Positions 1-42,974 are shown, counted from the first letter of the stretch. The stretch: 42,974 bases of DNA from Candidatus Woesearchaeota archaeon (GCA_030154045.1 JASKKU010000004.1:1-42974), one strand, 5' to 3'. The notes: generated by a model from the sequence alone, not told the origin. Program-made: numbers and translations.

Positions 1-24
1 TTTTTAAAATTAAAATTTTATTTC

Positions 25-417
25 TTACTTTTTAGGTTTTTTGAACTTCTTGGTTACTAAGATCTCATAACCACAATTGTCACAAGTTACAACTAAAGTA
101 GGAACACCCTGCTTCATTTTTCGTTTGAAAGGTTGTTGTTTCTCTCCTTTATGCTTGCAGCTTGGACAGGTATACCTAACATTTGCAATCAAATCAGCTT
201 CATACTCTTTTGGGCTCATTGTGAAACCGCAGTTTGGACAAACGTAATCTGCTTTTTTAATAGGTCTGCCAGTTTTGCTCTTTGGTTTTGACATTACTGC
301 TCCGCACTTAGGACATTTCTTTTTGAAGACCCAGACAGTAACCTCTCCGCCATTCTCCAACTCTCGGTCAGTATAATAGAAAACCTCATCCATACTCTCT
401 GGAAATTTTAAAGCCAT
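25..417 (-). CDS. Hypothetical protein with four CxxC motifs (double zinc ribbon)
   Basis: CPKC, CPNC, CPSC and CDNC motifs in a basic 130-aa ORF; GGTGAG SD-like site just upstream on the minus strand; divergent from adk. Confidence 0.8.
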   Translation of the reverse strand: MALKFPESMDEVFYYTDRELENGGEVTVWVFKKKCPKCGAVMSKPKSKTGRPIKKADYVCPNCGFTMSPKEYEADLIANVRYTCPSCKHKGEKQQPFKRKMKQGVPTLVVTCDNCGYEILVTKKFKKPKK

Positions 418-499
418 ACTCTCACCAGGTTATTTGGATTTAGCCGAATTTAAAAAATTTTTTAAAATCTCTTATAAGCAATTATAGCAGGTGAACTAA

Positions 500-1114
500 A
501 TGAAGATCGTTTTGTTAGGTCCTCCTGGAAGTGGTAAAGGAACTCAAGCAAAGATCCTATCGGAAAAACTTGGTTTGAAACACATCTCAACAGGAGACCT
601 TTTAAGAGAAGAAACAAAAAAAGAGACCCCTTTAAGTAAAAAGATTAAAGAGATCTTGGATGAAGGAAAACTTATCTCAGATGAGTTTGTTTTCGAGATT
701 CTTAAACAGAACCTTCCTTCAGACAATTACATCTTAGATGGGCTCCCAAGAACAGTTTCTCAAGCCAAGATGTTAGATGACATGGTAAAAATTGATTTCA
801 TTTTTCTGATTGATGTGGAAGATGAGTTTATTGTGGAAAGAATTGTTAACAGGAGGATGTGTCCGAAATGTGGCAGGATTTACAACTTGAAAACCAATAA
901 GCCTAAGAATGATACTTTGTGTGATGTTTGTAGTGTTCCATTAATCCAAAGGGATGATGATAATGAGGAGGTCGTGAGAAAAAGATTAAGTGAATATCAT
1001 AACCAAACAGAGCCTGTTTTGGATTATTATTCTAGTAGATTGATACGAATTGATGGAGAAAAACCAATAGAGGAAGTAACCCAACAGATTTTATCAAAGA
1101 TCAATAGGCTTTAA
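500..1114 (+). CDS. adk: Adenylate kinase, bacterial type with Zn-binding LID
   Basis: GPPGSGKGTQ P-loop, HISTGDLLR, ILDGLPRT, LID CPKC...CDVC, QRDDD; GGTGA SD. Confidence 0.96.
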   Translation: MKIVLLGPPGSGKGTQAKILSEKLGLKHISTGDLLREETKKETPLSKKIKEILDEGKLISDEFVFEILKQNLPSDNYILDGLPRTVSQAKMLDDMVKIDFIFLIDVEDEFIVERIVNRRMCPKCGRIYNLKTNKPKNDTLCDVCSVPLIQRDDDNEEVVRKRLSEYHNQTEPVLDYYSSRLIRIDGEKPIEEVTQQILSKINRL

Positions 1115-1185
1115 GCTAGTTTTGAAGTAGTGTTTTATTGTTAAAATTTAAATTAATAAAGAAATGATAAAAAGAGGTGAGATTC

Positions 1186-1410
1186 TTAAAGATATTCTTG
1201 AAGAAGATAGTTCATAAAGATTAATCTGTAATTACGATCCTCCATTAATTTATTTTTTAATTCATCTTCTGTTTCAGTTAAATGGATTAAAAAAATTCTC
1301 CAATCCCCTTCGGTAGCTCTGTAGTCTTTAATTAGCGCAAATTTTTCTTGATCCAGTGTTGGAACTCTCAACCGATAGATTCCTAGCTGTCTAACACCAG
1401 GATTAATCAT
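1186..1410 (-). CDS. Small hypothetical protein
   Basis: 74-aa ORF filling the gap after adk; no recognisable motif. Confidence 0.4.
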   Translation of the reverse strand: MINPGVRQLGIYRLRVPTLDQEKFALIKDYRATEGDWRIFLIHLTETEDELKNKLMEDRNYRLIFMNYLLQEYL

Positions 1411-1497
1411 TCCGAAATTCCAAGGGCTATTTTAATGCCATATTTTATATAAACAAATACGTTAATAGCACTACTTTTAGAAATCTTTTTAAACAAA

Positions 1498-1737
1498 ATG
1501 TGTTACTACTTAATTATGAAAAAAGATTATTTGTCAAATAAAAAGGAAAGTGAAAAGTATTCTTATTCATTAAATGAGTTTTATCACTTATTTAAAACTG
1601 AAACTTCTATGCAACACAAAGTAGTAAGTCTTTTAGAAAAGATGATTATGGGTCTTTCTTATATTACAAAGAATTCTTATAAACAAACTCTTTGGCCAGA
1701 GGATGTTAAACAGTTAGAGAAGAAATATAAAGTTTAG
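1498..1737 (+). CDS. Small hypothetical protein (ATG at 1516 is a plausible alternative start)
   Basis: ORF preceded by a TTTTTAAA TATA-like box; no motif. Confidence 0.4.
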   Translation: MCYYLIMKKDYLSNKKESEKYSYSLNEFYHLFKTETSMQHKVVSLLEKMIMGLSYITKNSYKQTLWPEDVKQLEKKYKV

Positions 1738-1801
1738 TCTTTTAATTTACATTCTTTAAAACCGAAAACTTTATTTATTACTTGATACAAAAAATCAGCA
1801 G

Positions 1802-2305
1802 ATGAAAATTCTTGAGCGTGAAGAGTACATTAACATATTGCAACAAGACTCAAACAAATCGCCTATAGATTCTCTTGAAGAAAAAATAAAAAGAGCGTTT
1901 GATTCTAGGTTAAATGATAAAAGAGGCGAACCTGCAGTCCTTCACAGAAATTATACTGATCGCTTTTTTATAGAACATAATGAGATTAACTTCAAGTGCG
2001 ACCTTCTGTATTATGATTCAAAGATTCACACCTTGTATGTATTTAAAACTTTATCTGAGAACACTAAAATTAATAAACAGCGAGCAAGAGACGAGCTTAA
2101 TGTTTGGACGCAGTATCCTATTAACCTATTTGAATTTGCAGTTAGAGAAGGTTATTTAGTTTACAACGAAGATGGTAAACTCCGGGGAGAACTCGTTTTT
2201 ACAATCTCGGATTCCCGTTTTTATCGCAAGTATATTTTTGATAAAAATTCTGAAGGGATACTAAACAATTATCAGAACTTCTTTAGAAAAGTTCTAAACC
2301 TTTGA
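1802..2305 (+). CDS. Hypothetical protein, possibly a degenerate PD-(D/E)XK fold
   Basis: 167-aa ORF with a BRE/TATA-like upstream sequence (ccgaaaactttattta); CDLLYYD...LYVFKT...ARDEL pattern. Confidence 0.6.
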   Translation: MKILEREEYINILQQDSNKSPIDSLEEKIKRAFDSRLNDKRGEPAVLHRNYTDRFFIEHNEINFKCDLLYYDSKIHTLYVFKTLSENTKINKQRARDELNVWTQYPINLFEFAVREGYLVYNEDGKLRGELVFTISDSRFYRKYIFDKNSEGILNNYQNFFRKVLNL

Positions 2306-2363
2306 AACCCATTGGACATTTATGCGCACAGCCTTTATATTTCCGCTTTCTAACTTAACTTGT

Positions 2364-2648
2364 ATGAACGAAAAAATTTGCCCCAATTGTTTGGAAATTT
2401 ATGATACTGCTGAATTATTCTGCCCAAAATGTAATGAAAGTTTAGAAAATTATTTTGAATATTTTCAAGTTTTGGAATCTAAGTTGAAACAGGAATTAAA
2501 GAACAAACCTTTATCAAAAAAAGAGTTAAAGCGAACTTTAGAATACTACCGTTCCTTAAGAAACGATTTTAAGCAGCTTAGTAACAAACAGTTTGTTATA
2601 CGTACTTTTCAGAGACTCATTGACAAGATAGAGAAAGCAATTTATTAA
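2364..2648 (+). CDS. Zinc-ribbon protein with helical C-terminus
   Basis: CPNC-x10-CPKC; start moved to ATG 2364 because a TTTATAT box at 2334 lies inside the longer ORF-track call; 3' end overlaps truD by 4 nt. Confidence 0.7.
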   Translation: MNEKICPNCLEIYDTAELFCPKCNESLENYFEYFQVLESKLKQELKNKPLSKKELKRTLEYYRSLRNDFKQLSNKQFVIRTFQRLIDKIEKAIY

Positions 2649-3676
2649 ATCAAATCAACAAACAAATCTTTGATAACCATTGTTGCGTACGAACCAGGAG
2701 GCAATTCGAAGCTAAGTTTTATTTTTTTCTTGCCTTTGTTTAATTCATCAGCCGTTTCTTCCAGCACTTTAAAGTTCTCAACTTTTATGAATGCATCCCT
2801 TGGCATGGCTTCGTTGGAGATCTCTGGTATGGATTTAATAATGAAACTTCTATCAGTAATGTTTTCTTCTCTTAAAATCTCATCGTAAATTTGCTTAATT
2901 TCTTGTTTATAGATTACAATGTCATTTATCTCCTCATCTAATCCAAACCCTGGAATTGGAACCTTTAAATCGTTTTTTATCTTGCTTATATTTTTATTCT
3001 TAATAAACACAAAACCAAGCTTTTCAATAACATTATCTTCTTCAATTGACTTAATCAATCTCATTAAAACCTGATTAAAGATATAACTTCCATAAGCGCT
3101 CAAAAAGAACCTGATCTGATACTTTGTGAACTTCTCTCTTATTTCATTAAAATCTGAAATTTTCATTGCATTAATTAATTCTCCAAAATTTCCTGTAATG
3201 ATTGCTTTTCCCAACTTCAAGGCATTAAGATCCCGTCCAAACCTCTGTGAATCATAGTAGTTTGGAATTTTGCTAGGTTCTCTTTTGAGTTCAAAAGATG
3301 CCGGCAAGTCTCTTACAGTTATAGTAAACCTATTACCTTTAGCAAATCCAATAGAAACAGGCCTTTTACCTCTTCCCGCAAACCAAATCTCTATTTCATC
3401 ATCTTTGTAAACCAAGCCATTCTCATCACTTTTCAGCTTGCCTTTCACAGAAAAGATCTGTTTAGTTATCGCTTTCTTATCCTTAATGCCGGAAAACGAG
3501 ATTTCCTTAATTTTTTTTCTTGTAATCTTAGAGACCTTCTTAATTGCTTTTTGTTGTTCTATGTTTTTTTTGATTAACCAGTAATAGTAATGAATCCCGA
3601 AACCATTATCTTTTAAGAAGTAATCATAAGGAATCTCTTCAACAATGAAATCTTCAGGCAACTCCTTGATTTTCAT
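2645..3676 (-). CDS. truD: tRNA pseudouridine(13) synthase TruD
   Basis: PEDFIVEE, GIKDKKAITKQ (catalytic Asp), GNRFTITVR, PNYYDSQRFG, LSFELPPGSYAT. Confidence 0.95.
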   Translation of the reverse strand: MKIKELPEDFIVEEIPYDYFLKDNGFGIHYYYWLIKKNIEQQKAIKKVSKITRKKIKEISFSGIKDKKAITKQIFSVKGKLKSDENGLVYKDDEIEIWFAGRGKRPVSIGFAKGNRFTITVRDLPASFELKREPSKIPNYYDSQRFGRDLNALKLGKAIITGNFGELINAMKISDFNEIREKFTKYQIRFFLSAYGSYIFNQVLMRLIKSIEEDNVIEKLGFVFIKNKNISKIKNDLKVPIPGFGLDEEINDIVIYKQEIKQIYDEILREENITDRSFIIKSIPEISNEAMPRDAFIKVENFKVLEETADELNKGKKKIKLSFELPPGSYATMVIKDLFVDLI

Positions 3677-3733
3677 CAGCTTAAAGAAATTAGTTAAATT
3701 TATAAATAGTTCTCTTTTTCAATCCTTCATAAA

Positions 3734-3819
3734 GTGGGGGTGCCGGAGCCTGGCCAAACGGGCAGGACTTAAGATCCTGTGGCAAAGCGCCTGCGCGGGT
3801 TCGAATCCCGTCCCCCACA
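3734..3819 (+). tRNA. tRNA-Leu(TAA), long variable arm, CCA not encoded
   Basis: Acceptor GTGGGGG/CCCCCAC+A; anticodon arm CAGGA-CTTAAGA-TCCTG; GGTTCGAATCC T arm; TTTATAAATA box upstream. Confidence 0.96.
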
Positions 3820-3874
3820 TTTTTAAGCAAAACTTTTTAAATGCTTCTTTAATCCCATAAGCTAGGTGAATCTG

Positions 3875-4183
3875 ATGAAGATACCAAAGAAGATAAAGAG
3901 ATATTGTCCGCATTGTAAAACTCACGTTGAAATGACCGTAAGGAGTGCCAAGAGAAGAGACCGAAGTTCTCTAAAGAGAGGTTCTAAGCAGAGAGCTATG
4001 GCTCGAGGACTTAACAGAGGAGCCGGAAACCACGGCAGGTATTCTAAAGGTGCGCTATCAAGTTGGAAGAGGTACAACAAGAAAAAATCCAAGAAAACTG
4101 ATTTAAGGTTTACCTGTCCAAATTGTGGTAAGACTATTGCTCAATCAGAAGGTAAAAGAGCTAAGAGAATCGAGTTCGTATGA
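3875..4183 (+). CDS. rpl44e: 50S ribosomal protein L44e
   Basis: MKIPKKIKRYCPHCKTH...KTDLRFTCPNCGK; GGTGA SD before ATG 3875. Confidence 0.95.
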   Translation: MKIPKKIKRYCPHCKTHVEMTVRSAKRRDRSSLKRGSKQRAMARGLNRGAGNHGRYSKGALSSWKRYNKKKSKKTDLRFTCPNCGKTIAQSEGKRAKRIEFV

Positions 4184-4192
4184 GGTGTAAAA

Positions 4193-4372
4193 ATGTTAAG
4201 AGAACCAAAAAGCTTTTTTGTTAAGGTCAGATGTAACAAATGCAAGAATGAACAGATTATCTTTTCCCATCCTTCAACTGAGGTTAAATGTTTAGTTTGT
4301 GGAGAGGTTTTAGCTTTGCCTACTGGCGGAAAAGCCACAATTAACGCCCAAGTGCTGGAGACACTTAAATAA
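4193..4372 (+). CDS. rps27e: 30S ribosomal protein S27e (59 aa, not in ORF track)
   Basis: Hand translation [59 protein letters not shown]; GAGGTG SD; canonical operon position. Confidence 0.96.
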
Positions 4373-4380
4373 AGAGTATC

Positions 4381-5184
4381 ATGAGTGAAATAAATCTGCT
4401 TTTCAGGAAAAATGGACATCCTCATGAGGATGAGTTCGTTCTTTGTGAAGTTGAAAGTATATCTAGGAATTCGGTTTTCGTTTCTTTAATTGAATACGAA
4501 GGTTATCGAGGGATTATCCCTATTTATGAAATTGCTCCTGGAAGAATCAGAAACATACGTAAGTATGTAAAGGAAGGCAAGGTTATCGTATGCAAGGTTC
4601 TTAATGTTGACCCGTTAAGAAAGCATGTTACTGTTTCTTTAAGAAGAGTTTCTGAACGAGAAACAAAGAACAAGATTTCTTGGTTGAAACAGGAGCAGGA
4701 TGCTGAAAAAGTCCTTGAAGTAGTTTCTCAAAGAACTGGTTATGATTTAAAAGAACTTTTTGTTAGTCTTACAAGGGCTTTGCCAAAGAACTACGAGAAC
4801 CTATTTGATTTCTTTCAAGATATCTCTGCAGGAGATGCCAAGATTAAAACCGATTTGCCAAAAGATATTGAACAAGAGGTTGTTAAGACCATTAAAGAAA
4901 GAATCAAGCCAAAAGAAGTTATTATGTCTGCAGACTTCACCGTAACTTCAACTTTGCCAGATGGCTTGGAAGTAATACGAAGTTTGTTCACAACTTTAAA
5001 ATCAAAGTATTCTAAGGAAAACGCGCATTTTCAGTATAGCGGTGGTGGAAAGTATACTGTGAGAATAACAACTAAAGATGTTAAACATGCGGATTCTATT
5101 CTGAAGAACATCTTTTCAGATATCGAAACAATAGTGGGAAATAAAGCTAGTTTTGCATTCCTTTCAAAAACAGTTAAAAAATGA
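4381..5184 (+). CDS. eif2a: Translation initiation factor aIF-2 alpha
   Basis: N-terminal S1 domain (GRIRNIRKYVKEGKVIVCKVL...VSLRRV); follows rps27e. Confidence 0.93.
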   Translation: MSEINLLFRKNGHPHEDEFVLCEVESISRNSVFVSLIEYEGYRGIIPIYEIAPGRIRNIRKYVKEGKVIVCKVLNVDPLRKHVTVSLRRVSERETKNKISWLKQEQDAEKVLEVVSQRTGYDLKELFVSLTRALPKNYENLFDFFQDISAGDAKIKTDLPKDIEQEVVKTIKERIKPKEVIMSADFTVTSTLPDGLEVIRSLFTTLKSKYSKENAHFQYSGGGKYTVRITTKDVKHADSILKNIFSDIETIVGNKASFAFLSKTVKK

Positions 5185-5357
5185 ATCATATTCTTAGATG
5201 TCCAAAGTGTAAGGAATACACTTTGCAAGAGATATGTAGTTTATGTAATGTTGAAACTATTAGACCTATTCCTCCAAAGTACTCTCCTGAAGACAAGTAC
5301 GGCCATTACAGAAGGTTAGCAAAATTTGAAGAGCGAAAACAAAAAGGATTAATTTAA
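5181..5357 (+). CDS. nop10: H/ACA RNP protein Nop10 (58 aa, not in ORF track)
   Basis: Hand translation MNHILRCPKCKEYTLQEICSLCNVETIRPIPPKYSPEDKYGHYRRLAK...; ATGA overlap with aIF-2alpha. Confidence 0.95.
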   Translation: MNHILRCPKCKEYTLQEICSLCNVETIRPIPPKYSPEDKYGHYRRLAKFEERKQKGLI

Positions 5358-5379
5358 TTTTAACCTATAAGGTCTTAAA

Positions 5380-6114
5380 ATGGTAAGTTTCTTTAAGAAG
5401 AGGAAGGTAATTGCATTGCAAGGCTTTCCAGGAATTGGCAATGTTGGAAAACTTCTGATTGATTATCTTGTTAGATTTTACAAACCAGAAAAAGTCAAGA
5501 AAATAACTAGCAATTATTTGCCAAACATTGTTTTTGTTAGGGAACAAAACCTCATTGAGCCACCACAGATAATCCTTTACAAGAAATCATTAAAAGACCT
5601 TGACCTCCTTCTTCTTTCAGGAAATGTTCAACCAAATGATGATTATAGTGCTTATGTAATATCTGACCTTATTTCTAAGGAGCTAGCCAAAGAGAATGTT
5701 TCTCAACTCATAGCTTTTGGCGGTATAGGCCTGCCAGTTGAACCAGAAAACCCTAAACTGTTTATTGCAGGCACTGATAAACAATTAGTTGAGGCTATCA
5801 AGAAAAAGTATAAATTAAAGGATTCTTTTGGAATAGTTACTCATATCTCAGGCTTGGCAGGCTTAGTCCCGCTCTCATGTGAAAAAAGAGGCATAAGTTC
5901 TATAATAATCATAGCAGAAACCTTTGCCAATCCATTTTATCTTGGGATTCCTAGTACAAGAGCCGCACTTAAATTTGTTAAGAAGTATTTGAACTTGGAA
6001 GTCAATGTCTCTAAGTTTGATAAAGAATTCACTATTAAAACAAAGAAAAAAATTAAAGCAAAGACTGAGCAGACCCCATTAAATGAGGTCAATGATTTAA
6101 GCTATATTGGTTAA
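5380..6114 (+). CDS. Proteasome assembly chaperone, PAC2 family
   Basis: GFPGIGNVGKL, C-terminal LSYIG; canonical position after nop10. Confidence 0.9.
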   Translation: MVSFFKKRKVIALQGFPGIGNVGKLLIDYLVRFYKPEKVKKITSNYLPNIVFVREQNLIEPPQIILYKKSLKDLDLLLLSGNVQPNDDYSAYVISDLISKELAKENVSQLIAFGGIGLPVEPENPKLFIAGTDKQLVEAIKKKYKLKDSFGIVTHISGLAGLVPLSCEKRGISSIIIIAETFANPFYLGIPSTRAALKFVKKYLNLEVNVSKFDKEFTIKTKKKIKAKTEQTPLNEVNDLSYIG

Positions 6115-6197
6115 CCTAAATCAAATATTTTATAAATAAAACTATTTTTATTAAGTTCATAGATCTAGATTTCGATAATTCAAAAAAGGTGTTAATA

Positions 6198-6830
6198 ATG
6201 TTTGATGGCATAAAATCAGTGTTCAGAAGACTTTTTTCAAAGATTTTTAAACGAAAAAAGAGTATGAAGTTAGGTTTGTATGGTCCTCCTAACGGCGGAA
6301 AGACAACTTTGGCTAATCGAATTTGTTTAGATTGGTTGGGAGAAGAGATGGGTGTTGTTTCTAATATTCCACACGAAACTAGAGAAATAAATGTTAAAGA
6401 ACAGATTACCGCAAAATACGAGGATAAAGAACTCACTTTTAATTTGGTTGATACTCCAGGAATTGCTACAAAGATTGATTATGAAGACTTTGTTAAAGCA
6501 GGCTTAGACGAAGAAACCGCTAAGGAACGAGCAAAAGAAGCCACTCAAGGTATTATTGATGCTATAAAATGGTTAGATGATATGGACATTGTTATAGTAG
6601 TTCTTGATTCTACTAAGGACCCAATGAACCAAGTTAATATAACCATTTTGGGCAATTTACAAGCAAGAGGGATTCCTGTAATAATTGCAGCAAACAAGAT
6701 TGATTTGAAGAAGTCTAATGTTAAGAGAATCGAGAAGGTTTTTCCACAGTACAAAATCGTTGGAATATCTGCAAAGTATGGCAAGAATATGGATGAACTT
6801 TACAAAGCTTTGTTCGAGATGGTGAAATAA
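6198..6830 (+). CDS. oapA: Small Era-like GTPase OapA/ArvA with N-terminal amphipathic helix
   Basis: GPPNGGKT, PHETRE, DTPG and NKID motifs; GGTG SD before ATG 6198; followed by DUF2073 and DUF2072 genes. Confidence 0.88.
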   Translation: MFDGIKSVFRRLFSKIFKRKKSMKLGLYGPPNGGKTTLANRICLDWLGEEMGVVSNIPHETREINVKEQITAKYEDKELTFNLVDTPGIATKIDYEDFVKAGLDEETAKERAKEATQGIIDAIKWLDDMDIVIVVLDSTKDPMNQVNITILGNLQARGIPVIIAANKIDLKKSNVKRIEKVFPQYKIVGISAKYGKNMDELYKALFEMVK

Positions 6831-6831
6831 A

Positions 6832-7266
6832 ATGATATCTTTAGAATTTATTCCACATTACAAACTTTCAGGACTTGATGCAGAAGAAAAGATTAAACTT
6901 ATTTTGAAATCTGTTAAACAGAACAGGATTGTACTAATCCAAGGAAGACTTAACAGGGAAGAGGAAGCAGAACTAATTAAGCAAACTATGAAAAGCATAA
7001 ATGACAACTTTACAGGCATTGAGCCAGCCATATTTTATCCAGAAATTAAAAAAGAAGGTTCAATCTTAACATATCTAAGAGAAAAACTAATTAACTTGTT
7101 TTTGGCAGACAGACAAGGTTTAACTTTGATTGGACCTGCTAGCATAGTTAAAGAGATAAGACAAGATCCTGATAAACTGCAGTTATATATTGATTTAGAG
7201 CTTAAGAAGTCTAAGTCCAAGAAATCTAAATCTAGTAACTTATCTAAAAAATCTAAAAGAAAATAA
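6832..7266 (+). CDS. oapB: DUF2073 family protein OapB/ArvB
   Basis: EEEAELIKQTM...FTGIE...GLTLIGPA; operon position. Confidence 0.85.
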   Translation: MISLEFIPHYKLSGLDAEEKIKLILKSVKQNRIVLIQGRLNREEEAELIKQTMKSINDNFTGIEPAIFYPEIKKEGSILTYLREKLINLFLADRQGLTLIGPASIVKEIRQDPDKLQLYIDLELKKSKSKKSKSSNLSKKSKRK

Positions 7267-7284
7267 ACCCTGAGAGAGTGTAAA

Positions 7285-7674
7285 ATGCCTCACCAATGCG
7301 TACACTGCGGAGCAATCTATGAAGATAATGCTAAGGAGATTCTTGAAGGTTGTTCTCGCTGCGGTTCAAAATTGTTCTTCTATATTCGTAAAGAAAGGCT
7401 TGAAGAGTTGAAGAACTTTAGGACTAAGCTTTCTGAAGATGAGATAAAAAAGATTGAAGATGACATTTTGGATTTAATCGGGGAAGAAGTTGATAAAAAT
7501 AAGCCTGTTGTTCTTGATTTAGAAACCGTTAGGGTTGACAAAGAAGGAAAATACCTAATTGATTTGGTTAACTTATTCAAAGGTTCACCCTTAATTTACA
7601 AAGTGGCTGAGGGCAAGTACTATATAGACTTAAAGCAAAGTTTTGATTCTTTGAGAAAAGACAAGAAAAAATAA
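7285..7674 (+). CDS. oapC: Zn-ribbon DUF2072 family protein OapC/ArvC
   Basis: MPHQCVHCG...ILEGCSRCGSKLF...GKYLIDL. Confidence 0.88.
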   Translation: MPHQCVHCGAIYEDNAKEILEGCSRCGSKLFFYIRKERLEELKNFRTKLSEDEIKKIEDDILDLIGEEVDKNKPVVLDLETVRVDKEGKYLIDLVNLFKGSPLIYKVAEGKYYIDLKQSFDSLRKDKKK

Positions 7675-7711
7675 TTTTATTTTTACTTCTCTATTAAATT
7701 TGATTTTAAAT

Positions 7712-8734
7712 TTAATTAATATCATAACGCAGAATTGCTGCTATACCTCCAAGAGCATCTAGTTGTTTAGAGGCTTCCGGAGTAATTACTGTGACTTTTC
7801 CGTTCATTTGTTCTACCAGGTTCATGATTTCATTTAGTTCTTCAAAATTATCTTCATTCTTGAGTTCAATGATTTTCTTCTCGCTAACTATTAACTCATC
7901 CACAGCGCCAATACTTGCAGCGTTTTTAACCTCATTGAAACCATAGGCAATTTTATCATTCTTACTAATCCTAACAAGAACCTCATCAACTTTCTTTAAA
8001 TCACTTGCTATCTTGAGTTTTGACACCTCTTGCTTTATCTCATCGCTTAACAGCACTTCCCTTAATCCTGATTCGTTAATTGAACTGATACTTGTGAATA
8101 TGACTTTATTAGAAAGCTCCCTTTCGGCAAGTTCCTTGAGTTTGTTTTTGAACAAGAAAGAACAACCAATAATTACCGCATCCACATTTTTAGTAGTTAA
8201 AAATGATTTTATCTCTTTAATGAACTCTGTATAGTATTCTTTGTCTTCATTAATTCTTTTTGAGGAAGGAAAACTCTTTTTTGAAAGAATCTTTATGCCA
8301 GAATTTGTTGCTTCAGCAAACAACCAATCGTTTCTGTCAAAAAGCGCAATAAGAAACACATACTTGGCCTTTTTGCTCTCCTCAAGCTTATCCTTAAAAT
8401 AACTGTTTATCTCTTTTTTCTTTAATTCAATCTTGTCTCCGCTTTCCACATTGATGGATTGATATGAATTCTTGGGAACATCTTCGTGTTCCAGCAATGT
8501 TTTACCGAGAATCTTTAATTGATTTCCCTTGTACTCAACCTTTTCAACTTGTAATGTTGTGAAGAATACTATTTTCTTGACTTCCTTGCTGTTCTCTAAA
8601 CTTATTTTTCTATAAGCTTTTCCAGAAACCAAGTCGTCTTTAGAAATCATCAAGTATAGGTTCCATAAATCATCATCATTATCAATTAAAAATACAAATT
8701 CCTTATTCTTGAAATCTTCTTTTAAAACCTTCAT
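7712..8734 (-). CDS. pelA: Ribosome rescue factor Pelota/Dom34
   Basis: DDLWNL N-terminus; IAYGFNEV; C-terminal QLDALGGIAAILRY. Confidence 0.93.
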   Translation of the reverse strand: MKVLKEDFKNKEFVFLIDNDDDLWNLYLMISKDDLVSGKAYRKISLENSKEVKKIVFFTTLQVEKVEYKGNQLKILGKTLLEHEDVPKNSYQSINVESGDKIELKKKEINSYFKDKLEESKKAKYVFLIALFDRNDWLFAEATNSGIKILSKKSFPSSKRINEDKEYYTEFIKEIKSFLTTKNVDAVIIGCSFLFKNKLKELAERELSNKVIFTSISSINESGLREVLLSDEIKQEVSKLKIASDLKKVDEVLVRISKNDKIAYGFNEVKNAASIGAVDELIVSEKKIIELKNEDNFEELNEIMNLVEQMNGKVTVITPEASKQLDALGGIAAILRYDIN

Positions 8735-8822
8735 TGTTAATTGTTAAATTAATTCTCATTTTTATAACTTTGTATGCTTTGTAGGATAAACCTTTTAAAT
8801 ATCGTTCTTTTAACAAGTTCTG

Positions 8823-9785
8823 ATGATTTCATTAGGCATTGAAAGTACTGCTCATACTTTTGGAATAGGCATTGTTAATGAGAAGAAACAGGTTTTGGCG
8901 AATGTTAGAAACTCATATTCTAATCCTCAAGGCGGTATGATCCCTAACGAGCTGGCTGAACATCACATCTCAGTTTTTAAGCAAGTATTCAAAGAGGCTT
9001 TAGCAAGAGCATCAATAAAAGCAAAAGATATTGATATTATTTCATTTTCTCAAGGACCCGGAATAGGTCATGCTTTAAGAGTAGGTGCAGTGTTTGCAAG
9101 AAGTTTGGCTTTGCTTTTGGATAAACCTTTGATTGGCGTAAACCATTGTATAGCCCACTTGGAAATTGGAAAGATGCTGACTGAAGCAAAAGACCCTGTT
9201 CTATTGTATGTTTCAGGAGCAAATACTCAAATAATCGCCTTTGAATCTGGCAAGTATAGAATCTTCGGCGAAACATTAGATATGGGCTTGGGAAATTTCT
9301 TGGATACTTTTGCAAGAGAAGCAGGTATAGGTTTCCCAGGAGGACCTGTGATTGACAAACTTGCTCAAAAAGGTTCAAATTATATTGAACTGCCGTATGT
9401 TATTAAAGGGATGGATATCTCTTTAGGAGGCATTCTTACGAATCTTAAGTCAAAACTTAATAAGTATCCTTTAGAGGATTTGTGTTATTCTCTTCAGGAA
9501 ACGGTTTTTTCTATGATTTTAGAAGCAACAGAGAGGGCTATGGCGCATACGGGCAAGAACGAACTCTTGTTAGGTGGAGGGGTTGCTTGCAACAGGAGAT
9601 TACAAGAGATGGCAAGGATTATGGCTGAGGAAAGAAACGCGAAATGTTATGTCTTACCAAATGAGTTTAATGTAGATAATGGTGCTATGATTGCCTGGTT
9701 AGGTTTAGTAAACTATAAAAAAGGCAATCAATTAACTATTGAAGAAAGTAAAATTAAACCTTATTGGAGAACTGACGAGGTTTAG
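8823..9785 (+). CDS. kae1: t6A synthase Kae1 (KEOPS), not fused to Bud32
   Basis: LGIESTAHTFG, SQGPG, NHCIAHLE, LYVSGANTQ, GETLD, DNGAMIA, WRTDEV. Confidence 0.96.
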   Translation: MISLGIESTAHTFGIGIVNEKKQVLANVRNSYSNPQGGMIPNELAEHHISVFKQVFKEALARASIKAKDIDIISFSQGPGIGHALRVGAVFARSLALLLDKPLIGVNHCIAHLEIGKMLTEAKDPVLLYVSGANTQIIAFESGKYRIFGETLDMGLGNFLDTFAREAGIGFPGGPVIDKLAQKGSNYIELPYVIKGMDISLGGILTNLKSKLNKYPLEDLCYSLQETVFSMILEATERAMAHTGKNELLLGGGVACNRRLQEMARIMAEERNAKCYVLPNEFNVDNGAMIAWLGLVNYKKGNQLTIEESKIKPYWRTDEV

Positions 9786-9799
9786 TTTTTGTGATAAAA

Positions 9800-9970
9800 A
9801 TGGCCTTGAAATGCGAGATATGTAACTCAAAGATTGAGAGAACTTTTCTGGGAAAGATTTTGGGCACAGTCATAAAAGATGAAAGAGGTAAATTGCATTA
9901 TGTTTGCTCAAACTGTCAGGCTGCGTTCAATAACGATAAAGTTAAAATGCTAGAAGAAATTCAAAAATAG
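9800..9970 (+). CDS. 56-aa zinc-finger protein (not in ORF track)
   Basis: Hand translation MALKCEICNSKIERTFLGKILGTVIKDERGKLHYVCSNCQAAFNNDKVKMLEEIQK; GTGA-taaaa-ATG start context; fills the kae1-GT2 gap. Confidence 0.82.
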   Translation: MALKCEICNSKIERTFLGKILGTVIKDERGKLHYVCSNCQAAFNNDKVKMLEEIQK

Positions 9971-9980
9971 ATTGTAAAAA

Positions 9981-10673
9981 ATGAAAAGCAATAAAATCTT
10001 CATAGTTATCCCTGCATATAATGAACACAAAAGTTTGCCAAAGGTTCTCTCAGAATTGAAATCCGCAGGCTACAAAAACATTGTTCTGGTTGATGATGGT
10101 TCTTCTGATGATACATCCTTAATAGGAATAAAAAACAATGTCTATACTTTAAGGCATCCTGTTAACTTAGGCCAAGGCGCTGCTTTAAGAACAGGAATCC
10201 TGTTTGCTTTAAAACAAGGAGCAGACATTATCATTACCTTTGATGCTGACGGCCAACATCAAGTTTCAGATATAAAGAATTTGGTTAAACCTATAATTGA
10301 AGGCAAAGCTGAGGTTGTATTAGGTTCAAGATTTTGCAAAGGCTCAAGGGTTGAAAATATCCCTTTATCTAGAAAAATATTGCTTAAACTAGCAGTCCTG
10401 TTTACAAGAGTTATGTCCAATATTAAAGTTACAGACACGCATAATGGTCTAAGAGCGCTTTCAAGAAGAGCTGCTGAAAAAATAAATATTACCATAAACG
10501 GAATGGCGCACGCCTCAGAGATCTTAGATGAGGTCTCAAAACATAACCTCTCTTTTGTAGAAGTTCCGGTTACCATAAAGTATACAGAATATTCATTAAA
10601 GAAAGGTCAATCAAAGCTTAACGCTTTTAGGATTGCTTTTAGATTTATTATAAAAAAACTATTAGATTGGTGA
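9981..10673 (+). CDS. GT2 glycosyltransferase, dolichol-phosphate-mannose synthase-like
   Basis: VIPAYNE, VDDGSSD, NLGQGAAL, FDADGQH, VLGSRF, TDTHNGLR. Confidence 0.93.
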   Translation: MKSNKIFIVIPAYNEHKSLPKVLSELKSAGYKNIVLVDDGSSDDTSLIGIKNNVYTLRHPVNLGQGAALRTGILFALKQGADIIITFDADGQHQVSDIKNLVKPIIEGKAEVVLGSRFCKGSRVENIPLSRKILLKLAVLFTRVMSNIKVTDTHNGLRALSRRAAEKINITINGMAHASEILDEVSKHNLSFVEVPVTIKYTEYSLKKGQSKLNAFRIAFRFIIKKLLDW

Positions 10674-10677
10674 AAAC

Positions 10678-11034
10678 ATGAACCTGTTTCAGATTATACT
10701 GATATTTTTTGGATTGTCTTTAATGCTTCTTTCAAGCATGCTTTACTCCTACAGGAAAATCTCTAAAGGCTTTTTGGTTACTCTTGTTTTTTCATCTTTA
10801 ATTTTAATTATTGTTGCTCTTTTTCCGGACTTCACCTTTGTTCTATCTAAAATCTTGGGAGTAAGCCGTGGCGCTGACGCAGTTGTTTATTTAGCAATAC
10901 TTTTCCTATTTTTAATGTTAGTTAGAACAAACATTAAAATAATGGAACTTGAACTTAAACTTACTAAATTAGTGCGTAACTTGGCCATAGAAAACGCAAA
11001 GTTTCCTAAGAAAAATAAAAAAAGGAGCAAATAA
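10678..11034 (+). CDS. DUF2304 family membrane protein (usual GT2 partner)
   Basis: Three TM segments, LGVSRGAD motif, C-terminal LTKLVRNLAI. Confidence 0.85.
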   Translation: MNLFQIILIFFGLSLMLLSSMLYSYRKISKGFLVTLVFSSLILIIVALFPDFTFVLSKILGVSRGADAVVYLAILFLFLMLVRTNIKIMELELKLTKLVRNLAIENAKFPKKNKKRSK

Positions 11035-11036
11035 GT

Positions 11037-12392
11037 TTATCTTCTCTTTCTTTTTCTTCTATAACTCTTATTTTTAGTTGTTGTCAATAACTTTACTTCA
11101 GCATAGATTAATGCAAGAATTACAATAATAATTCCAAGAACGATAATGTGCTTTAATGAACTCTTTGATAATAAACTCTCTTTCTTATAAACTGGGATAC
11201 TGATATTGAGAGTTTTCTGTGTAGATATTAATGGTTTTATGTTTTCGGTTACAATTTTATTTGAGCCATTTAGTATAATATATTCAACAGTTGCATTGTC
11301 CTTATAGATTGCATTGCCTTTTAACAACTCTTTTTTGATAGACACATTAATTTTAGAATCCTCAATTAAACTTTTGCTTTTGTTAACTTCTTGAAAATCA
11401 GCAAAAACACTCCCGCTTGTTTGTATTAAAAACAAGTATTTTTTTATGTTCTCAATTGAACCAACCGTTATATTGATGTTGCTTGAATTCTTTATTAAGT
11501 AAGCAATATCTGAAGTGAATATTGAATTTTTATCAAAGAACAAATCTATTCCATTATTGCAAAATACACCAACTTGTGATTTATTTATTAAATTCTGATA
11601 AAATAAGCCTTTGTTTAATGAAGTTATAGATATGCCTTGGGTCGTATTTTCAAGGATGTTGTTTAAAAATTCAGCTTGATTATTTTTTAGAATCTCAATT
11701 CCTAAAAGTGAATTCTTAATTAAATTTTCTTTAATTGTAGGAACATAATTCTTTTCTAATCTAATGGCAGAACCACTACAATGCGCAAAAGTATTTCCCT
11801 CTATATTTAAGTAATAACCTATGTTTGAATCTATGCAATGACTAAAGTTTGTAGATATATAATTTTTTTCCAGTTTTAAACTAACAACATTCTCAGAAAT
11901 AACAGCTCTTTGTTGTGCTTCGATTTTGGATTTGATTATGTATATTCTTGAAGACGAGAGTACAGAAATGCCTTCAAGAACTCCTTTTATATAGCATGAA
12001 CTTATGCTTACATCTTGCGAGTTTTTTATTTTTATACCCATATAACCATCCTTTATAATTACATTTTTTATTGTGATGTTCCTCAGATTGTTGGTCGAAT
12101 TACCATTTACTAATATCGCTTTTTCACCTTTCTCAAAGAATCCATAGATTGTGTTCATTCTTCCATCTATAAGAACATTACTTGTATTGATTTCTAAACA
12201 TATTTTTTCCTTAGGGTCAACAGTCATGCTTTGGTTTAAGATATATATCCCTGGTTTTGTTATTTTTGTACATTCGCTTAGATACGTAACCTTACTAGGA
12301 GTTGCAATTACAAAGTCTATTGAGATTAAAGAGTTTAAAAGGAGAATCAAAAACCCAATAAAAATCCAAAAATTATTTTTAGTTCTTAGCAT
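11037..12392 (-). CDS. Secreted, C-terminally anchored right-handed beta-helix (NosD/CASH-like) protein
   Basis: Signal peptide, CTKITKPGIYILN, repeated GI-x-I...N-x-I turns, C-terminal TM followed by RRKRKRR. Confidence 0.8.
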   Translation of the reverse strand: MLRTKNNFWIFIGFLILLLNSLISIDFVIATPSKVTYLSECTKITKPGIYILNQSMTVDPKEKICLEINTSNVLIDGRMNTIYGFFEKGEKAILVNGNSTNNLRNITIKNVIIKDGYMGIKIKNSQDVSISSCYIKGVLEGISVLSSSRIYIIKSKIEAQQRAVISENVVSLKLEKNYISTNFSHCIDSNIGYYLNIEGNTFAHCSGSAIRLEKNYVPTIKENLIKNSLLGIEILKNNQAEFLNNILENTTQGISITSLNKGLFYQNLINKSQVGVFCNNGIDLFFDKNSIFTSDIAYLIKNSSNINITVGSIENIKKYLFLIQTSGSVFADFQEVNKSKSLIEDSKINVSIKKELLKGNAIYKDNATVEYIILNGSNKIVTENIKPLISTQKTLNISIPVYKKESLLSKSSLKHIIVLGIIIVILALIYAEVKLLTTTKNKSYRRKRKRR

Positions 12393-12493
12393 GGTCTTAC
12401 TTTAGAAACTTTTGTTTAAAAATTTTGCCACAAAGACTTACTAAAACTAATAATGAAAAAATTTTATAAACTCTTATTTTAAATTAAGATTTA

Positions 12494-13525
12494 ATGGATG
12501 TAAAAATATCTAAGGATAGAAATATTATAGTAATCTTAATTTTGTTGTCAATATTTGCGTTAATAATTATTTCTCCGATTTTCAAACAAATTCTGTCTTC
12601 AATTATCTTAACAATAGTAATTTACCCAATTTATTCGGCAATAAAGAAACGATTAAAATCGAGCTGGATATCTGCCTTGATAGTTGTTTTAATATTGATT
12701 TTATTAAGCGCACTTTCTATTTTTGCAATTAGCCGTTCTTTACTTACAGAGACTTATAATTTATTCTATTCTAAAGATTTTGATTTAAGCGGTTATCTCT
12801 CAGGTTCAAAGTTAGAGAGCTTGCCTTTTTATTCTCAACTTGTGGAAAGTTCTCAATCCATAAAAGCAATAATTCTCTCAAAGATAACTGATCTGGTAAC
12901 GAGCATTCCTAGTTTGATATTTAATTATATTATTGTTTTGGCAATAACCTTCTTTTTGTTGATTGATGGAGTGAAAGGTATAAAATCCATTGCAAACTTA
13001 AAGTTAATTCGTAAAAAGCATTATAACTTCTTCATGGAAGAGATTATTAAGATAACTTATGGAATTGTTTATGGCCAAATCTTAGTTGCAATAGTCCAAG
13101 GTTTTGTTGGCGGTTTAGGTATCTTTACAGGCTCTAAATTGTTTGGAATTTCAAACGCTTCTCCGATTATTTGGGGTAGTTTAATGGCGCTTTCAGCATT
13201 GATTCCAATCTTTGGGACTGGATTAATTTGGGGACCATTATCTTTCTTTAGGATTTATCAAGGCTTCTTGCTAGGTGATAGAAGCTTAATCTTTTATGGT
13301 ATCTTTATTTTATTATGGGGCGCAATCTTTGTAGCAAACATTGATGGTGTAATTAGGCCATTCTTTGTAAGTTCTAGGATAAAAGTGCATCCCTTGATAG
13401 TTCTTATTGGAGCAATTGGTGGTCTGATGAAATTAGGGTTTATTGGTGTTTTTGTCGGTCCTTTAATCTTGGGATTGCTAATAAAATCAATAGACTTGTT
13501 TTTTATACCTGAACAAAGAAAATAA
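12494..13525 (+). CDS. AI-2E (PerM) family membrane transporter
   Basis: Multi-TM; ALIPIFGTGLIWGP, NIDGVIRP, VHPLIVLIGAIGG...GFIGVFVGP. Confidence 0.92.
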   Translation: MDVKISKDRNIIVILILLSIFALIIISPIFKQILSSIILTIVIYPIYSAIKKRLKSSWISALIVVLILILLSALSIFAISRSLLTETYNLFYSKDFDLSGYLSGSKLESLPFYSQLVESSQSIKAIILSKITDLVTSIPSLIFNYIIVLAITFFLLIDGVKGIKSIANLKLIRKKHYNFFMEEIIKITYGIVYGQILVAIVQGFVGGLGIFTGSKLFGISNASPIIWGSLMALSALIPIFGTGLIWGPLSFFRIYQGFLLGDRSLIFYGIFILLWGAIFVANIDGVIRPFFVSSRIKVHPLIVLIGAIGGLMKLGFIGVFVGPLILGLLIKSIDLFFIPEQRK

Positions 13526-13538
13526 AAGAGGTGATTCT

Positions 13539-15026
13539 GTGAAGTTAAAGCCAAAGTACATACAAATTTCTTCTGGAGGACCGCTTGTAGCGATACTGAA
13601 TCTAAAAGATTGTGAAGAAAATGACATTCATAGAGGCGATAGGATTCAAATTTCTTCACGTTCAAAATCTACTGTTGCAATAGTTGATACCACTTTGGAT
13701 AACGATTTTATTGCACAAGGAGAAATTGGTTTTACTTACGAGCTGTCAAAGAAAATAAGTACAAAAGCAACGGTTTCTGTTCAGCCAATCGGAAAACCCT
13801 ATTCTTTAAACTATATCAAGAAAAAACTTGATGGCTATGAATTAAATGATAAAGAAATCTTCCAAATAATTAAGGATATTGTTGATAACAAGCTTAGCGA
13901 GGTAGAAATAGCTTACTTTGCTGCTGCAGGTTATGTCAGAAAGTTTACTTTTAAAGAAACTGTGGCTTTAACAGAGGCAATGGTGAATACAGGTTCAATC
14001 CTTAAACTTGATTCCAAGATTGTTTTAGATAAGCATTGCATAGGCGGAGTTGCCGGGAATAGAACAACTATGTTAGTTGTGCCTATATTAGCATCTCTAG
14101 GATTTACTATCCCAAAGACTTCCTCAAGAAGCATAACAAGTCCTGCAGGTACTGCTGATACAATGGAGGTTTTGGCTAATGTTGCTTTAGATTTAAAAGA
14201 TGTTAAACGTGTAGTAAAGAAGACTAATGGTTGTATTGCTTGGGGTGGGGCTTTATCCTTGGCGCCTGCTGACGATGCAATTATTAGGGTTGAACATCCT
14301 CTAGCAATCGATGCAGTTGGTCAGATGATTGCTAGTGTTTTAGCTAAGAAGAAATCTGTTTCAAGCACTCATGTTTTAATTGATATCCCTTATGGTAGAG
14401 GTTCAAAAGTTGATAATTTGAAAAAGGCAAAAAAGCTTGGGGACCTTTTTATTGCAGTGGGCAAAAAAATCGGATTAAAAATCAAGGTAGTTTTTACAAA
14501 TGGCAAAGAACCGATAGGTAATGGTATTGGTCCTGCTCTAGAAGCTCGAGATGTACTGTATGTGCTTACAAATCATGAGAAACAACCTTTAGACTTAAGG
14601 GAAAAGGCTTTAATGCTTGCAGGCGAGCTCATTGAGCTGGCCACTAAGAGAAAGAACGGTTATTCTTTAGCAAAGAAAGCTCTTGATTCAGGACTTGCTT
14701 ATAAAAAGATGGTTGAAATCATCAAAGCACAGGGAAAAAAGGTCACAAAACCAGAAGAGATTGGATTATCACAGCATTATTTTGATGTCAAATCCGACAA
14801 ATCAGGAGTTATCAAATACCTAAATAACAGACTCATTTCAGATATTGCTTTAATTGCAGGAGCTCCAAAGGACAAACTTGCAGGAGTTTATTTATACAAG
14901 CATACAAAACATCAAATCAAGAAAGGGGAAACTTTATTTAGAGTGTATGCTGAGAATAAAGATAAACTTAACTTTGCGAAAGAATTTTATAGGAGAAATA
15001 AAAATAAATTCTTTGAGTTAAAATGA
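13539..15026 (+). CDS. deoA: AMP phosphorylase (thymidine phosphorylase family)
   Basis: DKHCIGGVAGNRTT, PKTSSRSITSPAGTAD, extra N-terminal domain; GTG start after GAGGTGA. Confidence 0.92.
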   Translation: MKLKPKYIQISSGGPLVAILNLKDCEENDIHRGDRIQISSRSKSTVAIVDTTLDNDFIAQGEIGFTYELSKKISTKATVSVQPIGKPYSLNYIKKKLDGYELNDKEIFQIIKDIVDNKLSEVEIAYFAAAGYVRKFTFKETVALTEAMVNTGSILKLDSKIVLDKHCIGGVAGNRTTMLVVPILASLGFTIPKTSSRSITSPAGTADTMEVLANVALDLKDVKRVVKKTNGCIAWGGALSLAPADDAIIRVEHPLAIDAVGQMIASVLAKKKSVSSTHVLIDIPYGRGSKVDNLKKAKKLGDLFIAVGKKIGLKIKVVFTNGKEPIGNGIGPALEARDVLYVLTNHEKQPLDLREKALMLAGELIELATKRKNGYSLAKKALDSGLAYKKMVEIIKAQGKKVTKPEEIGLSQHYFDVKSDKSGVIKYLNNRLISDIALIAGAPKDKLAGVYLYKHTKHQIKKGETLFRVYAENKDKLNFAKEFYRRNKNKFFELK

Positions 15027-15823
15027 ACAGAAAAATTTTGATGTTTTTGATATTTTCTTTAACTTTGTTAGTTTTAACTTCCTGCGTTTCAAAAGAAAAT
15101 GCTTCATCTTCAAATGAAAGCCCCATTAAAGTTTTTGTTAACGAATCTTTAAATACCTTAACTAACTCTTCAAAAGAATCTGAGAATCATGAGTTAGAGA
15201 ACACTACTGAGCCAAAAGTTGAGTTCTGCAATAAAACAATTGTAAAGAATATTACAAGGATTATAGAAAAACGCATTAACATTACGACTTGTAATGTTTC
15301 TGATTATAATTTTTCAATTTCTGCAACATATGGGAAATGGTTGAAAGAGCAAGAGCTTTACACAAATGATTTTAAATGGTATTATGTCAAGAATATTAAT
15401 GTATACAACCCTTATGATAAAATCGTTGTGCTTGAGCTTTGTTTGCATTTTTACAAACACATCTGGTTAAACTACTCAAAAGAGGTTCAAGACCCAATCT
15501 GTTTTACACGGGACATTTATCCAAGAAGCTCTACAGGCACATCGTATAAATGGTATATTGATAAAGATGAGGACTTATTCTATAACCTATCAATTGAAAA
15601 AATTTTAGACTTTAACGAGTCTGTAAATTATTTTGAAGAGAAAACCAAGAGACAAACTTCTGATGGAGTTCCTTTGATTTTAAGCAAGGAAATATTAAGC
15701 AAGATAGGCGGTTGTTTTATTAACAAAACAAAAGTGGTTCTTGAGAATATAACTGTTCAAGAAAAAGAGAACATAACTGTGCCCTGCTCTGAATTGGAAA
15801 ACCAGACTTCTAATAATTCTTAA
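15023..15823 (+). CDS. Putative lipoprotein with multiple N-glycosylation sequons
   Basis: MNRK + hydrophobic stretch + LTSC lipobox-like site; many N-x-S/T; ATGA overlap with AMP phosphorylase. Confidence 0.7.
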   Translation: MNRKILMFLIFSLTLLVLTSCVSKENASSSNESPIKVFVNESLNTLTNSSKESENHELENTTEPKVEFCNKTIVKNITRIIEKRINITTCNVSDYNFSISATYGKWLKEQELYTNDFKWYYVKNINVYNPYDKIVVLELCLHFYKHIWLNYSKEVQDPICFTRDIYPRSSTGTSYKWYIDKDEDLFYNLSIEKILDFNESVNYFEEKTKRQTSDGVPLILSKEILSKIGGCFINKTKVVLENITVQEKENITVPCSELENQTSNNS

Positions 15824-15896
15824 TTTTTTCTTAATGTTTTTTCTTAATTTTTGTTAAACACAACATTTTTAAAATCCCGTTCTGCCTTAATCTTAC

Positions 15897-17246
15897 ATGG
15901 TTTTGGATAAGCTTGGAGAATCTTTACGTAATGCCGTATCTAAGATAAAGAATGCCATCTTTGTTGATGAAAAACTTCTGAACACGATTATCAAAGAACT
16001 GCAGAGAGCCTTAATCCAAGCAGATGTTAATGTTAAGCTTGTTTTTGATTTATCTAATAATATAAAAAAGAGGTTTAAGGAAGAGAAGCCTATTCCTGGA
16101 TTGTCCCAAAAAGATTTGGTTATAAAAATTCTTTATGAAGAATTAGCTAACCTTTTAGGCGGAGAATTAAAACCTATCGAAGTTATCCAAAAACCATTTA
16201 AGATTTTTCTTGTTGGCTTGTTTGGTTCAGGTAAAACAACTACTGCTGGAAAGTTGGCAAACTACTTTGCAAAAAGAGGTTACAAAATTGCATTAGTACA
16301 GACAGATACGTGGAGGCCTGCAGCTTACGAGCAATTAAAACAGCTTGGTGAAAGGATAAAAGTCCCAGTTTTTGGCGACCCCACCGAGAAAGACCCGCTA
16401 AAAATCTATAAGAAATTTGAGAAAGAACTTAATGATTTTGATATAGTTATCATAGATACTGCTGGCAGAGACGCTTTGAGTGATGATTTGATTGAGGAAT
16501 TGAACACTTTATACAATTATGTTAAACCGCAGGAGGTTCTTTTGGTACTAAGCTCAGACATAGGCCAAACTGCTGAAAAACAAGCTACCAAATTCCATGA
16601 GGCGGCTCATATTACTGGCGTAATTATTACAAAGCTTGACGGTACTGCTAAAGGAGGCGGAGCTCTTACAGCTTGTTCTATAACAAATGCAAAGGTTAAG
16701 TTTATTGGTACCGGAGAAAAGATAAATGATTTTGAGCCGTTTGATCCTAAAGGTTTCGTTGGCCGATTACTTGGTTTAGGTGATCTTAATGCTTTGCTTG
16801 AGAAAGCCAAAGAAGCAATTGATGAAGAAGAAGCAAAAGACCTTGGCGAGAAATTTTTGAAAGGAGAATTTAATCTAATTGATTTGTATAAACAGATAGA
16901 GTCTGTTAAAAAGATGGGTCCTTTAACAAAGGTATTGAGTTTAGTTCCTGGATTTGGTTCTTTGAATGTTCCAAAAGAAATGCTGGAAATGCAGGATGCT
17001 AAGTTGGACAAGTGGAGACACATTTTTAATTCAATGACAAAAGAAGAGTTGGAGGATCCTAGTATAATTGACCTGTCAAGAATGGAACGAATTGCAAAAG
17101 GTGCAGGTGTTCCTGTTTCTGAAGTTAGGGACATATTGAAGTATTACAAACAGTCTAAAAAGGTTATCAAGTTATTCAAAGGTAAGAATCCTAAACAGCT
17201 TGAGAAGATGGCTAAAAAGTTAGGTGTAGGAAACCTTAACCTTTGA
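15897..17246 (+). CDS. srp54: Signal recognition particle protein SRP54
   Basis: ADVNV, GSGKTTT, DTWRPAA, DTAGR, TKLDGTAKGGGAL, M domain SMTKEE. Confidence 0.97.
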   Translation: MVLDKLGESLRNAVSKIKNAIFVDEKLLNTIIKELQRALIQADVNVKLVFDLSNNIKKRFKEEKPIPGLSQKDLVIKILYEELANLLGGELKPIEVIQKPFKIFLVGLFGSGKTTTAGKLANYFAKRGYKIALVQTDTWRPAAYEQLKQLGERIKVPVFGDPTEKDPLKIYKKFEKELNDFDIVIIDTAGRDALSDDLIEELNTLYNYVKPQEVLLVLSSDIGQTAEKQATKFHEAAHITGVIITKLDGTAKGGGALTACSITNAKVKFIGTGEKINDFEPFDPKGFVGRLLGLGDLNALLEKAKEAIDEEEAKDLGEKFLKGEFNLIDLYKQIESVKKMGPLTKVLSLVPGFGSLNVPKEMLEMQDAKLDKWRHIFNSMTKEELEDPSIIDLSRMERIAKGAGVPVSEVRDILKYYKQSKKVIKLFKGKNPKQLEKMAKKLGVGNLNL

Positions 17247-17302
17247 GCCATTGGACATCTTCTGGCATTTGGTTTTTAAAAGTTCTAAACTTAACTATTC
17301 TT

Positions 17303-18025
17303 ATGATTGAAAAAACCTTTGTTTTTTTAAAAGGTATTTCTTATAAAACTGAGCGAAAGCTATGGTCAAAAGGTATTCTTTCTTGGCAACAGTTTATTAA
17401 CTCTGATATCAAACTTAAACATAAAGAAGAATACGATTTACAGCTTAGACAAGCGTTAAAGAATCTACATTTAGAAAATTCACGATACTTTGCAAATCTC
17501 CTTCGTTTAAAAGATAACTGGCGCTTGTATGATTACTTTAAGCAAGACTCTATTTTTCTCGACATTGAAGTTGTTGGCCGAAAGATAGTTCTAATTGGCA
17601 TTTATGATAACTTTGATTACTACCCTTTTGTTTTGGGATATAATTTTGATTTAGCTTTGATAAGGTCTATGTTATCAAAGGCAAAATTGTTAGTTACTTT
17701 TAACGGAGCATCTTTTGATATTCCAAGATTATCCCAAGTCTTATCATTAAATCTTAAAGAACTGCCGATTTTTGACATAAGGTTTACACTGCTATCTTTT
17801 GGTCTAAAAGGAACTTTAAAAGAAATTGAAGAGAAATTAAACATCTCACGAAATAAAAATGTTAAATCAGTGGATGTTCATTATTTATGGAACAACTTTA
17901 TCTATAATAAAGATAAAGAAGCTTTAAAAAGACTAATCTCTTATAATTTCGAGGACACCTATAATCTAAAACTTCTTGCTGAGAAAACCTACACCTTATT
18001 GGAAGATAAAACTCTTAATTCTTAA
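17303..18025 (+). CDS. YprB-like RNase H-fold (DEDD) exonuclease
   Basis: FLDIE, VTFNGASFDIP, LKEIE, YNFED; ATG 17303 lies ~30 nt after a TTTTTAAA box (ORF track uses TTG 17243). Confidence 0.85.
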   Translation: MIEKTFVFLKGISYKTERKLWSKGILSWQQFINSDIKLKHKEEYDLQLRQALKNLHLENSRYFANLLRLKDNWRLYDYFKQDSIFLDIEVVGRKIVLIGIYDNFDYYPFVLGYNFDLALIRSMLSKAKLLVTFNGASFDIPRLSQVLSLNLKELPIFDIRFTLLSFGLKGTLKEIEEKLNISRNKNVKSVDVHYLWNNFIYNKDKEALKRLISYNFEDTYNLKLLAEKTYTLLEDKTLNS

Positions 18026-18051
18026 TTAACGAAAGCTTTAAATAAGTTAAA

Positions 18052-18090
18052 GTTAAATAATTCTAACAAAATGTTAAATATTTTTAACAT
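18052..18090. promoter_or_regulatory. Tandem palindromic operators GTTA-N8-TAAC, probable Xre repressor sites
   Basis: GTTAaataattcTAAC at 18052-18067 and ATGTTAAA-tatt-TTTAACAT at 18071-18090, 21 bp apart, between the TATA box (ctttaaata 18036) and the GGTGA SD. Confidence 0.75.
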
Positions 18091-18100
18091 AGGTGAGATT

Positions 18101-18469
18101 ATGACAAGGAATCAATTTGTTATTCTTAATATGATTATTTCAGGTTCTTTGGGTGCGGTCGTTGGTTATGCAGTATCTTCAGGAAACTTTTTGCTATCCT
18201 TTATTGCAGTTGTTGTTGCATTGTTTTTAGTTGTTTACTTAAGAAAAAAAACTAATTTAATTATCTTTGATGAAAGGGTTTTTAGAGTTTCTGAAAAGGC
18301 CTCTCGGAAAACTTTAAACTTGTTTTTGGTTATTAGTTCGATTGTTGGACTTCTCTTAATAACCAAGGACAAAAACAATGTTATTGGTTATACTCTTCTG
18401 TATTCGGTTTGTTTTTTGTTGATTCTTTATTTGATTTTATACGCTTTCTATAACACCAGGAAATTATGA
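18101..18469 (+). CDS. DUF2178 family membrane protein
   Basis: Four TM segments, DER...EKASR.T motif; GGTGA SD before ATG 18101; coupled to HTH gene. Confidence 0.82.
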
Positions 18470-18756
18470 AAACCAGAATAAAAGAATACAGGGCGAAGTA
18501 TGATTTAACTCAGGAGGATTTGGCTAAAATCGTAGGGGTTAGAAGAGAAACTATTGTTTTTCTAGAGAAGGGCCGCTATAATCCATCTCTTATGTTAGCA
18601 TACAAAATTGCTAAGGCATTAAATGCAAGAATTGAGGATTTGTTCATGTTTGAAGATGAGTTACAAAATGCTGTCGGAGATAGTAAAAAATATAAACCTA
18701 CATACTCAGATAATAACAAAAAAAACGCTGGGCTAAATGAATTTTTCAAGTATTAA
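18466..18756 (+). CDS. Xre-family helix-turn-helix transcriptional regulator
   Basis: [38 protein letters not shown]. Confidence 0.93.
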
Positions 18757-21700
18757 AGAGAGGATAGAGTATCTCAATAGAAAGATTGAAGAGTGCGAAG
18801 AACAAAAATCTAAAATTGACGCCTTAGCAAACAAGTTCTTATCAGAGCAGATTAAGAAAAAAGATTTTTCTTATGAAACTTATGAAAAAGAGCTCAAAAA
18901 GTTGCTTAAGGGTAAAACAAGAGCCGAATGGTTTGCATATCTAAATTCTAAAATCAAAGCTTATAAATCAGAGCTCAATAAATTAAAACAGGAGCAAAGA
19001 AAACTCTTGAGAAAAAGAACTGTGCTTGTTGTTTCCGTAAATTTATTGGTTTTTGCCTTTGTCATTCCTTTTTTATTGACCAATTATTCAAACTTTAACT
19101 TAACAGGCTTCCTAGTAGCAGAGCCTGCTCTTGTTGGTCAAAATTCGAGTACTAATCTTACTAACATATCGCCCCAGATAGAGGCTACAATTAATCAAAC
19201 ACAGCCAGCAAATGAATCTTTAGCTGAGGAACCTCAAACCAAAACAAAGGAAAGTCCTAAACCTATAACAAGCTCTTCCACTAGCGGGAGTAAATCTTCC
19301 TCTAGCTCAGAAATAACATCTATCTTGCAAGAAAGCAATGAAACTCAGACGAACCAAACTCAGACTAATGAAACAATCGCTGAACCAGCAAACAAATCAA
19401 TCAATTTAGAGAACAATTCTGCTGTTAATAACGAAAGCTTTCTTAATCAAAGTAATCAAACTCAATCGGTTATAAACATCACTAATCAAAGTTATGAAAA
19501 TATTTCCGATTTAACAAACATAAGTTCAAACGAATCCTTTAATCAATCAGAAATTATAGAAAATCAATCCGTGCTTGAAAACTTGAGCGAAACCGCAAAT
19601 AAGACCGCAAACCAAACAATAAACCTCACAAATCAAACAAATTTAACAAACGAAAGTTTAGAGAATGCAACTATTGAAAACCTGACAAACGCAAGCCTAG
19701 AAAACATCTCTTTGATAAATATAACAAATGAAACCATAATCCAAAATCAAACCAATATGACGAATCTTTCTAATGTTTCATTAATCGAGAATATAACTAA
19801 TATAACAAAAGGATCTATTATAAATCAATCGGTATTAAATGAGACAAATGTAAGCAAGTTAATAAATGAAACCTTGGGAAACGAAACTCAAATAAATAAA
19901 ACTGAGGTTAATGAAAGCAATACAACTTCAACAATAATTAACCAGACCTTATCATTTTTCTTTGAGAATCTAACTGTTGCAGTAAACTCTACAAAGGCAA
20001 TAAACTTAGAAGAGTATTTTAATTCCTCCAACTTAACTTATATTTTAATTAATTTTGATTCTATGAATGCTCAAATAATAGACGATGTTTTAGTAATCTC
20101 TCCAAAAACCGTCGGTTCTTTCAGGTTAAAAATAATTGCAAGTGCTGAGAATTACACCTTAGAATCTAATGTGTTTTATGTTGAATCTTTATTACCTAAC
20201 GAAACCAATCAATCCACTTTAAAAAATATAACTAACGAAACTTCTCAAGAGATTGGCAATATTAAAAATTTAACTTTGATAAAACCTCTGCCAGAAATTA
20301 CTTTGGTGTATCCTCAAAACGTAATCTTAAATTTGAGTCAGTATTTTAAGTCCTCTTCTGACATAATTTTTACCTTCATTTATGATACTTCAAAACTTAA
20401 TGTCAAAGAAAAACTTGGTGTAATAAACATCTCTTCAAAACTTAATGACAATTTTAACCTAACAATAAAAATTTGGGCATCTGATAATAATAACACCTTA
20501 CAGAACAACCTTAGTATTACTGTATTACAGAACCTTTCTTTATTAAATCAAATAATGAACCTTACAAATCAAAGCACTAATTTAACGAACGCAAGTTTAG
20601 AAAACCTAAGTGAGATAAACCTTAGTAAAGTTAATGAACCACCAAGACTGCTTTATAATCTAACCAATCTAACAGTTTCAAACACAACCTTAAAGATTAA
20701 ACTATCTAATCTATTTTATGACCCAGACTCTGACGAACTTTCGTTCCTTGCTATCTCTGATTATCCTCTAGTTTCTTTTATTGATTCAGACTATCTTTAT
20801 CTTTATGCAGAGCATAGCTTTAATGGCAGCAGAGAATTAAAACTCTTGGCTTCTGACGGAATAAATGTAACTATTGTGAGCTTTTTTGTTAATTATTCAG
20901 AGACATTTAACGTTTCCTTACCGGAGAATCTAACTAATGATATAAACCATTCAATTAATGTTTCCAATCAGACTTTATTAAACCTAACTTCAAAAGAACA
21001 ACAAGAAAGCTTGAAGTATTTCATAAACATTAACGGCCCTACTCGTTGGGTTAAGAGAGTAAGAGTTCAAAACTCTGAAGATGCTTGGACTTATAAGGTT
21101 GTTTCAGTTTTGATTCCAAGCGATGCAAAGAACATAACTGTGCTCTTTAACTCTCAGTTGTTGAAGTTTATTGATGAATTAGAGATGCCGAAAGTAAAGG
21201 TCTTATCGAGTGCTAATGATTTAACTACCTATATGCAACAAACTAATAACACTCAAGAAGAAAACCTTTCAAATAATTCAATTAATGAATCTTTGATTAA
21301 CTCAAGCACTTTACAAAATTCGTCTTCAAATTTAACCATTATTAATGGAACTAATTCAAGCGAAACAAACTCTTTAGAGAATAATAGTAATAATACATTA
21401 AACAATACATTACAAGAATCTGAAGACAATCTCTTATCAAATGTTGTGCAAACAATAACAGGATTCTTTGGTTTTGGTATCAATGAACAAATAAATGCAA
21501 CGAATGAAACTAATCTTGCCTCTACAAACAATGAAAGTAATGCTGTTTTGGGTTCAACCAATAATTTAGTTAACACCACTTCATTAAATGATTCGCAGAC
21601 CCAAATAGATGAAACTTTTTCAAAAGAAGCAGTTTATTCTTTGAAGGATTCAGAATTGGGTAAAGCCGTCTTAATCAAAGATTATTTTGATCCTAATAGC

Positions 21701-23080
21701 ATTAAAGAATATGAGATTCAATACTTTACTTTAGGAGTTCATCTTGAAAAAGTATTAGATTATAGAACCAACCTTACGCATTACCAAAAGTTTAAGTTGA
21801 CAAATTTGGATAATGCAACTTACCAAAATATTAGATTAACCTTTATTGAACAGCCTCTGGATCAGCTTACGGTACTCTCCAATTCTGAAATAAATTATAG
21901 TTATGTTGAATTAAGCAATGAAACAAAGATACTTGTTTTAGTAAAAGAACTCAAACCCTACGAGACAATTGACTTATCAATCTATGCAATGTTTGATACC
22001 TTCTCATATAAACTGTATTCCATAATAAACAATACTTGGAGGTTTGACCTTTCTACAGAGTTCAACGACACTTTCGAGCTTAATTTGTTGAATGGCTCTT
22101 TAACTTTGGATGATATTGTTTGTTTAGATACAAATGAATCCGTATTAAATTCAGGCCTAACTCAGTCAGTCACTACAACAGAAACAGATAATAGCATTAT
22201 TTCAGAACAGAACTCTTTGACAAATTCAACAATTTTGCAACAAGAAAATCAAACCGAAAACATCACACTAAATACTGCTAGTGCCTTTAATAATTCTCTT
22301 GAAAACACTTCATTAAATCAAACAACAAATCAAACAACTGTAAATACCAGCTTAAATACCTTTGATAATGAAACTAACATAAACGAAACAATGCAAAACC
22401 AAGAGGTTAAATCTAATTTAGATTCCTCTGGGAATTATGTTAAGTTTGACACAACTGTCTGCAAGAACTTTGCAGTATATTTATCAGGAGATGATATTAA
22501 GAATGCAGAGGTACAAGTTAGTTTCTTAAATTCAACAAAAGAGATACATTCAGTTGAATCTAAGACATTGTTCCCACAGATTTCATCAATAACCGGATTC
22601 TGTAATAATTGTGGAGAAGACAAATTGTTTAATGTTTCAGTAGGCTGTGTCAAAACAAATACTGCTGAAGGTGGTTGGGATTTTGCTCTTCAAATGGACT
22701 TTAATTTCTCAAGTAACAGACTTTTAGCTTATGAAGCTACCCTCTGCGTTGACACGATTTACTCAACTGATGCGCAGGATGTTTATGCAGTTTTCCTACC
22801 AACAAACTCAACAAACCTTACTGAATATGAGATCTATGCCTTAAACAACATCAAGTCCTTAGACGTGTTTTTAATGAACAAGCCATACTTAACTTTACAT
22901 ATCAATTCTAGCATAAATGAGTTTAGTAATCAGACCGTTTTCTGCGGTACAGGTTATAATATCCCTCTATCTAAAAACTTCAGGATTTTACTTTTGGGTC
23001 AAGATATGCAATATTCTGCTAGGCCATTCGCTTGCTTTATGACTAATTCAAAGAATACTTATTTGAAAATCAAATACTAA
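18737..23080 (+). CDS. 1447-aa membrane-anchored, Asn-rich surface glycoprotein with cadherin/Ig-like modules
   Basis: N-terminal charged coiled coil, TM near residue 100, dense N-x-S/T tracts, NEPP...[11 protein letters not shown] motif, Cys-containing C-terminal domain. Confidence 0.8.
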
Positions 23081-23157
23081 AATACAGATTCTTTTACTTC
23101 TTTTATTTTAAACTTTTGTAGATAATATTTAAAAACTAGGTAAAAACACCTATTGTT

Positions 23158-24300
23158 ATGAAAGCAGTTGTTCATTACTCAGAGATCTCTTTGAAAGGAA
23201 AAAACAAACAATACTTTGTAGATCGTTTAATTACAAATATCAAAGAAAAACTTCCTTTTCTTGAACACATACATAAGAAAGAAAACAGGCTGTTCCTTTC
23301 TTTTTCCGATGATAAAAAAGAGATTGTCCAAAAAACCTTGGGAAAAATATTTGGGATCTCTTGGTTTGCATTTCTTACTGAAGTAACAAATTATGAGGAG
23401 TTAAAAAAGCGCATTTTATCTGAGTTAAGTAAAAGCAGAGAGTTTGAAAAAGCAACCTCTTTCAGAGTTTTAACTCGAAGAAGTTATAAACAGTTTGAGA
23501 AGAATTCTTTAGAAATCAGTTCTGAGATAGCTTACGAAATAAAAAACAAATTTAATAAGAAAATTGACTTAAAAAATGCCGACTTTACAATCTATGTATG
23601 GGTGTTGAAAGATTTGTTCTATTTCTTTTTTGAGAAACATAGAGGCTTAGATGGCCTGCCTGTTGGAAGCGTTGGCAAGGTACTATGCCTTTTTTCAGGA
23701 GGGATTGATTCGCCTGTAGCTGCCTACCTGTTGATGAAAAGAGGCTGTAGAGTTGATTTCTTGCATTTTTATGCAATTGATGACTTAGATTATGTTAAAA
23801 ACTCAAAGATTTTTGAGCAGATAAAACTACTCAATCACTATCAGAAACATTCAAAACTATATCTTGTTCCATATAAGTTTTTCAATCAAAGGTCTTTGCT
23901 TGTTCCAGAGAGGTATGATATGGTTCTCTTTAGGAGATTCATTTTGAAGTTTGGTGAAAAATTGGCAGAAAAAGAAGGATATGGTGCTTTAGTTACAGGA
24001 GACAACTTGGGCCAGGTGGCAAGCCAAACCCTTGAAAATCTTAACAGTGCTGTAAGAGGGTTAAATATTTTATTATTCCAGCCATTGATTGGTTTTAATA
24101 AACAGGAAATTATTGGATTATCAAAGCAGATAGGCTTGTTTGAAGCAAGCATTAAAGAGTACAAAGACTGTTGTTCAATCATATCAAAGAAACCTGCAAC
24201 TAAGACAACACCAAAACTTATCTCGAGCTTTGCAGAAAAGATTAATTTGGATGAAGTAATTCAACAAAGCTTTGACAATATTCAAGTTTTTAAGTTTTGA
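23158..24300 (+). CDS. thiI: tRNA 4-thiouridine(8) synthase ThiI, no rhodanese domain
   Basis: YSEISLKGKN, THUMP region, GLPVG, SGGIDSPVA PP-loop, GDNLGQVASQTLEN. Confidence 0.96.
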   Translation: MKAVVHYSEISLKGKNKQYFVDRLITNIKEKLPFLEHIHKKENRLFLSFSDDKKEIVQKTLGKIFGISWFAFLTEVTNYEELKKRILSELSKSREFEKATSFRVLTRRSYKQFEKNSLEISSEIAYEIKNKFNKKIDLKNADFTIYVWVLKDLFYFFFEKHRGLDGLPVGSVGKVLCLFSGGIDSPVAAYLLMKRGCRVDFLHFYAIDDLDYVKNSKIFEQIKLLNHYQKHSKLYLVPYKFFNQRSLLVPERYDMVLFRRFILKFGEKLAEKEGYGALVTGDNLGQVASQTLENLNSAVRGLNILLFQPLIGFNKQEIIGLSKQIGLFEASIKEYKDCCSIISKKPATKTTPKLISSFAEKINLDEVIQQSFDNIQVFKF

Positions 24301-24400
24301 ACTAATTTGGCCTTAAAATTTAATCGGAAAATTTTAAAATAATCTCTCTTTGCTTATCTTTATCAAATTATTTTATTATATAAAAAAGAATAGCTGATAT

Positions 24401-24475
24401 CCCTCCGTAGCCTAGCTTGGATAAGGCGACAGCCTCCTAAGCTGTAGATCGGGGGTTCGAATCCCCCCGGAGGGG
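24401..24475 (+). tRNA. tRNA-Arg(CCT)
   Basis: Acceptor CCCTCCG/CGGAGGG+G; ACAGC-CTCCTAA-GCTGT; GGGGG-TTCGAAT-CCCCC. Confidence 0.95.
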
Positions 24476-24490
24476 CTAACTTAAAAAGTA

Positions 24491-24563
24491 GGGGTTGTAG
24501 GGTAGCTTGGTATCCCCCTACCTTGGGGTGGTAGTAACCTGGGTTCAAATCCCAGCAACCCCA
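24491..24563 (+). tRNA. tRNA-Pro(GGG)
   Basis: Acceptor GGGGTTG/CAACCCC+A; CTACC-TTGGGGT-GGTAG; CTGGG-TTCAAAT-CCCAG. Confidence 0.95.
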
Positions 24564-24609
24564 CTTGCGATAAAATCTGAAAAGTCTTTTATTTTGATTT
24601 TTAAGAAAC

Positions 24610-24623
24610 AAAAGGTTTATAAA
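24610..24623 (+). promoter_or_regulatory. BRE/TATA promoter of the L3 superoperon
   Basis: aaaagg-TTTATAAA about 200 nt upstream of the rpl3 ATG. Confidence 0.6.
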
Positions 24624-24663
24624 GGCACCTCTTATCCACAAAATCAAACACAAAATCAAGGTT

Positions 24664-24743
24664 CGCAAAGGTTATTTGCGTATCACCTGATAAGGAATCC
24701 AATGGGTGATTCCGCTATAGGTGGGATCTTTCTATTGGGTTCC
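24664..24743 (+). ncRNA. Structured RNA element in the putative rpl3 operon 5' leader
   Basis: CGCAAA-ggtta-TTTGCG hairpin plus a ~21-bp GU-rich hairpin at 24694-24743 in AT-rich context. Confidence 0.55.
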
Positions 24744-24819
24744 ACGCTTAACAAACTTTAGCAAAACTTAGCAAAACAAAACTTTTGTTTGTTTTAAACA
24801 GGATTGAAAGAGGTTTAAA

Positions 24820-25809
24820 ATGCCATCAACTAAATCACCAAGGAAAGGAAGTATGCAGTTTTGGCCAAGAAAAAGAGCTAGGCGAATCGTTCCGAGAATT
24901 AGACATTGGCCTGCAAGCGACGAAGCTAAACTTTTAGGTTTTATTGGCTACAAGGTTGGAATGACTTCTGTTTTAGTTAAGGACAATACGCCAAATTCCA
25001 TTACGAAGGGCAAAAACATCGTCCTGCCTGTTACAGTCGTTGAGTGCCCTCCCATCAAAATTCTTTCTGTTCGCTTTTACAAAAACCACTACTTCTCCAA
25101 GGTCCTTGTCAAGGAAATTTTTGTAGATTCTAACAAATATCTTAGAAGAGCATTTCCAAGCATAGATAAGATGAAATCAACTCTTGACGATGTTAGTGAG
25201 GAGTTCTTAAACTCAGTAGATGATGTTAGAGCAGTAATCTACTCTCAAGTTTATATGACCGGTATTGGCAAAAAGACGCCTGATATTTTGGAGGTAGCAA
25301 TTGGCGGAAAATCTGTTCAAGATAAGTTCGCAGCAGTAAAAGAATTAGTTAACAAGCCAATTAATTTTAAAGACTTATTTAATGAGCTTAGTTTTGTAGA
25401 TATTGCAGCAGTAACTAAAGGTAAAGGTTTCCAGGGTCCTGTTAAGAGATTTGGAGTAAACATAAGGAGTCATAAAGCGGAGAAAACTAAGAGGGGTCCG
25501 GGTTCACTTGGTCCTTGGGTTGCTCAAGGTCATATTATGTATAGAGTTGCTCACGCAGGTCAGATGGGTTTCTTCCAAAGAAGGTTCTATAATAATCTAA
25601 TCATTCATATTGGCGAAGACCCTGAAAAGGTTAATGTAAAGGGCGGTTACTTGCATTATGGTTTGGTTAAGAATCCTTATGTACTGATAAAAGGTTCAGT
25701 TGCAGGTTCGCCTAAGAGGCCTGTTGTGTTTACTGCACCTATGAGAACTCATAAACATAAACCTGTTAATTATGAGTTGAAGGAAATTCGCCTTTCATCA
25801 AATCAGTAA
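24820..25809 (+). CDS. rpl3: 50S ribosomal protein L3
   Basis: PRKGSMQFWPRKRA, GYKVGMT, TKGKGFQGPVKRFG, AGQMG. Confidence 0.97.
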   Translation: MPSTKSPRKGSMQFWPRKRARRIVPRIRHWPASDEAKLLGFIGYKVGMTSVLVKDNTPNSITKGKNIVLPVTVVECPPIKILSVRFYKNHYFSKVLVKEIFVDSNKYLRRAFPSIDKMKSTLDDVSEEFLNSVDDVRAVIYSQVYMTGIGKKTPDILEVAIGGKSVQDKFAAVKELVNKPINFKDLFNELSFVDIAAVTKGKGFQGPVKRFGVNIRSHKAEKTKRGPGSLGPWVAQGHIMYRVAHAGQMGFFQRRFYNNLIIHIGEDPEKVNVKGGYLHYGLVKNPYVLIKGSVAGSPKRPVVFTAPMRTHKHKPVNYELKEIRLSSNQ

Positions 25810-25821
25810 AAGGTATGAAAA

Positions 25822-26628
25822 ATGGAATTGACAATTGTTGATTTTGAAAAAAAGGAAGTTGGAAAGGTCACTTTGCCAAGACAGTTTGAAGAGGCAATTA
25901 GATTGGATTTAATTCATAGAGCCTTTGTGGCAAAGCATTCTGCTCTTAGACAGAGATATGGTGCTGACCCTCGAGCAGGCAAGAGATATTCAGCAAAATT
26001 GTCCAGGAGAAGAAGAGATTATAAAGGCAGTTATGGTTTTGGCATTTCAAGAGTTCCTAGGAAGATCCTAGTTAGAAGAGGTACTCGGATGTACTGGGTC
26101 GGCGCTTTTGCTCCTGGTACTGTTGGTGGCAGAAGAGCTCATCCTCCAAAGTCAGAAAAAGTACTCAAAGAAAGATTAAACAAAACCGAACGTAAGAAGG
26201 CTTTGCGTTCAGCACTCGCTGCTACTCTTAACAAAGAACTCTCTGAAAAGAGAGGTCATATTGTTCCAGAAGGTTATCCTTTTGGTATCATTGCAGATTT
26301 TGAAAACGTTGCTAAAACTAAAGAGGTTTTTAAGATTTTACAAACCTTAGGTTTTGGTCCTGACCTTGAAAGGGCCAAAAAGAAGAAGATTAGAGCTGGC
26401 AAAGGCAAGAACAGAGGCAGACCTTATAAGAAGAAAAAGAGTGTTCTACTTGTAGTCTCTCAACAATGTCCTCTTTTGAAATCTGGTAGAAACTTGCCAG
26501 GCGTGGATGTTGTCGTGGTTAATCAGTTGAATAACCTGCTTTTAGCTCCTGGCGGTTTTGCTGGTAGATTAACCTTATTTACAGAATCAGCTATTAAGAA
26601 AATTGCTGAAGAGAACTTATTTATGTGA
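25822..26628 (+). CDS. rpl4: 50S ribosomal protein L4
   Basis: GISRVPR, APGTVGGRRAHPPK, IRAGKGK, LAPGGFAGRLT. Confidence 0.97.
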   Translation: MELTIVDFEKKEVGKVTLPRQFEEAIRLDLIHRAFVAKHSALRQRYGADPRAGKRYSAKLSRRRRDYKGSYGFGISRVPRKILVRRGTRMYWVGAFAPGTVGGRRAHPPKSEKVLKERLNKTERKKALRSALAATLNKELSEKRGHIVPEGYPFGIIADFENVAKTKEVFKILQTLGFGPDLERAKKKKIRAGKGKNRGRPYKKKKSVLLVVSQQCPLLKSGRNLPGVDVVVVNQLNNLLLAPGGFAGRLTLFTESAIKKIAEENLFM

Positions 26629-26633
26629 GAAAA

Positions 26634-26882
26634 ATGGCAATCGTTAAACCGATAAACTCAGAAAAGTACATTAGGTTATTAGAAACTGAGAACAAGATAT
26701 GTTTTGAAGTAACTAAAGATACAACAAAGAATGATGTAAAATCTGAGTTGGAAAACACATTTAATGTTAAAGTTGAAGATGTTAGAGTTTATATTACTCC
26801 GAAGGGAAAGAAGAGAGCGATTGTTAAATTATCTGCAGAAAATCCTGCCTTTGATTTGGCAACTAAATTAGGTTTGGTATAA
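26634..26882 (+). CDS. rpl23: 50S ribosomal protein L23
   Basis: SEK...ENKICFEV...ITPKGKKRAIVKL; ATG 26634. Confidence 0.95.
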   Translation: MAIVKPINSEKYIRLLETENKICFEVTKDTTKNDVKSELENTFNVKVEDVRVYITPKGKKRAIVKLSAENPAFDLATKLGLV

Positions 26883-26904
26883 TCTTAACAAGGTGGAATA
26901 AAAA

Positions 26905-27615
26905 ATGGGTAAGAGAATAATAGCACAAAGGAGAGGTTCAGGATCTCCATTGTATAGATTTCCAGATTTCAAAACCAAAGCTAAAGCTAAATATTTACCT
27001 TTAGGCATAGATGTTAATGACTTAGAAATCGTTGACATCGTCAAGAATAGCTTGCATTCCGCACCTTTGATTAAATTAAAGTATAATGGCAAGGAATACT
27101 ATCATATTGCTGCAGAAGGTGTCGCGGTTGGCCAGAGAATTAAGTATTATGATCCATCCTCTTTAAATTCAGGAGATGTTTTGTTCTTAAAACAGATTCC
27201 TGAAGGTAGCCTTATTTTTAACATTGAAGGTGTTCCTGGTGATGGAGGTAAGTTCGTAAGGGCTTCAGGAACTACTGCGAGAATTATTTCAAAGAACGCT
27301 GACGCAGTTATTGTTGAGATGCCTTCCAAAAAGAAGAAACTATTCAATCCAAACTGCAGAGCAACTTTGGGAGTTGTTGCAGGTAGTGGAAGAGTTGATA
27401 AGCCTTTTGTAAAAGCGGGTAATAAGTATTATTATGCTAAGGCAAAACATCATCTTTATCCAAAGGTTTCAGGAAGTGCTATGAATGCTGTAGACCATCC
27501 ATTCGGTAACAAGAGGTCTTCAAGAAAATCCAAAGCTAAACCAGTTTCAAGGCATGCGCCACCAGGTAGGAAAGTTGGTTATATTGCCGCCAGAAGAACT
27601 GGTAGGAAGAAGTGA
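26905..27615 (+). CDS. rpl2: 50S ribosomal protein L2
   Basis: [39 protein letters not shown]. Confidence 0.97.
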
Positions 27616-27620
27616 TAAAA

Positions 27621-27998
27621 ATGGCAAAACAATTTACTTATCGGGGTAAAACTCTTGAAGAATTAAAAAAGCTTAGTTTGAATGAGTTTGCTCAATTATT
27701 ATGTTCAAGAGAGCGAAGGAAAATTCAGAGAGGACTCACAGAAGCAGAGAAGAAGCTTGTAGAAAAGCTACAGAAAAAAGATTTTGTAAAGACTCATTGC
27801 AGAGATATGATTATTTTGCCTTCATTTGTTGGTAAAACTATTGGAATCCATAATGGCAAAACATTTGTAAGCGTTAAAATCGTTCCAGAGATGATTGGTA
27901 GGAGGCTTGGCGAGTTTGCTCCAACAAGATCAGAGGTTAAGCATAGCTCGCCAGGTATTGGTGCTACAAGATCTACAGCACACGCTTCAGTTAAGTAG
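27621..27998 (+). CDS. rps19: 30S ribosomal protein S19
   Basis: [39 protein letters not shown]. Confidence 0.96.
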
Positions 27999-28011
27999 GT
28001 AGGTGTTAACT

Positions 28012-28617
28012 ATGAATTCACAAGATGTTGAAAAAAGTGCAACTGCGCAGGTAAGAAATGTGCCTATTTCCAGAAAGAAAGGCGTTGAATTAGCACGAGC
28101 TATTAGAAATAAAGCCTTAGATGAAGCTTACAAAATACTAAATGATGTAATTGCATTGAAAAAAGCAGTACCTTACAAGAGATATAATCGAGATAAAGCT
28201 CACAAAACAGGTATAGGTCCTGGTGGTTTCCCAGTTAAATGTGCAACTTACTTTTTGAAAGTGTTGAAGAATGCAGAAGCAAACGCTGTAAACAAAGGAC
28301 TTTCAAGAAACGACCTTTATGTTTCCTTTATCTCTGTAGATAAAGGTCAAACGAGATTAAAGGCTGGCAGACACAGGGGAAGACAAGCAAAAAATGCTCA
28401 CATTAAGATTACTTTAACTGAAAAAGCAGTCAAGACATCTAAAAAGAAGGAAGATAAACCTAAGTCTAAACCTGCTAAGAAAGCAGAATCTAAGAAAACA
28501 GAGTCAAGTAATAAATCAACTAATTCCACTAAATCACCCAAATCACCTAAATCAACTTCAAAAAAGGATGCTCAAAAGGTTGAACCTAAAAAAGATAAAA
28601 GTGGTGAAAGCTCATGA
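28012..28617 (+). CDS. rpl22: 50S ribosomal protein L22 with Lys/Ser-rich C-terminal tail
   Basis: ISRKKGVELARAIR, FPVK, LKNAEANA; operon order. Confidence 0.93.
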   Translation: MNSQDVEKSATAQVRNVPISRKKGVELARAIRNKALDEAYKILNDVIALKKAVPYKRYNRDKAHKTGIGPGGFPVKCATYFLKVLKNAEANAVNKGLSRNDLYVSFISVDKGQTRLKAGRHRGRQAKNAHIKITLTEKAVKTSKKKEDKPKSKPAKKAESKKTESSNKSTNSTKSPKSPKSTSKKDAQKVEPKKDKSGESS

Positions 28618-29231
28618 TTGAAAGATCTTTTATAAAGAACAATGTTAAGCTTCAAAGGGTAAGGGATTATATTTTCTCGGAGTTTAAACAGGGCAGTATA
28701 TCGGAAGTAGAGATTAAGAGGACGCCTCTCGGAGAAAAAATAGTTATAAAATCCTCTAGACCTGGAATTATTGTCGGCAGAAAAGGTAGGAACATCGGCT
28801 CTTTATCTGAAAAATTAAAAGAGATGTTTGGTTTAGAGAACCCTGAGATTGAAGTTATAGAGGTTGAGAATCCTTATCTTGACCCAAGAATCCTTGCAGA
28901 GGACATTGCTTTGCGTTTGGAAAGATATGGTCCAAATGTCTTTAAATCAGCAATGCATAAAACTATCGAGAAGATTATGCATGCTGGTGCAAGAGGCGCA
29001 GAGATTATTATCTCAGGAAAGGTTCCTGGTGCAAGAGCAAAGACCTGGAGAGTTTCAAAAGGTCACCTTAAAAAGAGCGGTTATCCTGCTCAATACTTGG
29101 TTAAAGAAGCTAAGACCTATGCAACCCTTAAGGTTGGAAAAGTCGGCGTAACTGTTAGGATTTTGCCTCCCGATGCTGTTTTACCTGATGATGTTAAGAT
29201 TAATGAACAAGTAAGTGGTGAGAGCTCATGA
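28614..29231 (+). CDS. rps3: 30S ribosomal protein S3
   Basis: RTPLGEKI...RPGIIVGRKG KH domain; GARGAEIIISGK. Confidence 0.96.
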   Translation: MIERSFIKNNVKLQRVRDYIFSEFKQGSISEVEIKRTPLGEKIVIKSSRPGIIVGRKGRNIGSLSEKLKEMFGLENPEIEVIEVENPYLDPRILAEDIALRLERYGPNVFKSAMHKTIEKIMHAGARGAEIIISGKVPGARAKTWRVSKGHLKKSGYPAQYLVKEAKTYATLKVGKVGVTVRILPPDAVLPDDVKINEQVSGESS

Positions 29232-29488
29232 GCAAGACATTTAATGCTTTAAAGGATTTAACAGAAGATGAATTGAAAAAGAAGCTTGCTGAATTAAAAC
29301 TTGAATTAGTCAAGTTGAATGCTCAGAGGCAATCTTCAATAAATTCAAAAGTTTCATCCCAGATTAGAAAAACTCGAAAGGATATTGCCAGAATACTTAC
29401 CATTTTAAACTCAGGCTCAGCAAACTTAAAGAAAAAAACTGTTGAGAATAAAGCAAAACAAAAGAAAATAAACGAATCAAATGAGTGA
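29228..29488 (+). CDS. rpl29: 50S ribosomal protein L29
   Basis: ELKKKLAELKLEL...IRKTRKDIARILT. Confidence 0.93.
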   Translation: MSKTFNALKDLTEDELKKKLAELKLELVKLNAQRQSSINSKVSSQIRKTRKDIARILTILNSGSANLKKKTVENKAKQKKINESNE

Positions 29489-29789
29489 AATTTGTCCAGT
29501 TTGCGGACTACCGAAGGAATTGTGTGTTTGCGGAACAATCGCTAAGGAAAACTTAGAGATTGAAGTAAGAGTTGAAAAGAGAAAGTTTGGCAAAGTTTAC
29601 ACAGTGGTTTCAGGATTGGATTCAAAGAACTTAGACATCAAGGAACTAGCAAAGACGCTTAAAAGCAGGTTGGCTTGTGGTGGGACTTACACTAAAGATA
29701 GTATCGAGCTACAAGGCGACCACAAGAAACAAGTGAGAGACATTTTGATTGAACAGGGATTTTCACCAGAGTCTATCAAAATTAGATAA
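29481..29789 (+). CDS. sui1: Translation initiation factor aIF-1 (SUI1)
   Basis: CPVCGLPKELCVC, LKSRLACGGT, IELQGDH. Confidence 0.95.
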   Translation: MSEICPVCGLPKELCVCGTIAKENLEIEVRVEKRKFGKVYTVVSGLDSKNLDIKELAKTLKSRLACGGTYTKDSIELQGDHKKQVRDILIEQGFSPESIKIR

Positions 29790-29798
29790 GTAACAAAA

Positions 29799-30101
29799 AT
29801 GACCTTTTTGATAGGATCCAGAGTTGAAGTGGTTAGCTCAGCGAATACTCTGGAGGAAGGTTTATCAGGCATAGTGGTTCGCGATTTAAAAAACGCAATT
29901 GTCATGCTCACAGATGACAACAAAACAAAGGTTGTCTTGAAGAAAAATAGAGTTTTCCGATTCGAAACGAACGGAAAAGTTTTTATAATGAATGGGAATG
30001 CCCTTTTAGGTAGATTCCATTCACGATTACGTAAAAAAAATCGTAAAAGAAAAGGTAAGCAAAATGGTAAAAAACATAGGTCTCAAGGTAAAAGCGCCTG
30101 A
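29799..30101 (+). CDS. rnp1: RNase P protein subunit Rpp29/Pop4
   Basis: [13 protein letters not shown]...GLSGIVV; canonical position between SUI1 and S17. Confidence 0.8.
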
Positions 30102-30408
30102 AAAAGAGTGCGATGACCCAAAGTGTCCATTTCACGGTAATTTGAAAGTTAGAGGAAGAGTTTTCCAAGGTACTGTTACCTCTGACAAGATGAGCAAGAC
30201 AGTTACTGTAAAGAAGACTAGATTGTATTATGTCAGAAAGTACAAAAGGTATGAAAAAAGAATCAGTACATTTAAAGCTCATAATCCTCCATGTATTGGT
30301 GCTAAGGTCGGAGATGTTGTTAAAATTGCAGAAACACGACCTTTAAGCAAAACCAAAAGTTTTGTTGTTGTTGAAATCGTAAAACGCGCAAATGCTGAAA
30401 AAGAGTGA
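30064..30408 (+). CDS. rps17: 30S ribosomal protein S17
   Basis: [34 protein letters not shown]. Confidence 0.97.
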
Positions 30409-30413
30409 ATAAG

Positions 30414-30815
30414 ATGAAGGCTGTAGATTCAAAAATAACCCGAGGATTGCCTGTAGGCGCTGTAGTTAATGTTGCAGATAACTCGGGAGCTAGGCAAGTC
30501 AAGATTATCGCAGTTAAGAAACTCAAGACTGTCAAAGGAAGGCTTCAAGCAGCAGGTATAGGTGACTTAGTTGTTTGTAGTGTTGTCAAAGGTAAACCTG
30601 AAATGAGAAAATCTGTTGTTGAAGCAATTGTTGTACGACAGAAAAAAGAATTCAGAAGACCTTCAGGTTTAAGGGTTAAGTTTGATGATAATGCTGTTGT
30701 GATTATCAAAGATGATTTTGGTAATCTAAAAGGAACTATGATAAAAGGTCCTGTAGCTAAGGAAGCTTGTGATAGATGGCCTTCAATTGCAAGGTTTGCT
30801 TCAATCATAATTTAA
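30414..30815 (+). CDS. rpl14: 50S ribosomal protein L14
   Basis: [22 protein letters not shown]. Confidence 0.97.
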
Positions 30816-30830
30816 AGAGGTTGACATAAG

Positions 30831-31208
30831 ATGAAAGTTTTTTCAAAGAGTTGGGTTTCAAGTAAGAATCCTAGGAAACAGAGGAAGTATGTTTATCAAG
30901 CGCCTTTGCATTTGAGGAGCGCTTTTTTACACACGAATTTGTCAAAAGAGCTTAGGCAGAAATATAATGTAAGAAATATCAGAGTTGTTGTAGGAGATAA
31001 AGTAAAGGTTTTGAGAGGCACTTATAAAGGGACAACAGGTAAGGTTGCAAAGGTTGATTTGAAGAATATTAAGGTTTTTATTGATTCAATAAAAGTCAAA
31101 AAAGCTGATGGTAGCGAAGTTTATGTTCCTATTCACCCATCAAACTTGCAAATTATTGATTTAAACCTTAAGGACCCAAAGAGGGTTCAAAAACTTAAGA
31201 GGGACTAA
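30831..31208 (+). CDS. rpl24: 50S ribosomal protein L24
   Basis: SKNPRKQRK..APLH, GDKVKVLRG, IHPSN. Confidence 0.96.
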   Translation: MKVFSKSWVSSKNPRKQRKYVYQAPLHLRSAFLHTNLSKELRQKYNVRNIRVVVGDKVKVLRGTYKGTTGKVAKVDLKNIKVFIDSIKVKKADGSEVYVPIHPSNLQIIDLNLKDPKRVQKLKRD

Positions 31209-31210
31209 AA

Positions 31211-31930
31211 ATGGTTAAGTATCATTTAAAGAGGTTGGCAGCACCAAAAACTTGGAATATTTTGAGAAAGGCAGGCACTTTTATAGTTAGACCTTTCCCT
31301 TCAGGAACAGGTCTTCAGTATTCAATGCCTATCTCAGTTTGGTTAAGGGAAGTGCTTAAGATCGCAAAAGATGGCAGAGAGGTTTTTTATTTGCTAAAGG
31401 AGAAGAAAGTCTTAGTTAACTCAAAGAACATTTATTCAAAAAAAGCTCCAGTTGGGATTTTTGATGTTATCAGTTTCCCAGAATTGAATAAGCATTACAG
31501 GGTTATCTTAAATAAAAGAGGCAAACTAACAGCTATTGAAATTCCTGAAGATGAAGCTAATCTAAAAGTTTTGAAGTTGATAAACAAAACAAAACTAAAA
31601 GGAGATAGGCTTCAGTTAAATTTTAATGATGGTACTAATATGTTTGCAACCGATGACTTGAAAACACTAAAACCTGGAAGTTCAATTGTCTTTGATTTGA
31701 AAGAGAAAAAGGTAAAAGAGGTTTTACCACTTTCAGAGGATGCCTTAGTTTACATCTTATCAGGTGCTCATGTAGGAAGTTTTGCTAATGTTAAAGAAGT
31801 TGAGAATTCAAAAGTGAAAATTAAATTATCTGATAGTAGTATAGTTGAAATTCCTTTGAAAAATCTAATCGTTGTAGGTCAAAAAGATAAACCTGCAATA
31901 TCTTTAAGAGGAGATAGCAATGGCAACTGA
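31211..31930 (+). CDS. rps4e: 30S ribosomal protein S4e
   Basis: HLKRLAAPKTW, PVGIFDVI, QLNFNDGTN, GAHVG. Confidence 0.95.
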   Translation: MVKYHLKRLAAPKTWNILRKAGTFIVRPFPSGTGLQYSMPISVWLREVLKIAKDGREVFYLLKEKKVLVNSKNIYSKKAPVGIFDVISFPELNKHYRVILNKRGKLTAIEIPEDEANLKVLKLINKTKLKGDRLQLNFNDGTNMFATDDLKTLKPGSSIVFDLKEKKVKEVLPLSEDALVYILSGAHVGSFANVKEVENSKVKIKLSDSSIVEIPLKNLIVVGQKDKPAISLRGDSNGN

Positions 31931-32447
31931 GTCTAAGTTAAAAAACCCTATGAGGGAAGTCAGGATTGAAAAAGTCACTTTGAATATTGGCGCAGGCAGA
32001 GATGTTAATAGGTTAGAAGGTGGTGTTAAACTTTTGGAGAGGATTACTGGAAGAACTCCTATTAAAACAAGAGCAAAACACAGAATCCCAAACTGGGATA
32101 TAAGGCCTGGTTTGCAGATTGGTGTGAAGGTTACTGTTAGAGGAAAGGAAGCTGAAGAATTGTTAGCAAGATTATTTGAAGCAGTTTCAAACAAGATTAG
32201 TTCAAGGGCTTTTGACGACAGAGGTAACTTCTCATTTGGCATTCCGGAATATATTGAAATTCCTGGTTTAAAGTATGATCATTCGATTGGGTTGTTTGGT
32301 TTGCAAGTTTGTGTGACTCTTTCAAGAAGGGGTTTTAGAATTGCTCATAGGAAGATTCAAAGAAAATCTCTCAATAAAAAAGTTTGGATAGGAAAGGAAG
32401 AAGCTATAGATTTTATAAAGTCTAAATTTAAGGTTGATGTTGTTTAA
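31920..32447 (+). CDS. rpl5: 50S ribosomal protein L5
   Basis: NPMREVRIEKVTLNIG, KVTVRG, GNFSFGIPEYIEIPG. Confidence 0.96.
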   Translation: MATESKLKNPMREVRIEKVTLNIGAGRDVNRLEGGVKLLERITGRTPIKTRAKHRIPNWDIRPGLQIGVKVTVRGKEAEELLARLFEAVSNKISSRAFDDRGNFSFGIPEYIEIPGLKYDHSIGLFGLQVCVTLSRRGFRIAHRKIQRKSLNKKVWIGKEEAIDFIKSKFKVDVV

Positions 32448-32459
32448 TGAGGTGTCAAG

Positions 32460-32690
32460 ATGACTAGTGCAAATTATGACAAGGTCTTTGTACAATTAAA
32501 AGCAAAACCTGCAATTTTAAAGAAGTATCTGAAACACAGCGCTCCTAAACAAAGAAGTGGTGGAAAAGCGAAGTATAAATGCCAGCGCTGTGGTAGAGTT
32601 GGCGCTCATATTCAAAAGTATGGCCTGCATTTATGCAGACACTGTTTCAGAGAGCTTGCATTTGAGCTCGGATTTAAAAAATATGATTAA
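32460..32690 (+). CDS. rps14: 30S ribosomal protein S14 (Zn type) with N-terminal extension
   Basis: CQRCG...[12 protein letters not shown]...GFKKY. Confidence 0.95.
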
Positions 32691-32699
32691 GGTGATAAT

Positions 32700-33092
32700 A
32701 TGAGTTTAAATGATCCTTTAGCAGACGCATTGTTTAAGATAAATCATTACGAACAGCTTCGTAAGAAAGAATGCACAATTACGAATGTATCAAACCTTTT
32801 GCTTAAGGTTTTAGAGATACTAAAAGACAACAGATACATTGGCGACTTTAGTGTAGAAGAAACTTCAAGAGGTAGAGTTGTTAAAGTTAATTTATTGCAT
32901 CGAATAACTGAACTTAAAGCTATAAAGCCAAGGTTTTCAATCAAAAAAGATGAGTATGTAAATGTTGAAAAGAGATACCTACCTGCAAAAGGTTTTGGTA
33001 TCGTTATTGTTTCAACGCCAAAGGGCATTATGACTCATAAGGATGCGATTAAAGAGAATTTAGGAGGAAGGTTAATTGCCTATTGTTATTAA
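32700..33092 (+). CDS. rps8: 30S ribosomal protein S8
   Basis: DPLADAL, IKPRF, YLPAKGFG, STPKGIMTH, GGRLIAYCY. Confidence 0.96.
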   Translation: MSLNDPLADALFKINHYEQLRKKECTITNVSNLLLKVLEILKDNRYIGDFSVEETSRGRVVKVNLLHRITELKAIKPRFSIKKDEYVNVEKRYLPAKGFGIVIVSTPKGIMTHKDAIKENLGGRLIAYCY

Positions 33093-33119
33093 AACAAAAA
33101 AATCAAGGGTTGTTTTAAA

Positions 33120-33680
33120 ATGAAAGTGGAAAAATTGCAAACAACAATAACTTTGCCAGAGAATGTCTCTGCAAGATTGGAAGTAAAAGAAGGCTCTAAG
33201 ATATTGACTATTGAAGGACCTAAAGGGAGCGTATCTCGTGAATTTACTCATCCTTTAGTTAATATTGTAATTGATGGAAATAAAATAACCCTTGAAGTTG
33301 AGAACGCAACTAAAAGACATAAGACTGTTTTAAACACTTACCAAGCTCACATAAAAAACATGATAAAAGGTGTTACTGAGGGCTTTGTTTACAAATTAAA
33401 GATATGCTACTCACACTTTCCTATGACTGTTAGCATTCAAAAAGGCGAACTTGTCGTAAAGAACTTTTATGGTGAGAAGTATCCTAGGACTTTGGCTTTA
33501 CCTCAAGATGTTGATGTTAAGGTTAATGGCGATATTATTGAAGTTAGTGGCATAGACATTGAAAAGGTTGGTAATTGTGCAACTGCTATTGAACAACTTA
33601 CTAGGATTACTAACAGGGATAGGAGAATTTTCCAGGATGGGATATTTATCATAGAAAAGAATGGTAAGTCCTTAATTTAA
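33120..33680 (+). CDS. rpl6: 50S ribosomal protein L6
   Basis: NMIKGVTEGF, YSHFPM, DRRIFQDGIFI. Confidence 0.96.
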   Translation: MKVEKLQTTITLPENVSARLEVKEGSKILTIEGPKGSVSREFTHPLVNIVIDGNKITLEVENATKRHKTVLNTYQAHIKNMIKGVTEGFVYKLKICYSHFPMTVSIQKGELVVKNFYGEKYPRTLALPQDVDVKVNGDIIEVSGIDIEKVGNCATAIEQLTRITNRDRRIFQDGIFIIEKNGKSLI

Positions 33681-33692
33681 GAGGTGGTTATA

Positions 33693-34340
33693 GTGACGAT
33701 TCAAGATAAACTTGTTTTAAGGAAAATAATCAAGAGGAAGAAACCTGATTACAAGAATTCAGGCTCTTGGAGACGAATACATAAATTCGGTAGTTGGAGA
33801 AGGCCTAAAGGTCATCAATCAAAGATGAGGCTTAAGAAGAGGGGTTATCCAAGAGTTGTTGAAGTTGGTTATGGTAGTCCAAGAGATGTTAAAGGCATGC
33901 ATCCAAAAGGGTTATTCCCTGTTACTGTTTATTCAGTTAAGGATTTGGCAAACATTGATTCAAAAACTCAAGGCATAGTTATCGCAAGTTCAGTTGGCTT
34001 GCTTAAAAAGAAATTAATTTTCGATGAGGCTGTTAAGAAAAAGATTACTGTTTTGAACCTTTCAAAAGAAAAGCTAGAGAGCTTACTTAAAGAGAGAGAA
34101 CTCTCAAAAGAGCAGAGAGAAAAAGAAAAAGAAGAGAAGAAGCAAAAAATAAAGAAGAGTCTTGAAGAAGCAGTTAAGGAATCTGAAGAGAAAACAGAAG
34201 AAAATAAAGAGGAAAAAAAGAAAGAAGCTAAAGAGATGAGTGAAGAAAAAAAGGGCACAGATAAGGCTGAAGAGACAAAAACTGAAAAAGAAAAACTAAA
34301 AGAAGAATATGATAAGATCTTAACAAAGCCACAAAATTAA
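33693..34340 (+). CDS. rpl32e: 50S ribosomal protein L32e with long Glu/Lys C-terminal extension
   Basis: WRRPKGHQSKMR, VGYGSP, GMHPKG; GTG start after GAGGTG (33684 is an alternative start). Confidence 0.93.
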   Translation: MTIQDKLVLRKIIKRKKPDYKNSGSWRRIHKFGSWRRPKGHQSKMRLKKRGYPRVVEVGYGSPRDVKGMHPKGLFPVTVYSVKDLANIDSKTQGIVIASSVGLLKKKLIFDEAVKKKITVLNLSKEKLESLLKERELSKEQREKEKEEKKQKIKKSLEEAVKESEEKTEENKEEKKKEAKEMSEEKKGTDKAEETKTEKEKLKEEYDKILTKPQN

Positions 34341-34365
34341 AAGCAAAATTCGAGAGTGAGTAAAA

Positions 34366-34821
34366 ATGGATTTGAAATCAAAGAAGAGGATTGCTGCATC
34401 AATTTTGAATTGTTCACCTTACAGAGTTATATTTGACGAGGAACACCTTGATGAAATTAAGGAAGCAATTACTCGTGAGGATATTAAGATACTAATTCAT
34501 AAAGGTTTCATTAGAAAGAAGCAAGTTAAAGGTATTTCAAAAGTTAGGTTCGTTAAATTAAGAGAACAAAAAAAGAAAGGACATAGAAAAGGTCACGGTT
34601 CCAGAAAAGGTAAGAAAACTGCCAGGAATGATCGGAAAGAACAATGGATGAACAGAGTTAGAAAACAACGAGCTTATCTTAAGGAGCTAAAAGAAAAACA
34701 ATTGATCAGTCCTAATGATTATAGATTGTTTTATAGAAGAGTTAAAGGCGGAGTCTTTAGGAGTTTAAGGCACCTAAAGTTATACTTATCTGAGAAAGGA
34801 ATTATCAAAAAGAGTGAGTAA
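34366..34821 (+). CDS. rpl19e: 50S ribosomal protein L19e
   Basis: KRIAASIL, EAITREDI, GHGSRKGKKTAR, W..RVRKQR. Confidence 0.96.
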   Translation: MDLKSKKRIAASILNCSPYRVIFDEEHLDEIKEAITREDIKILIHKGFIRKKQVKGISKVRFVKLREQKKKGHRKGHGSRKGKKTARNDRKEQWMNRVRKQRAYLKELKEKQLISPNDYRLFYRRVKGGVFRSLRHLKLYLSEKGIIKKSE

Positions 34822-34823
34822 AA

Positions 34824-35402
34824 ATGGTTAAGGTTATCCCTTTTAGAAGGAAAAGAGAAGGAAGAACAGATTATCATAGAAGATTGAAGTTGTTGAAATC
34901 AGGTAAGCCTAGGCTAGTTTTAAGACTAACTAATACAGGCTTAATTGCTCAACTAACAGAATTTGATCCTTCCGGTGATAAAGTTATTTTTGGTACAACT
35001 TCAAAATCATTGTCAAAATTCGGTTGGGACTTTTCAAAGAAGAGTTTGCCTGCTTCCTATTTATTTGGTGTTTATGTTGGTAAACTCTGTAAGAAACATA
35101 AAGTAACGGATTTTGTTGTGGATATTGGTTTACGAAAGTTCCAGAAGAAGGGTAGAGTTAGTGCTTTCCTAAAAGGTTTAGCAGATGTAGGCTTAGAAAC
35201 ATCTCATGATCCAGAGGTTTTTCCAGATGATGACAGAATCAGTGGCAAACATATTGTTGAATTCGCAAAAACTCTTAAAGAAAATGACGAAGCTAGCTTT
35301 AACAAACAGTTCTCAGAATACTTATCAAAAGGTTTAGATGTTCTTAGTTTATCAGATACTTTTGAGAAGGTTAAAACAAAAATCATGGAGAGTGATATTT
35401 AA
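34824..35402 (+). CDS. rpl18: 50S ribosomal protein L18
   Basis: FRRKREGRTDYHRRLKLL, RLVLRLTN. Confidence 0.96.
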   Translation: MVKVIPFRRKREGRTDYHRRLKLLKSGKPRLVLRLTNTGLIAQLTEFDPSGDKVIFGTTSKSLSKFGWDFSKKSLPASYLFGVYVGKLCKKHKVTDFVVDIGLRKFQKKGRVSAFLKGLADVGLETSHDPEVFPDDDRISGKHIVEFAKTLKENDEASFNKQFSEYLSKGLDVLSLSDTFEKVKTKIMESDI

Positions 35403-36358
35403 TGAGTAAAAAAGAATCATCTCAAGATCCTAAGAAAAAGAAGCAATTTAAGAACGCTTCAAAAGAAGTAAAGAAGGAAGCAAGGGAAGAGACAAAAGTT
35501 AAAGAACCTGTTCAAGAAGAAACTGTAGAAACTTTTGAAGAATCAACTGAAGAATTAACCGAGGAAGCAGATAATGTTGAAGAAACAGATGAAGAAATTG
35601 TTGCAGATGAAGAAGTCGTTGAAGAGGTAACAAAATCTCCAGAGGGTTTTGAATCTTGGGTTCCGAAAACACGACTGGGCAAATTAGTTAAAGAAGGTGT
35701 TATAAATAACATTGATGAGATTCTATCAAAAGGCTATAGAATCCTTGAGCCAGAGATTGTTGATTATCTTCTTCCAAATCTTGAAAAAGAGCTTATCTTG
35801 GTTGGTCAAGCAAAAGGTAAGTTTGGTGGCGGTAGTAGAAGAGTTTTCAGACAAACACAGAAGAAAACTGCTGAAGGTAATAAACCAAAGTTCTCTACTG
35901 CTGCGGTTTGTGGCGATATGAACGGTCATGTGGGTATTGGCTTTGGAAAATCAAAAGATACTGTCCCTGCAAGAGAAAAAGCAATCAAGCAATCTAAGTT
36001 AAATATCATCAAGATTAAAAGAGGTTGTGGCTCTTGGGAGTGCGCTTGTGGAGAACCTCATTCAATTCCTTTCAAAGTTTCAGGAAAGTGTGGCTCAGTT
36101 AAAGTGGAAATTTTGCCAGCACCTAAAGGTAAAGGAATTGTTGCTGAGAAAGAAATTCAGAAGGTCCTTAAATTAGCAGGAATCACTGATGTATGGGTTA
36201 ACTCTACAGGACAATCTCGTAAAAAGATTAACTTGATTAAAGCAACATTTGAGGCTCTAAAACAATTATCAAAAATCAAGGTGTTTGATGAAGAACAGAT
36301 TAAATCTCTTGGTATTGTTGATGGTGCTAAACCTCAAAAAATCGAGGAGAAAAATTAA
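35402..36358 (+). CDS. rps5: 30S ribosomal protein S5 with basic/acidic N-terminal extension
   Basis: WVPKTRLGKLV, RGCGSWECACGEPHS, PAPKGKG. Confidence 0.96.
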   Translation: MSKKESSQDPKKKKQFKNASKEVKKEAREETKVKEPVQEETVETFEESTEELTEEADNVEETDEEIVADEEVVEEVTKSPEGFESWVPKTRLGKLVKEGVINNIDEILSKGYRILEPEIVDYLLPNLEKELILVGQAKGKFGGGSRRVFRQTQKKTAEGNKPKFSTAAVCGDMNGHVGIGFGKSKDTVPAREKAIKQSKLNIIKIKRGCGSWECACGEPHSIPFKVSGKCGSVKVEILPAPKGKGIVAEKEIQKVLKLAGITDVWVNSTGQSRKKINLIKATFEALKQLSKIKVFDEEQIKSLGIVDGAKPQKIEEKN

Positions 36359-36373
36359 AACAGAGGGTTGAAA

Positions 36374-36733
36374 ATGGACAAAGTTGCAGTTATTTTAATA
36401 AGGTCACGGGTTAATGTGGATGTGCATATTAGAGACACTTTAGACAAGCTGAACTTAACTAAAAGATTAACCTGTGTAGTTTATGATAAAACTCCTTCAA
36501 TTATGGGAATGATTGAAAAGGTTAAAGATTATACCACTTATGGAGAGATTGATGAAGAGACTTTAAAGCTTTTACAAGAGAAAAAAAGCAATTCAAACAA
36601 GCCTCATGTCTTCCATTTGAATCCACCTAAAGGTGGTTTCGAGAGGAAAGGCATAAAGAAGCCATTCTCAATTGGTGGTGCTTTAGGTTATCGTGGCGAA
36701 AAAATCAATGATTTGATAAAGAGGATGATTTAA
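36374..36733 (+). CDS. rpl30: 50S ribosomal protein L30, short form
   Basis: GMIEKVKDYTTYGEI, FHLNPPKGGF, GALGYRGEKINDLIKRM. Confidence 0.95.
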   Translation: MDKVAVILIRSRVNVDVHIRDTLDKLNLTKRLTCVVYDKTPSIMGMIEKVKDYTTYGEIDEETLKLLQEKKSNSNKPHVFHLNPPKGGFERKGIKKPFSIGGALGYRGEKINDLIKRMI

Positions 36734-36755
36734 TTTTAGTTATTAGGTGATTTTC

Positions 36756-37235
36756 ATGGTTGTTAGAAAAAAGAAAAAAACTACCAAGATGTTAGGACGA
36801 AGGTATAGAGGTACTGGTCACAGGAATGCTACCAGAGCAGGTCACAGGGGTGGCAGAGGTCTAGCAGGTACTGGTAAAAGAGCAGACCAGAAAAAACCTT
36901 CAATCTGGAAGAATAAGAAATACTTTTCAGGAAGAGATTTTAAGCCAACACATTTCAAGAAGCCAGTTACAATCAATTTAAGGGATTTGCCAATCTTAAT
37001 TGAAAACAAAGGTTTAACTCCTGATAAATCTGGGTTTATCACTTTGGATTTAACTTCTGAAGGCTTTGATAAACTTTTAGGGAAAGGAAACATTAACTTA
37101 AAACTTAAGGTTAAGGTAGCTTCAGCTACTCAGAAAGCCATTGACAAGATTAAAGCTGTAGGCGGTGAAGTAGAACTTTTGAATGCTAATATTGATTCAG
37201 ATGAATTTGAAGAAAATGCAGAGATTGAAGAGTAG
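36756..37235 (+). CDS. rpl15: 50S ribosomal protein L15
   Basis: RAGHRGGRGLAG, DKLLGKG, KAIDKIKAVGG. Confidence 0.95.
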   Translation: MVVRKKKKTTKMLGRRYRGTGHRNATRAGHRGGRGLAGTGKRADQKKPSIWKNKKYFSGRDFKPTHFKKPVTINLRDLPILIENKGLTPDKSGFITLDLTSEGFDKLLGKGNINLKLKVKVASATQKAIDKIKAVGGEVELLNANIDSDEFEENAEIEE

Positions 37236-37327
37236 TTTTCATTTTTCTTAAGTAGAAAGATTTATTTTTAATTAATTCTTTTATATTAAAGTAAAATTTA
37301 TTAAATCAAATAAGTTTAAATCCCACC

Positions 37328-38893
37328 ATGATAAACTTATCAACTTTGATTTATCAATTGCCTGATGCACTTTTTGCAAATGTTTTTATCATCTTTCTAA
37401 TCTTTTTTTATGTTTATTTATTCTTAAATTACAAACTTTTCTCTGCGATTTTTAAGACTTTGAGAAGGAATAAACTGTTTTTGTTAATTTTTATAATGAT
37501 GTTTATTTTTTCTTTTATTAATGGTTGGCATTCTAAGTTATATTATGATGAACCTGAAAATGTAATTAATTCGTTAAAAATTTTTAGGCATCTTACTTTA
37601 ACTGATCCTATCCTTCCTAGGCCTTTAGGTTTCTCAACGCTATTATCTTTTTTCAACACAGATTCTTATTTTTACTCCCAGCTTCTTGGTAGAATCATCT
37701 CGTTTCTTTCGACTTTTTTTTCCGCAGTGTTGCTATTTATGATTTTTAGAAAGTTTAACGTTGACAAAAAGTTAAGTTATCTTTTTGTGTTCTTGTTTTC
37801 TATTGCTCCATATAATCTTTTTTATCTTACTTTAAATAAACCTGAATCTTTGGCAGTGTTTTTCCTGTTGTTTTTTATTTATCTTTTTCAAGTTTATGTT
37901 TTTGATAAAAGAAAAGATTTGCTTTGGTTTTTATACTTTTTATCCTTGGTTTTGCCTTTAACTCGTTATGAATTGATTGTTGTAAGTTTCTCTTTTTTCT
38001 TGTTTATACTTTTTAAGTTTAAGAGGAAGATTTTCTATTGGTTTCCCTATCTCATAATTATGTTTTTTATCTTTTTAGGCTCGGTAATAATCTTTTCAGG
38101 AGTGAATTCAATTTTTAAAGGTCCTAAAATTATTCGATTTGATTTATTGAACTTTTTACATTCTTTTGTTATTAAAATGTTTAGAACTCCTTGGTTTGTC
38201 TTTTTTATATTGTTTTTTATTTTTATTTTTTATTCTTTGAAAAAGTCCAAAGGCAAAACACAAAAATATTTCTATCTCTTCATTTTTGTATCATTCATTT
38301 TACTTAGTTTAATTTATTCTGCTTACGATTTTAGTTATGAGCAAAGATATCAGAAATTATTGTACCCTTTTTTATTTATAGGCCTGTCTGTTATTAGAAT
38401 AAAAAATCCAAATTTAAATTCCAAGGTTTTATATTCCCTAATTTTTGTTTTTGGAATACTTTTTATGATCTTTTCGCTAAATGCTTATTCCTCGATTAAA
38501 GATATCAATTTAAAAAATGTTTTTACCGATAGTGCCCTTATTGACATCCAAAAAAATAGGTCTTGTTTTAGTAACGCAATTTTATATTGTCCAGTGTATT
38601 TTCCTAAGGCTCTAATTGAAGATTTGAATTTTATAAAAGTCTATTCGGCAATAAGTAGTTACCAGGAACTTGAGAGTAAGTACAATGAAAAGTACCAGAA
38701 TTTAACATATCTCTATTTAATAGAATATTTTACAGATGCAATTCCAGGTCTTATTCCAAAAGAGGTTCTTTCTCTAAGAGGTTCTAAAGAAAACTATGAT
38801 AAGCTGACTAAATTTTGCCCGGGGTTAAGTGATGAAACAAAGTCTTTTCTTATTTATTTAGATAAACCATTATCACAATACTTTAAGAAATAA
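37328..38893 (+). CDS. Polytopic membrane protein, GT-C (PMT/ArnT-like) glycosyltransferase fold
   Basis: About 12 TM segments, YYDEP acidic motif in an early loop, PES, TRYE, QRY; soluble C-terminal domain. Confidence 0.7.
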   Translation: MINLSTLIYQLPDALFANVFIIFLIFFYVYLFLNYKLFSAIFKTLRRNKLFLLIFIMMFIFSFINGWHSKLYYDEPENVINSLKIFRHLTLTDPILPRPLGFSTLLSFFNTDSYFYSQLLGRIISFLSTFFSAVLLFMIFRKFNVDKKLSYLFVFLFSIAPYNLFYLTLNKPESLAVFFLLFFIYLFQVYVFDKRKDLLWFLYFLSLVLPLTRYELIVVSFSFFLFILFKFKRKIFYWFPYLIIMFFIFLGSVIIFSGVNSIFKGPKIIRFDLLNFLHSFVIKMFRTPWFVFFILFFIFIFYSLKKSKGKTQKYFYLFIFVSFILLSLIYSAYDFSYEQRYQKLLYPFLFIGLSVIRIKNPNLNSKVLYSLIFVFGILFMIFSLNAYSSIKDINLKNVFTDSALIDIQKNRSCFSNAILYCPVYFPKALIEDLNFIKVYSAISSYQELESKYNEKYQNLTYLYLIEYFTDAIPGLIPKEVLSLRGSKENYDKLTKFCPGLSDETKSFLIYLDKPLSQYFKK

Positions 38894-38896
38894 AAA

Positions 38897-40222
38897 TTAC
38901 TTTCTAGATTTTTTTAGTAAAAGGTATCTTGAAAATAGCTTAAAAATACGAAACAAAACAAAAGGGTTTGAATAAAAAATCAGCGTTGCTAACTTCTTTC
39001 TGAACTTATCTTTTTTAGAACCAAAATCTTCAAAATTAACCTTTTTGAAGTCGATATTTTTCTTTTTCACTTTTTCATATAAAGCTGAGCCGGGGAAAGG
39101 TGATACTGTATAAAAGTTGGCGAAGGTTAAGCCTAACTTAGATGCAGTTAATGCGTCCTTTATAGGATCAGAGCCATAGCCAATTAAGAAATGACCAAAA
39201 ATTGGAATCCTATGTTTATTTGCTAATTCTATCTTCTGGATTATTACTTTACTCTTTTCTTTTTTATTCATTTTCTTTAACGCGGAATCGCTAAAACTTT
39301 CAATGCCAAACCCTATGAAGAAGACTCCTGCTTCTGAAAACAGTTTTGCTTGCTCTTCAGTTAACAAGTCTGACCTGGAATTACACACAAAAGTAATATT
39401 TAAAGGTTTAATTGCTTGAAGTAAACTGACTAAAAAATCGTTATCATCATTAAATGTCTCGTCAAAGAAGTAAAAGAAGTTAATACCTTTCTTTTTTAGG
39501 AACTTTATCTCATCAACTACATCAGCAACATTCCTTTTCCTAACTTTATGTCCGAAATAAAAAGGCACTACGCAAAAGTCGCAGTTGAATGGACAACCTC
39601 TGCCTGTTTGAATTAAAGCATAAGGTTCATTAATTATAGGAATCTTGTATCTTTTTACCTTTACTAGGTGCCAAGAAGGCATTTTGATTTTTTTTAAGTC
39701 TAGACGATTTGGCTCGTTGTTTGCCTTTATTTCTCCTTTCTCTCTATAAGCTAGTCCTTTGATTTTAGTAAATTTTATTCCTGAGCATAATTCTAAAGCA
39801 GGCATTTCTGGTTCATAAAGCAGAATATAATCAATAAAAGGCTGTTTGTTAAGAATCTCTTTATAAAAATAAGTTGAATGAACCGACGTTAATGCTATTT
39901 TTGCATTAGTTTTTGATTTAATCTCTTTTAAAAATTCTAAATCCGATTCAATAGTTGGCGTCGATGTTGTAGAGATTATTAATTCAGGTTTGAACTGTTT
40001 TAATACTTTTGAAAAATCTTTTCTCTTTTCTACATTGAAATCAAAAATTTTTACTCGAATGCCATTCTTTTCAAGTAAAGTTGCAGTATATAGCAAAGTT
40101 AAAGGATGAAAAACTGTATGAATCTTAGATGCTTTATGTTGGCATCTAGTTTCTCTTATGAACCTAGAACTAAAAGGTGGATTAATTAATAGAACTTTAT
40201 TGAAGCGGTTATTTGTTTTCAT
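38897..40222 (-). CDS. Cobalamin-binding radical SAM protein (class B methylase/BchE/HpnJ-like)
   Basis: LLINPP...PLTLLY B12-domain start; GRGCPFNCDFC; DETF; GIES; PFPGSALY. Confidence 0.9.
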   Translation of the reverse strand: MKTNNRFNKVLLINPPFSSRFIRETRCQHKASKIHTVFHPLTLLYTATLLEKNGIRVKIFDFNVEKRKDFSKVLKQFKPELIISTTSTPTIESDLEFLKEIKSKTNAKIALTSVHSTYFYKEILNKQPFIDYILLYEPEMPALELCSGIKFTKIKGLAYREKGEIKANNEPNRLDLKKIKMPSWHLVKVKRYKIPIINEPYALIQTGRGCPFNCDFCVVPFYFGHKVRKRNVADVVDEIKFLKKKGINFFYFFDETFNDDNDFLVSLLQAIKPLNITFVCNSRSDLLTEEQAKLFSEAGVFFIGFGIESFSDSALKKMNKKEKSKVIIQKIELANKHRIPIFGHFLIGYGSDPIKDALTASKLGLTFANFYTVSPFPGSALYEKVKKKNIDFKKVNFEDFGSKKDKFRKKLATLIFYSNPFVLFRIFKLFSRYLLLKKSRK

Positions 40223-40233
40223 TTTTAGCCATT

Positions 40234-40380
40234 TTATTTTTTAATAAAAGCACCTATTATTAAAACAACTCCTATTAAAGCGAATACAAATGTAGAATGA
40301 AAAACAATCCAACGGAAGATTAGCCAGGAACCCAAACTAACTAAAAACATTTTTCCAGCATTAAGTTTTTTTGTTTTCAT
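40234..40380 (-). CDS. 48-aa hydrophobic membrane peptide (not in ORF track)
   Basis: Hand translation MKTKKLNAGKMFLVSLGSWLIFRWIVFHSTFVFALIGVVLIIGAFIKK; GAGGT SD; fills the gap between peptidase and radical SAM genes. Confidence 0.7.
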   Translation of the reverse strand: MKTKKLNAGKMFLVSLGSWLIFRWIVFHSTFVFALIGVVLIIGAFIKK

Positions 40381-40389
40381 TTTTTAACC

Positions 40390-41535
40390 TCAAATTTTAA
40401 GCAGGCCTATTTTCCACAATATAGTCTTAATAAATATTCCTAATAGTATAAAACCATCGCCTTTGCAGATTATTGCTATTACAAATCCTAAAACAATGTA
40501 TGGTGCAAAAGGCATAGTTTTAAATACTGGGACTTCGGTAGTTCCTTTTTCTTTAAATATCTTTTTTATAACTTCAATATTCTCGCTTTCTAAACCAATT
40601 GATTGGTCATAATTGCCGATGATTTCATACTCCTCAAATCCTAAAGCCGTGCTGAGATAATTAAACAAAGAAAAGAAATTTATTCTTTTGAGATTGATTT
40701 TACCGTTTTCTTTTACAGGAACCATCGCTAAGTAATCTCCAATCTTTAATTCGTCTACTTTTTTGTAAGCAATATTTTTATTAAATATTCCTTCTAGAAT
40801 GATCATTCTTAGAAGTATATAAACTACAAAAACTTTGAGCATCTTAAACATTTCTTGTAAGCTTAGGTAATTTGGGAAGTCTAAAAAAAGTCTTAAGAAA
40901 AAAAGTAGAAAAATTAAGACTTTAAACTTAAGTTTGAAAACAACCCTGAAAAAACCTATGATGAATGTTAATATTATTGCAGTTAAAATAATATTTCCGT
41001 TGATTCTAAGAAGACTCATAATCCATTGAAGTATCCAAAGCAATCCGAAAACTCCAATTAAAGAAAAGCTTATACTTTTGGGATTTAATATCTTTTTAAT
41101 TTGATTTAAGTCTTTTTTGTCTAATTTGGTTATGTTTGGAATTATAATTGCAATAGAAATCAAAACTAAAATGTTTGAAAGCAGGCTTAACATCTCAGAA
41201 TTATTTGTAACTACTAAGAATCTGCCTGGAATTACGAAAGATAAAACACCAAAAAGTTTTCCGTCAGCAGGCGCCCAAAGTCCCATTATCCAAAACAAGA
41301 AACCTATTGAAATCCCAAGTATTCCTCTTAGAACATGTTTTGGCAATAGAAAAATCTTTCCATAATTCATAAAAAAAATCACATCTTGGATACAAATGAT
41401 GATTAATGAAAAGATTAATAACAATAACAAGTCTTTATTATATATTTTATTTCTTTTAAAATCGGTGTATGAAATTCGAGCCCCAAAAATTAAAATGAGA
41501 ATTACAAGCATCCAATCAAGTAAAGTTATAATCAT
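40390..41535 (-). CDS. A24 family prepilin peptidase, long EppA-like form
   Basis: SYTDFKRNKIYN (Asp1), GLWAPADGKL (Asp2), extra TM segments, KVDELKIGD, MPFAPYI. Confidence 0.85.
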   Translation of the reverse strand: MIITLLDWMLVILILIFGARISYTDFKRNKIYNKDLLLLLIFSLIIICIQDVIFFMNYGKIFLLPKHVLRGILGISIGFLFWIMGLWAPADGKLFGVLSFVIPGRFLVVTNNSEMLSLLSNILVLISIAIIIPNITKLDKKDLNQIKKILNPKSISFSLIGVFGLLWILQWIMSLLRINGNIILTAIILTFIIGFFRVVFKLKFKVLIFLLFFLRLFLDFPNYLSLQEMFKMLKVFVVYILLRMIILEGIFNKNIAYKKVDELKIGDYLAMVPVKENGKINLKRINFFSLFNYLSTALGFEEYEIIGNYDQSIGLESENIEVIKKIFKEKGTTEVPVFKTMPFAPYIVLGFVIAIICKGDGFILLGIFIKTILWKIGLLKI

Positions 41536-42029
41536 TTTTCGTTCTTAGAGCCACTATTTGAATTGAAACATAAAATATTTGCTTTTTGGTCAAGCCTTGC
41601 AATATCAAAAGGAACTTTAAATATAAGAATTGTAGCGTTATTTTCCTTTTTAACTAAGTAAGGCTTATCTATTGAATATAACCGATATATAGCTGTAGTT
41701 TTATAACGAACAAACCGTTCTAAAAAGAAGTTTTTACAGGAACAATTTACTTTTAAACTTAAAAAGATTTGTTTTTCAATGTTCTCTTGACTTATCTCCT
41801 TGAAATCAGTGCATATAGAAACCTTTTTATTATTAATCGTAATTATGTCTGATAAGTTCTCATTGTTAATGTTATCCTCCAAAAGATTTCTTGGCAGGGT
41901 ATCGTTTATTACTTTATCAGTGATTTTTAAATTAAGATGTATTGGAAAAAAGAGATTCTGGATTATTGAAACCGAAATAAAGAATAAAATGATTGCGCTA
42001 ATTATTTTTAAATGTGTTTTTATTTTCAT
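41532..42029 (-). CDS. Membrane-anchored or secreted hypothetical protein
   Basis: N-terminal hydrophobic helix, four Cys; ATGA overlap with the peptidase gene. Confidence 0.65.
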   Translation of the reverse strand: MKIKTHLKIISAIILFFISVSIIQNLFFPIHLNLKITDKVINDTLPRNLLEDNINNENLSDIITINNKKVSICTDFKEISQENIEKQIFLSLKVNCSCKNFFLERFVRYKTTAIYRLYSIDKPYLVKKENNATILIFKVPFDIARLDQKANILCFNSNSGSKNEK

Positions 42030-42159
42030 TGTTGTTATTTTTTAAATTGGGTATTAATTTAAAAGGATTCCCTTTTTAATTTCTCTCTTTGTATTTTTAT
42101 CTTTTTTTATAAATAAAGCAAATTTTAAAAAAGAGTTTATTCTTTAAATTGACTGAGTC

Positions 42160-42974
42160 ATGCTTATTAAGTCTTTTAAAGCATTGAGGAATTCGTATTT
42201 GTTAGTTCTGGCTTTAATTCTAATTGTTATTCCTTTCGTTTTCTCAGCTACTCTTTATGTTGAAATACACGAACCTGTTTTTGACGGTACTGTCGCATCA
42301 GCTTCCACAACAATTGTTAATGACCCTGAAGCTAATTGTCCTGGCACTCCTGGAACAACTGTTAGTACTAGTTGTACAGACTTTACATACGGTTCTTCAT
42401 GCTGCGTTAGTGAAGGCAATTATATTGCTTATGCATACTCTGATGAAGGAGAGAGTGCAGGCAATAGTGGGATTTTTGTAGAATACACTGTTAATTGGGA
42501 TAATAGTGAAACATATTGTACCTGTAAAGTAGGTTCAGGCCATTGGAATTTAGGTGGTGAAGTTGCTGCAAGTAGTTGTTGTGGCGATGACTCTGGAGAA
42601 TATGTTCGAAATTGTGTAGACAGTACTGATCAAGGCAGTTGTGGTGCTGATACTACAGCATGCTGTAATTCCAATACTGACTGCGTGGATAATTATGGCT
42701 TGTGCGAAAGTAGTGGTGCGTGTTATGGTACACCTATTATGGGAAATAGCTATTGTAATTCAGGTACTTGGGAAAACCCTGACGAAAGTTCAAGTTATTG
42801 CGTTTCTAGTTGTGATTTAACTAGCGGTGATCAGGGCATAGGTTGGAACTTAGGTGGTGAGATTGCAGCAACTAATTGTTGCGGCGATGATCCTAGCGAG
42901 TATTATCGAGTTTGTTCTGACAGTAGTGCTAACGGTGCTTGTGGTAGTGATACTACTGCTTGCTGTAATTCTAA
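42160..42974 (+). CDS. Secreted Cys-rich repeat protein, 3'-truncated by the window edge (not in ORF track)
   Basis: Open from ATG 42160 to the end: MLIKSFKALRNSYLLVLALILIVIPFVFSA...WNLGGEVAASSCCGDDSGEY...TTACCNS...WNLGGEIAATNCCGDDPSEY...TTACCNS. Confidence 0.88.
   Translation, partial: MLIKSFKALRNSYLLVLALILIVIPFVFSATLYVEIHEPVFDGTVASASTTIVNDPEANCPGTPGTTVSTSCTDFTYGSSCCVSEGNYIAYAYSDEGESAGNSGIFVEYTVNWDNSETYCTCKVGSGHWNLGGEVAASSCCGDDSGEYVRNCVDSTDQGSCGADTTACCNSNTDCVDNYGLCESSGACYGTPIMGNSYCNSGTWENPDESSSYCVSSCDLTSGDQGIGWNLGGEIAATNCCGDDPSEYYRVCSDSSANGACGSDTTACCNS
42544..42974 (+). repeat. 300-nt (100-aa) period coding repeat
   Basis: tggaatttaggtggtga at 42544 and tggaacttaggtggtga at 42844; Cys positions conserved. 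Confidence 0.85.

Follow-up and report, generated by a model that had tools for sequence, protein, structure and literature searches.

Several dedicated A24 peptidases occur in some archaea, for example FlaK (structure 3S0X) and EppA. The latter is mentioned in PMC4858521. In bacteria, the HXS system consists of HxsD-HxsB-HxsC-HxsA (NCBIfam TIGR03976-03979) and is an antiphage system (Li et al., Nat Commun 2026, PMC13128918). According to the accessible portion of that report, bacterial HxsA undergoes a non-canonical N-terminal cleavage that depends on HxsB/C/D, and the four genes make up the system, with no peptidase, in over 99.8% of cases; this portion names no protease for the cleavage, and 'peptidase' occurs in it 0 times.

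Here we analyze a 42,974-nucleotide stretch (the window) from a Candidatus Woesearchaeota archaeon, near whose end a gene for an A24-like peptidase lies. The host genome has an Hxs system that resembles the bacterial one: it includes HxsB (above the NCBIfam cut-off), HxsD-like proteins, radical SAM enzymes of the HxsC-like type and proteins with His-x-Ser/Thr repeats. On the other hand, what sets the host and related DPANN archaea apart is a dedicated peptidase of the A24 type, an extra HxsD-like gene and many HxsC paralogues. In their HxsA3/A4-type precursors, a long leader like that of pilins is combined with a hydrophobic helix, whereas bacterial HxsA has a Sec signal and a peptidoglycan-binding domain. 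In this genus, moreover, the peptidase gene is apart from the Hxs cluster. The antiphage role is described for the bacterial system.

Results

Layout of the locus

The initial annotation described six genes, and our ORF call and coordinates agreed exactly with their spacings and orientations. The GT-C-like gene (37328-38893, plus strand, 521 aa) and the B12 radical SAM gene (38897-40222, minus strand, 441 aa) are convergent with 3 nt between them. Also on the minus strand are the pep48 ORF (40234-40380, 48 aa), the A24-like peptidase gene (40390-41535, 381 aa) and the p165 ORF (41532-42029, 165 aa). The gaps are 11 nt from pep48 to the radical SAM gene and 9 nt from the A24 gene to pep48, and the p165 stop overlaps the A24 start as ATGA. 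Across a divergent 130-nt spacer, the 5′ part of a Cys-rich ORF (42160-42972, plus strand, 271 aa) remains open at the contig end.

This tightness is not above chance for the host genome, which is compact (805 kb), of the Woesearchaeota type, and belongs to a tiny archaeon of the symbiotic kind. In a crude whole-genome ORF call, gaps of 11 nt or less are found in 39% of 475 same-strand neighbour pairs, and gaps of 3 nt or less in 37% of 140 convergent pairs. The full arrangement is kept in a genome of the same genus (G002) at 49-70% protein identity, and the A24-pep48-B12 radical SAM run conserved there could be a functional operon. A24, B12 radical SAM and GT-C genes stand side by side in 1 of 15 neighbourhoods, within the same genus only, and GT-C and p165 occur near an A24-like gene in 1 of 58 full-length loci, that of the same-genus genome. 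The combination initially put forward as a unit was found only within the genus. A profile search gave no T2SSE or T2SSF match on the window's contig, in keeping with the earlier remark that no ATPase or TadC gene is visible at the locus.

A predicted accessory A24 peptidase

The 381-aa protein is a true but divergent aspartyl peptidase of the FlaK/PibD type. It scores just under the cut-offs of Peptidase_A24 (22.6 bits, cut-off 26.5) and Arc_PepC (21.5 bits, cut-off 23.4); among 16 accessory homologues, 4 pass the former Pfam cut-off and 6 the latter. When these 16 were aligned by hhalign with the clade of the genome's housekeeping A24 peptidase, the probability was 99.0 (E 3.5e-18, 300 columns) and both Asp motifs lined up, D25 and D91 being at least 90% conserved among the homologues. 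By sequence, no solved structure or PDB chain was matched at E up to 1.

The protein shares several features with FlaK, PibD and EppA (FlaK_Arch is the FlaK-type comparison family in NCBIfam). It is a polytopic membrane protein, one of its two Asp motifs reads D-x5-I-x-N and the other has x-K-L after the Asp, its soluble domain is of the Arc_PepC type, and a PFAP helix lies at the C terminus; in addition, its clade shows 99% profile homology to the genome's own FlaK-like paralogue. Unlike them, it falls in a separate, patchy clade, scores below the Pfam cut-offs in this genome and has PAD instead of GxGD as its second Asp motif, Ala replacing Gly before the Asp. Its gene is also away from pilin, ATPase and platform genes, with radical SAM maturases as conserved neighbours. 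It is an accessory paralogue beside the housekeeping A24 peptidase encoded on another contig (C1:42644-43807, 50.4 bits, above the cut-off). The housekeeping enzyme was found in 59 of 61 relatives and the accessory clade in 19.

Linkage of the accessory clade to Hxs genes

In 10 of 15 neighbourhoods, 1-3 small ORFs together with a radical SAM gene of the Fer4_12/SPASM type lie before or after the peptidase gene. L027 is an eleventh case, with a gene for an HxsA3-like protein, and 3 further neighbourhoods break off at contig ends. The NCBIfam names of the neighbours are HxsD, HxsD-like, HxsB, HxsA3/A4-like and HxsC4-like; 8 of 9 HxsB neighbours exceed the 370-bit cut-off, and the remaining one scores 359. 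The recurring radical SAM partners of the clade are HxsB and HxsC, together with HxsD and HxsA, and the B12 enzyme is not among them.

Among 79 public loci surveyed, 58 contain a full-length homologue of the accessory peptidase. Of these 58, 47 have HxsD within 5 kb of it, 40 have HxsB and 49 have at least one Hxs gene, as counted with a search profile built from 16 of the genes it matched and among relatives that are not independent because of kinship. Of the 9 loci without Hxs genes, 4 have less than 900 bp of sequence downstream of the peptidase gene, and one more has only 55 bp upstream. L074, L129 and L139 have ample flanks, yet no Hxs genes by the peptidase. Across 61 relatives, likewise related to one another, the peptidase and HxsB occur together in 17, the peptidase without HxsB in 2 (G019, G022), HxsB with no accessory peptidase found in 3 (G032, G044, G046) and neither in 39. 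Thus, the accessory A24 clade tracks the His-Xaa-Ser (Hxs) radical-SAM system, although the association is not absolute. This link was not found in the published literature.

The host peptidase gene is on a different contig from the Hxs genes and adjoins none of them, so its own Hxs link rests on relatives. Because the clade normally lies inside Hxs clusters, the window peptidase probably trims the leader of Hxs histidine-rich proteins.

The host Hxs cluster and the HxsA leader

The host Hxs cluster lies on contig C2 at about 42.4-62.5 kb. It contains genes for HxsD, an HxsD-like protein, HxsB (414.9 bits, cut-off 370), seven HxsC-like radical SAM enzymes (a tandem double enzyme among them) and two HxsA proteins with His-x-Ser/Thr repeats (HxsA4 73.3 bits, cut-off 55). 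The initial annotation had this other contig out of its view.

In 25 HxsA-like proteins, a conserved leader of ~29 residues carries invariant P3, G18 and K22 and ends in an equally invariant G29, beyond which lies a hydrophobic stretch. Class III signals usually have a charged residue at position -2, and HxsA has none there. A complex model of the peptidase with this leader scored 0.64, and the best of three controls 0.00. Of 157 solved complexes 116 reach that mark, and of 215 mismatched pairs 2 do, counts that hold only roughly (own alignments were used). At least 78% of contacts are shared between runs, and the partner pLDDT is at least 62. The model puts the pilin-like leader at the catalytic aspartates, and on the peptidase side the modelled interface takes in D25 and the segments 79-93 and 338-344; the tightest contacts are made by leader residues 8-22 around G18, rather than by G29. 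The model supports, rather than shows, binding of the HxsA leader by the peptidase.

One-piece Hxs clusters in related genomes

In G003, from a sister genus of the same family, a contiguous cluster runs from a Cys-rich gene and one for a small anchored protein to the A24-like gene and HxsD/D-like/B/C4, and on to DUF362-ferredoxin, polytopic membrane proteins and DegT. Then a 448-aa radical SAM gene converges on that of a 591-aa PMT_2-like protein (E 0.0017), and two B12 radical SAM genes and more HxsC-like genes come after these. Without the Hxs core, order and orientation equal those of the window, from the divergent Cys-rich gene through the small protein and A24 gene to the radical SAM gene converging on GT-C. 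The 448-aa enzyme aligns full length with the window's (24% identity, E 3e-16). In G061 and G062, DUF362-ferredoxin, a 575/595-aa polytopic protein (PMT_2 E 4e-4 in G061) and B12 radical SAM enzyme(s) (B12-binding 67-70 bits) follow on one strand, with 12 to 24 nt between the last two genes. G045 has a 716-aa fusion of a B12-type and an HxsC4-like radical SAM enzyme, and in L075, L090 and L132 a gene for a PMT_2 protein above the cut-off stands beside the A24-like/Hxs genes (in L132, 16 nt after HxsB).

B12 radical SAM and PMT_2-like or polytopic genes therefore recur in one-piece Hxs clusters (G003, G061, G062), and to that extent the grouping noticed in the window is borne out. Overall, a PMT_2-like gene lies within ~7 kb in 4 of 58 loci and a B12 radical SAM gene within 5 kb in 5 of 58, a nearness that, by a rough estimate, is close to chance for such gene-rich families.

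Small and surface proteins

The secreted Cys-rich protein, which matched no family, contains CCGDD twice in the 271 residues before the contig end. Relatives are divergent and upstream of an A24-like gene in L024/L067, L026/L071, L070 and L036, and the gene is divergent beside the peptidase in G003, G062 and G045. Similar Cys-rich repeats are found at the start of contig C28.

The N-terminally anchored p165 is 53% identical in G002 and matches no Pfam or NCBIfam family. A small anchored protein is in its position in 9 other loci: L067 (same genus), L068-L071, L088, L100, L102 and L117. Those of L088, L102 and L117 have a canonical class III signal; p165 has no detectable homology to them and no Gly or Ala at any plausible -1 position. 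Both p165 and the Cys-rich gene keep the left-end places seen in the one-piece clusters of G003 and G062.

A small membrane protein with two hydrophobic segments, pep48 begins with a short basic stretch ending in Gly before the first of them. Because a GAGGT Shine-Dalgarno-like word precedes its ATG by 7 nt and it is conserved in G002 (57% over 28 aa), pep48 is probably a real gene. It has no relative at E <0.5 in the other loci or elsewhere in the genome and appears genus-specific.

B12 radical SAM enzyme and GT-C-like protein

The window's radical SAM enzyme matches Radical_SAM (90.2 bits) and B12-binding (44.8 bits), each above the Pfam cut-off. In NCBIfam, HpnJ (151 bits) and BchE (147 bits) come closest, both well short of their cut-offs (577.6 for HpnJ). 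The best PDB matches are 9ccb_A (E 4.5e-24) and AprD4 (E 1.9e-14), the closest solved chains being 9ccb_A and 6fd2_B. Like HpnJ, BchE and AprD4, it combines a B12-binding domain with a CxxxCxxC radical SAM core; it misses all equivalog cut-offs widely.

It is the only B12 radical SAM copy in the host, and the family, present in 38 of 61 genomes with up to 27 matches in one related genome, is greatly expanded in this archaeal order. In a quick tree, the window enzyme joins G061/G062 copies that lie beside UbiA genes on contigs other than those of the Hxs clusters, and the grouping also holds G046, G060 and G034 copies beside GT2, carbamoyltransferase and polysaccharide-deacetylase genes, with modest support (80-89). 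Hxs-embedded B12 enzymes are apart from it, those of G061/G062 in a clade with support of 100 and those of G003 elsewhere on long branches. No peptidase gene was found near the closest relatives in the ~4-kb loci examined. In this quick tree and these loci, the enzyme groups with copies from glycan-type contexts that have no peptidase alongside, which counts against the partnership first proposed.

The GT-C-like protein is 49% identical to its G002 orthologue. Similar to PMT/ArnT-type GT-Cs, it is polytopic, ~520 aa long and matches the PMT_2 core at residues 119-250 (E 7e-5); at 23.5 bits it is just under the cut-off (26.1) and is a candidate GT-C. BLASTP in a database of 10 sequences gave weak similarity to PMT_2 proteins encoded next to A24-like/Hxs genes, that of L090 (E 3.6e-4) and that of L075 (E 0.001). 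No similarity was detected to the G003 591-aa protein (E 0.24) or to the 573/575/595-aa polytopic family.

Discussion

We conclude, with a probability of roughly 0.7, that the locus is not self-contained and that its peptidase is an accessory A24 enzyme of the Hxs clade, split from the C2 system in this genus. A functional place of the peptidase in the Hxs system is well favored, and cleavage of HxsA itself by this enzyme is somewhat favored. Leader removal is the most likely mechanism for HxsA. Its precursors would have a leader like the long type IV prepilin leader and would be modified by cytoplasmic HxsB, HxsC and HxsD; the peptidase would then cut off the leader on the cytoplasmic side of the membrane, leaving the His-rich remainder anchored or exported. 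The housekeeping A24 peptidase could do this cleavage instead. From the initially envisaged cleave-and-modify pathway, a specialised A24 enzyme tied to radical-SAM protein maturation rather than to a pilus locus survives, with HxsB/HxsC instead of the B12 enzyme as partners.

All six genes could instead form a detached membrane-side tailoring arm of an expanded Hxs system, where the peptidase would cleave the HxsA leader, the B12 enzyme methylate HxsA or its sugar, and the GT-C O-glycosylate exported Ser/Thr-rich repeats. This agrees with our conclusion on the peptidase and differs on the other two enzymes. The G003 order and full-length radical SAM alignment, the G061/G062 gene series, the G045 fusion, the PMT_2 proteins of L075, L090 and L132 and the single B12 copy in the host are consistent with it. 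However, the tree places the window enzyme outside the Hxs-embedded ones, the GT-C has no similarity to the G003 or 573/575/595-aa proteins, and the nearness counts are about those of chance, making such an arm rather unlikely.

The initial annotation suggested a dedicated cleave/methylate/glycosylate pathway, here read as independent of other systems and acting on pep48, p165 or the Cys-rich protein. The ATGA overlap and small gaps, the arrangement kept in G002, the pep48 N-terminus and the class III signals at three other loci would fit, but such gaps are ordinary in this genome, the arrangement is genus-limited, pep48 has no relative elsewhere, the nearest B12 relatives lack a peptidase in the loci examined, and the conserved partners of the peptidase clade are Hxs genes; we consider it quite improbable. 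Equally improbable is a second prepilin peptidase for p165-type pilin-like proteins, with Hxs nearness reflecting shared regulation or envelope location. Small anchored proteins are start/stop-coupled upstream in 10 loci, three with the canonical archaeal signal, two type IV pilus-like ATPase/platform loci exist in the genome, and some archaea do have several dedicated A24 enzymes. Against this, p165 itself lacks both a suitable -1 residue and detectable homology to the class III examples, and the peptidase gene is near neither of the two pilus loci. Moreover, the peptidase matches HxsB in its phyletic profile whereas almost all relatives have pilus genes and the housekeeping A24, and the complex model has the HxsA leader in the active site.

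Setting the peptidase within the Hxs system as concluded above, we best read the B12 radical SAM enzyme and the GT-C as a pair modifying and transferring a lipid-linked sugar; that they also act on HxsA is a tentative idea. An acidic YDEPE word is found in the first predicted loop of the GT-C and is presumably to be read by analogy with the PMT family. Incidentally, the GT-C gene comes directly after that of ribosomal protein L15, the end of a ribosomal protein operon.

Gene content of the locus

The genome is 805 kb in 29 contigs, 95% complete with ~33% G+C, and its closest public relatives carry the labels Woesearchaeota or Nanoarchaeota. By ORF calls, the locus consists of a GT-C-like gene (37328-38893, +), a B12 radical SAM (rSAM) gene (38897-40222, -), pep48 for a 48-aa membrane peptide (40234-40380, -), the A24-like gene for a 381-aa FlaK/PibD-type peptidase (40390-41535, -), p165 for a 165-aa anchored protein (41532-42029, -), and a Cys-rich ORF running off the contig end (42160-42972, +). 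These six genes, with their order and strands, are exactly those of the initial annotation, and the ATGA overlap and the gaps of 9, 11 and 3 nt that it described are real. Such tight spacing is not unusual for this genome, where gaps of 11 nt or less separate 39% of 475 same-strand neighbour pairs and gaps of 3 nt or less separate 37% of 140 convergent pairs.

Upstream of the locus stands an operon of archaeal ribosomal proteins whose last gene is L15. In archaea, secY and adk usually come after L15; here the GT-C-like gene lies directly 3′ of it (36747-38893). Upstream of the ribosomal block is a 1447-aa ORF (18737-23080, +).

An accessory A24 peptidase

The window peptidase has both expected Asp residues, D25 (in S-Y-T-D ... 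I-x-N33) and D91 (followed by G-K-L-F), and when 16 homologues are aligned, conservation in both columns reaches at least 90%. Both motifs are in register with those of the housekeeping A24 clade (hhalign probability 99.0, E 3.5e-18, 300 columns). The GxGD Gly before the second Asp is absent in the window and in the same-genus relative G002, which have A-P-A-D with the Asp kept; Ala or Ser is also found at this Gly in three other loci (L030, L031 and L033), and Gly in the remainder of the 16 homologues.

The window peptidase scores below the Pfam cut-offs (22.6 versus 26.5 for PF01478, 21.5 versus 23.4 for PF06819), which are passed by 4 and 6 of the 16 homologues, respectively. An NCBIfam search with it gave no match, and a PDB sequence search with the 16-sequence profile gave zero matches at E up to 1. 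A separate housekeeping A24 gene on contig C1 is a stronger match, with 50.4 bits and FlaK_Arch as the top NCBIfam name. The housekeeping type is present in 59 of 61 related genomes, and the window type in 19 of the 61 (single-protein search; profile at E 1e-10). The window peptidase is a genuine A24 enzyme, but an accessory one. A large protein search returned 5 matches, among them relatives with 63% and 47% identity, and two metagenome scans aimed at the contexts of these two gave no relative.

One related genome, G019, has four accessory peptidase copies without HxsB. In its copy included in the alignment (L035:9005-10123), the second catalytic Asp is replaced by His, and the gene adjoins those of an M23-like protein, a TPR protein, YcaO and a nitroreductase.

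Association of the peptidase clade with Hxs genes

Here 'Hxs' refers to the His-Xaa-Ser system, with HxsB and HxsC as rSAM enzymes, HxsD, and the repeat-protein precursors HxsA. The gene combination that the initial annotation took for a dedicated maturation pathway is repeated as a full set in only 1 of 15 neighbourhoods from relatives, that of the same-genus G002. In 10 of the 15, a Fer4_12/SPASM rSAM gene (385-502 aa) together with one to three small ORFs stands before or after the peptidase gene, and an HxsA3-like gene adjoins it in L027. Three neighbourhoods end at contig ends, and the L035 locus of G019 has its M23, TPR and YcaO genes in place of Hxs genes. When neighbours were searched against NCBIfam, HxsB exceeded the 370-bit cut-off in 8 of 9 cases, the ninth scoring 359, and further names were HxsD, HxsD-like, HxsA3/A4-like repeat proteins and HxsC4-like rSAMs.

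A wider scan of one genome per species, with an 8-sequence alignment as query, yielded 79 loci, whose genes were called with HMMs built from the first neighbourhood set. A full-length peptidase homologue is present in 58 of them. Within 5 kb of it, HxsD is found in 47, HxsD-like in 42, HxsB in 40 and HxsA in 24 of the 58 loci, and at least one of the four in 49. Among the nine loci without an Hxs gene, four have less than 900 bp of downstream sequence and one has 55 bp of upstream sequence; the remaining exceptions are one same-genus locus and three loci with other neighbours (L074, L129 and L139). The other 21 loci contain shorter matches and are mostly bacterial (Omnitrophota, Patescibacteria), with Hxs genes in 5 and an HxsC4-like rSAM in 10.

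In Omnitrophota and other bacterial loci (L087, L107, L111, L112 and L121), a shorter A24-like gene lies ~5 kb or less from HxsB/HxsD, and HxsA is also near in four of the five. The peptidase-Hxs association thus crosses domains. In ten Patescibacteria-type loci, a shorter A24-like gene adjoins an HxsC4-like rSAM.

Among the 61 relatives, 17 have both the peptidase and HxsB (HxsB counted at E below 1e-90), 2 the peptidase alone, 3 HxsB alone and 39 neither, although these genomes are related, hence non-independent, and the profile was made from 16 of the matched genes. Absence of the peptidase, rSAM and HxsB from the same-genus G001 carries no weight, as the L15 gene there lies where a contig begins. 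Together, the counts indicate that in DPANN archaea a dedicated prepilin-type peptidase clade and HxsB/HxsD/HxsA are inherited together and mostly lie near each other.

Large secreted proteins are encoded upstream of the peptidase gene in 11 of the 58 loci, but were given no weight because genomes of this type have many of them. Two Woesearchaeota loci that lack Hxs genes (L129:4236-6984 and L074:8240-11303) have the peptidase gene flanked by a pair of paralogous proteins of 376-551 aa. Elsewhere, a 488-aa exosortase/archaeosortase-like protein (L108:5448-6914; Exosortase_EpsH, 55.6 bits) adjoins it divergently, and L028:6180-10151 (in G022) encodes, divergently upstream of it, a protein of 1323 aa that has a Hint/intein-like domain.

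The Hxs system on another contig

In the genome under study, the Hxs genes lie on contig C2. HxsB (TIGR03978; C2:60163-61695) scores 414.9 bits against a cut-off of 370, and HxsA4, with 209 aa (C2:42378-43007), 73.3 bits against 55. The other HxsA, an A3-type protein of 144 aa, is below its cut-off (51.8 versus 65), as is HxsD (C2:62520-61975; 48.0 versus 50). Both HxsA proteins are built of His-x-Ser/Thr units, and the genome encodes HxsB along with a His-Xaa-Ser repeat protein. C2 also has an HxsD-like gene, an HxsC4-like gene, a gene for a Wzy-like membrane protein, and six more HxsC-like rSAM genes, one of which is a tandem double enzyme. HxsD_rel (32.3 versus 41), the best HxsC (229.6 versus 267.9) and HxsC4 (158.5 versus 500) also remain under their cut-offs; the HxsC and HxsD proteins here are divergent relatives, not equivalogs. 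The system with its seven HxsC-like genes takes up ~20 kb of the 805-kb genome (C2:42378-62520), a stretch that is broken by an insert at C2:47.2-52.1 kb.

With the Hxs genes on C2 and the window on C4, the two share no cluster in this genome. The same split across contigs is found in G002, so the peptidase is the sole Hxs-linked gene that is set apart in the genus. Because the peptidase gene can split from the Hxs cluster, cluster-based annotation of this genome would miss it. What is new here is a known Hxs system with an undescribed dedicated peptidase, split from the cluster in the window's genus.

Putative processing of the HxsA leader

In bacteria, the HXS system was reported in 2026 to block phage DNA entry, and its effector HxsA to undergo a non-canonical N-terminal cleavage that depends on HxsB/C/D (PMC13128918). 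No protease is named there, and neither 'peptidase' nor 'archaea' occurs as a word (PMC13128918). No openly searchable paper, subscription literature including the 2011 description of the Hxs family aside, was found to link Hxs to a prepilin/A24 peptidase. Because bacterial HxsA is cleaved at its N terminus with no protease named, we infer that the accessory A24 clade supplies the Hxs leader peptidase. The co-inherited clade is a concrete candidate for leader cleavage, open to expression testing.

A common leader is found in 25 HxsA-like proteins, with P3, G18, K22 and G29 invariant; after G29 come a hydrophobic helix and, behind it, the repeats. This arrangement resembles a long prepilin leader with a terminal Gly. 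The accessory A24 enzyme may cleave class III (prepilin-type) signal peptides, with the HxsA leader as its candidate substrate.

When the peptidase was modelled in complex with HxsA residues 1-60, the score was 0.64, compared with 0.00 for the best of three controls. Among solved complexes 116 of 157 attain this mark, among mismatched pairs 2 of 215; these counts hold only roughly here because custom alignments were used. Contact agreement between runs was at least 78%, and partner pLDDT was at least 62. The modelled interface involves D25, residues 79-93 around D91, and residues 338-344 of the peptidase. The tightest contacts are made by HxsA leader residues 8-22, so the model does not choose between G18 and G29. 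As a prediction, the complex model supports binding of the HxsA leader by the peptidase.

The B12 radical SAM and GT-C-like genes

The window rSAM has a B12-binding domain (PF02310, 44.8 versus a cut-off of 32.1) and a radical SAM domain (PF04055, 90.2 versus 29.5), and its translation contains C-P-F-N-C-D-F-C, a CxxxCxxC core, all of which bear out its first assignment to the class B enzymes. It corresponds to none of the NCBIfam equivalogs HpnJ, BchE, MCR methylase and RiPP C-methyltransferases; all 39 of its NCBIfam matches are far below cut-off, the best being HpnJ (151.1 versus 577.6), and HpnJ and BchE are the nearest families. The B12 rSAM family has expanded greatly in this order, occurring in 38 of the 61 genomes with up to 27 matches per genome, and the genome under study has one copy. 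No close orthologue was found outside the genus among the 61 genomes, the best identity being 39%.

The GT-C-like protein is below the cut-off of PF13231 (PMT_2; 23.5 versus 26.1), its G002 orthologue scoring 20.1. Above-cut-off PMT_2 proteins adjoin the peptidase or HxsB in L075, L090 and L132, and the window protein is weakly similar to those of L075 and L090.

Whether this pair belongs with the peptidase, as the initial annotation proposed, is answered differently by neighbourhoods and by phylogeny. In G003, from a sister genus of the same family, the peptidase is 28% identical to the window's and all genes are in one cluster, which includes a 448-aa rSAM converging on a 591-aa PMT_2-like protein, two B12 rSAMs and DegT. 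Minus the Hxs core, the gene order there is the window's order and orientation, and the 448-aa rSAM aligns end to end with the window rSAM at 24% identity. In G061 and G062, with peptidases 34% identical, a 575/595-aa polytopic protein is followed by B12 rSAMs in an operon with a DUF362-ferredoxin helper. Like classes of enzyme are therefore found near Hxs in all three genomes. On the other hand, a quick maximum-likelihood tree, built from 42 sequences and with several long-branch rows, groups the window rSAM with copies from G046, G060, G034, G061 and G062 (support 80-89), which lie beside genes for GT2, carbamoyltransferase, polysaccharide deacetylase and UbiA, and keeps it apart from the Hxs-embedded B12 enzymes of G061/G062 (clade support 100). 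In this quick tree, such a grouping with copies in glycan/lipid contexts is the outcome that the initial annotation had named as refuting its proposal.

We read the B12 rSAM and GT-C pair as a lipid-linked-sugar module, and put the chance of an additional role in the Hxs pathway at roughly a third. The recurrence of B12 rSAM and GT-C-like genes around the Hxs clusters of the closest lineages is a hint of further tailoring. In the fullest reading, to which we assign a probability of roughly one in four, the six genes would be the membrane-side arm of an expanded archaeal Hxs system, in which the peptidase cuts the pilin-like leader of rSAM-modified HxsA, the B12 rSAM methylates HxsA, and the PMT-like GT-C O-glycosylates it. 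What would result is a surface polymer, His-rich and pilin-like, serving as an antiviral barrier or as an attachment fibre for a host-dependent archaeon. If this is true, the peptidase would also point to the type of enzyme that the published bacterial HXS model lacks.

As for pep48, a conserved partnership with the B12 rSAM family was considered and rejected, as the regions upstream of 23 paralogues contain no small ORF similar to it. No relatives of pep48 were found outside the genus anywhere searched, and on this ground the peptide is taken as genus-specific. In the Hxs cluster of G045, a 716-aa fusion (L036:14407-16557) joins an N-terminal B12-type rSAM to a C-terminal HxsC4-like rSAM, and longer candidate ORFs with the same pair of matches are found in L095, L104, L108, L113 and L128.

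The small anchored protein and the Cys-rich protein

In 10 loci, start/stop coupling joins the gene of a small N-terminally anchored protein to that of the peptidase, and three of these ten proteins have a canonical class III signal. Comparisons by HMM and hhalign detected no homology between p165 and the other small proteins encoded upstream, the three bearing the class III signal among them; the best gave E 0.0022 in a tiny database, with an hhalign probability of 3%.

An Atlas search with the Cys-rich protein gave no usable match. Its relatives in G002, G003, G062 and G045 are encoded upstream of the peptidase gene and divergently from it. Contig C28 of the genome under study opens with 370 bases that encode CCGDD-like repeats (C28:23-367) with 40-46% identity to the Cys-rich gene, and because of these similar repeats, the contig break at the Cys-rich gene is probably a repeat-collapse gap.
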